A stretch of DNA of 64,000 nucleotides, from the NCBI GenBank assembly GCA_963703955.1, contig CAVPGK010000026.1, positions 29,119 to 93,118 of the forward strand. The letters are read 5' to 3'. Source of the DNA: Nitrospirota bacterium. Its GTDB lineage: Bacteria; Nitrospirota; Nitrospiria; Nitrospirales; Nitrospiraceae. Positions 1 to 64,000 of this stretch are shown here, piece after piece. Position numbers and translations under genes: made by a program. Every line of letters begins with the position of its first letter. Positions within the stretch are counted from its first letter, which is position 1. Below the pieces are notes generated by a model. The model did not search any database. It was not told where the DNA came from and saw only the letters and a program-made list of their open reading frames with translations.

Positions 1-418
1 TCTTGTTCTCGAGTTCGGCTTTGACGGGATGCCAGTCGATATCGAAGAACCCGGCGTACACGGAACTAGGGCCGTTCTCCAAGACATCCAGCCACCAAGC
101 GTTGCACGATCGCGCGATGCCCATGTGGTTGGGGACCACATCCAAAATGTGCCCCATGTCCTTCGCATGCAGGGCCTGGACAAACTCACGGTATTGGGAT
201 TCGGTGCCGACTTCAGGATTCAGCGACGTCGGGTCAGCGATGTCATACCCATGCTGGCTTCCCGGTGTGGCTTTCAGGTAGGAGGACGAATAACAGTCGG
301 AAATCCCCAGCTCATGCAGGTACGGAACAAGACCTTGGGCGTCCTTAAATGTAAAAGATCGGTTGAACTGCAACCGATAGGTGGATATCGGAATGCGAGG
401 CGAGGCCGTTGGTCTCAT
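1..418 (-). CDS. treY: Malto-oligosyltrehalose synthase, N-terminal part (runs off window)
   Basis: Not in ORF track. Manual translation from ATG 418 (ATGA overlap with glgC stop): MRPTASPRIPISTYRLQFN...GSQHGYD...LDVVPNHMG...WWLDVLENG...FFDIDW, typical TreY motifs. Confidence 0.92.
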   Translation of the reverse strand, partial: MRPTASPRIPISTYRLQFNRSFTFKDAQGLVPYLHELGISDCYSSSYLKATPGSQHGYDIADPTSLNPEVGTESQYREFVQALHAKDMGHILDVVPNHMGIARSCNAWWLDVLENGPSSVYAGFFDIDWHPVKAELENK

Positions 419-1686
419 TGTGATACACCGGTCGGTGGTCGATTCGACGGCTGGTACCGATGGGGTGATCCTTGCGGAAGCACGACGAGACCGGTCTTCC
501 CGACTTGATAGCGATTCCGGTCGGAGGATGCATTATAGCCGATTTCGGTCCCGGGAGGAATGACGTTGAAACGATCGGCGATCACCCGCCTGAGCTTCGA
601 TTTGGAACCGATCACCGCATCGTTCAGGATGATGCATTCATCGAGATGCGCTCCCGGTTCGATGGTCACATTTCGTCCGATCACGGACCGACGGACCTCC
701 GCATCAACGATGCGCGTTCCGGGTCCGATGAGGGCCTCATCGACCTGAGACCGGATCAGGCTGGCGGGCGGACCGTCATACCGATCGGTGACGATCGGCC
801 ACTGGCTGTTCCGCAAGTCGAAGATAGGTGATTCGCCCAGGACATCCATGTGCGCCTGCCAATAGGCTTCCAGCGTTCCCACGTCCCGCCAGTAGCCACG
901 CTCCTCATACGGATGCAGGCCCGGCGTATGATTGTCGCAGAAGTTGTAGGCCACGACCCGGTGGGTGGTGATGAGTTGCGAGACGATGTCACGGCCGAAA
1001 TCATGCGAGCCGGGGCGGGCGGCATCCCGTTCCAGAATCTGGACCAGAACCTGGGTGTTGAAAAGATAATTGCCCATGGAGGAGTAGGCTTTGGCCGCGT
1101 CGTGAGGCATGGGTTTGGGGGCGGTGGGTTTTTCTTCGAAGCCGATGATGCGATGGGATTGGCCCGGAGCGACATCGCGGCTCACCTCAATGATGCCGAA
1201 TCCTTTGGCCGCCTCAAGGGGCACGGGAAGGGCGGCCACGGTCACATCGGCTCCGTGGTCTCTGTGGAACTGGAGCATCTGGCTGATGTCCATCCGATAA
1301 ATATGATCCGCTCCGAAGACGGCGACCAGATCCGGAGCAAAATCACGAATGAGATTCAGGTTCTGGTACACGGCATCCGCATTCCCCTCATACCAGCCTT
1401 CCCGCGATCTCATTTGAGGAGGGACGACGGACACAAAATTCTGCGGAAGCCGTCCTTCGATGCGCCATGCTCGGCGAAGATGCTCGATCAGCGATTGGGA
1501 GCGATACTGAACCAAGACATAAATCGCGTGGATCCCTGAGTTCAAGAAATTGCTGAGGACAAAATCTACAATCCGGTACTTGGCGGCGAAGGGAACCGCC
1601 GGTTTGCTGCGATGCTCGGTGAGCGGCATGAGCCGCTCTCCTTTCCCACCGGCCAAGATCATAGCGAGAACGTTGATTCGGTCCAT
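415..1686 (-). CDS. glgC: Glucose-1-phosphate adenylyltransferase
   Basis: LAGGKGERLMPLT, KPAVPF, GADHIYRMD, FEEKP, SMGNY, DFGRDI, YWRDVGT motifs; C-terminal beta-helix repeats. Confidence 0.96.
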   Translation of the reverse strand: MDRINVLAMILAGGKGERLMPLTEHRSKPAVPFAAKYRIVDFVLSNFLNSGIHAIYVLVQYRSQSLIEHLRRAWRIEGRLPQNFVSVVPPQMRSREGWYEGNADAVYQNLNLIRDFAPDLVAVFGADHIYRMDISQMLQFHRDHGADVTVAALPVPLEAAKGFGIIEVSRDVAPGQSHRIIGFEEKPTAPKPMPHDAAKAYSSMGNYLFNTQVLVQILERDAARPGSHDFGRDIVSQLITTHRVVAYNFCDNHTPGLHPYEERGYWRDVGTLEAYWQAHMDVLGESPIFDLRNSQWPIVTDRYDGPPASLIRSQVDEALIGPGTRIVDAEVRRSVIGRNVTIEPGAHLDECIILNDAVIGSKSKLRRVIADRFNVIPPGTEIGYNASSDRNRYQVGKTGLVVLPQGSPHRYQPSNRPPTGVSQ

Positions 1687-2028
1687 CAGACGCCGGCCGT
1701 CCCTCCAGTATTCCTCAGACCCTAGACACTACACAGGTCTCGATCATGCATGCAAGCACTAAACCGAAGTAGTGACCGTATTCTGTAAGAAAATTCCATT
1801 GAACCCTTCTCTCCCAAAATGGAACCTGAGCGCAGGAGGAAATCATCTTGTGCCAACGATTGTGATAAGGCAAAATGCCAGTTCCGCCGCAGCAATCAAC
1901 ACGGCGCAGATTTGTCTCGTCTCAGGCATCACTCTGGCACGCTGAGAGTGGGAACGGTTGAGGGATCACCGAGAATCTTATCTTCCAATCCTATCTTGGA
2001 TCGTTCTACTGTTGTATGATAGGTCGTT

Positions 2029-4228
2029 ATGACACTGAATGTACAAGATGACATTGAGCGAGTGATACGAGCGGAGCATTGGGATCCGTTTTCAGTTCTC
2101 GGCCCTCATCCTATCATCGGCAATCGACAATCCTCGGTAATCGTCCGCGCATTTGTGCCGGATGCCGTGGACGTGTCGGTAGTGATAGACGGAGGCGACT
2201 CGCGACCGATGACACGAGTTCACCCCGACGGGTTTTTTGAAGCCACGTTGTCTCCGGCCTCTCAGGGTCGTCCTTATCGACTGAAGGTATCGGATCGGTG
2301 GGGAGGTGTGACCGACCGGCATGACCCCTATGCTTTTCCAAACGTCGTGTCCGACTTCGAACTCCATCTGTTTGCGGAAGGGAAGCTTTTTCGAGCGTAT
2401 GACCTGCTTGGGGCACACGTCCAGACCATCAAAGGAGTCATCGGCGTCCGGTTTGTCGTGTGGGCCCCGAATGGGATGCGCGTGAGCGTAGTGGGAGATT
2501 TCAATGGATGGGATGGCCGGCGCCATCCGATGCGAAGCCGTGGTGGGAGCGGTCTCTGGGAATTGTTTATTCCGGACATTGCAGAGGGTGCTGCCTATAA
2601 GTACGAGATACGGCCGCGGGATCATGACACGCCGTTATTGAAAGCCGACCCCTATGCCTTAGCCGCGGAACTGCGTCCAAAAACCGCGTCGGTGATTCGA
2701 ACACTTTCGTACACGTGGCATGACCAGCGATGGATGGAGCAACGGGCAACTCGCGATCTGTTGGCCGAACCCGTCTCGATCTATGAAGTTCATCTGGGAT
2801 CCTGGATGCGGGTGCCGGAAGAGGGAAACCGGTGGCTCACCTATCGCGAATTGGCTTCGAAACTGGTGGCGTACGTGAAAGACCTCGGCTATACGCATCT
2901 CGAATTGATGCCGGTCACGGAACATCCATTCGACGGATCGTGGGGTTACCAGACCACGGGGTATTTCGCACCCACCAGCCGTTTCGGACCGCCCGAAGAT
3001 TTCATGGCCTTTGTCGATGCCTGCCACCAGGCGGATGTCGGCGTTATCTTAGACTGGGTGCCCGCCCACTTCCCCGACGATCCGCATGGTCTGGCCGGGT
3101 TCGACGGAACCCATCTCTATGATCACCAGGATGCACGCCTCGGCTATCACCCGGAGTGGCATAGCCGGATCTTCAACTTCGGACGAGTGGAGGTGCGAAA
3201 TTTTCTGCTCAACAGCGCGCTGTTCTGGTTGGATCGCTATCACATCGATGGTCTCCGAGTGGACGCGGTGGCGTCCCTGCTGTATTTGGACTATTCGCGG
3301 AAACACGGGGAATGGATTCCAAACCGGTTCGGCGGGAATGAAAACTTGGAGGCCGTCGATTTTATTAAGGAGTTCAATGCCCTGGTGCATAAAGAACATC
3401 CGGGAGTCCTCACGATCGCGGAAGAGTCCACTGCGTGGCCGGGCGTGTCTCGACCGACCTATGTGGGCGGGTTAGGCTTCAGCCTCAAATGGAACATGGG
3501 CTGGATGCACGACACGCTCGAGTACTTTAGCCTTGATCCGGTCTATCGCAAGCATCATCAGAACAAGATCACGTTCGGGTTGATTTACGCCTTCAGTGAG
3601 AATTTTGTGCTGGTGCTCTCCCATGACGAGGTCGTGCACGGGAAGAAGACCCTGCTCGATAAAATGCCCGGAGATCACTGGCAGCAGTTTGCGAACCAGC
3701 GTGCCTTGTTCGGGTATCTGTACGGGCATCCGGGGAAGAAAATGCTCTTCATGGGCGGGGAGTTCGGGCAGTGGTGGGAATGGAACCACGATGAGAGCTT
3801 ACAGTGGCATCTTCTCCAGCACGAGCCGCATCGGGGTCTCCAGCGGTGTGTCGCTGACCTGAACCACCTCTATCGAGCCGAGCCCGCCCTGCACCAGGTC
3901 GATTTCGACTGGTCGGGGTTTCAGTGGATTGATTTTAGCGATGCCGATCAGGGTGTGATCGCCTTCCTGCGACGGACTCGTGATCACGCCCAGACCGTCG
4001 TGTGTGTCTGTAACTTCACGCCCGTCCCTCGCACCGGCTATCGTATCGGGGTACCAACGCCGGGCTGGTACCGTGAACTGTTCAACAGCGATGCTGCGAT
4101 CTACGGCGGAGGGAACGTGGGTAATGGGGGCGGACGTACCCGCCGAGGCGATTCCGTGGCATGGCCACTCCCATTCACTTCTGCTCACCTTGCCGCCGCT
4201 GGCGGTGGTCTTCTTTAAGCGGTCGTAA
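2029..4228 (+). CDS. glgB: 1,4-alpha-glucan branching enzyme (apparent +1 indel near 4135; true C-terminus ...[14 protein letters not shown] in another frame)
   Basis: [55 protein letters not shown] motifs. Confidence 0.95.
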
Positions 4229-6068
4229 GGTACAGAACTGCCGCGAAGGCCGGGAGACTCACCGGGACGTGATCAGGAATGACGATCGATGCCGGTGATG
4301 ATGGATGATCGGTTCCGCCAAACGAGGGGTGCCGGCTGTCGAGTCGTAAGCTCCATGTTCCTTTCGGTTCACGCAGGGTCATGGTCATCGCCTGTTCATT
4401 GAATCCAAGAAGGAGCAGCGCCTCCGGTCCTTGTTGTGCCCAGCGATGGACGACCAGAACGCATTCGTTGGGATAGATCCACACGCGGATACCGTGGGTG
4501 TCACTATCAGCGGCTCCAAGCGCGGGAATCGTTTTTCGGAGACGAATGAGTTCAGCGTACCATCGAAAAAGCGCCGCTTGGCCCTCGTCCTTGGGCAGTC
4601 CCGGACGGACGCGTGAACGATCGAACGTGGCCGGGCTCTGCGGGTCGGGCACCTCCTTCCATCCGAAAGCCGCGAATTCCCTCCGCCGTCCTTGGCGCAC
4701 GGCTTCAACGAGTCCAGGGTCCCCATGGTCGATGAAATAAGGGAATGGAGCGGTCTCGCCGTATTCTTCTCCCATAAAGAGAAGCGGAGTCTGAGGAGCC
4801 AGCAGAAGAGCCGCAGCTGCAAGCTTCAGCGCCTCGGGAGGCACCAGAGTCGTGAGGCGATCTCCAAAGGCACGGTTGCCGATTTGATCATGATTCTGGG
4901 TGCAGATGATCAGTTGGGACGGCGGTCGTTCCCGGACGGAATTTCCGTGACGCCGTCTCCGGTGCGATGAGCGAATTCCCGAGTAGACAAAGCCTTCTTG
5001 CAAAGCGGTGGCGATCTGCTCAAGGCGACCGAAATCTTCGTAGTACCCTGCTCGCTCCCCGGTCAGCACCGTGTGGAGCGCATGATGAAAATCGTCGCTC
5101 CACTGACCGTCCAATCCATGGCCGCCCGCGTCGGGAGGCGCGATCACCCGCGCGTCATTCAGATCGCTTTCGGCCATGACCAGAATCGTTCGGTCTAGCC
5201 GCTCACCTTCACGATGCACCGCCATGGTGAGTTCATGAAGGATGTGGCACGCGCTGAAATCATAGATGCCATGGATGGCGTCCAGCCGCAGGGCATCGAT
5301 ATGGTACTCCGTCACCCAATACAAGGCATTGCTGATGACATAGTGACGGACTTCATCGCTGTCGGGTCCGTCGTAATTGATCGCGCGGCCCCACGGCGTC
5401 CGATACCGATCGGTGAAATAGGGGCCAAAGTCTTCCAGATAATTTCCTTCGGGCCCCAAATGGTTGTAGACGACATCCAAGATCACCGCGAGTCCACGTG
5501 CGTGGCACGCATCGACCAATTGTTTCAAACCGTCCGCCCCGCCGTAGTTTGATTGCGGCGCAAAAGGATACACCCCGTCGTACCCCCAGTTGCGTGACCC
5601 GGGGTATTGCGCGACCGGCATCAATTCGATCGCCGTGACGCCAAGCTCGTCTCGCAGGTACGTGAGATACGGAATAACTGATTCGAACGTGCCTGTTTTC
5701 GTAAAGGTTCCGACGTGGAGTTCATAGATAATGAGCCGATTCATGGGGACTCCGGTCCACTGCTGATCGGACCAATGAAATGAGGTTGGGTCGAACACCA
5801 TGGATGGTCCGTGGACACCGTGCGGTTGCGAACGCGAGGCGGGATCGGGCCGTTCGTTCTGGCCATTCAACACATACCGGTAGAGCGTTCCCGGCTTGAG
5901 GTGGCCCACGGTGACCTCGTAATACCCGAGGTCGAGTTGACTCATCGGAATAGGCTCACGCGCATCGTCCATCAGACGGACCGCCATCGCCTGAGCGTAG
6001 GGCGCCCATACCCGAAACCGAACGGTCGATGCATCCAACAATAGGGCTCCAAGATCGAGATGCCACAT
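4215..6068 (-). CDS. treZ: Malto-oligosyltrehalose trehalohydrolase
   Basis: [75 protein letters not shown] before ATG 6068. Confidence 0.94.
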
Positions 6069-6100
6069 AACAGGTCCTCCCGGTTCGTAGTCTGCCAGAA

Positions 6101-6116
6101 CGCAAACCGTCTGCCA
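6101..6116 (-). promoter_or_regulatory. Candidate sigma-54 (-24/-12) promoter for treZ
   Basis: Minus strand reads TGGCAGACGGTTTGCG = GG-N10-GC with TGGCA and TTGC, about 33 nt upstream of treZ ATG. Confidence 0.6.
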
Positions 6117-6227
6117 ACTATTGGGAACAGTCCTATAGAAAAAACGGATTTTTGCCGGTAGAAGACTTGGCTGATGCCTGTCATCCAGACTATGCTGCAA
6201 GACTAAGGGTCTCAGAAGGAGGTGATG

Positions 6228-6551
6228 ATGGCAAGGCGACGAACCGCGACGGAAGGGAAAGCCAAACAACCATCCCGACAGCGCGCCGACGTTCATTCGG
6301 GGTCCCATTCATCGTCACGAACTTCCCAGACTGCGGGGGACGGCGAAAGTGATCTGGCTGAGGGTCCGATAGAGCGAGCGAAGGAACGCGAGGCCAGGTC
6401 CCCTTTGAGCGACGAAGAGTTCAACTCGCGAGTCGCCAGGAAGGCGTTCGAGTTGTATGAACATCGGGGCGGGATCGGCAATGATATGGAGGACTGGCCG
6501 GAAGCCGAACGGCTGGTCAGAGAGAAGCTCAACGAAGCGAGACGACCATGA
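6228..6551 (+). CDS. Small DUF2934-like protein
   Basis: AAGGAGGT SD; C-terminal [14 protein letters not shown]...[10 protein letters not shown] resembles DUF2934; ATGA overlap with glgX. Confidence 0.75.
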
Positions 6552-8696
6552 GAATTTGGAGAGGGCAGTCATACCCGCTCGGAGCAACCTGGGATGGGGA
6601 GGGGGTGAATTTCGCGCTTTTTTCGGAAAATGCGACGAAAGTGGAACTCTGTTTGTTCGATGAACGCGATGCAACCAAAGAGACGCACCGCATTCCGATT
6701 GAGGAGCGGACCGAACTGGTCTGGCACGCCTACCTGCCTGAGGTTCGTCCGGGGCAGTACTATGGATATCGCGTGTACGGACCCTATGAGCCCGAGCAGG
6801 GTCATCGGTTCAATCCTGCCAAGCTGCTCATCGATCCATATGCCAAGGCTATTTCGGGAACCATCGAATGGTCCGATGCCGTGTTTGGATACCGAATCGG
6901 CGACCCCGCGGCGGATCTTTCACGTGACGATCGTGACACGGCTGCGAACATCCCCAAAGGTGTGGTGATCGAGGAAGCCTTCACCTGGGGAGGCGATAAG
7001 CTTCTGCGTACGCCTTGGGAACAAACGATCATTTACGAACTGCACGTGAAAGGGTTCACGGCGCGTCATCCGGACGTCCCCGAAGAGCAGCGAGGGACCT
7101 ACGCGGGGCTCGCCTCTCCTCCGGCCATTGATCACCTGAAGTCGTTGGGGGTCACGGCCGTGGAACTGCTGCCGGTCCATTACTTCGTCCGGGACAAACA
7201 CCTCGCCGACCGTGGGCTGATGAACTATTGGGGCTACAACTCTATCGGGTTTTTCGCGCCAGACATCCGATATGCTACCTCTCCGGTTCGCGGTCGGCAT
7301 GTCAGAGAATTCAAGACGATGGTCAAAACGCTCCATAGCGCCGGAATCGAAGTGATCCTGGACGTGGTCTACAACCATACGGGGGAAGGCAATCATCTAG
7401 GGCCGACCATTTCGTTTCGCGGGATCGACAACGCAGTCTATTACCGTTTAGTCGCGGACAACCGCCGGTACTATATGGATTACACCGGCACCGGCAATAC
7501 GCTGAACGTCGCCACCCCCGGACGCTCCAACTGATCATGGACAGCCTGCGCTATTGGGTATTGGAGATGCACGTGGACGGGTTCAGGTTCGATCTCGCCT
7601 CTGCGTTGGCGCGCGAGCTTCACGATGTCGACCGGCTGAGCGCTTTCTTCGACATCATTCACCAGGACCCGGTCATTTCTCAGGTGAAGCTCATTGCCGA
7701 GCCGTGGGACGTGGGCGAAGGGGGCTATCAGGTGGGTAACTTCCCGGTCGGCTGGGCGGAATGGAACGGGAAATATCGGGATACCGTCCGCGCTATTGGA
7801 GGGGAGATGAGCAGTCAGGTTGCGGAGACTGGCCTATCGCGCTTTACCGGCAGCAGCGATCTGTACGAAGATGCACGGGAGGCGCCCGCATGCGAGCATC
7901 AACTTTCGTGACCTCGCATGATGGGTTCACGCTGAACGACCTGGTGTCCTATAACCAGAAACACAATGAGGCGAACGGCGAAGAGAATCGGGACGGCACC
8001 GATGACAACCAAAGCTGGAACTGCGGTGCCGAAGGCCCGACCGACGACCCGGAAATTTTGGCTCTGCGGGAACGGCAGAAACGGAACATGCTCGCCACGC
8101 TGCTCTTGTCGCAGGGAGTTCCAATGATTTGCGGCGGCGATGAGATCGGTCGAACGCAACGGGGGAACAACAACGCCTATTGCCAGGACAACGAATTCAG
8201 TTGGTATGACTGGAAACTCGATGGGTCGGCGCGCTCGCTCTTGGCATTTACGCAAGAGATGATCGCGCTGCGTCGGGATCAGCCGGTCCTGCGCCGGCGC
8301 CGGTTTTTTCAAGGACGACGCATCCGCGGGTCTGAAGTCAAGGATTTGGCGTGGTTTCGGCCCGATGGGAAAGAAATGACGGATGAGGATTGGAACCAGG
8401 GCTATGTCCGCTCCTTAGGACTACGGTTGGCAGGGGATGCCCTCGAGGAAGTAGATGATAAAGGCCGGCGAGTTGTCGGAGAAACCCTGCTGATTTTGGT
8501 CAATGCCCACCATGAACCCTTAACTTTTACGCTTCCGGCACATAAGCGCGGGGTTCGTTGGGAACATCTCCTCAGTACGGAGGGGCCTGAGAAACAGAAA
8601 CGGGTCACGACCTTGAAGGGAGGCGCTTCGTACGAGCTGGAGGCGAGGTCCATGGCGGTTCTTCGGCTACGGAGCCAGGATCGAAAATCAATGTAG
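6548..8696 (+). CDS. glgX: Glycogen debranching enzyme (several indels around 7510 and 7790-7910 split it into three ORFs)
   Basis: [74 protein letters not shown] across consecutive frames. Confidence 0.93.
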
Positions 8697-8760
8697 CAAC
8701 TTCCGGGTGTTCTTGTTTTTATTCGGATTCCAAAACACTAGTAGTAGGACCAAGGTCGGG

Positions 8761-8790
8761 TTGACTCGTGGTCAGTGTTTTTGTTACATT
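8761..8790 (+). promoter_or_regulatory. Candidate sigma-70 promoter for rlpA
   Basis: TTGACT-N18-TACATT with TG upstream of the -10. Confidence 0.4.
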
Positions 8791-8912
8791 TGCGCTCCAT
8801 CATCCTACGTTCTATTCTTCAGGATGTTTTTCTCGTTCCGTTCTTTTCTCGAACTGGCTGGGTCCGATAGTTGAGTCGCTTCGTTCGATGTATGGTAGTA
8901 GCGGGAAGGGGT

Positions 8913-9569
8913 ATGAGCTTGAGAAAACAACCTCATCTTTGGGCGCTCGTGCTCGGGTGTAGTCTGACGGTCGGCGCGTGCTCGAGCTTGCCCAAAGGCC
9001 AGGCCGATCTGGACGTCGGCATGAAGGAACGCGGTATTGCCTCATGGTATGGCGACGACTTTCATGGATGGGTAACCGCCAGCGGTGAAATCTACGACAT
9101 GCATGCCTTGACCGCCGCGCACCGAACGCTCCCCTTAGGGACCGTCGTGCGGGTGAGGAACGTGGTGAATGGGCGGCAGGTCACGATCCGTATCAACGAC
9201 CGTGGTCCTTACGTCAAGGGGCGGATTCTGGATCTATCCTATAAGGCCGCACAGGAATTGAACATGGTCAGAGACGGCGTCTCGGCCGTCTATCTGGAAG
9301 TGATCAGTCATCAAGGCTTGGAATCGCTAGCCTCCGACCATCATGTGTTGAAGGGGCGCGAGTATGCCGCCATCGAACCCGCTCCGGTGGGGACCGATCA
9401 AAGCCTCGGCAAGGCCGTTAACCGGCTGATTCCGGTGACCTCACGAAACGACCGTCGCATGCGTCAGAGTCCCGGCGATGTGCTTCGTGAGCGACGCGTT
9501 CGTCGGGTCGGGGATGTCCTTGTGGCCGGCCGACGAGTCGACGTTGTTCCAGCGTTGGAACTTTGCTGA
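8913..9569 (+). CDS. rlpA: Septal ring lytic transglycosylase RlpA-family lipoprotein
   Basis: Lipobox-like VGAC; GIASWYG, LTAAHRTLPLGT, INDRGPY, RILDLS motifs. Confidence 0.9.
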   Translation: MSLRKQPHLWALVLGCSLTVGACSSLPKGQADLDVGMKERGIASWYGDDFHGWVTASGEIYDMHALTAAHRTLPLGTVVRVRNVVNGRQVTIRINDRGPYVKGRILDLSYKAAQELNMVRDGVSAVYLEVISHQGLESLASDHHVLKGREYAAIEPAPVGTDQSLGKAVNRLIPVTSRNDRRMRQSPGDVLRERRVRRVGDVLVAGRRVDVVPALELC

Positions 9570-9606
9570 CCTCCCACTCTGTTTACCTACCTTCTTTTTC
9601 TCCGTG

Positions 9607-9636
9607 TTGACACTACTGACTTGTGTCCTCTAAACT
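9607..9636 (+). promoter_or_regulatory. Candidate sigma-70 promoter
   Basis: TTGACA-N18-TAAACT upstream of ORF 9679. Confidence 0.5.
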
Positions 9637-9678
9637 CAAAAGTCTTCGTATCCAACAGATCACTTCCTAATTGGGAGC

Positions 9679-9903
9679 ATGACGTTAATGGCAAAAACGC
9701 CGCCGCTAGAAACCGATCTCGCTCGACTCAAGGAAAAGGTAAGAACGCGAACTGCCGGGACCGACAGCCCTGAAGGTGATCCCAAACTTCGGGCTTTGCA
9801 CAAACGGCTGAAACGTGTTCAGCGGAAACGCCGGAGTCAAGCTACAAGGAAGCGGCATGCGTTGGGAAAAGCAGAGTCGGCGGCGAAGGAGCCCAACGCC
9901 TGA
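9679..9903 (+). CDS. Small basic hypothetical protein
   Basis: GGGAG SD, upstream promoter, Lys/Arg-rich helical sequence, fills intergenic gap. Confidence 0.6.
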   Translation: MTLMAKTPPLETDLARLKEKVRTRTAGTDSPEGDPKLRALHKRLKRVQRKRRSQATRKRHALGKAESAAKEPNA

Positions 9904-9962
9904 GATCCTGGTGAATTCTTGTGAGTGTCTGATCGCTCACCACAAGCGCGTAGGGGACACGT

Positions 9963-10784
9963 ATGAGTAACGAGAACACACACTCGGAAGATCGCGCATT
10001 AGAAACACCGGAGACCGGAGACGAACTGACCGATCAGGTCTCCGAGACCATGATCAGGCCCACGGAACCCTCGACCACGGAGCCGGAGGGCGCCCAGTTG
10101 CCTGAAGAGGCGGTCTTTGAGGTAGAAAAGGTCAAGGATGAGATCGAGATTCAGATCGACCTGCTAAAGGATCCAGACTGGGCCGTTCGGCGCGAGGCGG
10201 TCATTACGCTCGGCGAAATGGGAGATGAGCGATGCGTCGAGCCGCTCGTTCGTGCCCTACGGGATGGCGATTGGCAGGTTCGTGAAGTGGCGATCGAAGC
10301 GCTGGGGATGGTTGGGTCGCCGGCCGTCGATGCACTCATCAAATTGCTTCGCGACTGGGATGTGCGGAAGTACGCCATACGCGCACTCGGAAAGATCAGA
10401 GACGAGCGGGTGCTGAATCCTCTCATTGCGCAACTGCGGAATGATGAGTTCAATGAAGACGCCACTGAAGCGTTGGTTGAACTGGGCAAGCCGGCCGTGG
10501 TCAAGCTTGTCGTTGCACTGAAAGACAAAGATGAGAATACCCGCAAGCAAGCAGTCATCGCGCTGGGGCGGATCAAGGATCCGGACGCACTTGATTCACT
10601 GATCGAGATGCTCCAGGATAGTGATTGGTTTATCCGCTTGACCGCCGCGGCTGCGTTGGAAAAGGTCGGTGATGAGCGGGGACGCGAAGCGATCAAGCTG
10701 CTGCTGAAAGACCCCGATCTGGTCGTGAAGATGCGCGTCGAGCGGATTTTGGCAGCGTGGAAGAAGCGAGCCGCTAACGCCTAA
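9963..10784 (+). CDS. HEAT (PBS-lyase-like) repeat protein with acidic N-terminus
   Basis: Repeated L.D.DW.VR..A..ALG units. Confidence 0.88.
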   Translation: MSNENTHSEDRALETPETGDELTDQVSETMIRPTEPSTTEPEGAQLPEEAVFEVEKVKDEIEIQIDLLKDPDWAVRREAVITLGEMGDERCVEPLVRALRDGDWQVREVAIEALGMVGSPAVDALIKLLRDWDVRKYAIRALGKIRDERVLNPLIAQLRNDEFNEDATEALVELGKPAVVKLVVALKDKDENTRKQAVIALGRIKDPDALDSLIEMLQDSDWFIRLTAAAALEKVGDERGREAIKLLLKDPDLVVKMRVERILAAWKKRAANA

Positions 10785-10850
10785 GAGTTCACTGTTCGAG
10801 GGTTGACGTTGTCAAGGCTCTGACTTCCGACTCTGAACCTCCAACTCGCT

Positions 10851-11285
10851 TCATTGCGCTGCCAGCGCATCTACTTCCTTTTGAATATCATCTAACCGCG
10901 TACGAGCCACCATTTTGCCTGCGGACAGGTCCTGTCGAGTATCTCGGATTTTGATGATTAGCGCGTTGATATCGGAAGTGTGCCCGCTTTTTGTGCCCGC
11001 ATCTCTTGCCCGCTCTAAATTTACGATCACCTCTCCCAGTGCCCTCGCGGCGCTTCCGTAGTTTCGATCAAAGAGGTCGGATTTCGCCTGGATCACCTGC
11101 GCTTTGGCGTCCACTAATCCCTGACGGGCCCTAAGATTGCGCTCCATCCCCGCCGTGGTGTCGAGGACGTTGCGGGAGAGATCGGTCACGGTCTTGCGCA
11201 AGTCACTGAGCGGCCGCTGGCCGGTGTAGTAGCCCAGCGCAAAGGCCAGGGTGAACAGCATGAGCAGACCAAGAAATTTCAACAT
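10851..11285 (-). CDS. Hypothetical protein with N-terminal membrane anchor and helical domain
   Basis: MLKFLGLLMLFTLAFALGYYTG hydrophobic start; AAGGA SD; follows HEAT gene on same strand. Confidence 0.7.
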   Translation of the reverse strand: MLKFLGLLMLFTLAFALGYYTGQRPLSDLRKTVTDLSRNVLDTTAGMERNLRARQGLVDAKAQVIQAKSDLFDRNYGSAARALGEVIVNLERARDAGTKSGHTSDINALIIKIRDTRQDLSAGKMVARTRLDDIQKEVDALAAQ

Positions 11286-11307
11286 GAGGTCCTTCAGCCT
11301 GAGATCG

Positions 11308-12678
11308 TTATGACGGACGGCTTGGAACCGTCTGAAGCAAGCCGCCTGCGGCAGCAATCCGAACGGCCACGTCCGAATCCTGAAGAGATTTTTTCAGTAG
11401 TTGAATGGCGTCCTCGCCGCTGAGCTTACCGAGTGCTCGCACGGCCATCAACCGCGGTTGCGGCTGTAGGTCCTGACGTAGTAGATCCAACAGCGGCAGG
11501 ACATGTTTGCTCCGCGCCTGGCCCAATGCCTGGGCGGCGGCGCTCCGAACGGATGGGTCAGGATGTTTGGCCAAATCAGCGGCGATGAGTGTCGCCTCGC
11601 TGTCCCCCAGTCGCAGTAGTCCTTCAACCGCACCGGCACGGACCAATTCATCCGGGTCCTTCGCGGCCTGCCAAAGGATCGCACGAGTCTGAGCAAGTTT
11701 GAGGCGCCCCAAGCTGGCCGCGGCGATGCTCCGAACGCGTGGATGCTCATCACTGATGGCGTGGATAAGCGCAGCGGCTCCGTCTGGATTGCCGTAGTCG
11801 CCCAGCGCGCCAGCGGCGAATGCTCGTACGGAGGGATCTGGGTCGTAGATCGATTGGGTCATCAGAGAGAAACCGGCCGGGCGCCTGAGCCGTCCCAGCA
11901 CACCCAAAGCAGCCATGCGCGTATCGGGATCCGGCAGTGTGGCGGCACTGAGAATTTCTGACAGCGCCTGTGATCGTCCGAGCTTGACCAAGGCAGCCAG
12001 GGCGAACACATGCGTGGCTCCCTCCTCGGCTTGTGCGATTCGGGCGATGAGATCCGACGTGCTCGGATCGCCGATCTCACCCAGCGCGTTCAGCGCCGCG
12101 ATCCGGACAGCCGGAGCGGCGTCCATCAATGTCCGTTTGAGTGACGACGGAGCCACGGCCCGTTTGGAGGTCTGCGACGAAATGACTCGACCCATTCCCT
12201 CCGCCGATCGGGCGCGAACCATGATGGATGAATCGAGTAACCCGTCCTCCTGAAGTGGGATCATATCCGGGTCGATGAGATCAGCTAGAGCGGTGTAGGC
12301 GGCAATGCGGAGGTATTCTTCTGAATCACGCACCCGGCTGGTAATAAACGCTTTTGCCACTCGACGGAGCAGGGTCTGGTCATCGCGGTGTCCGAAGGGG
12401 ACGAGCCGAGTATAAGTGCTAAAGGCAGGCTCAGGCCGGCCCAGTTGCAGGTAACTCAGCACCCCGACCTTCAGCACCTCCTGAGAAGGATCCTGGCCAG
12501 TCGGAAGGGCGTCGAGAGAGGCGATGACCTGATCATAGCGACCTTTTTTAAAGGCTGAGAGGATCTCGCGTTGTGGTTTGGAAGGAGCTTCGCGTGTGGC
12601 GGAAAGGGCCGTCGCCATGGGAAGAATCAGAAGCGAGATGCCGATTACACGAGACCGTAGGAGCGGTCGTGCCACCAT
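11308..12678 (-). CDS. Exported HEAT-repeat protein with TPR-like N-terminal part
   Basis: Signal-like ISLLILPMATALSA; many D.DP.VR..AA.ALG repeats; start chosen from upstream promoter. Confidence 0.85.
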   Translation of the reverse strand: MVARPLLRSRVIGISLLILPMATALSATREAPSKPQREILSAFKKGRYDQVIASLDALPTGQDPSQEVLKVGVLSYLQLGRPEPAFSTYTRLVPFGHRDDQTLLRRVAKAFITSRVRDSEEYLRIAAYTALADLIDPDMIPLQEDGLLDSSIMVRARSAEGMGRVISSQTSKRAVAPSSLKRTLMDAAPAVRIAALNALGEIGDPSTSDLIARIAQAEEGATHVFALAALVKLGRSQALSEILSAATLPDPDTRMAALGVLGRLRRPAGFSLMTQSIYDPDPSVRAFAAGALGDYGNPDGAAALIHAISDEHPRVRSIAAASLGRLKLAQTRAILWQAAKDPDELVRAGAVEGLLRLGDSEATLIAADLAKHPDPSVRSAAAQALGQARSKHVLPLLDLLRQDLQPQPRLMAVRALGKLSGEDAIQLLKKSLQDSDVAVRIAAAGGLLQTVPSRPS

Positions 12679-12704
12679 GACAAGCCGATTCCACACGGGC
12701 GAGC

Positions 12705-12732
12705 ATCTTAACATCGAGAAGTGGCTTGTCAA
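12705..12732 (-). promoter_or_regulatory. Candidate sigma-70 promoter for HEAT gene
   Basis: Minus strand TTGACA-N16-TAAGAT with extended TG. Confidence 0.55.
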
Positions 12733-12968
12733 GGGATCGTCGATCCTACTGAATTCACTTCTACCACAAATTTCATCGAGGGAGCCGGCGCAATGTTGAT
12801 AGGAGAGAGGGCTGACGATACTTCCATAGCGGGGTGATATGGAGTCACCGATCTGTCGAGCGTACGGCGGTCGGTGGCAACAGGCTGGCGAGGCGCGAAC
12901 GGATCGGTCGAGTCGGAGCATTCCTGAAGGCGGCCCGCAGTGCCTGCCGATGACCTCGTGGCAACGCC

Positions 12969-15107
12969 TTACCGGGCGGAGCCGGGCGGGTCGGCGGCGG
13001 GGGCGTACATGACCTCCATATATTCCTTGACCATGCGGCGGGCGCAAAAACGCGGAGCAGTGGTCCGGATCGCGTCCTTGACGATCTGGATCCAACCGCG
13101 CGGAATGTCATCTCGATCACGCATGTAGTAGAGGGGAACCACGTCCTGTTCGAGAATCCGATAGAGCTGTTCGGCATCATGCGCGTCTTGAGCCTGTAAA
13201 TCACCCAAGTCGGTCGATGCGGTGATCGCCCAGCCATTCGCCCCATCGTAGCCTTCCTGCCACCAGCCGTCCAAGACGCTGAGGTTCGGCACCCCATTGA
13301 GGGCGGCCTTCTGCCCACTCGTGCCGCTGGCCTCCATGGGCGGGCGCGGGTTGTTGAGCCAGACATCGACTCCCTGAACCAAATACTTGGCCATGTGCAT
13401 GTCGTAATCAGGGAGGAAGGCCACCTGTCCGCCTAGGCCATGGTCCTTGCAGAAACTGTAGACCTGGTGAATGAACTGACGACCGGGCTCGTCGGCAGGG
13501 TGAGCTTTCCCTGCAAAGATAAGTTGAACAGGACGCCAGCGATCCTGGAGGAGAGTCTTGAGCCGTGATACAGCGGTAAAGATCAGCGTGGCCCGTTTGT
13601 AGGTAGCGAATCGACGGGCGAACGCGATGGTCAACGCCTCGGGGTCGAGCAAGGTTCCTCCGGCCAACACCTGAGCGGGCTCCAGATCCCGCTGCATCCA
13701 GCCCGCGCGCGCGCGCTCTCGGATGAAGCTCATCAATTTTCGCTTTAAGGTTTGTCGGGCCGCCCACAGTTCGTTTTCGGGAATGTCGGTGACCCGATGC
13801 CAGATCGCCGAGTCATCCAACCGTTCAGTCCAATCCGGTCCCAAATATTTGCTGTACAGATGGTTGAGCTCAGGGGCGACCCACGTCGGGACGTGGATCC
13901 CGTTGGTGATGCTCCGAATCGGCACCCGATCCTCGGGAAGATCGGGCCACAGGCTGCGCCACATCTTGCGGGACACACGCCCGTGCTCGCGGCTGACCCC
14001 GTTGACGTGCGCGGACATACGCAAGGCGAGCGCCGTCATATTGAACCCGGCGAGGGGGAATTCCGGGTGTTCGCCCAATTTGAGGAAGGCGTCACGTGTG
14101 AGCCCGAGCTGCGGCCAGTACTGGTGAAAATACTGGTCCATCAGCTCGTGTGGAAATACATCGTGTCCGGCCGGCACAGGAGTGTGCGTGGTGAAGATAG
14201 TGTGCGCCCGCACGTATGCCATGGCCGCTGCAGGTGACTGTCCGGTCTGCACTACTTCCCTGCAGAGTTCGAGCGTCAAAAAGGCCGAGTGGCCCTCATT
14301 GGCGTGCCATACGACTGGAGCGATTCCGAGCGCTCGCAAGACCCGCACACCGCCGATCCCCAGCAGAATTTCCTGGCATACGCGAACCTCCTGGCCACCT
14401 CCGTAGAGTTGGGCAGAGAGGTCACGATCGCTCCGGCTGTTGTCCGGAGTGTCGGTGTCGATTAAATAGAGTAACCCTCGGCCGACTTGAATCCGCCAGA
14501 CGTGGATCGTGACCATTCGCTGGCCGAGTTCTACCTTGACCTGGCAGGGTTCTCCGGATGGAGTGATGGCGGGGTGGATCGGAGATTCCAGTCGGTTGAA
14601 CGGTTCCCGCTGCGCCTCTTGCCACCCGTCGGGCGTGATCCGCTGGTGAAAGTACCCTTGCGGATACATGAATCCGATGCCCACGAGCGGCAGGCCCAGA
14701 TCGCTGGCTTCTTTGCAATGGTCGCCGGCCAGGATCCCCAATCCGCCGCTGTAAATCGGAACTGAACTATGGAGACCGAACTCCGCTGAAAAGTAGGCAA
14801 TGGTACGGTTGTTCAATTGCGGGTATCGAGTTGCGAACCACGTGCCCTCGCGGGCCATATAGTGATCATACGATTTGAGGGCCGCAGAGTAGTGGCGAAG
14901 AAAGGCCGGGTCCTCTTGTAAGGCGGAGAGTCGATCCGGTTTTAAATCCTGGAGCAATTTGACAGGATTGTGTCGCGAGAGGCGCCACACCGTCGGATCA
15001 ATAGTTTCGAAAAGTCCCCGCGTTTCCGGGTGCCAACTCCACCACACATTGTTGGCCAGTTCCTGAAGCCGAGTCAGGCCGGCGGGCAAAGACTGGCGAT
15101 CGCTCAC
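12969..15107 (-). CDS. glgP: Alpha-glucan (glycogen) phosphorylase
   Basis: AYFSAEFG, YSGGLGILAGD, NEGHSAF, FTTHTPVPAGHD, ITNGIH, ARRFATYKR, EASGTSGQK (PLP lysine); AAGGAGG SD before GTG. Confidence 0.96.
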   Translation of the reverse strand: MSDRQSLPAGLTRLQELANNVWWSWHPETRGLFETIDPTVWRLSRHNPVKLLQDLKPDRLSALQEDPAFLRHYSAALKSYDHYMAREGTWFATRYPQLNNRTIAYFSAEFGLHSSVPIYSGGLGILAGDHCKEASDLGLPLVGIGFMYPQGYFHQRITPDGWQEAQREPFNRLESPIHPAITPSGEPCQVKVELGQRMVTIHVWRIQVGRGLLYLIDTDTPDNSRSDRDLSAQLYGGGQEVRVCQEILLGIGGVRVLRALGIAPVVWHANEGHSAFLTLELCREVVQTGQSPAAAMAYVRAHTIFTTHTPVPAGHDVFPHELMDQYFHQYWPQLGLTRDAFLKLGEHPEFPLAGFNMTALALRMSAHVNGVSREHGRVSRKMWRSLWPDLPEDRVPIRSITNGIHVPTWVAPELNHLYSKYLGPDWTERLDDSAIWHRVTDIPENELWAARQTLKRKLMSFIRERARAGWMQRDLEPAQVLAGGTLLDPEALTIAFARRFATYKRATLIFTAVSRLKTLLQDRWRPVQLIFAGKAHPADEPGRQFIHQVYSFCKDHGLGGQVAFLPDYDMHMAKYLVQGVDVWLNNPRPPMEASGTSGQKAALNGVPNLSVLDGWWQEGYDGANGWAITASTDLGDLQAQDAHDAEQLYRILEQDVVPLYYMRDRDDIPRGWIQIVKDAIRTTAPRFCARRMVKEYMEVMYAPAADPPGSAR

Positions 15108-15212
15108 ACGTCCTCCTTATGGAACAGGCGAGAGACACAAGCCGAGAGGCAGCAGGAAAGCATGCTAAGATTCTCTCCCTATGCCCCTCAGTCCCGAGCC
15201 CTCGCCTGATGT

Positions 15213-16064
15213 TTATGCGTGACCGATCTGATGCCAGCTGGCCCAATCATCCGAAAAGGCGACAGCGGCATATCGTTCCCCCAGGATCCGGGTGAGGCGG
15301 TTCATCAGCCGAGACAATTGCTGCGCCTCTTCTGGCTTGAGATCTTGTCGGAAACGAGGGTGGAGGCCCCAGCGGGTCTCCACCGCTTCTCCTTCCATCG
15401 CTGACATCACGCTGATCAGCTTGATTTCGTTTCCGGTCCCGCGACCTGGAGATGACTGACTGTCAACGGTCGCCTGGCCTGCGGGCTGCAAGGGATCCGC
15501 ACCGGTGGTCACTCCTGTCGTCATGGCCCCCCCGAAAGCTGCGTTCATCGCCGGAATAGCGGCGTTGGCACACATGCTTGCGGCGGAGATCACGAGGCCG
15601 TTGCCAGGCACGTCCATAGCTTCCGCGACACGCTCGCCGAACAGTCTCAAGAGCTGCTCCTTCTTTGGGCTTTCTTCGGCGGGGACGAAGGCAAACGGCT
15701 CGTATATCCGACGGCTTTCCGACACCGTCTTCCCGATTGTCAGGACCACCTCCATCACATCCGTATCCGAGCCCAAAGCCGGAGCCAAGACGGCTTTCAG
15801 TTGCTGGGAGACGGTGTCTTCGAGGCTGTTCATGAAATGAGGGCGTTCCTGGATCGGGAGATGAAACGCGACGAGGCGATCAGCGAGATTGAATAACACC
15901 TTAAGAAACTCCAAATACACGTTCCATTCTTGCTGTTTTTTCATCTTCAGCGCCTGTTCGGGGGCACTACGTTTCACCATCATGACGGATTCGCCTGCGA
16001 CCGCCAGCATGAGGCCCGCGAGTTCGCGCAAGATGTGAAGATGAGTTCCTTCGCTTGTTGGCAT
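15213..16064 (-). CDS. Hypothetical protein
   Basis: Long ORF with normal composition and upstream promoter; no motif recognised. Confidence 0.75.
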   Translation of the reverse strand: MPTSEGTHLHILRELAGLMLAVAGESVMMVKRSAPEQALKMKKQQEWNVYLEFLKVLFNLADRLVAFHLPIQERPHFMNSLEDTVSQQLKAVLAPALGSDTDVMEVVLTIGKTVSESRRIYEPFAFVPAEESPKKEQLLRLFGERVAEAMDVPGNGLVISAASMCANAAIPAMNAAFGGAMTTGVTTGADPLQPAGQATVDSQSSPGRGTGNEIKLISVMSAMEGEAVETRWGLHPRFRQDLKPEEAQQLSRLMNRLTRILGERYAAVAFSDDWASWHQIGHA

Positions 16065-16084
16065 GTCTGTTTCCACCGTGGCCC

Positions 16085-16113
16085 ATTATATACAAGAGAA
16101 TCTTTACATCCAA
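16085..16113 (-). promoter_or_regulatory. Candidate sigma-70 promoter
   Basis: Minus strand TTGGAT-N17-TATAAT. Confidence 0.55.
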
Positions 16114-16295
16114 GGGGCGCACGGCGCGAGGAAGCAGTCGCATCATCCCTGTGCACGCCGCCCAACCGGTCGTGACTGTGTCTTGATGAGCTACAGTAGT
16201 GCGGCGGAAGGGTCGGTGTGTAAATGAATGTGCACAAGGTGGCCGCAGGGCTACAATCCGTTCGTCAGCGTGATAGTTCGGCTGTGCGCCTCTCG

Positions 16296-16324
16296 TTGCA
16301 TGAGAGCAAGTGGTGTGTTATACA
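16296..16324 (+). promoter_or_regulatory. Candidate sigma-70 promoter for helicase
   Basis: TTGCAT-N17-TATACA with extended TG. Confidence 0.45.
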
Positions 16325-16349
16325 GCGCTGCTCACCCCATGAGGATGCC

Positions 16350-18371
16350 ATGGACCGAGAGATGAAACCCTACGTACTCCGACAAGCCATTGACGAGTCA
16401 GCCGTATCGAAGATGTCTCTTGACTATGCTCAGGCGCTGAATCCTCAACAATTGGCGGCCGTGACAGCCGGTGAGGGACCTGCGCTCGTCATCGCCGGCG
16501 CGGGTAGTGGTAAGACCCGCACGCTTGTCTATCGCGTGGCTTATCTGATCGACAGAGGCATCGATCCGGCTAGCATTCTTCTAGTGACTTTTACCAGGAA
16601 GGCCGCTCAAGAAATGCTCAGTCGGGCAGGTACGCTCATCGGATCGCGCAGTGAGCGCGTGACGGGTGGGACCTTTCATTCGGTGGCGAACACGTTCTTG
16701 CGCCGGTACGGAAAACCGATCGGCCTGGAGCCGAGTTTTACGATTCTCGACCGCGGCGATGCGGAGGATTTAATCAACCTGTTGCGGGCGCAACTCGGAC
16801 TGAACGAGAAAGACAAACGTTTCCCACGGAAAGGCACCATTGGGGAGATTTTCAGCCGATGTGAAAACACATTGGAGTCCTTGGAAGACGTCGTGCTGAC
16901 CGAGTACTCGCATTTTTCAGAGCACATTGATGCGCTGGTCACGCTGAAGCGCGCGTTTGAGACGGCCAAGCGACAGCGGCAGTTGTTGGACTACGATGAT
17001 CTCCTCGTCAGACTCCGGGAGTTGTTGAGCGCGCATGTGTCCGTGCGGGAGGCCATCTCTCGGCGATTTCGGTTCATTCTTGTCGATGAATATCAGGATA
17101 CGAATCGTCTCCAGGCTGATCTGGTCAGAAAGCTTGCGGTGACTCATGACAACGTCATGGTAGTCGGTGATGATTCGCAATCCATCTATGCGTTTCGCGG
17201 AGCCTCGTTTCGGAACATCATGGAATTTCCCGATTTTTTCCCCGGCGCGGCGATCTTTAAGCTGGAGGAAAATTATCGGAGCACCCAACCGATTCTGAAT
17301 CTGGCGAACGAAATCATCAGTGGAGCGCCTGAGAAATACAGCAAGCATCTGTTTACACGAAAACTCGATGGACCATTGCCGGTGCTGGTGCAGGCGTCCG
17401 GTGAGAATGCACAATCCCGGTTCATCGCACAAAAGATCCTCGAATTGCGGGAAGAGGGAATTCCACTGGATGACATGGCCGTACTCTTCCGTTCTAGCTT
17501 TCACTCTTTTGATCTGGAGATCGAGTTGTCGAAGAGGGAAGTGCCCTTTGTTAAACGAGGCGGCTTCAAATTTATCGAGACATCGCACGTCAAGGATCTG
17601 CTTGCCCATCTTAGAGTGCTTGAAAATCCATTAGACGCGGTGAGCTGGAACCGCGTGCTCTTGCTGGTCGACGGGGTCGGTCCAAAGAAAGCGCAGGAAT
17701 TGATCGCGTCGCTGATCAAGCCTGATCGACCTGATCAGTTCCCGATTGACGCGCTCAGAGAGGTGAGCGGCCGGTCTTCGCGGGGACTGAAAGATCTGGC
17801 CCGGGTGCTGGAGGAGGCGGCGCGCATCGGTTCGCTGACACCGGTGGAGCAGGTCAACGAAGTGCACGGGTATTATCTCCCCATTCTAAAAGAGCAGTAT
17901 GACGACTACCCCAAACGGATTCGAGACCTCGAGCATCTGTACACCATGGCTGAGCGGTACCAGAGCCTGGAGGAATTTTTGACGGATCTCGCGCTGGAAC
18001 CTCCAGACCAGAGTGTGGCTGGCATTGAAGCTGCCGATCGAGACAACGAACGGTTAGTCCTCTCGACGATCCATTCGGCCAAGGGCCTGGAGTGGCAATG
18101 CGTCTTCGTCATCTGGGTTGTGGATGGCCGTTTTCCTTCCGCCTATTCCTTCGTCACCGAGGACGAATTGGAAGAGGAGCGTCGTCTCTTTTACGTGGCC
18201 GTCACCCGCGCCAAACGCCACCTCTTCCTCACGTATCCGATCAATATCTACGATAAGACCACAGGTTCCGTGCTCTCCAAGCCGTCTCGCTTTCTTGACC
18301 ACGTGCCTGCCTCTCTCCTGGATACCTGGGCGTTGGTGGAGGAGGGTGGCTTCCGTGACCAATGGGACTAA
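16350..18371 (+). CDS. UvrD/Rep/PcrA-family SF1 DNA helicase
   Basis: LNPQQ, AGAGSGKT, VDEYQDTN, VGDDSQSIYAFRGA, LEENYRST, STIHSAKGLEW, EERRLFYVAVTRAK. Confidence 0.95.
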   Translation: MDREMKPYVLRQAIDESAVSKMSLDYAQALNPQQLAAVTAGEGPALVIAGAGSGKTRTLVYRVAYLIDRGIDPASILLVTFTRKAAQEMLSRAGTLIGSRSERVTGGTFHSVANTFLRRYGKPIGLEPSFTILDRGDAEDLINLLRAQLGLNEKDKRFPRKGTIGEIFSRCENTLESLEDVVLTEYSHFSEHIDALVTLKRAFETAKRQRQLLDYDDLLVRLRELLSAHVSVREAISRRFRFILVDEYQDTNRLQADLVRKLAVTHDNVMVVGDDSQSIYAFRGASFRNIMEFPDFFPGAAIFKLEENYRSTQPILNLANEIISGAPEKYSKHLFTRKLDGPLPVLVQASGENAQSRFIAQKILELREEGIPLDDMAVLFRSSFHSFDLEIELSKREVPFVKRGGFKFIETSHVKDLLAHLRVLENPLDAVSWNRVLLLVDGVGPKKAQELIASLIKPDRPDQFPIDALREVSGRSSRGLKDLARVLEEAARIGSLTPVEQVNEVHGYYLPILKEQYDDYPKRIRDLEHLYTMAERYQSLEEFLTDLALEPPDQSVAGIEAADRDNERLVLSTIHSAKGLEWQCVFVIWVVDGRFPSAYSFVTEDELEEERRLFYVAVTRAKRHLFLTYPINIYDKTTGSVLSKPSRFLDHVPASLLDTWALVEEGGFRDQWD

Positions 18372-18384
18372 TGAACGGCGGACT

Positions 18385-19293
18385 GTGCGCCGTTGGCTTC
18401 CCATTCTTCTCATACTCTGGATAAGCACACACTGGTGTCATGTGCTGAGTGCCTTCTCCGCCGATTCATCAGCGGAGCCTTCCCGTGACTCCAAAACGCT
18501 CTGGGAAATGTTGATCGGCCAAGCCGATAGCATTGGGTTGCCGACGCGGTTTGTGAAAACGATCCCACCGGGTTTTGTCACGCTGGAATTCGATGACCTC
18601 CACGCCTTTGCCGCAGAGTACCATCCCGATCAGCATCGTATGGTGCTGAACCGAACGCTCTCGTTCAATGCGGCGGGCGGCGTCCTCGAATCTCTGACCA
18701 AACTGCCTCCGCGCGAACTGGGCACGCTCTACCACGAACTGTTTCACGCGTATATGGATTACATCACTGTGGTCCCGACACCAAGCGATGCCGAGTCACG
18801 CGCGGCGGAACTGTATGCCTTCGCGAAGGACCGGCAGGAGTGTCGGTACCGGCAAGTCAAGATCACGCCGATTCTTCAGCGAAAGAGCCACACTGAAACG
18901 CGATGGCTGACCGATCGTGAATCCTGGGAGGCGCTGAATGAAACGTGGGCTGTATTCGTTGGATGGGCGGTATGGACCAGTTTAGGAGGGCAGGGCACAG
19001 GATCGCAGAAGAGGGGAGAAGCTGGCCAACGTGCACCCGAAGGGTGGCTGAAGCGACTCAAGAATGCCGATCGCGATGCAGATTTGCTCGGCTATTATGA
19101 GCCTGAGGATACGGCGGAACGCGGTATGGCCCGCAAGCGGTATCTTGCCCCCTCGAACCGGATTACGCCGCAAGAAGTAGGTATCCTGCTTGAGCAAGTA
19201 CTCGAATATTCAGACGAACTTGCTCGAAGATCCACGAGAGTCATGGAACAGAACCGACCTTCATTGCCCGGTAGTCCCCCCTGCCAGAGATAA
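18385..19293 (+). CDS. Exported hypothetical protein with HExxH motif (putative zinc metallopeptidase); start uncertain
   Basis: Signal-like RRWLPILLILW; LYHELFHAY at 18733-18747; downstream EALNE. Confidence 0.7.
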   Translation: MRRWLPILLILWISTHWCHVLSAFSADSSAEPSRDSKTLWEMLIGQADSIGLPTRFVKTIPPGFVTLEFDDLHAFAAEYHPDQHRMVLNRTLSFNAAGGVLESLTKLPPRELGTLYHELFHAYMDYITVVPTPSDAESRAAELYAFAKDRQECRYRQVKITPILQRKSHTETRWLTDRESWEALNETWAVFVGWAVWTSLGGQGTGSQKRGEAGQRAPEGWLKRLKNADRDADLLGYYEPEDTAERGMARKRYLAPSNRITPQEVGILLEQVLEYSDELARRSTRVMEQNRPSLPGSPPCQR

Positions 19294-19400
19294 CGAAACC
19301 TCGAGATCATCTAGTTTCGCGACGGTCCTTCACCATTCCCTCCAACGGAGCAGAACGTGCTCGCTTGAATGAGAAAAGTAAGCCCGAATGGCTTTCCCTC

Positions 19401-19429
19401 TTGACATGGGGCGTCGTGGCCAATAGAAT
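19401..19429 (+). promoter_or_regulatory. Sigma-70 promoter of the tRNA-tuf operon
   Basis: TTGACA-N17-TAGAAT. Confidence 0.75.
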
Positions 19430-19570
19430 TACATGCTTCTGGAACCAAAGCATTTTCCATCCTGAAACAGTTATCCATTTTGTGTCCGTTGACCAGAGGG
19501 AAACTGTGGGCGGGGTGGTTTGCTTTGAGTCCTTAACCTGAATGATGCAATTATCCAAAGATCATCCAGA

Positions 19571-19655
19571 GGGCAGGTACCCAAGTGGACAAAGGGGGCA
19601 GACTGTAAATCTGTTGCCATCGGCTTCCAAGGTTCGAATCCTTGCCTGCCCACCA
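19571..19655 (+). tRNA. tRNA-Tyr(GTA)
   Basis: Acceptor GGGCAGG/CCTGCCC, anticodon arm GCAGA-CTGTAAA-TCTGT, long variable arm, TTCGAAT loop, CCA. Confidence 0.96.
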
Positions 19656-19862
19656 GACCATGTGAGTACCGCCCGCTTCGATCACCTGCGGTCGGATGTT
19701 GGTTTTGAGTTTGATAAGGCCGAGTTTTCCTAGTTCCATCCACTTCAACCAACTGCGGATCGTCGATACGTCGAGAGATGTTTTGAAAGTCTGCTTGCGT
19801 CGCGCGCTTTGGATGTCAGACGGGATAATCACACGATAATAACGACGGGCAATGATGACGAT

Positions 19863-19937
19863 GCGGGCGTAGCTCAGTGGTAGAGTTCCAGCCTTCCAAG
19901 CTGGCTGTCACGGGTTCAAATCCCGTCGCCCGCTCCA
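19863..19937 (+). tRNA. tRNA-Gly(TCC)
   Basis: GCGGGCG/CGCCCGC acceptor, CCAGC-CTTCCAA-GCTGG, TTCAAAT, CCA. Confidence 0.96.
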
Positions 19938-20008
19938 ATGGAAACTCTTTAGCAACGTATCTGAACAGACCGCGTGTGCATGAGGCTGTCGAGTTGGGAC
20001 TTTGAGTT

Positions 20009-20084
20009 GCCCACGTAGCTCAGTTGGTAGAGCACGTCCTTGGTAAGGACGAGGTCACGCGTTCAATCCGCGTCGTGGGCTCCA
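20009..20084 (+). tRNA. tRNA-Thr(GGT)
   Basis: GCCCACG/CGTGGGC acceptor, anticodon arm around CTTGGTAAG, TTCAAT loop, CCA. Confidence 0.95.
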
Positions 20085-20117
20085 GCTGTCGGCGGGGCAC
20101 TAGTGTCGGCGTTTTCT

Positions 20118-20140
20118 GCAGGCATCGTTCCTGCCTTTTT
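20118..20140 (+). terminator. Weak intrinsic terminator-like hairpin between tRNA cluster and tuf
   Basis: GCAGG-catcgtt-CCTGC followed by CTTTTT. Confidence 0.35.
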
Positions 20141-20195
20141 ACCGCTCAAATCGGACAGCCATTGTGACTGACAAAATATAAGCAAGGAGGGGGAC

Positions 20196-21401
<1,206 letters not shown>

Positions 21402-21421
21402 TGATTAAGCGATCATCGGAG

Positions 21422-21559
21422 GCGGAAATGGCGACGCTGCCTCCGTGCTCGCAGAGCGCGCCCGATCGGAATGTGCCCGCTTAGGGAAGGGGCGCGTCTT
21501 GGCGCCTGGGGCGGGCGGGTGAAAGGGATGCGCAGTAGAGGCAGCGTCGCCATTCCCGC
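21422..21559. repeat. Stem-loop repeat (family B) carrying G-rich cassette X
   Basis: Perfect 17-bp inverted repeat AATGGCGACGCTGCCTC (21427-21443) / GAGGCAGCGTCGCCATT (21538-21554); internal GGGAAGGGGCGCGTCTTGGCGCCTGGGGCGGGCGGGTG. Confidence 0.8.
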
Positions 21560-21601
21560 AAGAGCTTGCCCCGCAGGCAGTTGAGGATGAGGAGTTAGAA
21601 G

Positions 21602-21751
21602 ATGCGTGACATTATCTCGATGGCATGTTCAGTCTGTAAACGACGGAACTATTCGACGATGAAAAATAAGAAGAATGATCCGGATCGCATTGAGCGAAAC
21701 AAGTATTGCCGGTTTTGCCGCAAGCACCAACCGCACAAGGAAGTGAAGTAG
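21602..21751 (+). CDS. rpmG: 50S ribosomal protein L33 (Cys-containing form)
   Basis: Not in ORF track. [57 protein letters not shown]. Confidence 0.95.
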
Positions 21752-21804
21752 GGCACGAGGCGATGAGTCGAGGTTAGGACATTCTTCAGATCTTGAGTTT
21801 TATC

Positions 21805-21973
21805 AGGATGCTCAAAAAAGCCAGCCACCGAGGCCGCAGACGGAATCAAAACCGGAGGCGTAGCCCCGCGCTACGTCGAGGATTTTGATGAGCCGGGAAC
21901 GAAGCTCGGGAAGGGGCGCGTCTAGGCGTGCCTGGGGCGGGGCGGGTGTGAATGTTGTCTTTTTCAGCATCCT
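21805..21973. mobile_element. MITE-like element (family A) carrying cassette X
   Basis: Terminal inverted repeats AGGATGCTCAAAAA / TTTTTCAGCATCCT; backbone homologous to 29455-29641; no ORF. Confidence 0.75.
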
Positions 21974-21977
21974 ACAG

Positions 21978-22054
21978 AGGGGCATGGTGTTCAACGGCTA
22001 GCACGTCGGTCTCCAAAACCGAAGGTCCGGGTTCGATTCCTGGTGCCCCTGCCA
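21978..22054 (+). tRNA. tRNA-Trp(CCA)
   Basis: AGGGGCA/TGCCCCT acceptor, TCGGT-CTCCAAA-ACCGA, TTCGATT, CCA; usual position before secE. Confidence 0.96.
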
Positions 22055-22108
22055 GGCCGGCCATCTGACTTGGCCGGGACCGCGACCGGCGCAGAGGAGT
22101 GCGTTGTC

Positions 22109-22303
22109 ATGGTTTCAAGATTGTGGTCGTCAATCAGCGAATTTGTGAATGAGGTCAAAGCTGAGTTCCGGAAGATTTCCTTTCCCACCAAAGCGGAGAC
22201 CATCGGATCCACCACTGTCGTCATTATTTTCTGTGTGATCATGTCGATCTACCTTTCGGTCGTGGACACATTCCTCGTCTGGTTGATCAGAAAGGTCATT
22301 TGA
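22109..22303 (+). CDS. secE: Preprotein translocase SecE
   Basis: FVNEVKAEFRKISFPT followed by one transmembrane segment; upstream of nusG. Confidence 0.92.
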   Translation: MVSRLWSSISEFVNEVKAEFRKISFPTKAETIGSTTVVIIFCVIMSIYLSVVDTFLVWLIRKVI

Positions 22304-22341
22304 TCATAGGTTCGCGAACGGTCGAGTTGAGGGTTTGAGGA

Positions 22342-22884
22342 ATGCTGATGAATAAGAATTGGTATGTCATTCACACCTATGCCGGATTCGAAGGGCGGGT
22401 CAAGACCAGCATTCTGGAGCGTGCGAACCAGATGGGACTTGTGGAAAAACTCGGTCAGGTGCTGGTGCCGACAGAAGACGTTATAGAGATCAAGGACGGT
22501 AAGCGTCGGACCTCACGACGGAAGTTTTTCCCGGGCTATGTCCTCGTGGAGTTGGAAACTCCGCTCACGGATGAGACCGTCCAAATGATCAAGGAAACTC
22601 CGAAGGTCACGGGGTTTGTCGGCGGCGGGCCGCGTCCGATTCCATTGACGTCGGATGAGGCCGATTCACTTCTCAAACAAGTTGATTCGGGAACGGCCAC
22701 GCCCAGGGAGCAGGTCCGCTTTATTAAAGGAGATAACGTCCGGATCATCGACGGTCCGTTCTTGGGTTTCAACGGGCTGATTGACGAAGTCGATGCCGAT
22801 CACAATCGAGTGAAGGTGCTGGTCAGCATCTTCGGCCGATCGACCCCAGTCGAACTTGGATTTTTGCAGGTGGAGAGAATCTAG
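22342..22884 (+). CDS. nusG: Transcription termination/antitermination factor NusG
   Basis: WYVIHTYAGFE, FFPGYVLV, KOW motif GDNVRIIDGPF, SIFGRSTPVEL. Confidence 0.97.
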   Translation: MLMNKNWYVIHTYAGFEGRVKTSILERANQMGLVEKLGQVLVPTEDVIEIKDGKRRTSRRKFFPGYVLVELETPLTDETVQMIKETPKVTGFVGGGPRPIPLTSDEADSLLKQVDSGTATPREQVRFIKGDNVRIIDGPFLGFNGLIDEVDADHNRVKVLVSIFGRSTPVELGFLQVERI

Positions 22885-22970
22885 TCGAGCACGGTCGTCC
22901 TGTTTCCTGTTTCTGTAAGCCGTGTGAAGGCTGATCGCTGTGCACTCGCTGGCCCATAAGGAGTTGAAGA

Positions 22971-23393
22971 ATGGCGAAGGAGATAACCGGCCAAATCAAA
23001 CTGCAGATTCCAGCAGGGAAAGCCAACCCGGCCCCACCTGTCGGCCCCTCCCTCGGGCAGCATGGTGTGAATATCATGGAGTTCTGCAAACAGTTCAACG
23101 CCAAGACTCAGAAGGAAGAAGGCAGCATCATCCCTGTGGTGATTACAGTCTACAAAGACCGCACGTTCACCTTTATTACACGGACTCCTCCGGCCTCAGA
23201 CCTGTTGAAAAAGGCATCGGGCATCATTAAGGGATCCGGAGTCCCACACAAAGATAAGGTGGGCAAGATCACGAAGGCTCAACTGCGCGACATCGCGAAG
23301 CAGAAGATGTCGGATCTGAATGCCGTCGACCTTGAGGGTGCGATCAAGATCATTGAAGGAACCGCGCGGAGCATGGGTGTGGTGATTCAGTAA
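22971..23393 (+). CDS. rplK: 50S ribosomal protein L11
   Basis: [30 protein letters not shown]. Confidence 0.98.
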
Positions 23394-23614
23394 TGGGCCC
23401 AGCGCGATCGGCGGCGGGGCTGACCTCGCGCTCCATGCAGCTCAGATCACGGAGGAAGATGGTGTGTCTCCATTCGCCTGAGGATCGACTGACGTGGCGC
23501 GTGAGATAGGTGCTGAACATTGATGAAACCGTGCGCGCAGGCAAGCAACGCCTCAATGAGTCCCGCAAGCTTTGAGCGGCAAGGGGAGAAAGAAAGAAGG
23601 AAGGGGTAGGCGAC

Positions 23615-24307
23615 ATGGGGAAGAATATGACAGTGGCGATGGGGAAGATCCAGCCGAGACTGTACGGTCTCAAGGAAGCCATGGATGTCGTCAAGCAATC
23701 GGCGTATGCCAAGTTCGATGAATCGGTGGACCTGGCGCTCCGGCTTGGCGTTGACCCCAAGCGGGCCGATCAGATGGTTCGCGGTACCACGGTCCTTCCT
23801 CATGGAACAGGCAAGAAGGTTCGGGTGCTGGTCTTCGCCAAGGGTGAGAAGGAGCAGGAGGCGCGAGCGGCGGGTGCGGATCATGTGGGCGCGGACGACC
23901 TCATGGAAAAAATCAAAGGAGGGTGGATGGAGTTCGATCAGGCCATTTCCACTCCGGATCTCATGGCCGCGGTGGGAAAACTGGGAAAAGTCCTTGGCCC
24001 GCGCGGGCTGATGCCTAATCCTAAGACCGGCACGGTGACGTTCGAGGTAGCCAAGGCAATCGGCGATATCAGGAAGGGGCGAGTTGAATACAAGGTAGAA
24101 AAGGCGGGGATTGTCCAGGTGCCGATCGGAAAAGTGTCGTTTGACGCCACGCGGCTGTACGAGAACGCTCATTCCATCATTGAATCCGTGATGAAAGCCA
24201 AGCCCGCCTCCTGCAAGGGTCGGTACCTAAAGAGCGCAACGGTGTCGAGCACCATGGGACCTGGCGTCCGGCTCGACACGGTTGCCATTACAAAACAATG
24301 GAGCTAG
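23615..24307 (+). CDS. rplA: 50S ribosomal protein L1
   Basis: [36 protein letters not shown]. Confidence 0.98.
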
Positions 24308-24360
24308 GTAATGGACGCGCTGCGCGTTGAATCGGCTAGGCAGATCGACAGGAGAGTTGA

Positions 24361-25296
24361 ATGAAAAAGGACGAAAAGGCCACTGCGGTTGCTGAACTGC
24401 GCGAGAAGTTTTCGCGGGCCAAGCTTGCCGTGATGACGGAATGTACGGGGATTGAAGTGAATCAAGTCACGGAACTTCGTAAGCAGCTGCGGAGGGCCAA
24501 CGCGGAGTTCAAAGTCATGAAGAACACGCTGGCGGCTCGAGCTGTCGAGGGAACCCCGTTCATGAACGCGAAAGCCCATTTCAAGGGGCCTTTGGCAGTC
24601 CTGATCGGCTATGACGATCCTGCACTTCCGACGAAAATTTTGCGGGATTTTATGCGGGCGGAGAAACGCGAAGAGAAGATGAAGATTACCGTCGGGGTCT
24701 TGGAGGGCAAGCTGCTTGATGCGCCGCAGCTGGTCGCCGTCGCCAATTTGCCGACGAAAGATGTCCTGCTGTCCATGCTGCTCTCGGCGATGCAGGGGCC
24801 GCTTCGTGGGATGGTGTATGCGTTAAGTGGGTTGTTGAGAGGATTGGTGGGAGTTATTGTTGCGATTCAAGATAAGAAGAAAGGAGCGGGAGAGATGCCG
24901 ACGACAGAAGGAAAGTTATCACAGGAAGAGTTTATTAAAGCGATTGAAACCATGAGCGTGTTGGAGTTGTCCGAATTGGTGAAAGGGCTTGAGACGCGAT
25001 TTGGGGTCACGGCGGCGGCGCCGGTGGCGGTAGCCGCGACTCCGGCGGGCGGCGGGGGAGCGGCGGCAGCGGCGGAGGAAAAGACATCGTTTGATGTCAT
25101 CCTGGCCAGCGCTGCGGCGGACAAGAAAATTCAGGTCATCAAAGTGGTGAGGGAGTTGACCAGTCTGGGCTTGAAGGAAGCGAAGGACCTGGTAGAGGGT
25201 GCGCCCAAGCCGGTTAAGACCGGTGCGACGAAGGAAGAGGCCGAAACGATGAAAAAGAAGTTGGAAGAGAACGGAGGTAAGGTCGAGATCAAATAG
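24361..25296 (+). CDS. rplJ: In-frame fusion ORF of ribosomal protein L10 (aa 1 to ~175) and L7/L12 (aa 179-311)
   Basis: L10 motifs ([24 protein letters not shown]) continue without a stop into L7/L12 motifs. Confidence 0.9.
24895..25296 (+). CDS. rplL: 50S ribosomal protein L7/L12 from predicted internal start
   Basis: AAGGAG (24881-24886) 8 nt before in-frame ATG 24895; [56 protein letters not shown]. Confidence 0.85.
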
Positions 25297-25459
25297 CAAA
25301 GGCCGCCGCGAATCAGTCCTCATCAGCGGGCCATTGAGAACCTCCATGCCGATGGCGATTCGCCCGAGAGGATGGCGAGTCACGACTCGTGAGCGGATGC
25401 GGAAGCTTTCCTGACGGACTACTCATGGCAGGTTGACGATCTACGACGGAGGGACACGA

Positions 25460-28400
25460 ATGGTGGAATCGACTGTCAATGGTTTAATCGAGCGGAAAGA
25501 TTTTTCGAAGATCCGAGCGAACATTGACATTCCCGACCTGATTGGAATCCAGAAGCGCTCGTATGAACAGTTCTTGCAACTGGAAACAGATCCGGATCGG
25601 CGCGAGGATAAGGGGCTGCAAGCGGCCTTGGTCGGCGTGTTTCCGATTGCCGACTATAACAACACCGCGATTCTTGAATTTTCCAGCTACTCCTTGGGCC
25701 AACCCAAGTACGACGTGCGTGAATGCCTTGAGCAGGGCATGACCTTCGCGGTGCCTTTGAAGTTAAGGGTTCGGCTCGTCGTGTTCGACAAAGAAGACAA
25801 AGGACCCAAGAAAAAGGTGCTCGATGTGCGGGAGCAAGAGGTCTATGTCGGCGAATTGCCCCTCATGACGGAGCGAGGCACCTTTATCGTGAACGGGACC
25901 GAACGGGTGGTGGTCAGTCAGCTCCACCGTTCACCCGGCGCGTCCTTTACGCACGACAAAGGGAAGACGCACGCGAGCGGCAAGGTCCTCTATTCCGCGC
26001 GCATCATCCCGTACCGCGGCTCGTGGCTGGATTTCGAGTTTGACGCCCGCGATATCCTCTATGTGCGGATTGACCGTCGTCGGAAAATGCCGGCCACAAT
26101 CTTGCTGAAGGCCTTCGGCTACTCCGGGGACGATCTCCTCAAGATGTATTACCCGGTCGAAGAGATCCGCGTCGTCAAAGGGAAGTTGTTGCGGAGGTTG
26201 GACCCAGAGATTCACCACGGTTTGAAATGCCCGATTGAAATTACTGAGAAAGGCAGTAAGGAGCCGATTGTCCGGGAAGGCGGAAAGCTCACCAAGACGC
26301 TGATCACGCGAGTCCGGGCAGCGGGCGTGAAAGAAATTCCCCTAAGTGCTGCGGACCTGGCGGGGCGGGCGGTCCTGACCGAGTTGGTTGATCCGGTCAG
26401 CAAGGAGAAGATCCTGGAAAAAAACCACAAGCTCACACAGGCCACGATCGACAAGATCCTTACCAGCAACGTCGATAGCTTTAAGGCCATTTACCTCGAC
26501 ACGGCAACGGCAACCCCTGTCATCCTTGATACGCTGGAGATCGAGCGAACGGCCTCGAAAGAAGAGGCGATGGTGGAAATTTATAAGCGGTTGCGGCCGG
26601 GCGAAACGCCGTCGATCGAAACCGCGCGAGTCCTCTTTGAGAATCTGTTCAACAACCCCAAGCGCTACGACCTCTCGCCGGTCGGTCGGCTCAAGTTGAA
26701 TAAGAAACTGGGGCTGGATCTCGCGCTTGAGCAGCGGACGCTGACGGCTCAAGACATCGTCGAGGTCGTTCGGTACTTGGTCAACCTTAAGATGGGGAAA
26801 GGAGAGATCGACGACATCGACCATTTGGGCAACCGCCGGGTCCGGTCAGTGGGCGAGTTGCTCGAAAACCAGTTCCGGCTGGGTTTGGTCCGCATGGAAC
26901 GAAGCATCAAGGAGCGGATGAATCTCCTGGATATGGAGACGGTCCTGCCGCACGATCTGATCAACGCCAAGCCGGTCGTGGCGGCGATCAAGGAGTTTTT
27001 CAGCAGTAGCCAGCTTTCCCAGTTCATGGATCAGACGAACCCCTTGGCTGAAATTACGCACAAGCGCCGCTTGTCCGCATTGGGACCTGGCGGGCTGACT
27101 CGGGAGCGCGCAGGATTCGAGGTGCGCGACGTGCACCCGTCGCATTACAGCCGAATTTGTCCGATCGAAACGCCTGAAGGCCCGAACATCGGTCTGATTA
27201 CGTCGTTGGCGACCTACGCGCGGATCAATGACTTTGGGTTCATCGAGGCCCCTTATCGAAAGGTTCGGAAGGGTCGGGTCACCGATGAGATCGAGTTCCT
27301 CTCTGCGATCGAAGGTGAGCAATACATCATTGCCCAAGCGAACTCCAAGCTCGATGCATCTGGGCACTTGGTCTCGGAGACGGTGTCTGCGCGGCACGGG
27401 GGTGACTTTATCACCACGACGCCGGATAAGGTCGAGTACATGGACGTCTCCCCCAAGCAAGTGGTGAGCGTCGCGACGGCATTGGTTCCGTTTTTGGAGC
27501 ACGACGACGCGAACCGTGCGCTCATGGGCTCAAACATGCAACGGCAGGCTGTTCCATTGATTCGAACGGAAGCTCCCTTGGTAGGAACGGGTATGGAATC
27601 GGTCGTGGCGAGAGACTCCGGCTACGTGGTCCAAGCCAAACGGGCAGGTGTGGTGGAGAGTGTCGACGCCACCCGTATCGTGGTGAGAGCGGAAGCCAAG
27701 AAGAAGGACGAGGGCGGCCGGAAGAGTGATTCGTTGCTGGACGTCTATGACCTCATCAAGTTCCAACGGTCCAACCAAAACACCTGCATTACCCAGACTC
27801 CGGTGGTTCGAGTCGGGCAGCCGGTGAAAAAAGGACAGGTGCTGGGAGACGGACCCGCTATTGATCGGGGCGAACTCGCTTTGGGGCAGAACGTGCTGGT
27901 TGCGTTTATGCCGTGGGGAGGCTTTAATTTCGAAGACGCCATTTTGATCAGTGAAAAACTCGTCCGTGAAGATGCTTTTACTTCGATCCACATCGAAGAG
28001 TTCGAGGTCGAAGCGCGTGACACCAAGTTGGGCAAAGAAGACATCACCAGAGACATTCCGAACATTGGGGAGGAAGCGCTTCGGAATCTGGATGAAAGCG
28101 GCATCATCCGGATCGGCGCAGAAGTGAAACCGGGTGACATCCTGGTCGGCAAGGTTACCCCTAAAGGGGAAACCCAATTGACACCGGAGGAAAAACTGCT
28201 CAGGGCAATCTTCGGTGAGAAAGCGGGGGATGTCAAGGATACGTCCCTGCAGGTCCCTCCTGGAGTCGAGGGTATTATCGTCGATGTGAAGATTTTTTCC
28301 CGGAAGGGTCTGGATAAGGACGAACGGTCCAAGAGTATTGAGAGCGAAGACGTTCTGAAGTTGCAGCGAGATCATCAGGATGAGCTGCGGATCATTGAAG

Positions 28401-29428
28401 AAGAGAAGAACAAGAAGATTCGCAAGTTCTTGCTGGGCAAGGTGGTGGGTCGCGACCTTATGGATGCCGACAGCGGTGAAGTCACCCTGAAGAAGAAAGG
28501 GAAACTGACCGGGGAGATTCTCAAGAAACTCATGGATGAGAATATCCGGCACATTACGTTGAGCGATCCAGATGAGCAAAAGAGTCTCGAGGAGATCGAG
28601 CGGTTAGCGAAAGAGCAGAGTGAAATCCTTCAGACCCTATATGACGATAAAGTGGGTCGCCTCAAACGCGGGGATGAATTACCGCCCGGTGTGATCAAGC
28701 TGGTCAAGGTCTACATCGCCATGAAACGGAAGGTCTCGGTCGGTGACAAGATGGCAGGGCGTCATGGGAATAAGGGGGTCGTCTCGCGCATTCTACCCGA
28801 GGAGGATATGCCATATCTTCCGGACGGGACCCCGGTCGAGATCGTCCTCAATCCCCTTGGCGTGCCCTCTCGTATGAATGTAGGGCAGATCTTGGAAACC
28901 CACCTGGGATGGGCGGCGAAGGCCCTCGGGATTCAGGTTTCTAGTCCCGTCTTCGACGGTGCTTCGGAAAAGGAAATCAAGGACCTGTTGAAGAAGGCGA
29001 AGCTCTCGCCGAGCGGGCAAACGACGCTCTACGATGGGCGGACGGGTGATCCGTTCGGTAGCCCGGTGACGGTCGGATACATGTATATGCTCAAGCTCCA
29101 CCACCTGGTCGACGATAAGATTCATGCGCGATCGATCGGCCCCTACTCACTGGTGACGCAACAACCGTTGGGCGGGAAGGCCCAGTTTGGAGGGCAACGA
29201 CTTGGGGAGATGGAAGTATGGGCACTGCAGGCGTATGGCGCGGCGTCAACGCTTCAGGAGTTCCTCACGGTCAAGTCGGACGACGTTCCGGGTCGTTCGC
29301 GGATCTATGAGGCGATCGTCAAAGGGGAGAACTTCCTCGAACCGGGCTTGCCGGAATCGTTTAACGTGTTGGTCAAAGAGCTCCAGAGCCTCGGTCTTGA
29401 TGTGGAATTGATCAAAGCAAAAGACTGA
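25460..29428 (+). CDS. rpoB: RNA polymerase beta subunit
   Basis: [61 protein letters not shown]. Confidence 0.99.
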
Positions 29429-29454
29429 GGAAGAGCCCTAACCTTGTGTTGGGT

Positions 29455-29641
29455 GGCTGATCAAACGGGCCATCCAGCGAAGCCGAAGACGAGACAAGAC
29501 CGGAGGCGTAGCCTCCGGGCTACATTGAGGGCGGACGGCGCGATGAATAAAGAGCGCCACGTTTGTGAGTGCCGCCGAGTTGGTGAGGCGCTCGGTTCCT
29601 TTCAACGCCGAGAACCGAGTTGGGGGCCAGTTTCAGCAGCC
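29455..29641. mobile_element. MITE-like element (family A) carrying a different cassette (Y)
   Basis: Imperfect terminal inverted repeats GGCTGATCAAACGGGCC / GGCCAGTTTCAGCAGCC; shares ACCGGAGGCGTAGCC...GCTAC.T.GAGG with 21805-21973. Confidence 0.7.
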
Positions 29642-29658
29642 AGGAGGAGGGATCAACC

Positions 29659-32600
29659 TTGGAAGGCATATATACGCTATTTGAAAAGCCTCGGGATTCG
29701 ATGTCCTTCGATACCATGCGTATTCGGATCGCCTCGCCGGAGAAGATTCGTTCGTGGTCTTATGGCGAGGTGAAGAAGCCTGAGACCATTAACTATCGGT
29801 CGTTCAAACCCGAGAAGGACGGTCTCTTTTGCGCCAAGATCTTCGGTCCGATCAAGGACTGGGAGTGCAATTGCGGAAAATACAAGCGGATGAAGCATCG
29901 CGGGATCGTCTGCGACAAATGCGGTGTCGAAGTGATTCAGTCCAAAGTTCGACGCGAGCGCATGGGCCACATTGAGCTGGCGGCTCCTGTCGCGCATATC
30001 TGGTTTCTCAAAGGCGTGCCGAGCCGGATCGGAACGCTTCTGGACATGAGCCTTAAACATCTCGAAAAAATCCTCTATTTCGAGAGCTACGTGGTGACGG
30101 ATTCGGGGAACACGTCGCTGAAGGAAAAGGAGTTACTGACGGAAGAAGATCTCCGGAAGCTTCAGGACGAGCATGGCGCCGGCGCCTTTAAGGCCGGCAT
30201 CGGCGCGGAGGCGATCCGCGATCTTCTACGAAAAATCGATATCAACACCCTCTGGGATGAGTTGCAGGCGAAATCTAAGAGCTCGACCTCAGCGGCGCTC
30301 AAAAAGAAATACGCGAAGCGGCTGAAAGTGATTGAGGCCTTCCGGAAATCAGGCAACAAACCCGAGTGGATGGTCATGGATGTCATCCCCGTGCTGCCGC
30401 CTGAGCTGCGTCCGTTGGTGCCGCTGGACGGCGGGCGATTTGCCACCTCCGATCTGAACGACCTGTACCGGCGTGTCATCAACCGGAACAATCGACTGAA
30501 GCGGTTGATCGAGCTCAAGGCACCCGGTGTGATCATTCGTAACGAGATGCGGATGCTTCAGGAGGCTGTGGATGCGCTGTTCGATAACGGCCGGAGAGGG
30601 CGGGCGATTCGGGGTCCCAACAAGCGACCACTCAAATCGTTGAGCGACATGTTGAAAGGCAAACAGGGCCGCTTCCGGCAGAACCTGCTCGGCAAGCGGG
30701 TCGATTATTCGGGCCGTTCGGTCATCGTCGTAGGTCCGGAGCTCCGGCTGCATCAGTGCGGGTTGCCCAAGAAGATGGCGTTGGAACTCTTCAAGCCATT
30801 CATCTTCCACAAGCTGGAAGCCCGTGGGGCGGCGACCACGATCAAGAGCGCGAAACGGTTGGTCGAGAAAGAGCGTCCCGAAGTATGGGATGTGTTAGAT
30901 GAGGTCATTCGTGAGCATCCCGTGCTGCTCAACCGCGCTCCTACCCTCCACCGTTTGGGGATTCAGGCGTTCGACCCTGTGCTGGTGGAAGGCAAGGCGA
31001 TTCGCCTGCATCCATTGGTGTGCGCCGCATTCAACGCAGATTTCGACGGCGACCAAATGGCCGTTCATGTGCCGCTCTCGGTCGAGGCGCAGATCGAGGC
31101 GCGCGTCCTCATGATGTCGATCAACAATATCTTGTCTCCCGCCAACGGCAAACCGATCGCCGTGCCGTCCCAAGACATGGTGTTGGGATGCTACTGGTTG
31201 ACGAAGGAACGGCCCGGCGCCAAGGGCGAAGGGAAGATTTTTTCGTCGGCCGAGGAGGTGCGGATCGCATACGACGCGTATGAAGTGGAAGAGCATGCCA
31301 AGATCAAAGTGCGGATCGACGGCGCGCTGGTTGCCACGACAGTCGGGCGAGTCATCTTGGGAGAAATTCTGCCGGCATCGATTCCGTTCTCACATGCTAA
31401 TCAGTTGATGACCAAGAAGGAGATGACGAAACTGATCGATACGGTGTATCGCCAGGCAGGTCACCGGGAGACCGCGGTCCTACTGGACAAGATCAAGGAT
31501 ATTGGATTTACCTATGCCACAAAAGCCGGCGTGTCGATCTGTATCGACAACATGCATATTCCGACGAAGAAGGAGGAATTGATCACGCGGGCGCAACGGG
31601 AAGTCAACGAAATTGAAAAGCAGTACGGCGAGGGCCTGATTACAAACGGCGAACGCTACAACAAGGTCATCGACATTTGGGCGCACGTGACCGAGCAGGT
31701 GGCCAACGAAATGATGAAGGAATTGGGAATTGGCGGGGACGGCCGGACGCACGAGGCATTCAATCCGATCTTCATGATGGCCGATTCCGGCGCACGCGGC
31801 AGCTCGCAGCAGATCCGCCAGTTGGGCGGGATGCGCGGACTGATGGCGAAACCCTCCGGTGAGATCATCGAGACCCCCATCACCGCCAATTTCCGCGAGG
31901 GATTGACGGTGTTGCAGTACTTCATTTCGACGCACGGCGCCAGGAAGGGTCTCGCCGACACTGCGTTGAAGACCGCGAACTCCGGCTATCTGACCCGGCG
32001 GCTCGTGGACATTTCACAGGATGTCATCGTCACAGAGGTCGATTGTGAGACTGCTGACGGGATCGTGGTAACCGCCTTGGTCGAAGGCGGGGAGATCATT
32101 CAGCCGTTGGAAGACCGTATTCTGGGTCGATTGGCGGCCGAAGATATTCGCGACCCGCTCACCGGCGAGATTATCGTGAAAGCCGACGAGGAAGTCGACG
32201 AAGAACGGGCGAGGGGCGTCGTTGAAGCCGGCGTCGATCGGGTGAAGATTCGTTCGGTTCTGACCTGCCAGTCCAGACGCGGGGTCTGTATGAAGTGTTA
32301 TGGTCGCGACCTGTCGCGGGGACGGTTGGTTGAGAAGGGGGAGCCGGTTGGTGTTATCGCGGCTCAGTCCATCGGGGAGCCGGGGACGCAGCTGACGATG
32401 AGAACCTTCCATATCGGCGGAACCGCCAGCAAGGTCGTCGAGCAGACAGTGCTCGAAGCCAAGCATGCCGGAGCCCTGAAGTTCATGAGCTTCGACGCCA
32501 AAAAGAATGCCGATTTGCACAACGGCACGATCGCCGTCAAGAATAAGGACGGCGAATGGGTCGTGATGAACCGAAACGCGAAGATCGCAATCTATGATGA

Positions 32601-33837
32601 GAATGGTCGCGAACGAGAAAAATATCCGGTCGTCTACGGTGCCCGCATCAAAGTCAAGGACGGCGGCCGTGTTGAAGCAGGACAGAAGTTGGTCGAATGG
32701 GATCCCTACTCGTTGCTCATTCTCACGGATGTCGGCGGCAAGGTCGCCTATGGGGACATTGTCGAGGGCGTGACCATGAAGGAGGAATTTGACGAGGTCA
32801 CCGGTCTCTCTCGGAAGGTGGTCATTGAGCATGCTGGAGCCACGCTTAGGCCGCGCATTTCCATTAAGGATGAGGGCGGCAAGACAGCAAAGGTGTCGAG
32901 CGCGGCGGCGGTCGCCCGGTATCTTCTGCCGGTAGGGGCTCACATTCTTGTCGAGAAAGGTGGCGCGGTGCATCCTGGGGATGTGCTGGCGAAGATCCCG
33001 CGGGAGACGACTAAGACCAAAGACATTACCGGAGGTCTGCCTCGTGTCGCCGAATTGTTTGAGGCCAGAAAACCGAAAGAGCAGGCTGTCATCAGTGAAA
33101 TCGACGGAGAAGTGTCGTATGGCGGGTTCGTCAAGGGCATGCGGAAGGTTCTGGTCGATAATAAGGTGGGGGACGTGAAGGAATACTTCATTCCCAAAGG
33201 GAAACACGTCAATGTGCACGAAGGTGACTGGGTTAGAGCCGGTGAGCCGTTGATGGATGGATCCGCGAATCCGCATGACATTTTGGATGTCTTGGGTCCA
33301 AAGGAACTTCAAAAGTACCTTGTCGATGAAGTGCAGGATGTCTATCGGCTGCAAGGGGTCTCGATCAACGACAAGCATATCGAGATTATCGTACGCCAGA
33401 TGCTTCGGAAGGTACGGATCGAGGACCCGGGCGACACGGAATTTCTTCCGGGCAGCCAGGTCAGCCGCTTTGAGTTTGAGGACAAGAACGAGCAGGTTCT
33501 GGCCAACGGCGGACGGCCTGCGCTCGGAAAGCCGGTCTTGCTCGGCATCACCAAAGCTGCGTTGACGACGGATAGCTTCATTTCGGCAGCGTCCTTCCAA
33601 GAAACCACGCGAGTGCTGACCGAAGCGTCGATCAACGGTAGAGAAGATCCCCTCCTGGGTCTCAAGGAAAACGTGATCGTGGGTCGGCTGATCCCAGCCG
33701 GTACCGGATTTGATGAGTATCGAGACACCTACGTCATCAGTCCAAGACAGGAAGCGCCCGTTCCGGCGTTGGCGGATGAACCTATTGAGATCGGGAAGGA
33801 TGTTCAAGAGACCGATCGTGATGCGAGGGGCGCGTAA
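29659..33837 (+). CDS. rpoC: RNA polymerase beta' subunit
   Basis: TTG start after GGAGGAGG; zinc ribbon, [37 protein letters not shown]. Confidence 0.99.
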
Positions 33838-33848
33838 GCGAGCTGAGC

Positions 33849-33877
33849 TTGACACGGTACCCCCGCTTCATTATAAT
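33849..33877 (+). promoter_or_regulatory. Consensus sigma-70 promoter of str operon
   Basis: TTGACA-N17-TATAAT. Confidence 0.85.
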
Positions 33878-33920
33878 CCGTCGGCTTTGGGCGGATGGTG
33901 AGTGAAATCATAAGGACTGC

Positions 33921-34292
33921 ATGCCAACGATCAATCAATTGGTGCGCCAGGGTAGGCGACTCGCGGAGGGGAAGACCAAGAGCCCGGCGCTCAGGCGGTG
34001 TCCGCAAAAACGTGGAGTCTGCATACGGGTCTACACCTCGACACCGAAAAAACCCAATTCGGCCCTGCGCAAAGTGGCGCGCGTCCGTTTGACAAACGGG
34101 ATGGAAGTCACCTCGTATATTCCCGGTGTCGGACATAACCTGCAAGAGCACTCGATCGTGCTTGTTCGCGGTGGTCGTGTCAAGGATCTTCCCGGTGTCC
34201 GTTATCACGTGGTGCGAGGCGCGCTGGATGCGGTGGGCGTCGCTAACCGGAAACAAGGGCGGTCGAAATATGGCGCCAAGCGACCAAAGTAA
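33921..34292 (+). CDS. rpsL: 30S ribosomal protein S12
   Basis: [31 protein letters not shown]. Confidence 0.99.
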
Positions 34293-34378
34293 GACTGAAG
34301 AAAGTACGAATCGGTGAATGACAACGGTGGTTTCCTCCGCGGAAATCGCCCATCAGAGAATTCACAAACAGGAACGGC

Positions 34379-34849
34379 ATGCCGAGGCGACGAATATTCG
34401 GACAGCGTGATGTGCAGCCGGACCCTCGCCATCACGACAAGGTTGTTGGGAAGTTCATCAACATGTTGATGTCGGGCGGCAAGAAGAGTACCGCGGAGCA
34501 GATTTGCTTCGGGGCGTTCGACGTGATTCAGGAAAAATCCGGGAACGATCCTCTGAAAGTTTTTCGAGCGGCGATCGATAATGTGAGGCCTGTGGTCGAA
34601 GTGAAATCGCGACGGGTCGGCGGGGCTTCATATCAGGTTCCGGTCGAGATTCGACCGGTCCGCCGGATGTCGCTCGCGTTGCGCTGGATCGCTCAATACG
34701 CCAAGGCTCGAAACGGAAAGAGTATGTCGGAGAAATTGGCCGGCGAATTACTCGACGCGGCCAACAATACCGGGGCGTCGGTCAAGAAGAGAGAGGATAC
34801 CCACCGGATGGCTGAGGCCAACAAGGCCTTTGCCCATTATCGCTGGTAG
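34379..34849 (+). CDS. rpsG: 30S ribosomal protein S7
   Basis: [27 protein letters not shown]. Confidence 0.99.
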
Positions 34850-34973
34850 GCGATTCCAGAAAGGTTTACCGTGCTGCAGTTGGGCCACGCTGCGAGAGGG
34901 CAAGCAGTTGCCCTGCACCCGCAGCCCAGCCGTTAAGGGTGGCCACTGCAGCATCGTTGTTTTGGGAGGTCAC

Positions 34974-37055
34974 GTGGCCAGGCGAGTATCCCTGGATCGG
35001 ACAAGGAATCTAGGCATCATGGCACACATTGATGCCGGTAAGACGACCACGACCGAGCGGATTCTTTTTTATACCGGGGTGTCGCACCGAATGGGTGAAG
35101 TCCATGACGGCGCGGCAACCATGGACTGGATGGAGCAGGAGCGTGAGCGAGGCATTACCATTACCTCCGCCGCAACCACATGCTTTTGGCGCGACTATCG
35201 GATCAATATTATCGACACGCCAGGTCACGTTGACTTTACGATTGAGGTCGAGCGGTCATTGCGGGTGTTGGATGGCGCGGTCGCGGTCTTCGATTCCGTG
35301 CAAGGGGTAGAACCGCAGTCCGAAACCGTTTGGCGTCAGGCGGATAAGTATCGCGTTCCGCGGATTGCGTTCATGAATAAGATGGACCGCATCGGGGCTG
35401 ATTTTTTCACCAGCGTGCAGTCGCTGGTTGACCGACTGGGCGCCAATCCTGTTCCGATTCAACTGCCCATCGGTTGTGAAGCTGAGTTCAGGGGATCGGT
35501 GGACTTGGTGCAAATGAAGGCCTACGTCTATGACGATGAATCGTTGGGGGCAAAATATAAGATCGAAGAGATTCCCGGCGATATGATGGAACTGGCAACG
35601 GAATATCGAGAGAAGATGCTGGAAGCGGTCGCCGAGCACGACGAGCAAGTGCTCGAACGGTACCTCAACGGGGAGATCCTGAGCGAATCCGAGATCAAGA
35701 AGGCTATCAGAGCCGGCACCATTTCCATGAAACTCACACCGGTTCTTTGTGGCTCAGCTTTTAAGAACAAAGGCGTGCAGCAGTTATTGGACGGCATGGC
35801 GGATTATCTCCCGTCGCCGCTGGATATTCCTCCGGTCACGGGGGTTGATCCTGAAACCGGCAAGGAGTTGAAGCGTCAAGCCAGTGATGACGAGCCCTTT
35901 TCTGCCTTGGCCTTCAAGATTATGACGGATCCCTTTGCGGGGCAGTTGACCTATTTTCGCGTGTACTCCGGGACTCTGAATACGGGGACGTCTGTTTACA
36001 ATATCACCAAGAACACGAAGGAGCGGATCGGTCGGCTGCTGAAAATGCACGCGAACAAGCGCGAAGACATCGATGCCGTTTACGCTGGCGATATCGCGGC
36101 CGCGGTCGGGCTCAAAGGAGCAACGACAGGCGACACGCTGTGTGATGAGAAGCACCCGATCTTACTCGAAGTGATGAAATTCCCAGAGCCGGTTATCGCG
36201 ATGGCGATCGAGCCGAAAACCAAACAGGACCAAGAAAAGCTCGGGTTCTCTCTTCAGAAGCTTGCCCAAGAGGATCCCTCGTTTCGAGTCCACACCGATG
36301 AGGAGACGGCCCAGACGATCATCGCCGGCATGGGCGAACTGCATCTTGAAATCATCGTGGACCGGCTCCTCCGCGAATTCAAAGTGGAGGCGAATGTCGG
36401 GAAACCGGAAGTCGCCTTCCGTGAGACGATCCGACGAGAGGCGGAAGCAGAGGCCAAGTACATCAAGCAAACCGGAGGGCGAGGTCAATACGGCCACGTC
36501 GTGTTGAAGGTGGGACCAAGCGAGCCGGGTGTCGGATTCGAATTCGTGAACAAGATCGTGGGCGGCGCGATTCCCAAAGAATACATCCCTGCTGTTGAGA
36601 AGGGGGTGAAGGAGCGGATGGAGTCGGGCGTGTTGGCCGGCTATCCCCTGCGCGACGTTCGCGTGACTCTCATCGATGGATCCTATCATGATGTCGATTC
36701 CAATGAAATGGCCTTTAAGATTGCGGGGTCGATGGGATTTCAGGATGCCTGTCGAAAGGCTGATCCGGTGCTGCTCGAGCCGATCATGAAAGTCGAGGTG
36801 TTGGTGCCTCAGGAATATATGGGAGACGTCATCGGAAACCTTAACGGCCGGCGCGGCAAGATTCAGGGCATCAAGGTGCGGGCGGGGTCTCAAGCCATCG
36901 AGGCGGCCGTTCCGCTGAGTGAGATGTTTGGGTATGCAACGGACCTTCGTTCACGCACCCAAGGTCGAGCCACCTACAGCATGGAATTCGAGCGGTACGA
37001 ACCGGTTCCCAAGCAAATAGCCGAGCAGATCATCGCAAAGAATCGAGGGGAGTGA
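34974..37055 (+). CDS. fusA: Elongation factor G
   Basis: GTG start after [44 protein letters not shown]. Confidence 0.98.
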
Positions 37056-37135
37056 CGCGCATCGATCGGGTTGTATCGGGTCGCCACAAGTGAAGAGGCG
37101 CCCGGCTTAGCAAGCTCGGGAAGAAGGAGGGGGAC

Positions 37136-38342
<1,207 letters not shown>

Positions 38343-38364
38343 AGGATCATTGGAAGAGGAGCTA

Positions 38365-38440
38365 ACTCAGTTGCCTCCGCTTTCGCGGCGCGCACGCGAA
38401 GACTGTGCTTGCTCGATGCGCGCCATAAGGGCAATTGAGT
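38365..38440. repeat. Stem-loop repeat (family B) without cassette
   Basis: ACTCAGTTGCC / GGCAATTGAGT arms; loop similar to 21441-21536 minus cassette X. Confidence 0.55.
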
Positions 38441-38479
38441 ACTTGCCGCTGAGCTGGAGTAGGAGTTGTAGGAGCTATT

Positions 38480-38791
38480 GTGAAGGTTGATCAGCGTATA
38501 CGTATCAGGTTGAAGGGGTTTGATTACCGGATCTTGGATCAGTCCGTCACCGAGATTGTCGAGACCGTAAAGCGGAGCGGGGCGAAAATCGCCGGGCCGA
38601 TCCCATTGCCCACGCGGATTGAAAAGTTTACCGTCCTACGGTCCACGCACGTGGACAAAAAATCTCGTGAGCAATTCGAGATTCGAACCCACAAGCGATT
38701 GCTTGATATTTTGGAACCGACCCCCGAAACCATGGATGCGTTGATGAAGTTGAATTTAGCGGCGGGTGTTGATGTTGAAATTAAACTATGA
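38480..38791 (+). CDS. rpsJ: 30S ribosomal protein S10
   Basis: [29 protein letters not shown]. Confidence 0.98.
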
Positions 38792-38813
38792 AGCTGGCTG
38801 TATCGGTTGAGAG

Positions 38814-39437
38814 ATGATAAACGGACTGCTTGGCAAAAAGCTCGGGATGACCCAAGTGTATGACGAAGCGGGGCGGTTGACTCCTGTCACAGTGGTCGAA
38901 GCCGGACCATGCCGGGTTGTGGAAATTCGAACCCCTGAGCGCAACGGGTATGAAGCTGTACAAGTTGCATTTCAGGAAGTCCCCAATCGGAAACTGACGA
39001 AGCCGCAACTCGGACACCTGAAGGCGACCAATGCACCTCCCAGCCGGCATGTGCGGGAGTTCAAGAAAACGGGCGAGGTTCAGGTCGGCCAAGTGCTCAA
39101 AGCGGACCTTTTTCATAAAGGTGAGTGGGTCGATGTGGAAGGTGTCTCAAAGGGAAAGGGCTATCAGGGTGTGGTCAAGCGCCATCATTACCGGGGCGGC
39201 CCCGAGACTCACGGCTCCATGTTTCATCGAGCGCCAGGCTCCATCGGGAGCAGCTCCCACCCATCGCGTGTGTGGAAGAACAAGACTCTTCCGGGACACA
39301 TGGGAAGCGAGCGGGTGACCGTTCAGCGCTTGAAAGTGGTTGACTCCAGGCCGGACGAAAATCTTTTGTTTGTCAGCGGGGCGATCCCAGGAGCGACCGG
39401 CGGTCTGGTCGTCGTCCGAAAGTCGAAGAAAAGGTAG
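38814..39437 (+). CDS. rplC: 50S ribosomal protein L3
   Basis: [29 protein letters not shown]. Confidence 0.98.
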
Positions 39438-39439
39438 CC

Positions 39440-40063
39440 ATGCCCACGCTGGACGTATTTGATGGCCAAAAGCGGAAGGTAGGGTCCATTGCATTGCAAG
39501 CCGAAGTGTTTGGAGTGGAGTCGAAGGCGGCTCTGGTTCATAACGCGGTCGTGATGCAGCAGGCGTGTGCTCGGCAGGGAACCGCCTCGACCCTTCGACG
39601 CGGAGAAGTTAGCGGTTCGGGGAAGAAGCCCTGGAAGCAGAAGCACACGGGGCGCGCCAGGGCGGGATCGATTCGGTCTCCGATATGGCGTCACGGTGGA
39701 ACCGTCTTTGGGCCTCGGCCGCGGAGTTATGCCTTCTCCGTGCCAAAAAAGAAGTATCGGGCGGCTCTTCAGAGTGCGCTTTCTTCGAGGGTTGCCGAAG
39801 GGGCCGTCATGATTCTGTCGGACCTTTCCATTGAACAGCCCAGAACGAGACTCCTCGCCAGGACGCTGATGCAACTCGGACTCACAGGTAAGACGTTGAT
39901 CGTGTTGGGCGAGGGGCGGACTGATATTGAGCGGGCAGCGGGCAATCTGCCGAACGTGAAGGTGGTGAAGCCTGAAGGGTTGAACGTATACGATGTGCTG
40001 AAGTACAACGCCATCGTCATTCCGGAGCGGGAGTTGCCCAGAGTTCATGAGGTCTGGGCATGA
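39440..40063 (+). CDS. rplD: 50S ribosomal protein L4
   Basis: RQGTAST, KKPWKQKHTGRARAGSIRSP. Confidence 0.98.
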   Translation: MPTLDVFDGQKRKVGSIALQAEVFGVESKAALVHNAVVMQQACARQGTASTLRRGEVSGSGKKPWKQKHTGRARAGSIRSPIWRHGGTVFGPRPRSYAFSVPKKKYRAALQSALSSRVAEGAVMILSDLSIEQPRTRLLARTLMQLGLTGKTLIVLGEGRTDIERAAGNLPNVKVVKPEGLNVYDVLKYNAIVIPERELPRVHEVWA

Positions 40064-40353
40064 AACGACATCCTCATGGCGTGTTGGTGAGACCGCTCCT
40101 GACCGAAAAGATTACCGCGATGCGCGAAACGGGGAACAAAGTGGGGTTCGTGGTCCGTGGAGATGCCAATCGGGTCGAAATCAAGCGGGCCGTTGAATCG
40201 GCGCTTAAGGTCAGGGTCGATCGCGTGAACGTGTTGAATGTCAGCGGAAAGATGAAACGGCTTGGCCGATTTGCGGGCAAGCGACCTGACTGGAAAAAAG
40301 CGATCGTGACGTTGAAAGAAGGCGAGAAGCTGGAGATGTACGAGAGCGTGTGA
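40060..40353 (+). CDS. rplW: 50S ribosomal protein L23
   Basis: PLLTEK, EIKRAVE, WKKAIVTL. Confidence 0.97.
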   Translation: MKRHPHGVLVRPLLTEKITAMRETGNKVGFVVRGDANRVEIKRAVESALKVRVDRVNVLNVSGKMKRLGRFAGKRPDWKKAIVTLKEGEKLEMYESV

Positions 40354-40403
40354 GACGGTTTGTATTTTTTCTGGGGAGATGACGAGGCCGTTCCATGCCT
40401 ACG

Positions 40404-40494
40404 GAGCGGGTTCGATGAGAATCTGCGGGCGGTAAGGGGCGCGTCGTGGCGCCTGGGTGGGCGGAATGAAGCGAGCAGTCGAACGAACCTGCTC
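40404..40494. repeat. Stem-loop carrying degenerate cassette X
   Basis: GAGCGGGTTCG / CGAACCTGCTC arms around GGTAAGGGGCGCGTCGTGGCGCCTGGGTGGGCGG. Confidence 0.65.
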
Positions 40495-40544
40495 AGCTCA
40501 GACATCTTGTTGAAGGGTTGAAGAGGCAAGGGTAAAGCCAGATC

Positions 40545-41372
40545 ATGGGACTGAAAGCGTATCGTCCGACATCTCCAGGTCGGCGTGGGATGACCATTCT
40601 GACCGATGAGGGTCTGGCGGAGAAAAGACCGGAAAAGAGCCTCACCACATTTCATCTGCGTTCCGGAGGTCGCAATAACGATGGTCGCATGACTATCCGG
40701 TTTCGTGGAAGTGGGCACAAGCGACTCTATCGGCAGGTGGATTTTAAACGAAACAAGTTCGGGGTGCCGGCCAAGGTCAGGTCGATTGAATATGATCCGA
40801 ATCGATCGGCGCGCATCGCCATGTTGTCGTACGCCGATGGCGAAAAGCGATATATCCTGGCGCCTCATGGGCTCGCGGTGAACGATATCGTAGAATCAGG
40901 GCCGGAGGCCGAGGTCAGGCCCGGCAACGCCCTGCCGCTGACGAACATGCCGTTGGGGACCACGATCCATAACATCGAGTTGAAGCCAGGAAAGGGCGGG
41001 CAGCTCATTCGGAGCGCCGGTGGTTTCGCCCAGGTCATGGGTCGCGATGAGGCCTATGTTCAGATTCGCCTGAAGTCGGGTGAGATGCGACGCATTTTGA
41101 GTGCCTGCATGGCGACGGTCGGGCAGGTCGGGAATCTGGATCATGAGAACGTTTCCGTCGGAAAGGCCGGTCGCTCGCGTTGGAAAGGCCGCCGTCCGCA
41201 TGTCCGCGGTGTGGCGATGAATCCGGTTGATCACCCGCATGGTGGGGGAGAAGGGAAGTCTGGACAAGGAAATCCCCATCCGGTTTCCCCGTGGGGCCTT
41301 CCGACCAAAGGCTACAAGACCCGGAAGAACAAGGCGACCGATAAGTTCATCATTACCCGTCGCAAGAAATAA
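40545..41372 (+). CDS. rplB: 50S ribosomal protein L2
   Basis: [28 protein letters not shown]. Confidence 0.99.
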
Positions 41373-41387
41373 CCGCGAGGAAAACGC

Positions 41388-41675
41388 ATGCCGAGATCAG
41401 TCAGTAAGGGGGCCTTTGTCGACGAGCATCTGGCCAAGAAAGTGGCGCAGATGAACGAAACCAGGGACCGAAGGATCATCAAAACCTGGTCTCGCCGATC
41501 GACGGTGACCCCCGATATGATCGGCCACACGTTTGCCGTCCATAACGGCAAAAAGTTCATACCGGTATTCGTGACCGAGAACATGGTTGGCCATAAGCTT
41601 GGCGAATTCGCCCCAACTCGATTTTTCAAAGGCCACGGTGCGGCGAAGACTGAGAAAGCGGTCGCTCTGAAATAG
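41388..41675 (+). CDS. rpsS: 30S ribosomal protein S19
   Basis: [20 protein letters not shown]. Confidence 0.98.
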
Positions 41676-41771
41676 TCTCGACCGTGATGATCGGATGCAC
41701 GATGCCTGTGTTGAGAGAGACCTCCCGGTCGCAATTCACCAATACTCCGTCACGAACACGTTAGGGTTGAA

Positions 41772-42138
41772 ATGGCTGAAGCAAGGGCAGTGTTACGATA
41801 TGTTCGAGTCGCTCCCCGCAAGGCCCGTATGGTCGTCGATGTGATCCGCGGGCAAGAAGTCCCCCCGTGCCCTGGCTATGTTGAAGTATACCCCCCGCGC
41901 CGCGGCCAAGGTCGTTGAAAAAGTCTTGCGATCTGCGGTCGCAAACGCCGAGCAAAAGGAACTGGGTGATGCCGACGTCATGTGGATCTCAAGAGCGTAT
42001 GTCGATGGCGGACCGACGTATAAGCGATTCAGGGCGAGATCGATGGGCCGCGCCAATTCGATTCACAAGAGAACCAGTCATATTACCGTGGTTGTCTCGG
42101 CGCCGGACGCAGCGGGAAGAAAACAAGCCGGTCGTTGA
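41772..42138 (+). CDS. rplV: 50S ribosomal protein L22 (+1 indel in C6 run near 41861-41866)
   Basis: [27 protein letters not shown], then shifted frame [25 protein letters not shown]. Confidence 0.93.
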
Positions 42139-42172
42139 CCTCGTTATTCAGAGGTGAGGAGCCGCACGATCT

Positions 42173-42853
42173 ATGGGACACAAAACGCATCCGGTCGGTT
42201 ACCGACTTGGCTACAACCGTGTGTGGAATTCTCGGTGGTACGCGGGGAAGGATTTCGCCAAGCTTCTCCACGAGGACATCAGGATCCGAAAGATGGTCAA
42301 AGAGAAGCTGTACCATGCCGGGGTCGCACGTATTGAAATCGAGCGATCAGGCGATCAAACGCGCGTCATCATCCATACCGCAAGGCCTGGTATCATTATC
42401 GGCCGAAAGGGGGCGGAGGTGGACAAGTTGAAGGCGACCCTGGAGAAAGAGTATGGGCGCCAGGTGTACATCATCGTGAAAGAGATCAAGAAGCCTGAGC
42501 TTGATGCACAGCTCGTGAGTGAAAATATCGCGGTGCAGCTCGAGAAACGAGTCGCCTTTCGTCGTGCAATGAAACGCAGCATCGCGGCGGCGCTGAGGCT
42601 GGGCGCGCAAGGCATCAGAATTACCTGCGCAGGGCGCCTTGGAGGAGCCGAGATCGCCAGGACCGAATGGTATCGGGAAGGAAGGGTGCCCTTGCACACG
42701 CTGCGAGCCGATATTGATTTCGGGTTTGCTGAAGCCCACACCACGATGGGGCAGATCGGGGTCAAGGCCTGGATCTATCGTGGTGAGGCGCTCCCTCTCC
42801 AAGCCGAGAAAACTGGTAGGGGGTTTGAGAGAAGGGAAGGGCATTTGAACTGA
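42173..42853 (+). CDS. rpsC: 30S ribosomal protein S3
   Basis: [36 protein letters not shown]. Confidence 0.98.
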
Positions 42854-42950
42854 TGCTCTGTGAGCGCCGGGGTATGGTTGACAAGCACGCGACGGTGGTA
42901 TGTGACAAGAACTCGATCCGAACGGTTGGATGCGGAGGAAAGAGTAGGAC

Positions 42951-43363
42951 ATGCTCGCACCTAAGAAGGTGAAGTTCAGAAAGATGCAAAAGGGACGAAT
43001 GCGGGGGAAAGCCTATCGAGGCGGGCAGATCACGTTGGAGAGTTTGGCCTGAAGGCACTGGAACCTGGCCGGATTACAAGTCGTCAAATTGAAGCCGCGC
43101 GTATTGCCATTACCCGGCACGTTAAACGCGGTGGGCAAGTTTGGACACGGATCTTCCCGGACAAACCCATCACAAAGAAGCCGGCTGAAACTCGAATGGG
43201 CAAAGGAAAAGGAAACCCGGAGTTTTGGGTGGCCGTTGTAAAGCCGGGACGGATTCTCTACGAAATGGACGGTGTAACGCCAGCGGTCGCGCAAGAAGCC
43301 CTTCGACTTGCGGCACATAAGTTGCCGGTGGCAACCAAGTTTGTTGTGAGAGGGGCGATTTGA
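42951..43363 (+). CDS. rplP: 50S ribosomal protein L16 (one base missing near 43037)
   Basis: Not in ORF track. [19 protein letters not shown], then shifted frame [32 protein letters not shown]. Confidence 0.93.
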
Positions 43364-43476
43364 TGGGTGAGCGGGTCCGAGTGCTTCGCGTGCTCACACA
43401 TCACGCACGGTAAGAGTAGGAATCACGCAGCCTGCCCACCAGAGAGCAGTCATGCGGGGTATAAGAAGGGTGCGGA

Positions 43477-43689
43477 ATGTTGGATGTAAAGGATCTGAAA
43501 GGCCTGACCGATGCAGAGCTTGCCGAGAAGGAGCAACAGCTGAGCCAAGAGCTGTTTAATCTTCGATTCCAGCTTGCCACAGGGCGCATTGAGAACCCCA
43601 TGAAAATCAGGCAGACGCGTCGTGATCTTGCCCGTGTCAAGACGATACTGGCTGAAAAGGCATTTTATCGTAAAGGACAGCAGGCATGA
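43477..43689 (+). CDS. rpmC: 50S ribosomal protein L29
   Basis: ELFNLRFQLATG, RRDLARVKT. Confidence 0.96.
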   Translation: MLDVKDLKGLTDAELAEKEQQLSQELFNLRFQLATGRIENPMKIRQTRRDLARVKTILAEKAFYRKGQQA

Positions 43690-43955
43690 CGACAAGTCGG
43701 GAGAAGCGCCGGTATTGGTTCGGGAACGTGATCAGTAACAAGATGAATAAGACCGTCGTTGTGGCGGTCGATCGATTTGTCCGGCATCCGGTTTACGACA
43801 AGGTGATGCGGCGTGTGACGAAGCTGAAAGCGCATGACGAACAGAGCGCCTGTCAGGTCGGAGATCGGGTTAAGCTCATTGGAACCAGGCCAATCAGCAA
43901 GAACAAGCATTGGCGTGTCGTGCAAGTGATGAAACGAGGCCAACCCGAATCATGA
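43686..43955 (+). CDS. rpsQ: 30S ribosomal protein S17
   Basis: [22 protein letters not shown]. Confidence 0.97.
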
Positions 43956-44320
43956 TTCAGAACTACAGCTATCTCGATGTGGCCGACAACTCAGGCGCAA
44001 AGCAGGTCATGTGCTTCCATGTCTTGGGCGGGTCGAAGCGTCGGTATGGTTCGCTCGGTGACGTGGTGGTGGTCGCCGTCAAGGAAGCCATTCCGCAAGC
44101 GACGGTCAAGAAGGGGGATGTGAGCAAGGCAGTCATTGTCCGCACCACGAAGGGTGTGCGGCGCGAGGACGGGTCCTACATCAAGTTCGATCGAAACGCG
44201 TGCGTACTGATTAACGCGCAGGGTGAACCGATCGGAACACGTATCTTTGGTCCGGTGGCCAGAGAACTTCGCTGGAAGAAATTTATGAAGATCATTTCAT
44301 TGGCGCCGGAAGTCCTTTAG
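43952..44320 (+). CDS. rplN: 50S ribosomal protein L14
   Basis: [30 protein letters not shown]. Confidence 0.98.
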
Positions 44321-44335
44321 TTGAGGAATAAGACC

Positions 44336-44677
44336 GTGAGTGCGCTGGACGCCCCAAGAACGAAAATCAGAAAAGGCGATACGGTAATGGTTATTGCGGG
44401 TCGCGAACGCGGAAAGACCGGAAAAGTCCTGTCCCTCCAGTTGATGAGCGGAAAACTCACGGTTGAGAAGCTGAATGTCATCAAGCGCCACACCAAGCCG
44501 AATCAGAAAACGAAGCAAGGCGGGATTATCGAACGCGAAGCCCCCTTGGCGATATCGAACGTGATGTTCCTCTGCGGCAACTGTAACAAGCCTGTCCGCT
44601 TGGGAATCAAGACGGGGGAGGACGGCCGGCGCGTGCGGGTCTGCAAGAAATGCAAGGAAGTGATTGAGCAGGTATAG
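44336..44677 (+). CDS. rplX: 50S ribosomal protein L24
   Basis: [27 protein letters not shown]...CKKC. Confidence 0.96.
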
Positions 44678-44688
44678 GAAGAAGGACG

Positions 44689-45360
44689 ATGGCGAAGACG
44701 GATAAAGGGTCGTCCGATAAAACGCCGGAGAAGAAGTCGTCGGCCAAGAAGGATGCACCGGCCAAGAAGGACATCCAGCAGGCAAAGGCGCAGGAAGAGT
44801 CACCGCGCGGGCCGAGAGTTCCGCCCCGGCTGAAGGAAGCCTATCGACAACAGGTCGTGCCTGCGCTCATGAAAGAGTTCGGATACAAGAACCCCATGCA
44901 AGTGCCAAAGGTGGACCGTGTGGTCGTGAACGTCGGGATGGGCGAAGCGATCCAAAACGTCAAGCTCCTTGAAAGCGCCACGGCCGAACTGGGAGTCATT
45001 TCCGGACAGCATCCGGTCGTCACCAAGGCCAAGAAGGCGATTGCAGGCTTCAAACTTCGCCAGGGTATGCCAATTGGATCCAAAGTGACGCTCAGAAGCG
45101 ACCGGATGTACGAGTTTCTGGATCGTCTGGTCAGCTTGGCGCTTCCGCGCATTCGTGATTTCCGGGGCGTTTCGCCAAAGGCCTTTGACGGGCGTGGAAA
45201 CTATACGTTGGGTTTGAAGGAACAGTTGATTTTTCCGGAAATCAAGTATGACAGCGTCGCGTCAATTCACGGCATGGATATCACCATCGTCACGACAGCG
45301 AAGACCAATGATGAGGGGAAGGCCTTGCTCCGCTTAATGGGAATGCCCTTTCGGTCGTAA
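44689..45360 (+). CDS. rplE: 50S ribosomal protein L5 with Lys-rich N-terminal extension
   Basis: [35 protein letters not shown]. Confidence 0.97.
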
Positions 45361-45418
45361 GCCGTTTTGCTGGGGCGGCCTCGATAGGACGGTGGCGCCA
45401 ACTTGAGGGAGGTCAGGC

Positions 45419-45604
45419 GTGTCAAGAAAAGCGTTGCGGCTCAAAGCGACGACGAAACAGAAGTTCCCGGTCAGAGAATACCACCGCTGTCCCTTGTGCG
45501 GACGTGTCAGAGGGTTTCTTCGGCGTTTCAGGATGTGCCGAATTTGTTTTCGATTCTTAAGCCTCCGAGGAGAGATCCCCGGAGTGACGAAATCGAGTTG
45601 GTAA
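45419..45604 (+). CDS. rpsN: 30S ribosomal protein S14 (short zinc-binding type)
   Basis: RCPLCGR...MCRICFR...IPGVTKSSW. Confidence 0.96.
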
Positions 45605-45637
45605 CGATTTGCCATGACCGTCTATGAGGTCTAGACG

Positions 45638-46033
45638 ATGATGACCGACCCTATTGCGGACCTTCTCGTCCGCATTCAAAATGCCGTTCGGCGGCGCCAT
45701 GCAACCGTGACGGTTCCGGCTTCAAAACTCAAAGCCGATGTCCTTCGCGTGCTAAAGGCTGAAGGATTTATCGGTGATTATGACCGGGAGACCATCGAAG
45801 GAAAGCCGATGCTGAATGTGCACTTGCGTTATGTCGGAGACGGACAGCCGATCATTATGGGAATGCGCCGTATTAGCAAACCGGGTAAGCGGGTCTATGT
45901 CGGGCGGCGTGACGTGACGCAGGTGATGAGCGGCATGGGGATAGCCATTGTTTCGACCTCGAGAGGGCTGATGACGGATCAAGAGTCCCGGCGCGCGAGT
46001 CTGGGCGGTGAAGTACTCTGCCACGTATGGTAG
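45638..46033 (+). CDS. rpsH: 30S ribosomal protein S8
   Basis: TDPIADLLVRI, ISKPGKRVY, STSRGLMTD. Confidence 0.98.
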   Translation: MMTDPIADLLVRIQNAVRRRHATVTVPASKLKADVLRVLKAEGFIGDYDRETIEGKPMLNVHLRYVGDGQPIIMGMRRISKPGKRVYVGRRDVTQVMSGMGIAIVSTSRGLMTDQESRRASLGGEVLCHVW

Positions 46034-46140
46034 TCAACAGCACATTGCTATCAGCGGTCGCCCAGCATTTCACGGGAAGGTATCGTGCCTGAGAGCTGTA
46101 AGCATAACCTTTCTGGCGCTGACTTTATCAAGGGTTCATG

Positions 46141-46677
46141 ATGTCACGCGTAGGTCGAAAACCGATACCAATTCCGACGGGGGTGGATGTCAAGGTCCTA
46201 GATCGAACGGTTGTCGTTAAGGGGCCCTTAGGTCGCCTTGAATGGAACCTGGAGCCAAGTGTGTCCGTCACTGTCGTCGATGGGCACGTGCAGGTCATCC
46301 GTTCAGGCGACGATGCAAAGGTGAGAGCCTTACACGGATTGGTGCGCGCCGAGATCAATAACATGATTCTCGGCGTGACCAAGGGGTACGAACGGACGTT
46401 GGAGATCACTGGGGTTGGCTACAAAGCGCAGGTTCAGGGGAAATCCGTCAGTCTGAACCTCGGGTATACCCATCCCGTTGTCTTCAACTTGCCCGATGGT
46501 ATTGACGCGAAGGTCGACAAGCAGACCGTTATCACCGTTCGCGGGTTCGATAAACGGCAGGTCGGGCAGGCTGCCGCCAATATCCGAGCCGTGAAGCCAC
46601 CGGATGTCTATAAGCAAAAAGGAGTTCGGTACGCAGGCGAAACCCTCCGTAAGAAAGAGGGAAAGACCGGAAAGTAG
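46141..46677 (+). CDS. rplF: 50S ribosomal protein L6
   Basis: [27 protein letters not shown]. Confidence 0.98.
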
Positions 46678-46685
46678 CTACCGCG

Positions 46686-47051
46686 ATGATGAGCAACGAG
46701 AAGACGAGAAAACTCGAACGGCGAAAGCGTCGAGTACGCCAGCATATTTTCGGGTTGCCGACCCGTCCTCGCCTGAACGTATTCCGCAGCAAGAATCACA
46801 TCTACGCCCAGATTATCGACGACACCACCGGGCGCACATTGGCGGCCGCCTCGACGATCGATCCCGATTTGCGGAAGTCTCTGACATCGAGCAAACCAAT
46901 CGAAGCCGCCAAGGCAGTCGGCCATCTCTTGGCGGATCGAGCGAAGACCGCTAGGATTGAGGCCGTCGTTTTTGACCGGGGTGGGCGGATCTACCACGGT
47001 CGTATTAAGGCCCTGGCCGAGGCGTCTCGGGAAGGGGGGCTCAAGTTCTAA
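46686..47051 (+). CDS. rplR: 50S ribosomal protein L18
   Basis: [20 protein letters not shown]. Confidence 0.97.
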
Positions 47052-47069
47052 TGAGAGGAGCATGATGAC

Positions 47070-47582
47070 GTGCGGGTGAATCCTGAGGAATTGAGTCTGA
47101 AGGACAAAGTCGTCTTTATCAACCGTGTCGCCAAAGTTGTCAAGGGTGGCAAGCGATTTAATTTCTGCGCGCTTGTGGTGGTGGGCGATGGCCAGGGATG
47201 GGTCGGTGTCGGAAAAGGGAAAGCCGCCGAGGTTCCCGCCGCCATTTCGAAGGCCGTCGAGCGTGCCAAGAAACATTTGATACGCGTGCCGCTCAAGGAC
47301 CGAACCATTCCACATCAAGTGCACGGATTGTTTGGCGCCGAGCATGTTCTTCTCAAACCGGCGGTCGAGGGAACCGGAATTATCGCAGGGGGTGCCGTTC
47401 GCGCAGTTGTGGAACTGGCGGGCGCGCACAATATCATCGCCAAAACTTTGGGGCGAGGGAATCCGTTTAACACGGTCAGGGCGACGCTGGATGGTCTGTG
47501 CCAGCTAAGGGACCCTGAAGAAGTCATCCGCCTTCGCAGAGGCGGGTCTGAAAAAGTAGGAGAGCGGTATGGCGAACGCTAG
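47070..47582 (+). CDS. rpsE: 30S ribosomal protein S5
   Basis: [20 protein letters not shown]. Confidence 0.98.
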
Positions 47583-47769
47583 AAAAGCCGCGGGCGGTGT
47601 CTCAATCACCCTGAAACGGAGCCCCATCGGGACACCGTACCGGCATCGCCTTGTGTTGCGAAGTCTGGGACTACGGAAAATGCATGACACCGTAATTCGC
47701 CCTCATACGCCTCAGGTCCTCGGGATGATCGTCAAGGTTTCCTATTTACTGGATGTGAAGACGTTATGA
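47569..47769 (+). CDS. rpmD: 50S ribosomal protein L30
   Basis: [24 protein letters not shown]. Confidence 0.94.
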
Positions 47770-48215
47770 AGCTGCATGAACTCACTTCCGCTGCGGGGTC
47801 GACCAAGAAACGAAAACGGATTGGACGGGGTCCGGGATCGGGTCATGGGAAAACAGCGACCAAAGGACACAAAGGACTGCTCGCCAGATCTGGAGGCGGA
47901 AAGCGGCCCGGTTTTGAAGGGGGCCAGATGCCATTGGCCAGGCGTGTGCCCAAACACGGGTTTACCAATCCATTTCAAGCGCGGTACTCCGTCGTCAACC
48001 TCGAATCACTCGCCAAACTGGGGACCATCGATGAGGTGACGCCTCAAACCTTGGTCGATGCTCGGCTGATCAAACGGAAGAGCCAACCGGTAAAAATTCT
48101 TGGCCGCGGTGACATGAATAGGGCGATGGTCATTCAAGCCCACAAATTCAGCAAATCGGCGGAGGAAAAAATTCGGGCTGCCGGCGGACGGGCTGAGGTT
48201 ATCGCCGGTGTTTGA
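47766..48215 (+). CDS. rplO: 50S ribosomal protein L15
   Basis: [21 protein letters not shown]. Confidence 0.98.
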
Positions 48216-49521
48216 ACGACTTATCACCAGTTTTCAGAATATCTTCAAGATTCCGGAACTGCGTATCCGGATCCTGTTCACCCTGTTGATGTTGGCGGTG
48301 TATCGGGTGGGCGCACACGTCCCGACACCGGGGATCAACAACGAGGAACTGGCGAAATTTCTGCTCAAAGAAGGGGGAGCGCTGCTTGGCTTCTTGGACA
48401 TTTTTTCAGGGGGCGCGCTGTCACGACTCACGATCTTTGCGTTGGGGATCATGCCCTACATCAGCGCATCGATTATTCTGCAACTCCTTACGGTCGTTAT
48501 CCCGCATCTGTCGAAGCTTGCCAAGGAGGGGGAGCGAGGACGAAAAAAGATCATTCAGTACACTCGATACGGAACGATCGGTATCGCGCTCATCCAAGGA
48601 TTTGGCATTGCGGTGGGCCTCGAAGGGATGAGTCAGGGTGCATTCGTACTCAATCCTGGCTGGGGATTCCGCCTGATGACGGTGATCACTTTGACCGCAG
48701 GCACAGCTTTCCTGATGTGGTTGGGTGAACAGATCACCGAGCGTGGAATCGGCAACGGAATCTCGTTGATCATCTTCGCTGGGATTGTGGCCCGTCTGCC
48801 GAGCGCGGTTGCACAAACCTTTGATCTGTATCAGGTCGGGCAGTTAAGCGTGCTGTTGCTGGGAAGTTTGGTGTTCGCCATGCTGGGTGTGGTCGCGGCT
48901 ATCGTCTTCCTCGAGAGCGGCCGCAGGAAGATTCCGGTGCAGTATGCCAAGCGCGTGATTGGACGGCGAGTGTATGGCGGACAAAGCACCCACATTCCTC
49001 TCAAAATCAACACAGCAGGGGTGATACCGCCGATTTTCGCGTCTTCGATCATTGCGTTTCCGGCAACGATCGCCGGGTTCATCCAGATTCCCTGGGTGCA
49101 GTCGCTCGGAGCCCAGCTGGCTCCCGGGTCGCTCTTGTACACGTTCATGTATGTCGGGTTGATCGTCTTCTTTTGTTTTTTCTATACTGCCGTGGTACTG
49201 AACCCGGTCGATATGGCCGACAACATGAAGAAGTACGGAGGGTTCATTCCGGGAATTCGACCCGGTCAGCGGACATCCGACTACATTTACAAGGTCCTTA
49301 CAAGGATCACGCTGGTCGGAGCGGTTTATCTGGCGGCGGTGTGTGTGATTCCTGAATTTCTCATTTACAAGCTCAATGTGCCGTTTTATTTCGGCGGAAC
49401 GTCGTTACTCATTGTCATCGGCGTCGGGTTGGATACCGCGCAGCAAATAGAATCCCACATGCTGATGAGGAACTATGAGGGCTTCCTTGCCAAGGGACGG
49501 CTGAAAGGCCGGAGCGGCTGA
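48208..49521 (+). CDS. secY: Preprotein translocase SecY
   Basis: [42 protein letters not shown]. Confidence 0.99.
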
Positions 49522-49529
49522 GGGCCCGT

Positions 49530-50186
49530 ATGCGATTGGTTTTTCTCGGTTCTCCTGGGGTGGGAAAGGGAACGCAGGCCGAACTGATGGCCTCACGATT
49601 GCACCATCCAAAGATATCAACGGGAGACATCTTGCGGGAGGCGGTTCGAAATAAGACCCCTCTTGGACTGCAGGCAAAAGCCATTATGGATCAAGGAAGA
49701 CTGGTTCCGGACGCGGTTGTGGTTGGTCTGGTCAGCGAAAAACTGCATGAGCCGGCATCTGCAGGAGGCTTCCTGCTAGATGGATTCCCCAGAACTGTAC
49801 CGCAAGCGGAGGAGCTCGATCAGCTCTTGAAAGGGAAGCATCAGCGTCTCGACCGGGTGATCAAATTTTCAGTGTCCCGTGATGAATTGGTGCAACGTCT
49901 CAGTGGGAGACGCAGCTGTTCCAAGTGTCAGGCAGTTTTCCACCGAGATTTTGCTCCTCCCAAGCAGGAAGGAATCTGTGACCGTTGCGGAACTGAATTG
50001 ATCCAACGAAGCGATGATCAAAAGGAAACGGTGGAAGCACGCTTAAAGATCTATGAGGAACAGACCGCTCCGCTGGTCGACTACTATCGACGACAGGGGA
50101 TTCTGTCTGAACTCGATGGCTCGGGTCAGATCAACGCGGTACATGAGCGGTTGATGGGGTTACTTTCAGAACACAGGCCGGCATGA
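49530..50186 (+). CDS. adk: Adenylate kinase with zinc lid
   Basis: GSPGVGKGTQ, LDGFPRT, CSKC...CDRC. Confidence 0.97.
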   Translation: MRLVFLGSPGVGKGTQAELMASRLHHPKISTGDILREAVRNKTPLGLQAKAIMDQGRLVPDAVVVGLVSEKLHEPASAGGFLLDGFPRTVPQAEELDQLLKGKHQRLDRVIKFSVSRDELVQRLSGRRSCSKCQAVFHRDFAPPKQEGICDRCGTELIQRSDDQKETVEARLKIYEEQTAPLVDYYRRQGILSELDGSGQINAVHERLMGLLSEHRPA

Positions 50187-50959
50187 TTATTCTAAAGACA
50201 CCGGATGAAATCGAAATCATGGCAAAGGCGTCCAGGCTTGTCGCGAAGACGCTTCAGGTCTTGAAGCGGGAGGTCCGCCCAGGGGTCACGACGGAAGAGT
50301 TGGACCGGGTGGCGGAAAACTTTATTCGGGCCCATGGCGGGCTTCCGGCATTCAAGGGCTATCGCAACTATCCGAAGACCTTGTGTGCGTCGGTCAATGA
50401 GCAAGTTGTCCATGGAATTCCGTCGAAGCGGACACTAAAGGAAGGGGACATAATCGGGCTCGACTTGGGGGCGATCGTCGATGGATTCTATGGTGACTCG
50501 GCGGTCACCGTTACAGTCGGGGCTGTACATACAAGGGTAGTAGAACTGTTGCGCATCACCGAAGAAGCCTTACATGCGGGGATTGCACAAGCAGTCGTCG
50601 GCAATCGACTTTCGGACATCTCGCACGCGATTCAACAACGCGTCGAAGCGGGTGGGTTTTCAGTAGTCACTGATTTTGTCGGGCATGGTATTGGTCGACA
50701 ACTTCATGAGGAGCCCCAAGTTCCCAATTATGGCACGCCTGGTCAGGGACCTCGTCTTCAGGTGGGTATGGTGCTGGCGATCGAACCGATGGTCAATATG
50801 GGGAGTAGCGGAGTCCGTATCCTAGATGATCGATGGACCGCCGTGACAAGAGACGGTAGCCTATCTGCTCACTTCGAGCATACGATCGCCATCCAGGCTG
50901 TTGGACCGCCGCGGATTCTGAGTTTGGTAGCAGAACCAATCGGGGCGTGCTTAAGCTAG
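50183..50959 (+). CDS. map: Methionine aminopeptidase type I
   Basis: SVNEQVVHGIP, GHGIG..LHEEP, AIEPM, SAHFEHT. Confidence 0.97.
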   Translation: MIILKTPDEIEIMAKASRLVAKTLQVLKREVRPGVTTEELDRVAENFIRAHGGLPAFKGYRNYPKTLCASVNEQVVHGIPSKRTLKEGDIIGLDLGAIVDGFYGDSAVTVTVGAVHTRVVELLRITEEALHAGIAQAVVGNRLSDISHAIQQRVEAGGFSVVTDFVGHGIGRQLHEEPQVPNYGTPGQGPRLQVGMVLAIEPMVNMGSSGVRILDDRWTAVTRDGSLSAHFEHTIAIQAVGPPRILSLVAEPIGACLS

Positions 50960-50971
50960 GTCAAATGCTCG

Positions 50972-51190
50972 ATGTCAAAGGAAGACATCATAGAGGTGCA
51001 AGGCACGGTGGCGGAGACGCTGCCGAACGCGATGTTTCGGGTTCAGTTGGACAACGGCCATCGCATTCTTGCGCATATCTCAGGCAAAATGCGGATGCAT
51101 TTCATTCGGATTCTTCCCGGCGATAAAGTGACAGTCGAACTGTCCCCTTACGATCTGACCCGAGGGCGTATCACGTATCGATTCAAGTGA
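50972..51190 (+). CDS. infA: Translation initiation factor IF-1
   Basis: [25 protein letters not shown]. Confidence 0.98.
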
Positions 51191-51225
51191 ATGAGCCGGT
51201 CATTGCTCACGAAGGAATGATCCCA

Positions 51226-51339
51226 ATGAAAGTGAAATCGTCAGTGAAGCCGATCTGTTCCAAATGCAAGGTCATTCGTCGCCGTGGGGTCGTTCGGGTG
51301 CTGTGTGAAAACCCACGACACAAGCAGCGCCAAGGGTGA
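51226..51339 (+). CDS. rpmJ: 50S ribosomal protein L36
   Basis: Not in ORF track. [37 protein letters not shown]. Confidence 0.96.
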
Positions 51340-51464
51340 GGAGCCGGCGCGCGGAAGCCAACCACCATAGCCCGCGCGAGAGGTGAGTAACAGAGAACGC
51401 CGATGCAAAGCTTATGAACAATCGGTAAGTGCTGAACGGATAGCGAAACGAGGTGGGGGGAAGC

Positions 51465-51857
51465 ATGGCTCGGATTGCTGGTGTGGATCTGCCAAGGGAA
51501 AAACGAGTCGACATTGGGTTGACGTACATTTTCGGCATCGGCCGGGCCACGGCCGCTCAGATCATCAAGAAAGCTGGCGTCAGTGGCGCGACCCGCGTCA
51601 AAGATCTCAATGAGGACGAAATCGTGAAACTGAGAGAGATCATCGACCGGGATCATGAGGTGGAGGGAGATCTTCGGAAAGAAGTCTCCATGAACATTAA
51701 GCGCCTCGTCGACACCGGCACGTATCGCGGGCTGCGGCATCGCAAGAGCCTGCCGGTGCGTGGCCAGCGCACGAAGACCAATGCTCGAACTCGAAAAGGG
51801 AAACGTGCGTCGATCGGCAAAGCCCGAAAACCCGCGGCGGCACCCCGCGGCGCGTAG
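51465..51857 (+). CDS. rpsM: 30S ribosomal protein S13
   Basis: [30 protein letters not shown]. Confidence 0.98.
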
Positions 51858-51976
51858 CCAGATGGAAGAGTTCCTCCCCGGGGCGCAGCCTGGAAACCAG
51901 CGGAGTAAAGAGCGCATGCCATCCCCAACGGGAAGAGGTGAAGAAGCGTGTGCAGGTTGAGTAAGAGGAGTAGGGC

Positions 51977-52360
51977 ATGAGTGTCAAGAAGGGCAAAAAG
52001 AAGGAGCGCAAGATAGTCCAGAGCGGGATCGCTCATATCCAGGCTTCGTTTAACAACACCATTGTGACGATTACCGACATGAGCGGAAATACCGTCGTGT
52101 GGGCGAGTTCCGGAAACCAGGGGTTTAAAGGCTCCCGCAAGAGCACGCCGTTTGCCGCGCAGAGAGCCGGAGAGACAGCGGCCAAGAAGGCGATGGAACA
52201 TGGGGTGCGGCAGGTCGATGTCTACGTCAACGGCCCCGGATCAGGACGCGAATCCGCCATTCGATCTCTTCAGGGCGCGGGGTTGCGCATCAATCTCATT
52301 CGGGATGTGACCCCCATTCCTCATAACGGGTGTCGGCCACCGAAGCGGAGGCGCGTATAG
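51977..52360 (+). CDS. rpsK: 30S ribosomal protein S11
   Basis: [31 protein letters not shown]. Confidence 0.98.
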
Positions 52361-52443
52361 AGGTTTCATGATGTGAGAATGCTTTAAGGCGAACGACTCG
52401 ATCGCAGAGGATGCAATGGGTAAAATTCTAGTGAGGTGAATTC

Positions 52444-53070
52444 GTGGCGAAGTATCGGGGTCCCGTCTGTCGGTTGTGTAGGCGCGAGGGGGTGAAACTC
52501 TTTTTGAAAGGCTCTCGCTGTATGACTGAAAAATGTGCGGTGGAACGACGCAGCTATCCACCAGGGCAACACGGACAAGGGCGCCAACGATTATCGGAAT
52601 ACAGTGCCCAGCTGCGCGAAAAACAGAAGCTCAAACGGATTTATGGACTTCAGGAAAGACAGTTCCGGGGAGTCTTTGGAAAAGCCGAACGTCGGACCGG
52701 TGTCACAGGGGAGCATCTGTTGAAATTATTGGAGTCTCGCCTCGATAACGTGGTGTACCGGTTGGGCTTTGCCGCTTCACGAAAAGAAGCCAGGCAGTTG
52801 GTCAATCACGGACACGTTCAACTCAACGGTAGGAAAACCGATGTGCCCGCTGCGTTGATCAAGGCCAATGATATCGTCGAGATCCGGGAACGGAGTCGCG
52901 GACTTCTTCCTATCCAAACAGCACTCGAAGCCGTCGATGGACGAGGCGTGCCGCCGTGGTTGGAGCTGGATCGAGCGGGATTCAGGGGAACGGTTCGCAA
53001 CCTTCCAACAAGAGAGGACATCGCGCTGCCGGTCAACGAGCAAATGGTGGTGGAACTCTATTCCAGGTAA
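52444..53070 (+). CDS. rpsD: 30S ribosomal protein S4
   Basis: [31 protein letters not shown]. Confidence 0.98.
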
Positions 53071-53141
53071 TCGGAAGCCCGACCCTGGCAAAGGCATCTT
53101 GATGGGTTTCGTCTGGACAGACGCGAGTTGAAGGGGGAACC

Positions 53142-54146
53142 ATGATAAAGGGAATGAAAGACTTCCAGATCCCGTTGCGGGTGGAGGCCGACAAGGAGGC
53201 GTTATCTTCGATCTACGGCAAATTTACCGCAGAAGCGTTCGAGAGAGGATTTGGGACGACCATCGGCAATTCCCTCCGTCGTGTATTGCTGTCTTCGCTG
53301 ACCGGTGCAGCCATTACCACCGTCCGCATCGAAGGCGTTCTTCACGAATTCTCCACCATTCCCGGGGTGACGGAGGATGTCACCGGGATCATCCTGAACA
53401 TCAAAGGCCTTCGATTGAAATTGCATACGGACAAAGCGAAGACCATTCGCCTGCGTAAGAAAGGACCTGGGGAGGCGAAAGGATCGGACATCATTCATGA
53501 TGCCGATGTCACGATTTTGAACAAAGATCTGCACGTCGCCACACTGGATAAAGAAGCGACTTTGGACATGGAGATGGTGGTAAAACCGGGACGTGGGTAT
53601 ATTCCTGCCGAACGGAACAAGGAGGAGGGGCTTCCGATCGGCGTTCTCGCGGTTGACTCGATATACTCTCCGGTCAAACGTGTCAATTTCCAGGTGGAAA
53701 ATGCTCGTGTCGGTCGCATGACGGACTACGATAAACTGACGCTCGAGATCTGGACGGATGGAAGCCTGACGCCTCGGGATGCGTTGTCCGAAGCGGCGAG
53801 CATTCTACGTGAGCATCTCGATATCTTCATTCATCCTGAAGACGTAGCAGAGGCGAAGCTGGATCAGCGTCAGGAAGACGAACATGGGGTCGTCAACACG
53901 AACTTATTCCGAAGCGTCAACGAGCTGGAATTATCGGTGCGCGCGGCGAATTGTCTGAAGAACGCCAATATCAAGACCATTGCGGATTTGGTGCAGAAGA
54001 CGGAAACCGAAATGCTGAAAACCAAAAACTTCGGTAAGAAGTCGCTCAATGAGATCAAGGAAATTCTCGCTGAAATGGGACTCAGTCTTGGCGTTAAACT
54101 GGATTCTCTGCCGGCTGGGCAGGGTTACGCCAAAAGTGAGTCCTAA
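53142..54146 (+). CDS. rpoA: RNA polymerase alpha subunit
   Basis: [35 protein letters not shown]. Confidence 0.99.
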
Positions 54147-54161
54147 AGAGGTCAACCACCC

Positions 54162-54608
54162 ATGCGCCATAGAAAAAAAGGTCGGCAATTAGGACGGAAC
54201 ACCCATCATCGTCGCGCCCTGTTTCGAAGCCTGGTCACCTCTCTTCTGGAACATGAAAGAATCGAGACGACCGAGGCGAAAGCGAAGGAAATCCGGGGGC
54301 TGACCGACCGAATGATCACGCTTGGAAAGGATGGCGGGCTTCACGCCCGGCGACGAGCCCTAGGCTTTCTCCGAAGCAAAGACGTCGTCTCGAAATTATT
54401 CGGCGATGTGGCGGGAAGGTTCCGTGAGCGAAATGGGGGATATACTCGTCTGATCAAGACTCGTCGGCGAGTCGGGGATGCCGCGAGCCTGGTGGCCATC
54501 GAGTTGGTAGTGAAAGTTTCGGAAAAGGCTCAAGCAAAATCTGGTCAATCCTCTGCAGAAAAAGGAATGAAACAATCGTCCAAGGAAGAAGCAGCTAATC
54601 CAAAGTGA
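54162..54608 (+). CDS. rplQ: 50S ribosomal protein L17
   Basis: MRHRK, IETTEAKAKE, GGYTR. Confidence 0.98.
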   Translation: MRHRKKGRQLGRNTHHRRALFRSLVTSLLEHERIETTEAKAKEIRGLTDRMITLGKDGGLHARRRALGFLRSKDVVSKLFGDVAGRFRERNGGYTRLIKTRRRVGDAASLVAIELVVKVSEKAQAKSGQSSAEKGMKQSSKEEAANPK

Positions 54609-54777
54609 CAATCTCCCCGCATGTCCGCTCGCTGAACTGACCTCCTCTCCAGTGAAAATCCACCCTAAAGGTATGCCTACGCCGACGTTCCACGGCCGTT
54701 GATTTACTTGAAGAACGGCCTATGCTAGTATCATGCCCGCATTCTTGTCCCGGTAAATAATTGATTTGAGAGGGGTG

Positions 54778-55338
54778 ATGTGGCGTTCTTGGGTTCGCGC
54801 CGGCTTGCTCGTACTCAGTCTACTCCTTGCGAGCGCACTGTTCTTTCTCCTGGCCTCACGGCGGGAATCCGTACCGCGGGCGGTCACTCCGGGAAGTCTC
54901 GATCGAGCCGATGCGGGAATCGATCAGTTCACGTTTCTGCAGTCTCGTGCGGGAACAGTACAATGGCAGGTGCAGGCTCGGCAAGCCCGAATGGTTGAAT
55001 CCGAGCATCAAGCCAAGCTCGAACAGGTCGAGGTGACGCTGTACGGAGCGAACGGTTGGGAGATGAAATTGAAAGGGGATGAAGGCACGATCGACACCAC
55101 CACAAAGAATTTCACGTTGGTTCGGCGGGAGGGTCCGATCGCCGTTCGGCTGCAAAACGGTTACACTATTTACACCAATCACCTGTCGTGGGTGGATAAA
55201 CGACGGGAAGTGAGCACGAACGATCCGGTGACGATTGTCGGCCAGGGATTGGAAATTAAGGGGCGTGGTCTGGTAGGACAACTGGATTCAGAAGAGTTCA
55301 AGGTTCTTGAGGATGTTCACGTGGAAATTGCGCCATAG
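54778..55338 (+). CDS. lptC: LPS export protein LptC
   Basis: N-terminal TM segment plus beta-strand-rich domain; position before lptA-lptB-rpoN. Confidence 0.8.
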   Translation: MWRSWVRAGLLVLSLLLASALFFLLASRRESVPRAVTPGSLDRADAGIDQFTFLQSRAGTVQWQVQARQARMVESEHQAKLEQVEVTLYGANGWEMKLKGDEGTIDTTTKNFTLVRREGPIAVRLQNGYTIYTNHLSWVDKRREVSTNDPVTIVGQGLEIKGRGLVGQLDSEEFKVLEDVHVEIAP

Positions 55339-55924
55339 CTTGTGCGTGGTCGTTGCTCTTATCATCGCAGGAACGACGTCTTCTGCGGAGACGTCTCTCA
55401 CCAAACCGGCTTCGCCAGAAGCGACCAACACCACCATCACCTCTCAGCGCATGACGGTGCGCAACCAGGACAACAAAGCGATTTTCGAAGGCACGGTCAT
55501 CTTAACCAAGGGCAACTTGGTGGTTCATTCGGATGTTATGGTCGTCTTTTTCAAGCCGGCGAATGAGGCCGAATCTTCGGCCCCAGCGGAAGGGGGGTCA
55601 AACGGTCAGTCAAAGGAATCCGCTTCGACTGACAAGGCAAAGAGTGGTGGGAGCGGAAACCTGCCCATCATGTCCAATCGATCGGTAAGCATGATCGAGG
55701 CGACAGGACGGGTCAAGATCGTCAAAGAAGACGGTCAGGCGACCTGTCGCAAGGCTGTGTACCATAGTGATGAAGACAAGATCGTCCTAACCGGGGATCC
55801 CGTGGCATGGCAAAAGGGCACCCGTGTGGCGGGACAAAGGATTACGATGTACTTGGCCGAAGATCGGAGTGTCGTGGAAGGCGGATCGCGGGTGATGATT
55901 GAACCCGAAGGAGGAGCCCGGTAA
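55313..55924 (+). CDS. lptA: LPS transport periplasmic protein LptA (OstA-like)
   Basis: Signal-like start; [27 protein letters not shown]. Confidence 0.85.
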
Positions 55925-56721
55925 TGCGAGCGTCCGAAACTGCCCGCGCCGCGCACGCTGCGAACGCCGGGGGGGCGACCTCCTCCTCGGCCCAAACGAG
56001 GCAGCGCCTTGAGGCAACAGGGCTGCGCAAAAGCTTCAAGGGGCGAGAGGTCGTGAAGGGGGTCAGTGTCGATGTGGGGGCCGGTGAAGTGGTGGGGTTG
56101 TTGGGGCCGAACGGCGCCGGTAAGACGACGATCTTCGATATGATGGTGGGGCTTTGCCAGCCTGACGCGGGACGGATCTTACTGAACGGAGAGGTGATCA
56201 CCGATCTGCCGATGTACAAGCGCGCCCGCCGAGGGATCGGATACTTGCCTCAGGAATCCTCCGTCTTTCGCCGGCTGTCGGTCGAAGAGAATATCTTGGC
56301 CATCCTGGAAACGCTGGCGCTTTCCGCCCAGGAGCGCTCGTTTCAGGCGGATGCTCTCCTCAAGGAACTCGATCTGACACATCTGCGCAAGAGCAAGGCG
56401 TATGCGCTATCAGGCGGCGAGCGGCGTCGTCTTGAAATCACGCGCGCACTCGTCATTCGACCACAGTTCTTGCTGCTCGATGAACCGTTTGCGGGCATCG
56501 ATCCGATTGCCGTTGGAGATATCCAACAGATCATCACACGACTCCGGGAAAAGCAAATCGGCATTCTGATCACCGACCATAATGTCCAAGAAACCTTATC
56601 CATCACGGATCGAGCCTACATTATCAACGAAGGGGGTATTCTGGAATCGGGGTCTCCGGATCACATCGTCAATAGCTCAACCGCCAGGGCGATTTACCTT
56701 GGTGAGCGCTTCAGATTATGA
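55924..56721 (+). CDS. lptB: LPS export ABC ATPase
   Basis: [43 protein letters not shown]. Confidence 0.96.
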
Positions 56722-56748
56722 TTGCGGCGGCCACGGGCGAGGTTCGGT

Positions 56749-58257
56749 ATGAAACTGCGGCTTGATTTACGACTCAGTCAGAAGCTCATCATGACGCCGC
56801 AGTTGCAGCAGGCGATCAAGCTTCTGCAACTGTCACGCTTGGAACTTCAGCAAACGCTCACTCAGCACTTGATGGAAAACCCGCTTTTGGAAGAGCTTCA
56901 GGCCGACGCCGAAGAAATGGATCCGGCGTCGAGTGAAGAATTGAACCAGGAAAAGAAGGAGCCCGATGCATCTGAAGGCACCGGAGAGGAATCCAAGCCC
57001 GACGTATCCGAAAATCCGGATGAGCTCTCGGTCAATGGTTGGGAAGACTACTTTGACAGTGATCGGCGGGCCGGGGATACGGAATATCCGTCGGCTTCTC
57101 AGGATGAGTTCCCTTCATACGACCAAACCGTCGTGAAAGCACAATCTCTGGAGGATCATCTTCTCTGGCAACTCGCCCTGTCAGGTCTCTCTGAGGCCGA
57201 CAGGGCTGTCGCTCGCATGATTATCGGGAATCTGGATGAGGACGGCTATTTCAGGACCCCGCTCCTTGAGGAAATTGCCGCTGATGCAGATGTTTCCGTG
57301 GAGACAGCGGAGTCAATCCTAAAACAGGTTCAGGGATTTGATCCGGCCGGCATCGCCGCTCGGGATCTGCAGGAGTGCCTACTCATTCAATTGGGTTATC
57401 TGGACCGCAATTTTGGCCTTGTCGACGGGCGGCGAGTTCGTTTGAAGGGGTCCCTGGTCGAATCAATCGTGACCCATCACCTGAAGGACCTGGAAAAGAA
57501 ACACTATGCCCGCATCGCCAAGGCCTTGGGTGTCACAGTGGAAGAGGTGTTTGCCGCAACAAAAGTGATTGAGGGGTTGGAACCGAAGCCCGGACGGCCA
57601 TACTTCACGGCAGACAATTATGTCATTGTTCCGGACGTCTTCGTCGTCAGGAACGAAGATGAGTGGGTGGTGCTACTGAATGACGATGGAATGCCTCGCC
57701 TGCGTATCAGCCCCTATTACAAGCAGCTGATGAGCAGCGGCAAAAACCCGTCCGACACCACCAAAGCCTACTTGGAAGAGAAATTGCGAGGAGCGCAGTG
57801 GATTATCAGAAGCATCGAACAGCGCAACAAGACCATCATTAAGGTCGTTGCAAGCATCATTAAGTTTCAGGAGGCGTTTTTTGAAAAGGGTGTCCAGTAC
57901 CTAAAGCCTCTCGTGCTGAAGCAAGTGGCGGATGACATCGGTCTGCATGAGTCAACCATCAGCCGGGTGACGGCGAACAAGTACATGTACTGTCCCCAGG
58001 GCATTCTCGAATTGAAGTACTTTTTTAATACCGGTATCCAAAGAGCTGATCAAAGCGAGGATGACCTTTCTTCAGTCACGGTTAGGGAAATGATTCGTAA
58101 AATGGTGGCGGAAGAAGACGCTCAACACCCTCTGAAAGACCAAGAAATCGCGGCGAGGCTTCAAAAAAACAACATCATGATTGCTCGAAGAACGGTGGCG
58201 AAATATCGATCTGAATCGAATATTCCGTCCGCAAGTCAACGCAAGCGCTTTTTTTGA
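56749..58257 (+). CDS. rpoN: RNA polymerase sigma-54 factor
   Basis: MTPQLQQAIKLLQL, HESTISRVT, RpoN box ARRTVAKYR. Confidence 0.97.
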   Translation: MKLRLDLRLSQKLIMTPQLQQAIKLLQLSRLELQQTLTQHLMENPLLEELQADAEEMDPASSEELNQEKKEPDASEGTGEESKPDVSENPDELSVNGWEDYFDSDRRAGDTEYPSASQDEFPSYDQTVVKAQSLEDHLLWQLALSGLSEADRAVARMIIGNLDEDGYFRTPLLEEIAADADVSVETAESILKQVQGFDPAGIAARDLQECLLIQLGYLDRNFGLVDGRRVRLKGSLVESIVTHHLKDLEKKHYARIAKALGVTVEEVFAATKVIEGLEPKPGRPYFTADNYVIVPDVFVVRNEDEWVVLLNDDGMPRLRISPYYKQLMSSGKNPSDTTKAYLEEKLRGAQWIIRSIEQRNKTIIKVVASIIKFQEAFFEKGVQYLKPLVLKQVADDIGLHESTISRVTANKYMYCPQGILELKYFFNTGIQRADQSEDDLSSVTVREMIRKMVAEEDAQHPLKDQEIAARLQKNNIMIARRTVAKYRSESNIPSASQRKRFF

Positions 58258-58371
58258 CGGCAGGTCAGGAATATGCCCGAAGACGACAGATTTCGTGCTA
58301 TGGATCAGCGGATGTTGTCCGGCCTCGCTGAGGCGACAATAGCGGGTGATCGAATCAAAGAGGAACCAGCG

Positions 58372-58896
58372 ATGCGCATTATCATTACCGGTCGTCATGT
58401 AGAAATCACAGCGGCGCTCAGGCGTTACATCGAGTCCAGAATGAAACGGCTGGAACGATATGGTATGAAGTTGGGAGATGTGCAGGTCGTGTTGGCCGTT
58501 GAGAAATATCGGCACGCGGCTGAGGTCGTGTTCAACTTCAATGGGGCGGTGATCCAGAGCAAGACGTCGACTACGGAGATGTATACCTCTATCGATCAGT
58601 TGCTGGATAAAGTCAGCCGGCAGATTCTCAAACGTAAAGGAAAACTCGTCGATCATAAGAGGAGGATGGTTAGCCCCGTGCCGGTTGAGCAGGCACGACT
58701 TGGGAAATCCGTCCAGGTGGAATTCGATACGGTCCGCCCCCCGCTCCACGCACTCACTGCCGCCCAAGCTCTCAGCCGTCTCGGTCGCCAGCCGACCGCG
58801 CTGCTTGTTTTTAAAGAGCTTTCGACTGAGCGCGTGCAAGTAATGAGACGGCTTGAGAATGGTGCCGTCGAATTGATCGATCCGCGGCCCGTCTAG
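58372..58896 (+). CDS. hpf: Ribosome hibernation promoting factor (long form)
   Basis: ITGRHVEITAALRRY, MYTSID; C-terminal domain; follows rpoN. Confidence 0.88.
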   Translation: MRIIITGRHVEITAALRRYIESRMKRLERYGMKLGDVQVVLAVEKYRHAAEVVFNFNGAVIQSKTSTTEMYTSIDQLLDKVSRQILKRKGKLVDHKRRMVSPVPVEQARLGKSVQVEFDTVRPPLHALTAAQALSRLGRQPTALLVFKELSTERVQVMRRLENGAVELIDPRPV

Positions 58897-58911
58897 TCAG
58901 GTGTACGGTCG

Positions 58912-59778
58912 ATGCCCGCTCTTCGCCTGGTCATCATCAGCGGTCTTTCCGGGTCAGGAAAATCACACGCCATTAAGTGCTTTGAAGATCTTGGGTTTTT
59001 TTGCGTCGATAACTTGCCGCCGGCCCTTCTCCCAAGGTTCGCGGAATTGTGCATGCAGCGCGGGCGAGACGTCCAAAACGTTGCGCTCGGCATGGACATT
59101 CGTGAACGTGAGTTCTTCGCCGACTTTTTCGGCAATCTGGATTCCTTGAAATCCCTCGGCTATTCGGTCCACCTGCTTTTCTTGGAGGCGCGGGATGAAA
59201 TTCTCGTGCGCCGGTTTTCTGAGTCACGCCGCCCGCATCCTCTTCTCCCTCAGTCTCCTGTTCTCGAAGGAGTGCGTGTTGAGCGCGAACGACTCATCGA
59301 GTTGCGCCGCCGGGCCGATCGGATTATCGACACATCCGATTTGACGGTGCACGAACTGAAGGATCTGTTGGCGCGGCATTATCTCCAACAGCTGGAGGGG
59401 AATCGCATCACGATTTCCTTGCTGACGTTCGGCTTCAAATTCGGAGTGCCGTATGATGTGGATCTCCTCTTCGACGTGCGGTTTCTGAAGAATCCGAATT
59501 TTGTCGCGGACCTCAAACATCTGACGGGCGAGGACGCGAGAGTGCAGTCCTTCGTCCTCGATGATCCCAACGCGAAAGTCTTTTTGGACCATCTCCAATC
59601 CCTCTTTAAATTTCTGTTGCCGCTCTTTGAGCGCGAACGGCGAAGCTATCTCACCATCGGCTTCGGCTGTACTGGCGGGCGCCACCGTTCAGTGGCCATC
59701 GCCACTTCCGTCAAAAGTGGCTTTGCGAGCCTCGGCTACGAAGTGGTCCTGCGTCATCGCGATCTTCAAAGAACGTGA
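58912..59778 (+). CDS. rapZ: RNase adapter RapZ/YvcJ-family P-loop protein
   Basis: GLSGSGKS, CVDNLP, SESRRPHPL, FDVRFL, GCTGGRHRSV. Confidence 0.95.
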   Translation: MPALRLVIISGLSGSGKSHAIKCFEDLGFFCVDNLPPALLPRFAELCMQRGRDVQNVALGMDIREREFFADFFGNLDSLKSLGYSVHLLFLEARDEILVRRFSESRRPHPLLPQSPVLEGVRVERERLIELRRRADRIIDTSDLTVHELKDLLARHYLQQLEGNRITISLLTFGFKFGVPYDVDLLFDVRFLKNPNFVADLKHLTGEDARVQSFVLDDPNAKVFLDHLQSLFKFLLPLFERERRSYLTIGFGCTGGRHRSVAIATSVKSGFASLGYEVVLRHRDLQRT

Positions 59779-59852
59779 GGCCTTGATCTAGCGAGCTTTA
59801 CGTTCTTTCACCTACCCGGTTTGCTCTTCCTCGTGACGCATGTTCCCCAAAC

Positions 59853-59880
59853 TTGACAGGTCAAATATATTGACTATACT
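59853..59880 (+). promoter_or_regulatory. Sigma-70 promoter with overlapping TTGAC/GTCAA dyads (candidate operator)
   Basis: TTGACA-N16-TATACT; TTGAC-AG-GTCAA and GTCAA-ATATA-TTGAC. Confidence 0.6.
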
Positions 59881-59933
59881 TAGTTCGATTGACAAAAGCA
59901 CTTATAAATCAATCACTTCAGGGAACGTGCTAC

Positions 59934-60143
59934 GTGAAGCTTGTGGATGCCGATCCGAAGAAGCGGTACAAGACATATGAGGTATGCAAACTATTTAACG
60001 TTTCTCGAGCCACACTGTTCCGGTGGGAGCGAGACGGACTTATTTCTGGACCGCTTCGCGATTGGCGAAATTGGCGGATCTACACGACGCAGAATATCAA
60101 AGAAATTACTCAAATCATCGAGGCCCGAAACATCACATTTTGA
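59934..60143 (+). CDS. Small stand-alone MerR-type HTH protein (BldC-like)
   Basis: YKTYEVCKLFNVSRATLFRWERDGLI...R...WRIY; no effector domain; GTG start inferred. Confidence 0.8.
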   Translation: MKLVDADPKKRYKTYEVCKLFNVSRATLFRWERDGLISGPLRDWRNWRIYTTQNIKEITQIIEARNITF

Positions 60144-60158
60144 GTGAGGAATTGAATC

Positions 60159-61268
60159 ATGTTTGGACCTGTCAAACGGTTGCTCGATCTCGACATTGGT
60201 TCAATGTTAAGTGCGAAAAAACAGCTCTTGGGACTCGATATCGGATCAAGCGCGATCAAGCTGGTTCAGATCAAGGAGGTGAAGGGAGCTTACTTCCTGC
60301 AGAAATTCGGCATCAAACCCTTAGAGCCCGAAGTCATCGTGGACGGGACCGTCATGGACGCCGGACGCGTCGTCACTGTCATCAAAGAGCTACTCCAAGA
60401 GGCCAACGTTAAGCTGAAGAACGTAGCGACGTCCATATCCGGGCATTCCGTGATCGTCAAGAAGATTACGTTGCCGCCAATGGCCGACGACGAGCTGGAA
60501 ACCCAAGTGAAACTGGCAGCCGAGCAATACATTCCCTTTGACATCAATGAAGTCAACCTCGATTTTCATGTGCTGAATCCGTCTGAACTCTCCGATGATG
60601 GCCAGCCGCAAATGTCTGTGCTGCTCGTCGCGGCTAAAAAGGACAAGGTCAATGAACTCACAGAATTGGTCAAAGGAGCGGGGCTGACACCGGTGGTGCT
60701 CGACGTGGACGCGTTTGCCGTCGAAAATATGTACGGCGTCAATTATGACCCGCAGCCCGAAGAAATGGTGGCGTTGGTGAACATAGGTGGAAGCGTAATG
60801 AATATCAATATTATGAAAGGCAATACCTCTTTGTTTACACGTGATATCTCCGTGGGGGGCAGCGGATATTCGGAAGCGATCCAGCGCGAGATGGGAGTCT
60901 CGTTCGAGGAGGCCGAGTCCATTAAGAAGGGCCATTCTCAGAGCGGTCAGAATGAAGCGGAGATCAGTAGTGTGCTCGATGGGGTCAACGCAGAAGTGGC
61001 TTCGGAAATTGCCAAGTCCATCGACTACTTCAAGACGACTTCCACGGAAGGAGATCTCACTAAGATCCTGCTGTCTGGTGGGTGCGCAAAGGTGACGGGT
61101 CTGGCGCGACAGCTAGGTGATCGAATGGGGCGCAATGTAGAGTTGGCGAATCCTTTCAATAGGATCGATACGACCGGTGCAGAGGTTCTTGGCGAATCAT
61201 TGTCCGATCTAGCTCCGATGGCAGCCGTGGGCGTGGGCTTGGCCATCAGGAGTATGGGTGATCGATGA
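60159..61268 (+). CDS. pilM: Type IV pilus assembly protein PilM
   Basis: GLDIGSSAIKLV, QYIPF, LLVAAKK, VLDVDAFA, LSGG. Confidence 0.95.
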   Translation: MFGPVKRLLDLDIGSMLSAKKQLLGLDIGSSAIKLVQIKEVKGAYFLQKFGIKPLEPEVIVDGTVMDAGRVVTVIKELLQEANVKLKNVATSISGHSVIVKKITLPPMADDELETQVKLAAEQYIPFDINEVNLDFHVLNPSELSDDGQPQMSVLLVAAKKDKVNELTELVKGAGLTPVVLDVDAFAVENMYGVNYDPQPEEMVALVNIGGSVMNINIMKGNTSLFTRDISVGGSGYSEAIQREMGVSFEEAESIKKGHSQSGQNEAEISSVLDGVNAEVASEIAKSIDYFKTTSTEGDLTKILLSGGCAKVTGLARQLGDRMGRNVELANPFNRIDTTGAEVLGESLSDLAPMAAVGVGLAIRSMGDR

Positions 61269-61816
61269 TCCGGATCAACCTTCTTCCAACCCCTCGTGCG
61301 AGGACGGTCAAGAGGCAGTGGGATGTCCGTCTCGAGGTGGCATGCGCAATCGGAGTCGTGCTGCTGACAGCCGGAGCCTGTGTCTTTTACGCTGATTTGC
61401 TCGATAGCGAGATTGAAGCGAAACAGGTGGAAAAGCAGGGCAAAGAAAAACAACTGGCGCTTCTGAAGGAAAAGGTCAAGCAGGTACAGGATTTTGAGCA
61501 AAGAAAGAAACTGCTCGAGGACAAGAATCGCGTGATCGATGAACTGGAGAAGTCTCGATCCGGTCCCGTCCGTGTGTTGGACTATGTCAGTCAAAGTCTC
61601 AATCCGCTTAATCTCTGGCTGACGCGGTTGAGCATGAAAGGCAATGAGATAGAACTGGAGGGACGGGCCTTGACCAACAATGATGTGGTGGAATTCGTCA
61701 ACAACCTTCGCGCGTCCGACTATTTCGGGAACATTCGATTGGTCGAGTCACGGTCAGGGGTTGAGTCGAAGGTGAGTGTCTACCAGTTTAAGCTCAACTT
61801 AACACTGAAGGCATAA
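61265..61816 (+). CDS. pilN: Type IV pilus assembly protein PilN
   Basis: MIRINLLP, TM segment, coiled coil. Confidence 0.92.
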   Translation: MIRINLLPTPRARTVKRQWDVRLEVACAIGVVLLTAGACVFYADLLDSEIEAKQVEKQGKEKQLALLKEKVKQVQDFEQRKKLLEDKNRVIDELEKSRSGPVRVLDYVSQSLNPLNLWLTRLSMKGNEIELEGRALTNNDVVEFVNNLRASDYFGNIRLVESRSGVESKVSVYQFKLNLTLKA

Positions 61817-61817
61817 C

Positions 61818-62429
61818 GTGGAACTTCCCAAGATCAATCTGGAACAGCTCAGGACCGTGTCACTGGCGCAAAAACTAGCTTTGCTGACGATTGTTGTCGT
61901 CGGCATCGGTGTCGCCTTCTATTACTACGTCGCGACTCCGAAGAACGAGGAGATTGCCAGGCTTCAAGAGGAAGTCGCCAAGCTGGATACGGAGGTGCAG
62001 GCCACGACCATTAAAGTCCAGCACCTCGATGAGTTGGTGGCGGCCAGTGATCAGCTCGAAAAGGAGTTGGCGAAGAAGAAAGAGCGACTTCCGCCACAAG
62101 AAGAGGCGGTCATGCTGCTCAAGCAGCTTTCGGATCTGGGAATTCGACTCGGGCTCGACATCAAACTTTGGAAGCCGGGAAATCAGGCGGACGATCCATC
62201 AAGGTTGTTTGTCAGGATGCCGGTGAGCGTCGAGGTAGCTGGGGGGTATCACACGGCGGCCATGTTCTTTGATCGAATCAATAAGCTGCCGCGGATCATC
62301 AATGTCTCGGATTTAAGGATGGGGTCCTCAAGAATCGAACAGGATCGCGTCATTATCCAGACTCTCTTTGAACTGACCGCGTTCGTCGCGCCGCCGGATG
62401 CGAAGCCTATGAACTCCGCCGCCAAATAG
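61818..62429 (+). CDS. pilO: Type IV pilus assembly protein PilO
   Basis: TM segment, coiled coil, LP..EE, GGYH..FFDRINKLPRIINV. Confidence 0.92.
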   Translation: MELPKINLEQLRTVSLAQKLALLTIVVVGIGVAFYYYVATPKNEEIARLQEEVAKLDTEVQATTIKVQHLDELVAASDQLEKELAKKKERLPPQEEAVMLLKQLSDLGIRLGLDIKLWKPGNQADDPSRLFVRMPVSVEVAGGYHTAAMFFDRINKLPRIINVSDLRMGSSRIEQDRVIIQTLFELTAFVAPPDAKPMNSAAK

Positions 62430-62450
62430 CAGTCGCGACGGCGCAAGCTG

Positions 62451-63104
62451 ATGATGGGAGTGCCAGTGATGACAGTCGGCAGCAGTAGAAAAATTTGGGT
62501 TCAACTCAGCGGTGGCATGATAGTGATCGCGTTCTGCGCCCTGGGGAACTCCTTCGTCGCTGGAGAAACAGCGGAAAAGCCTGTGACCGTCTCCATGCCG
62601 ACGGCCTCTCCCGGTCAGAAGATGCAGGAGCCCGCTGCTCCGTCATCCGCTCAGTCGCCGACCTCCTTGTCCTCAGGGGCGGATTCTGGAATGCCAGCTC
62701 TGGGATCAGCCGAACCGAATCCACTTCCGCTGCTCCCCGCTGTTCCCGGGGAGTATTCCTACAACGCATCGGGAAGGAGGGAACCGTTCGCCGCAATAGT
62801 AAAGGACGGACGCTTGCCAGGAGAAGAGAATCATAACCTGCCTCCACTTCAACAGATCAGTCTCACTGAGTTGAATCTCATCGGTATTATCTGGGGTGGA
62901 TTCGGCTACAGCGCCATGGTTCAGGCACCCGATGGGAAAGGCTATACAGTTCGCCAAGGAACGCGCATCGGACCGAACAATGGTACGGTCAGCTCAATCA
63001 CGGAGAATGCTGTCATCGTGCACGAACGGTTCACGGATGTCTACGGCAACAAGCAGGTGCGTGAGTACGTTAAGCTCCTGCATGCAAAAGAGGGCTCAGA
63101 ATGA
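62451..63104 (+). CDS. pilP: Type IV pilus assembly protein PilP (start uncertain)
   Basis: Y...RREPF, PLQQ, LIGII, AMVQAPDGKGYTV..G..IG.N.G. Confidence 0.88.
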   Translation: MMGVPVMTVGSSRKIWVQLSGGMIVIAFCALGNSFVAGETAEKPVTVSMPTASPGQKMQEPAAPSSAQSPTSLSSGADSGMPALGSAEPNPLPLLPAVPGEYSYNASGRREPFAAIVKDGRLPGEENHNLPPLQQISLTELNLIGIIWGGFGYSAMVQAPDGKGYTVRQGTRIGPNNGTVSSITENAVIVHERFTDVYGNKQVREYVKLLHAKEGSE

Positions 63105-64000
63105 AAGTACGACGCATATCGCCGATCATGGTATTGTCGATCCTGGTGCTGCAGGGTGTTCTCACCTGCATGCCTGCTCCTTCTTCAAGTCTTGCGGGTC
63201 CCCCCGAGTTCACGGCCTTGGATCGCATCGGGGTGACCGACCTTGGAGATCGACTGCGTGTCGAAATTGAGGGTGGGAGGCCTCTTGCCTACTCTCTCTC
63301 GACTGGCGTCGCTCCCGCCAGCGTGACAGTGGAATTGCCTGGCCTATCCAAGGGAACCGGGCTTGGGATCATGGACATCAACAAACCGCCTATTTTGCAA
63401 ATGGTTCCCCGTGATGTGGCGAAGCCGAGGTCGGCGGTTCAATTGGTCTTTCTGTTGACCAACAGTGTCAAGCCGGAGCTCCATAACGAAGGAACTCGAT
63501 TGGTGATCGACTTCCCCAAGAATCAGACGGATCAGTCGGCAGGCGATTCGGTGAGCGCGAATCGACAGGAAGATGACACAGCGCCGGCCGGTAAGTCGGC
63601 GGCGCCACAGGCTGAAGAGTCCACAAGAGTATCGGAGTCACCGGCCAAGACGATGACGAAAGTCGAAATCCAGAAGGGGGCCGGTGAAGCGACGGTCGTG
63701 CTGGTGGGAGACGGAGATTTCAGTTACGATGCCCGGCGGTTGAGCAAAGATCGTCTGGTTATCGATTTACCCAAAGTGGCCTCCACGCTCACGTCTTCTG
63801 TGCTTCCCGTGGACCATGCCCTCCTCAAGCAAATTCGAATCGGTCATCATACCAAGAAGATCCGATTGGTGTTCGACCTGTCCAGTTCGACCGCGTATTC
63901 CATTAAGACGGGCCGGAACCAGCTTGCAGTTTGGCTGACGTCTCGGGCCGTGCCGGAGGCCACGGGTGCGGCGTCCTCACCCGTGCACGCACAAGGCCAA
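63101..64000 (+). CDS. pilQ: Type IV pilus secretin PilQ, N-terminal AMIN-like domains (runs off window)
   Basis: Not in ORF track. Open frame from ATG 63101 with signal peptide; RLVIDF, RLVIDL, QIRIGHH, IRLVFDL; position after pilP. Confidence 0.82.
   Translation, partial: MKVRRISPIMVLSILVLQGVLTCMPAPSSSLAGPPEFTALDRIGVTDLGDRLRVEIEGGRPLAYSLSTGVAPASVTVELPGLSKGTGLGIMDINKPPILQMVPRDVAKPRSAVQLVFLLTNSVKPELHNEGTRLVIDFPKNQTDQSAGDSVSANRQEDDTAPAGKSAAPQAEESTRVSESPAKTMTKVEIQKGAGEATVVLVGDGDFSYDARRLSKDRLVIDLPKVASTLTSSVLPVDHALLKQIRIGHHTKKIRLVFDLSSSTAYSIKTGRNQLAVWLTSRAVPEATGAASSPVHAQGQ

Follow-up and report, generated by a model that had tools for sequence, protein, structure and literature searches.

A single reading frame for ribosomal proteins L10 and L12, with a candidate nested start for free L12, in the order Nitrospirales

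In a 64,000-nucleotide stretch of Nitrospirota DNA (the whole stretch analysed here, referred to as the window), the genes for ribosomal proteins L10 (rplJ) and L12 (rplL) form one uninterrupted reading frame, and this L10–L12 fusion is real and order-wide in Nitrospirales. We consider it likely that one mRNA from this locus gives rise to two products, a 311-residue L10–L12 fusion and a free 133-residue L12, which together would build a stalk with one tethered arm. Every translational GTPase is recruited by the L10–L12 stalk, which is regarded as a non-covalent assembly of two gene products in a ratio of 1:4 or 1:6. A whole nitrifying order with cultured members appears to encode it as a single frame with a nested start, which would provide natural tests of whether L12 needs to leave the ribosome and rebind, of how a 1:5 ratio is set without termination-reinitiation, and of how elongating ribosomes share a message with a very strong internal initiation site. 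As L10 and free L12 would be hidden in one database entry, the arrangement also affects annotation, marker-gene sets and protein quantification.

The fused reading frame and its distribution

Translation of the window gives 311 stop-free codons on the forward strand, from an ATG at 24361 to a TAA ending at 25296, encoding L10 and then a complete L7/L12. Pfam assigns residues 1–97 of the 311-residue protein to the L10 core (PF00466, E 3.6e-26), and all bL12 features are present: PF16320 at 188–236, PF00542 at 244–311 and an Ala/Gly-rich hinge stretch between them. The elements of the locus are as follows.

24350..24354, forward strand: Shine–Dalgarno (SD)-like AGGAG of the upstream (rplJ) start, from the sequence; anti-SD duplex -9.2 kcal/mol versus -13.0 kcal/mol at the internal start
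24361..25296, forward strand: fused rplJL ORF, 311 aa, uL10–linker–bL12, from the ORF, its translation and Pfam
24361..24756, forward strand: uL10 globular rRNA-binding domain, residues 1–132 (PF00466 at 1–97; pLDDT 82–93 per 10-residue block)
24757..24885, forward strand: uL10 helix 8, residues 133–175, with three predicted L12-dimer sites (continuous helix in the model; alignment with T. maritima)
24878..24886, forward strand: candidate internal SD sequence AGAAAGGAG, within codons K173-K174-G175-A176, complementary to the 3' tail of the genome's own 16S rRNA
24886..24921, forward strand: predicted flexible linker, residues 176–187, covering the SD–ATG spacer and the L12 N-terminal extension (model; conserved length)
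24895..25296, forward strand: nested in-frame rplL ORF, predicted free bL12 of 133 aa starting at Met179 (conservation, SD, mRNA structure)
24922..25068, forward strand: bL12 N-terminal dimerisation domain, residues 188–236 (PF16320, E 1.6e-19)
25090..25293, forward strand: bL12 C-terminal factor-binding domain, residues 244–311 (PF00542, E 7e-28)

The original prediction, made from the sequence of the window, had described L10 as running into a complete L7/L12 without a stop, and the open frame and the Pfam domains bear this out. It had also noted AAGGAG 8 nt ahead of an in-frame ATG at 24895; the motif lies at 24881–24886 and the ATG, which encodes Met179, at 24895–24897, and the SD extends beyond this core to the full AGAAAGGAG at 24878–24886. 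Its account of the junction codons stands as described, but the K-K-G that it counted as the usual end of L10 already contains the beginning of the SD. A canonical rplJ–rplL pair is made of two ORFs; no stop follows L10 in the window or in any of 50 Nitrospirales loci. The SD and start codon of its own that a separate rplL would have are present at the fused locus as a sequence signal. The locus occupies the usual operon position, with rplK and rplA upstream and rpoB downstream, and the protein collection contains an identical sequence, in a cluster of four members of 311 aa.

The source genome is an 82% complete draft, which could raise the suspicion that a sequencing or assembly error deleted a stop codon. 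We compared the frame with 41 genomes (its own and 40 relatives) and found a full-length, stop-free match in 38, single-contig genomes included; one further match was cut by a contig end, and the two genomes without a match were fragmented assemblies. Short open frames in four genomes (G057, G212, G327 and G016) proved to be contig ends. A phylum-wide sample of 301 genomes comprised 86 within the order Nitrospirales and 215 outside it. Within the order, 83 of the 86 had a full-length, stop-free frame, two were split by contig ends yet fused at the junction, and one had no match. Among the matches listed for the 215 genomes outside the order, none was full length and stop-free; they came as two separate hits or as a single hit interrupted by stops. 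Three assembled contigs belonging to close relatives, obtained in two DNA runs and one RNA-library run, span the junction gap-free among the differences listed (a fourth run, X16, had no junction coverage). The original prediction had argued that a simple indel error would not account for the missing spacer and had proposed checking both sequence data across the junction and the junction in other Nitrospirota genomes. The recurrence of the stop-free frame across 38 of the 41 genomes and the contigs from three independent runs, with order members fused and not separate, leave an assembly error with a negligible probability.

To place the fusion in its phylogenetic context, we examined 130 loci, of which nine were left out as one half was not detectable; both halves could be read in 121, 50 of them fused and 71 separate. 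In a tree of L1, L10 and L12, all 50 fused loci formed one clade (support 0.992) within the class Nitrospiria (0.999), and the sister lineages of Nitrospirales had separate rplJ and rplL genes. Records of homologues were named Nitrospira and Nitrospirales. Six loci with separate genes (L092, L093, L098, L099, L108 and L110) carry the submitter labels Nitrospira, Nitrospiraceae or Nitrospirales, yet they branch with Thermodesulfovibrio-type records, outside the class Nitrospiria, and were rejected as counter-examples. As a one-locus marker, the fusion could identify true Nitrospirales.

Among 12 separate-gene loci of the class Nitrospiria, a spacer of 28–100 nt separates the stop of L10 from the start of rplL, and three of these separate-gene sisters (L032, L060 and L074) have AGAAAGGAG ahead of rplL and an N-terminally extended L12, as in the fused forms. 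The simplest history, we infer, is that the ancestor of Nitrospirales lost the L10 stop together with the spacer in a single deletion. Such a deletion would have turned the ribosome-binding site of rplL into a coding linker, with read-through retained since. In two Actinomycetota loci (L127 and L128), the rplJ stop abuts the rplL ATG with zero spacer (TAG-ATG and TAA-ATG), one substitution away from a fusion.

The internal start signal

The junction carries an unusually strong initiation signal. Every base of AGAAAGGAG is complementary to CTCCTTTCT, which comes after GATCAC at the 3' end of the 16S gene on contig C18 of the same genome; the tail was read from the gene, and the end of the mature rRNA may differ. 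In all 48 distinct fused ORFs (50 fused loci minus two exact duplicates), the junction ATG had the strongest anti-SD pairing of any in-frame ATG, with a mean energy of -12.6 kcal/mol; the mean was -3.9 kcal/mol for the remaining 322 in-frame ATGs and -9.0 kcal/mol for the rplJ start. The internal SD was stronger than the same ORF's rplJ SD in 44 of the 48, and the distance from SD to ATG was 8 or 6 nt in 46. The same SD–ATG combination was found in 18 of 18 further loci covering the junction, whose species may overlap with those of the earlier loci. As the loci are related, these counts describe conservation and are neither independent tests nor p-values.

Codon choice at the junction follows the signal. 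The junction lysine was encoded by AAA in 41 of 42 cases, versus 29% AAA elsewhere in the ORF, and the junction glycine by GGA or GGG in 42 of 42, versus 49% elsewhere. When the junction was recoded synonymously, the observed SD was stronger than the recoded mean in 47 of the 48 ORFs (L022 fell below it); p reached 0.05 or less at just 17 of the 48 loci, with a median of 0.08, a modest result that arises because K-G-E codons are purine-rich anyway. In the family f3, the SD is written in another codon frame (AAG GAG GAx), which yields different linker residues, and it is therefore the nucleotide signal and not the peptide that is conserved. Another family, f4 (L041, L042 and L044), has two in-frame ATGs three codons apart at the junction, within K-G-M-G-E-M; the SD lies 8 nt ahead of the second and immediately ahead of the first.

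Other properties of the site are consistent with initiation. Met179 was invariant in 123 of 123 close homologues, Met198 being the only other invariant methionine. Of 57 windows of 50 nt taken along the ORF, the one at the internal ATG had the least mRNA structure, at -4.2 kcal/mol, with the rplJ start at -5.1 kcal/mol. The residue after the internal methionine was P, S or A in all 48 ORFs, and such a residue at the second position fits removal of the initiator methionine. Codon bias did not differ consistently between the L10 and L12 halves, and a search for internal sigma-70 promoters between 24000 and 25500 found none. Taken together, these sequence comparisons strongly support the internal ATG as a maintained start, and the nested start that the original prediction proposed gains support from the best SD in every ORF, the invariant methionine and the unstructured mRNA.

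Free L12, the stalk model and its alternatives

We looked for another source of free L12. PF00542 gave a single strong locus in 120 of the 121 genomes of the order, its 11 additional matches being weak and partial, and a tblastn search of the source genome returned a single L12 match and no separate rplL, so a paralog was rejected as the source. Because no separate rplL was found, the internal start would be needed to supply free L12.

The L10 of T. maritima binds three L12 dimers (1:6). Helix 8 of the fusion aligns without gaps with this protein (1zav) up to residue 174, whereas the other seven L10 alignments listed end by residues 123–156, and helix 133–175 is continuous in the predicted structure. 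Since helix 8 matches the T. maritima length and is modelled as a single helix, it is predicted to offer three L12-dimer sites, that is, six L12 slots. L12 binds as dimers to 10-residue sites, four or six L12 per stalk, and E. coli with one L12 dimer per ribosome shows poor growth and translation, according to PMC3299993; a ribosome with the fusion only would have half a dimer. Beyond the helix, residues 176–187 have no secondary structure in the predicted model (pLDDT below 50 at 176–185). Its L12 part was predicted at low confidence (pTM 0.47), with no defined position for the tethered L12.

The junction also appears to have been held open. The distance from the helix-8 isoleucine to the L12 leucine is 16–18 residues in all 48 ORFs. 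In the stretch that runs from the helix-8 end to the SD core, every one of the 48 has at least one codon that is a single substitution from a stop, and in none is it a stop, even though these near-stop codons vary (K, R, Q, T, E and others). A reachable stop that is never taken, together with a constant linker length, argues against a neutral accident, without thereby proving function.

The fused ORF is expressed, as two published proteomes show. In N. marina, the proteome supplement (PMC8115632, file 4) has a single 311-aa 'L7/L12' entry with 67–104 spectra; by NSAF it ranks fifth of 18 ribosomal proteins, at 1.5 times the median of the 17 others. In N. moscoviensis, the iBAQ of 'rplJL' is 1.8 times the median of 46 (rank 5 of 47; PMC9381531, file 2). 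The expected ratio is 1 for the fusion only, 2.3–2.4 with three free L12 and 3.1–3.4 with five. The observed ratios are thus above 1 yet below the 1:6 prediction, in data in which single-copy proteins themselves spread 8- to 12-fold; they lean toward extra L12 beyond the fusion and are compatible with the fusion alone as well. The tables are given per protein, so an intact junction is not visible in them.

In the reading that we favour, the upstream start would give the 311-residue fusion and the internal start the free 133-residue L12. The fusion would bind 23S rRNA as the sole L10 of each ribosome, and its L12, tethered through some 12 residues of linker predicted to be flexible, would pair with a free L12 and take one slot, most simply the distal one, leaving about five free L12 to occupy the remaining slots. 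As there is no stop codon, termination-reinitiation cannot couple the cistrons and the ratio would be set by the strengths of two de novo starts, of which the internal one is expected to be the stronger.

Several other explanations deserve weighing. Both starts might work, with the fusion serving as a precursor and a cut in its linker leaving a conventional, non-covalent L10(L12)6 as the mature stalk. The linker is predicted to be disordered and exposed, and per-protein proteome tables could not reveal whether the junction stays intact; yet no motif is conserved beyond the residues that the SD encodes, and the f3 linker peptide differs. We regard such processing as improbable, if the foremost of the alternatives. 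A little less probable is that the tethered L12 is a neutral passenger, left by an accidental stop loss and dangling without a role while free L12 fills all six slots. Fusions in several unrelated lineages, many of them singleton clusters (13 of 20), look as if loss of the stop were tolerated. Against this, all 48 ORFs could acquire a stop by one substitution, at codons that vary and lie outside the SD core, yet none of the junctions read has reverted among sequences down to 57% identity, and the linker keeps its 16–18 residues.

It is also conceivable that the fusion is the only product, the SD–ATG being a relic and the ribosome running on a single tethered L12 or on fusion dimers. Ratios of 1.5 and 1.8 are compatible with 1, and there is no separate rplL. 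This sits poorly with an SD that has stayed near-maximal at a fixed distance from the ATG, is written in biased codons and occurs in two codon frames, with a helix 8 that retains three full binding segments, and with the dimeric binding of L12, ribosomes with one dimer being already defective (PMC3299993); we judge it very unlikely. Still less credit goes to a programmed frameshift at the A-rich junction that frees L10 and makes the fusion a minor read-through product. Counted from eight codons before the ATG, the -1 frame meets a stop within 0–1 codons in 22 of the 48 ORFs, whereas the remaining 26 run 7–178 codons to their next -1 stop, +1 stops lie 8–28 codons away, and a slippery heptamer occurs in only three of 48. 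With no conserved signal among the 48 ORFs, we rejected it.

Comparison with other fusions and with known stalks

Database records partly reflect the fusion. The protein of N. moscoviensis is entered in UniProt as 'rplJL', a 'Multifunctional fusion protein' of 312 aa (A0A0K2G9H7), and the fused annotations in Nitrospira that the original prediction mentioned do therefore exist. It is the same fusion, recorded as a label only, and no internal start is annotated in the proteome rows; most database records name the 311-aa protein simply L7/L12. The word 'ribosomal' is absent from the main text of PMC8115632 and PMC9381531. The fusion is not mentioned in the main text of PMC5012046, PMC6606698, PMC12342949 and PMC9040806, and the 12 supplements of PMC11410670 that were searched, of 15, contained no match. 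Full-text literature searches, with subscription journals and bioRxiv supplements outside their reach, returned no study of an L10–L12 fusion. The label 'rplJL' is thus already in the databases, and the fusion as a studied subject was not found in the literature searched. Among solved structures we found no fused chain; the 41 sequences matched at E <= 1e-8 were all separate L10 or L12, of at most 180 residues.

Fusions also occur in other phyla. Among the best 150 representatives in a 50%-identity library, 37 hold both halves in order. We set aside 15 of these by eye as fragments or frameshift-like artefacts and judged 22 to be full-length fusions, one from Nitrospirales and 21 others that are 31–45% identical to the 311-aa query. 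The latter include proteins of Armatimonadota (NLC55322.1), Chloroflexota (GIW11759.1 and MCL6648797.1), Bipolaricaulia (MFQ5793823.1) and Fervidibacterota (MFA4044774.1); of the 20 clusters looked up among them, 13 were singletons, for which errors are possible. Like the Nitrospirales protein, these are L10–linker–L12 chains, 297–332 aa in length and all with a long helix 8, and in most of them a linker rich in G and E leads to an M, V or L where L12 begins. Four non-Nitrospirales fusions (P0130, P0141, P0168 and P0170) have V or L in place of M at this position, which at the protein level would fit GTG or TTG starts.

In a quick tree, the Nitrospirales clade (SH-aLRT 97) was nested among separate-gene Nitrospiria (99), the 21 other fusions fell outside it, and the well-supported branches require at least two changes between the fused and the separate state. 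The fusions of other phyla therefore probably have independent origins, as judged from this phylogeny. The same searches brought up proteins of another kind: P0129 (593 aa) and P0135 (953 aa) have six to seven tandem repeats resembling the L12 C-terminal domain and neither L10 nor the L12 dimerisation domain, and P0135 runs on into a repeat-rich helical region. Further multi-repeat L12-like proteins include P0159, P0160 and P0164.

We tentatively suggest, giving it somewhat less than an even chance, that these fusions represent a recurrent alternative stalk design, fixed in Nitrospirales and independent elsewhere, in which the tethered L12 is under selection and the odd-numbered others come from the nested start. 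The tether might be selected as a non-exchangeable arm or as a nucleus for stalk assembly, with the strength of the nested start setting the stoichiometry.

The gap between rplA and rplJ is 53 nt (24308–24360), and no Rfam match of the L10-leader kind was found between 19500 and 25600 at E <= 1, so leader-based autoregulation of rplJL is not evident.

Two known systems resemble the fused locus in part, and the resemblance goes no further. The C terminus of archaeal and eukaryotic uL10 (P0) bears its own factor-binding tail, which is P1/P2-like and not homologous to bL12; what it shares with the fusion is a stalk base with a covalent factor-binding end. The gene infB produces IF2 alpha and beta from nested in-frame starts, so that, as proposed here, two in-frame products come from one gene, although the IF2 isoforms are not fixed-ratio subunits of one complex. 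The closest comparison is the canonical stalk, uL10(bL12)4 or uL10(bL12)6, of E. coli, B. subtilis and T. maritima (1zav, 1zaw and 1zax), which has the same domains, gene order and operon. There rplJ and rplL are separate genes, whereas in Nitrospirales neither a stop nor a spacer divides them and one L12 is predicted to be covalently joined to L10.
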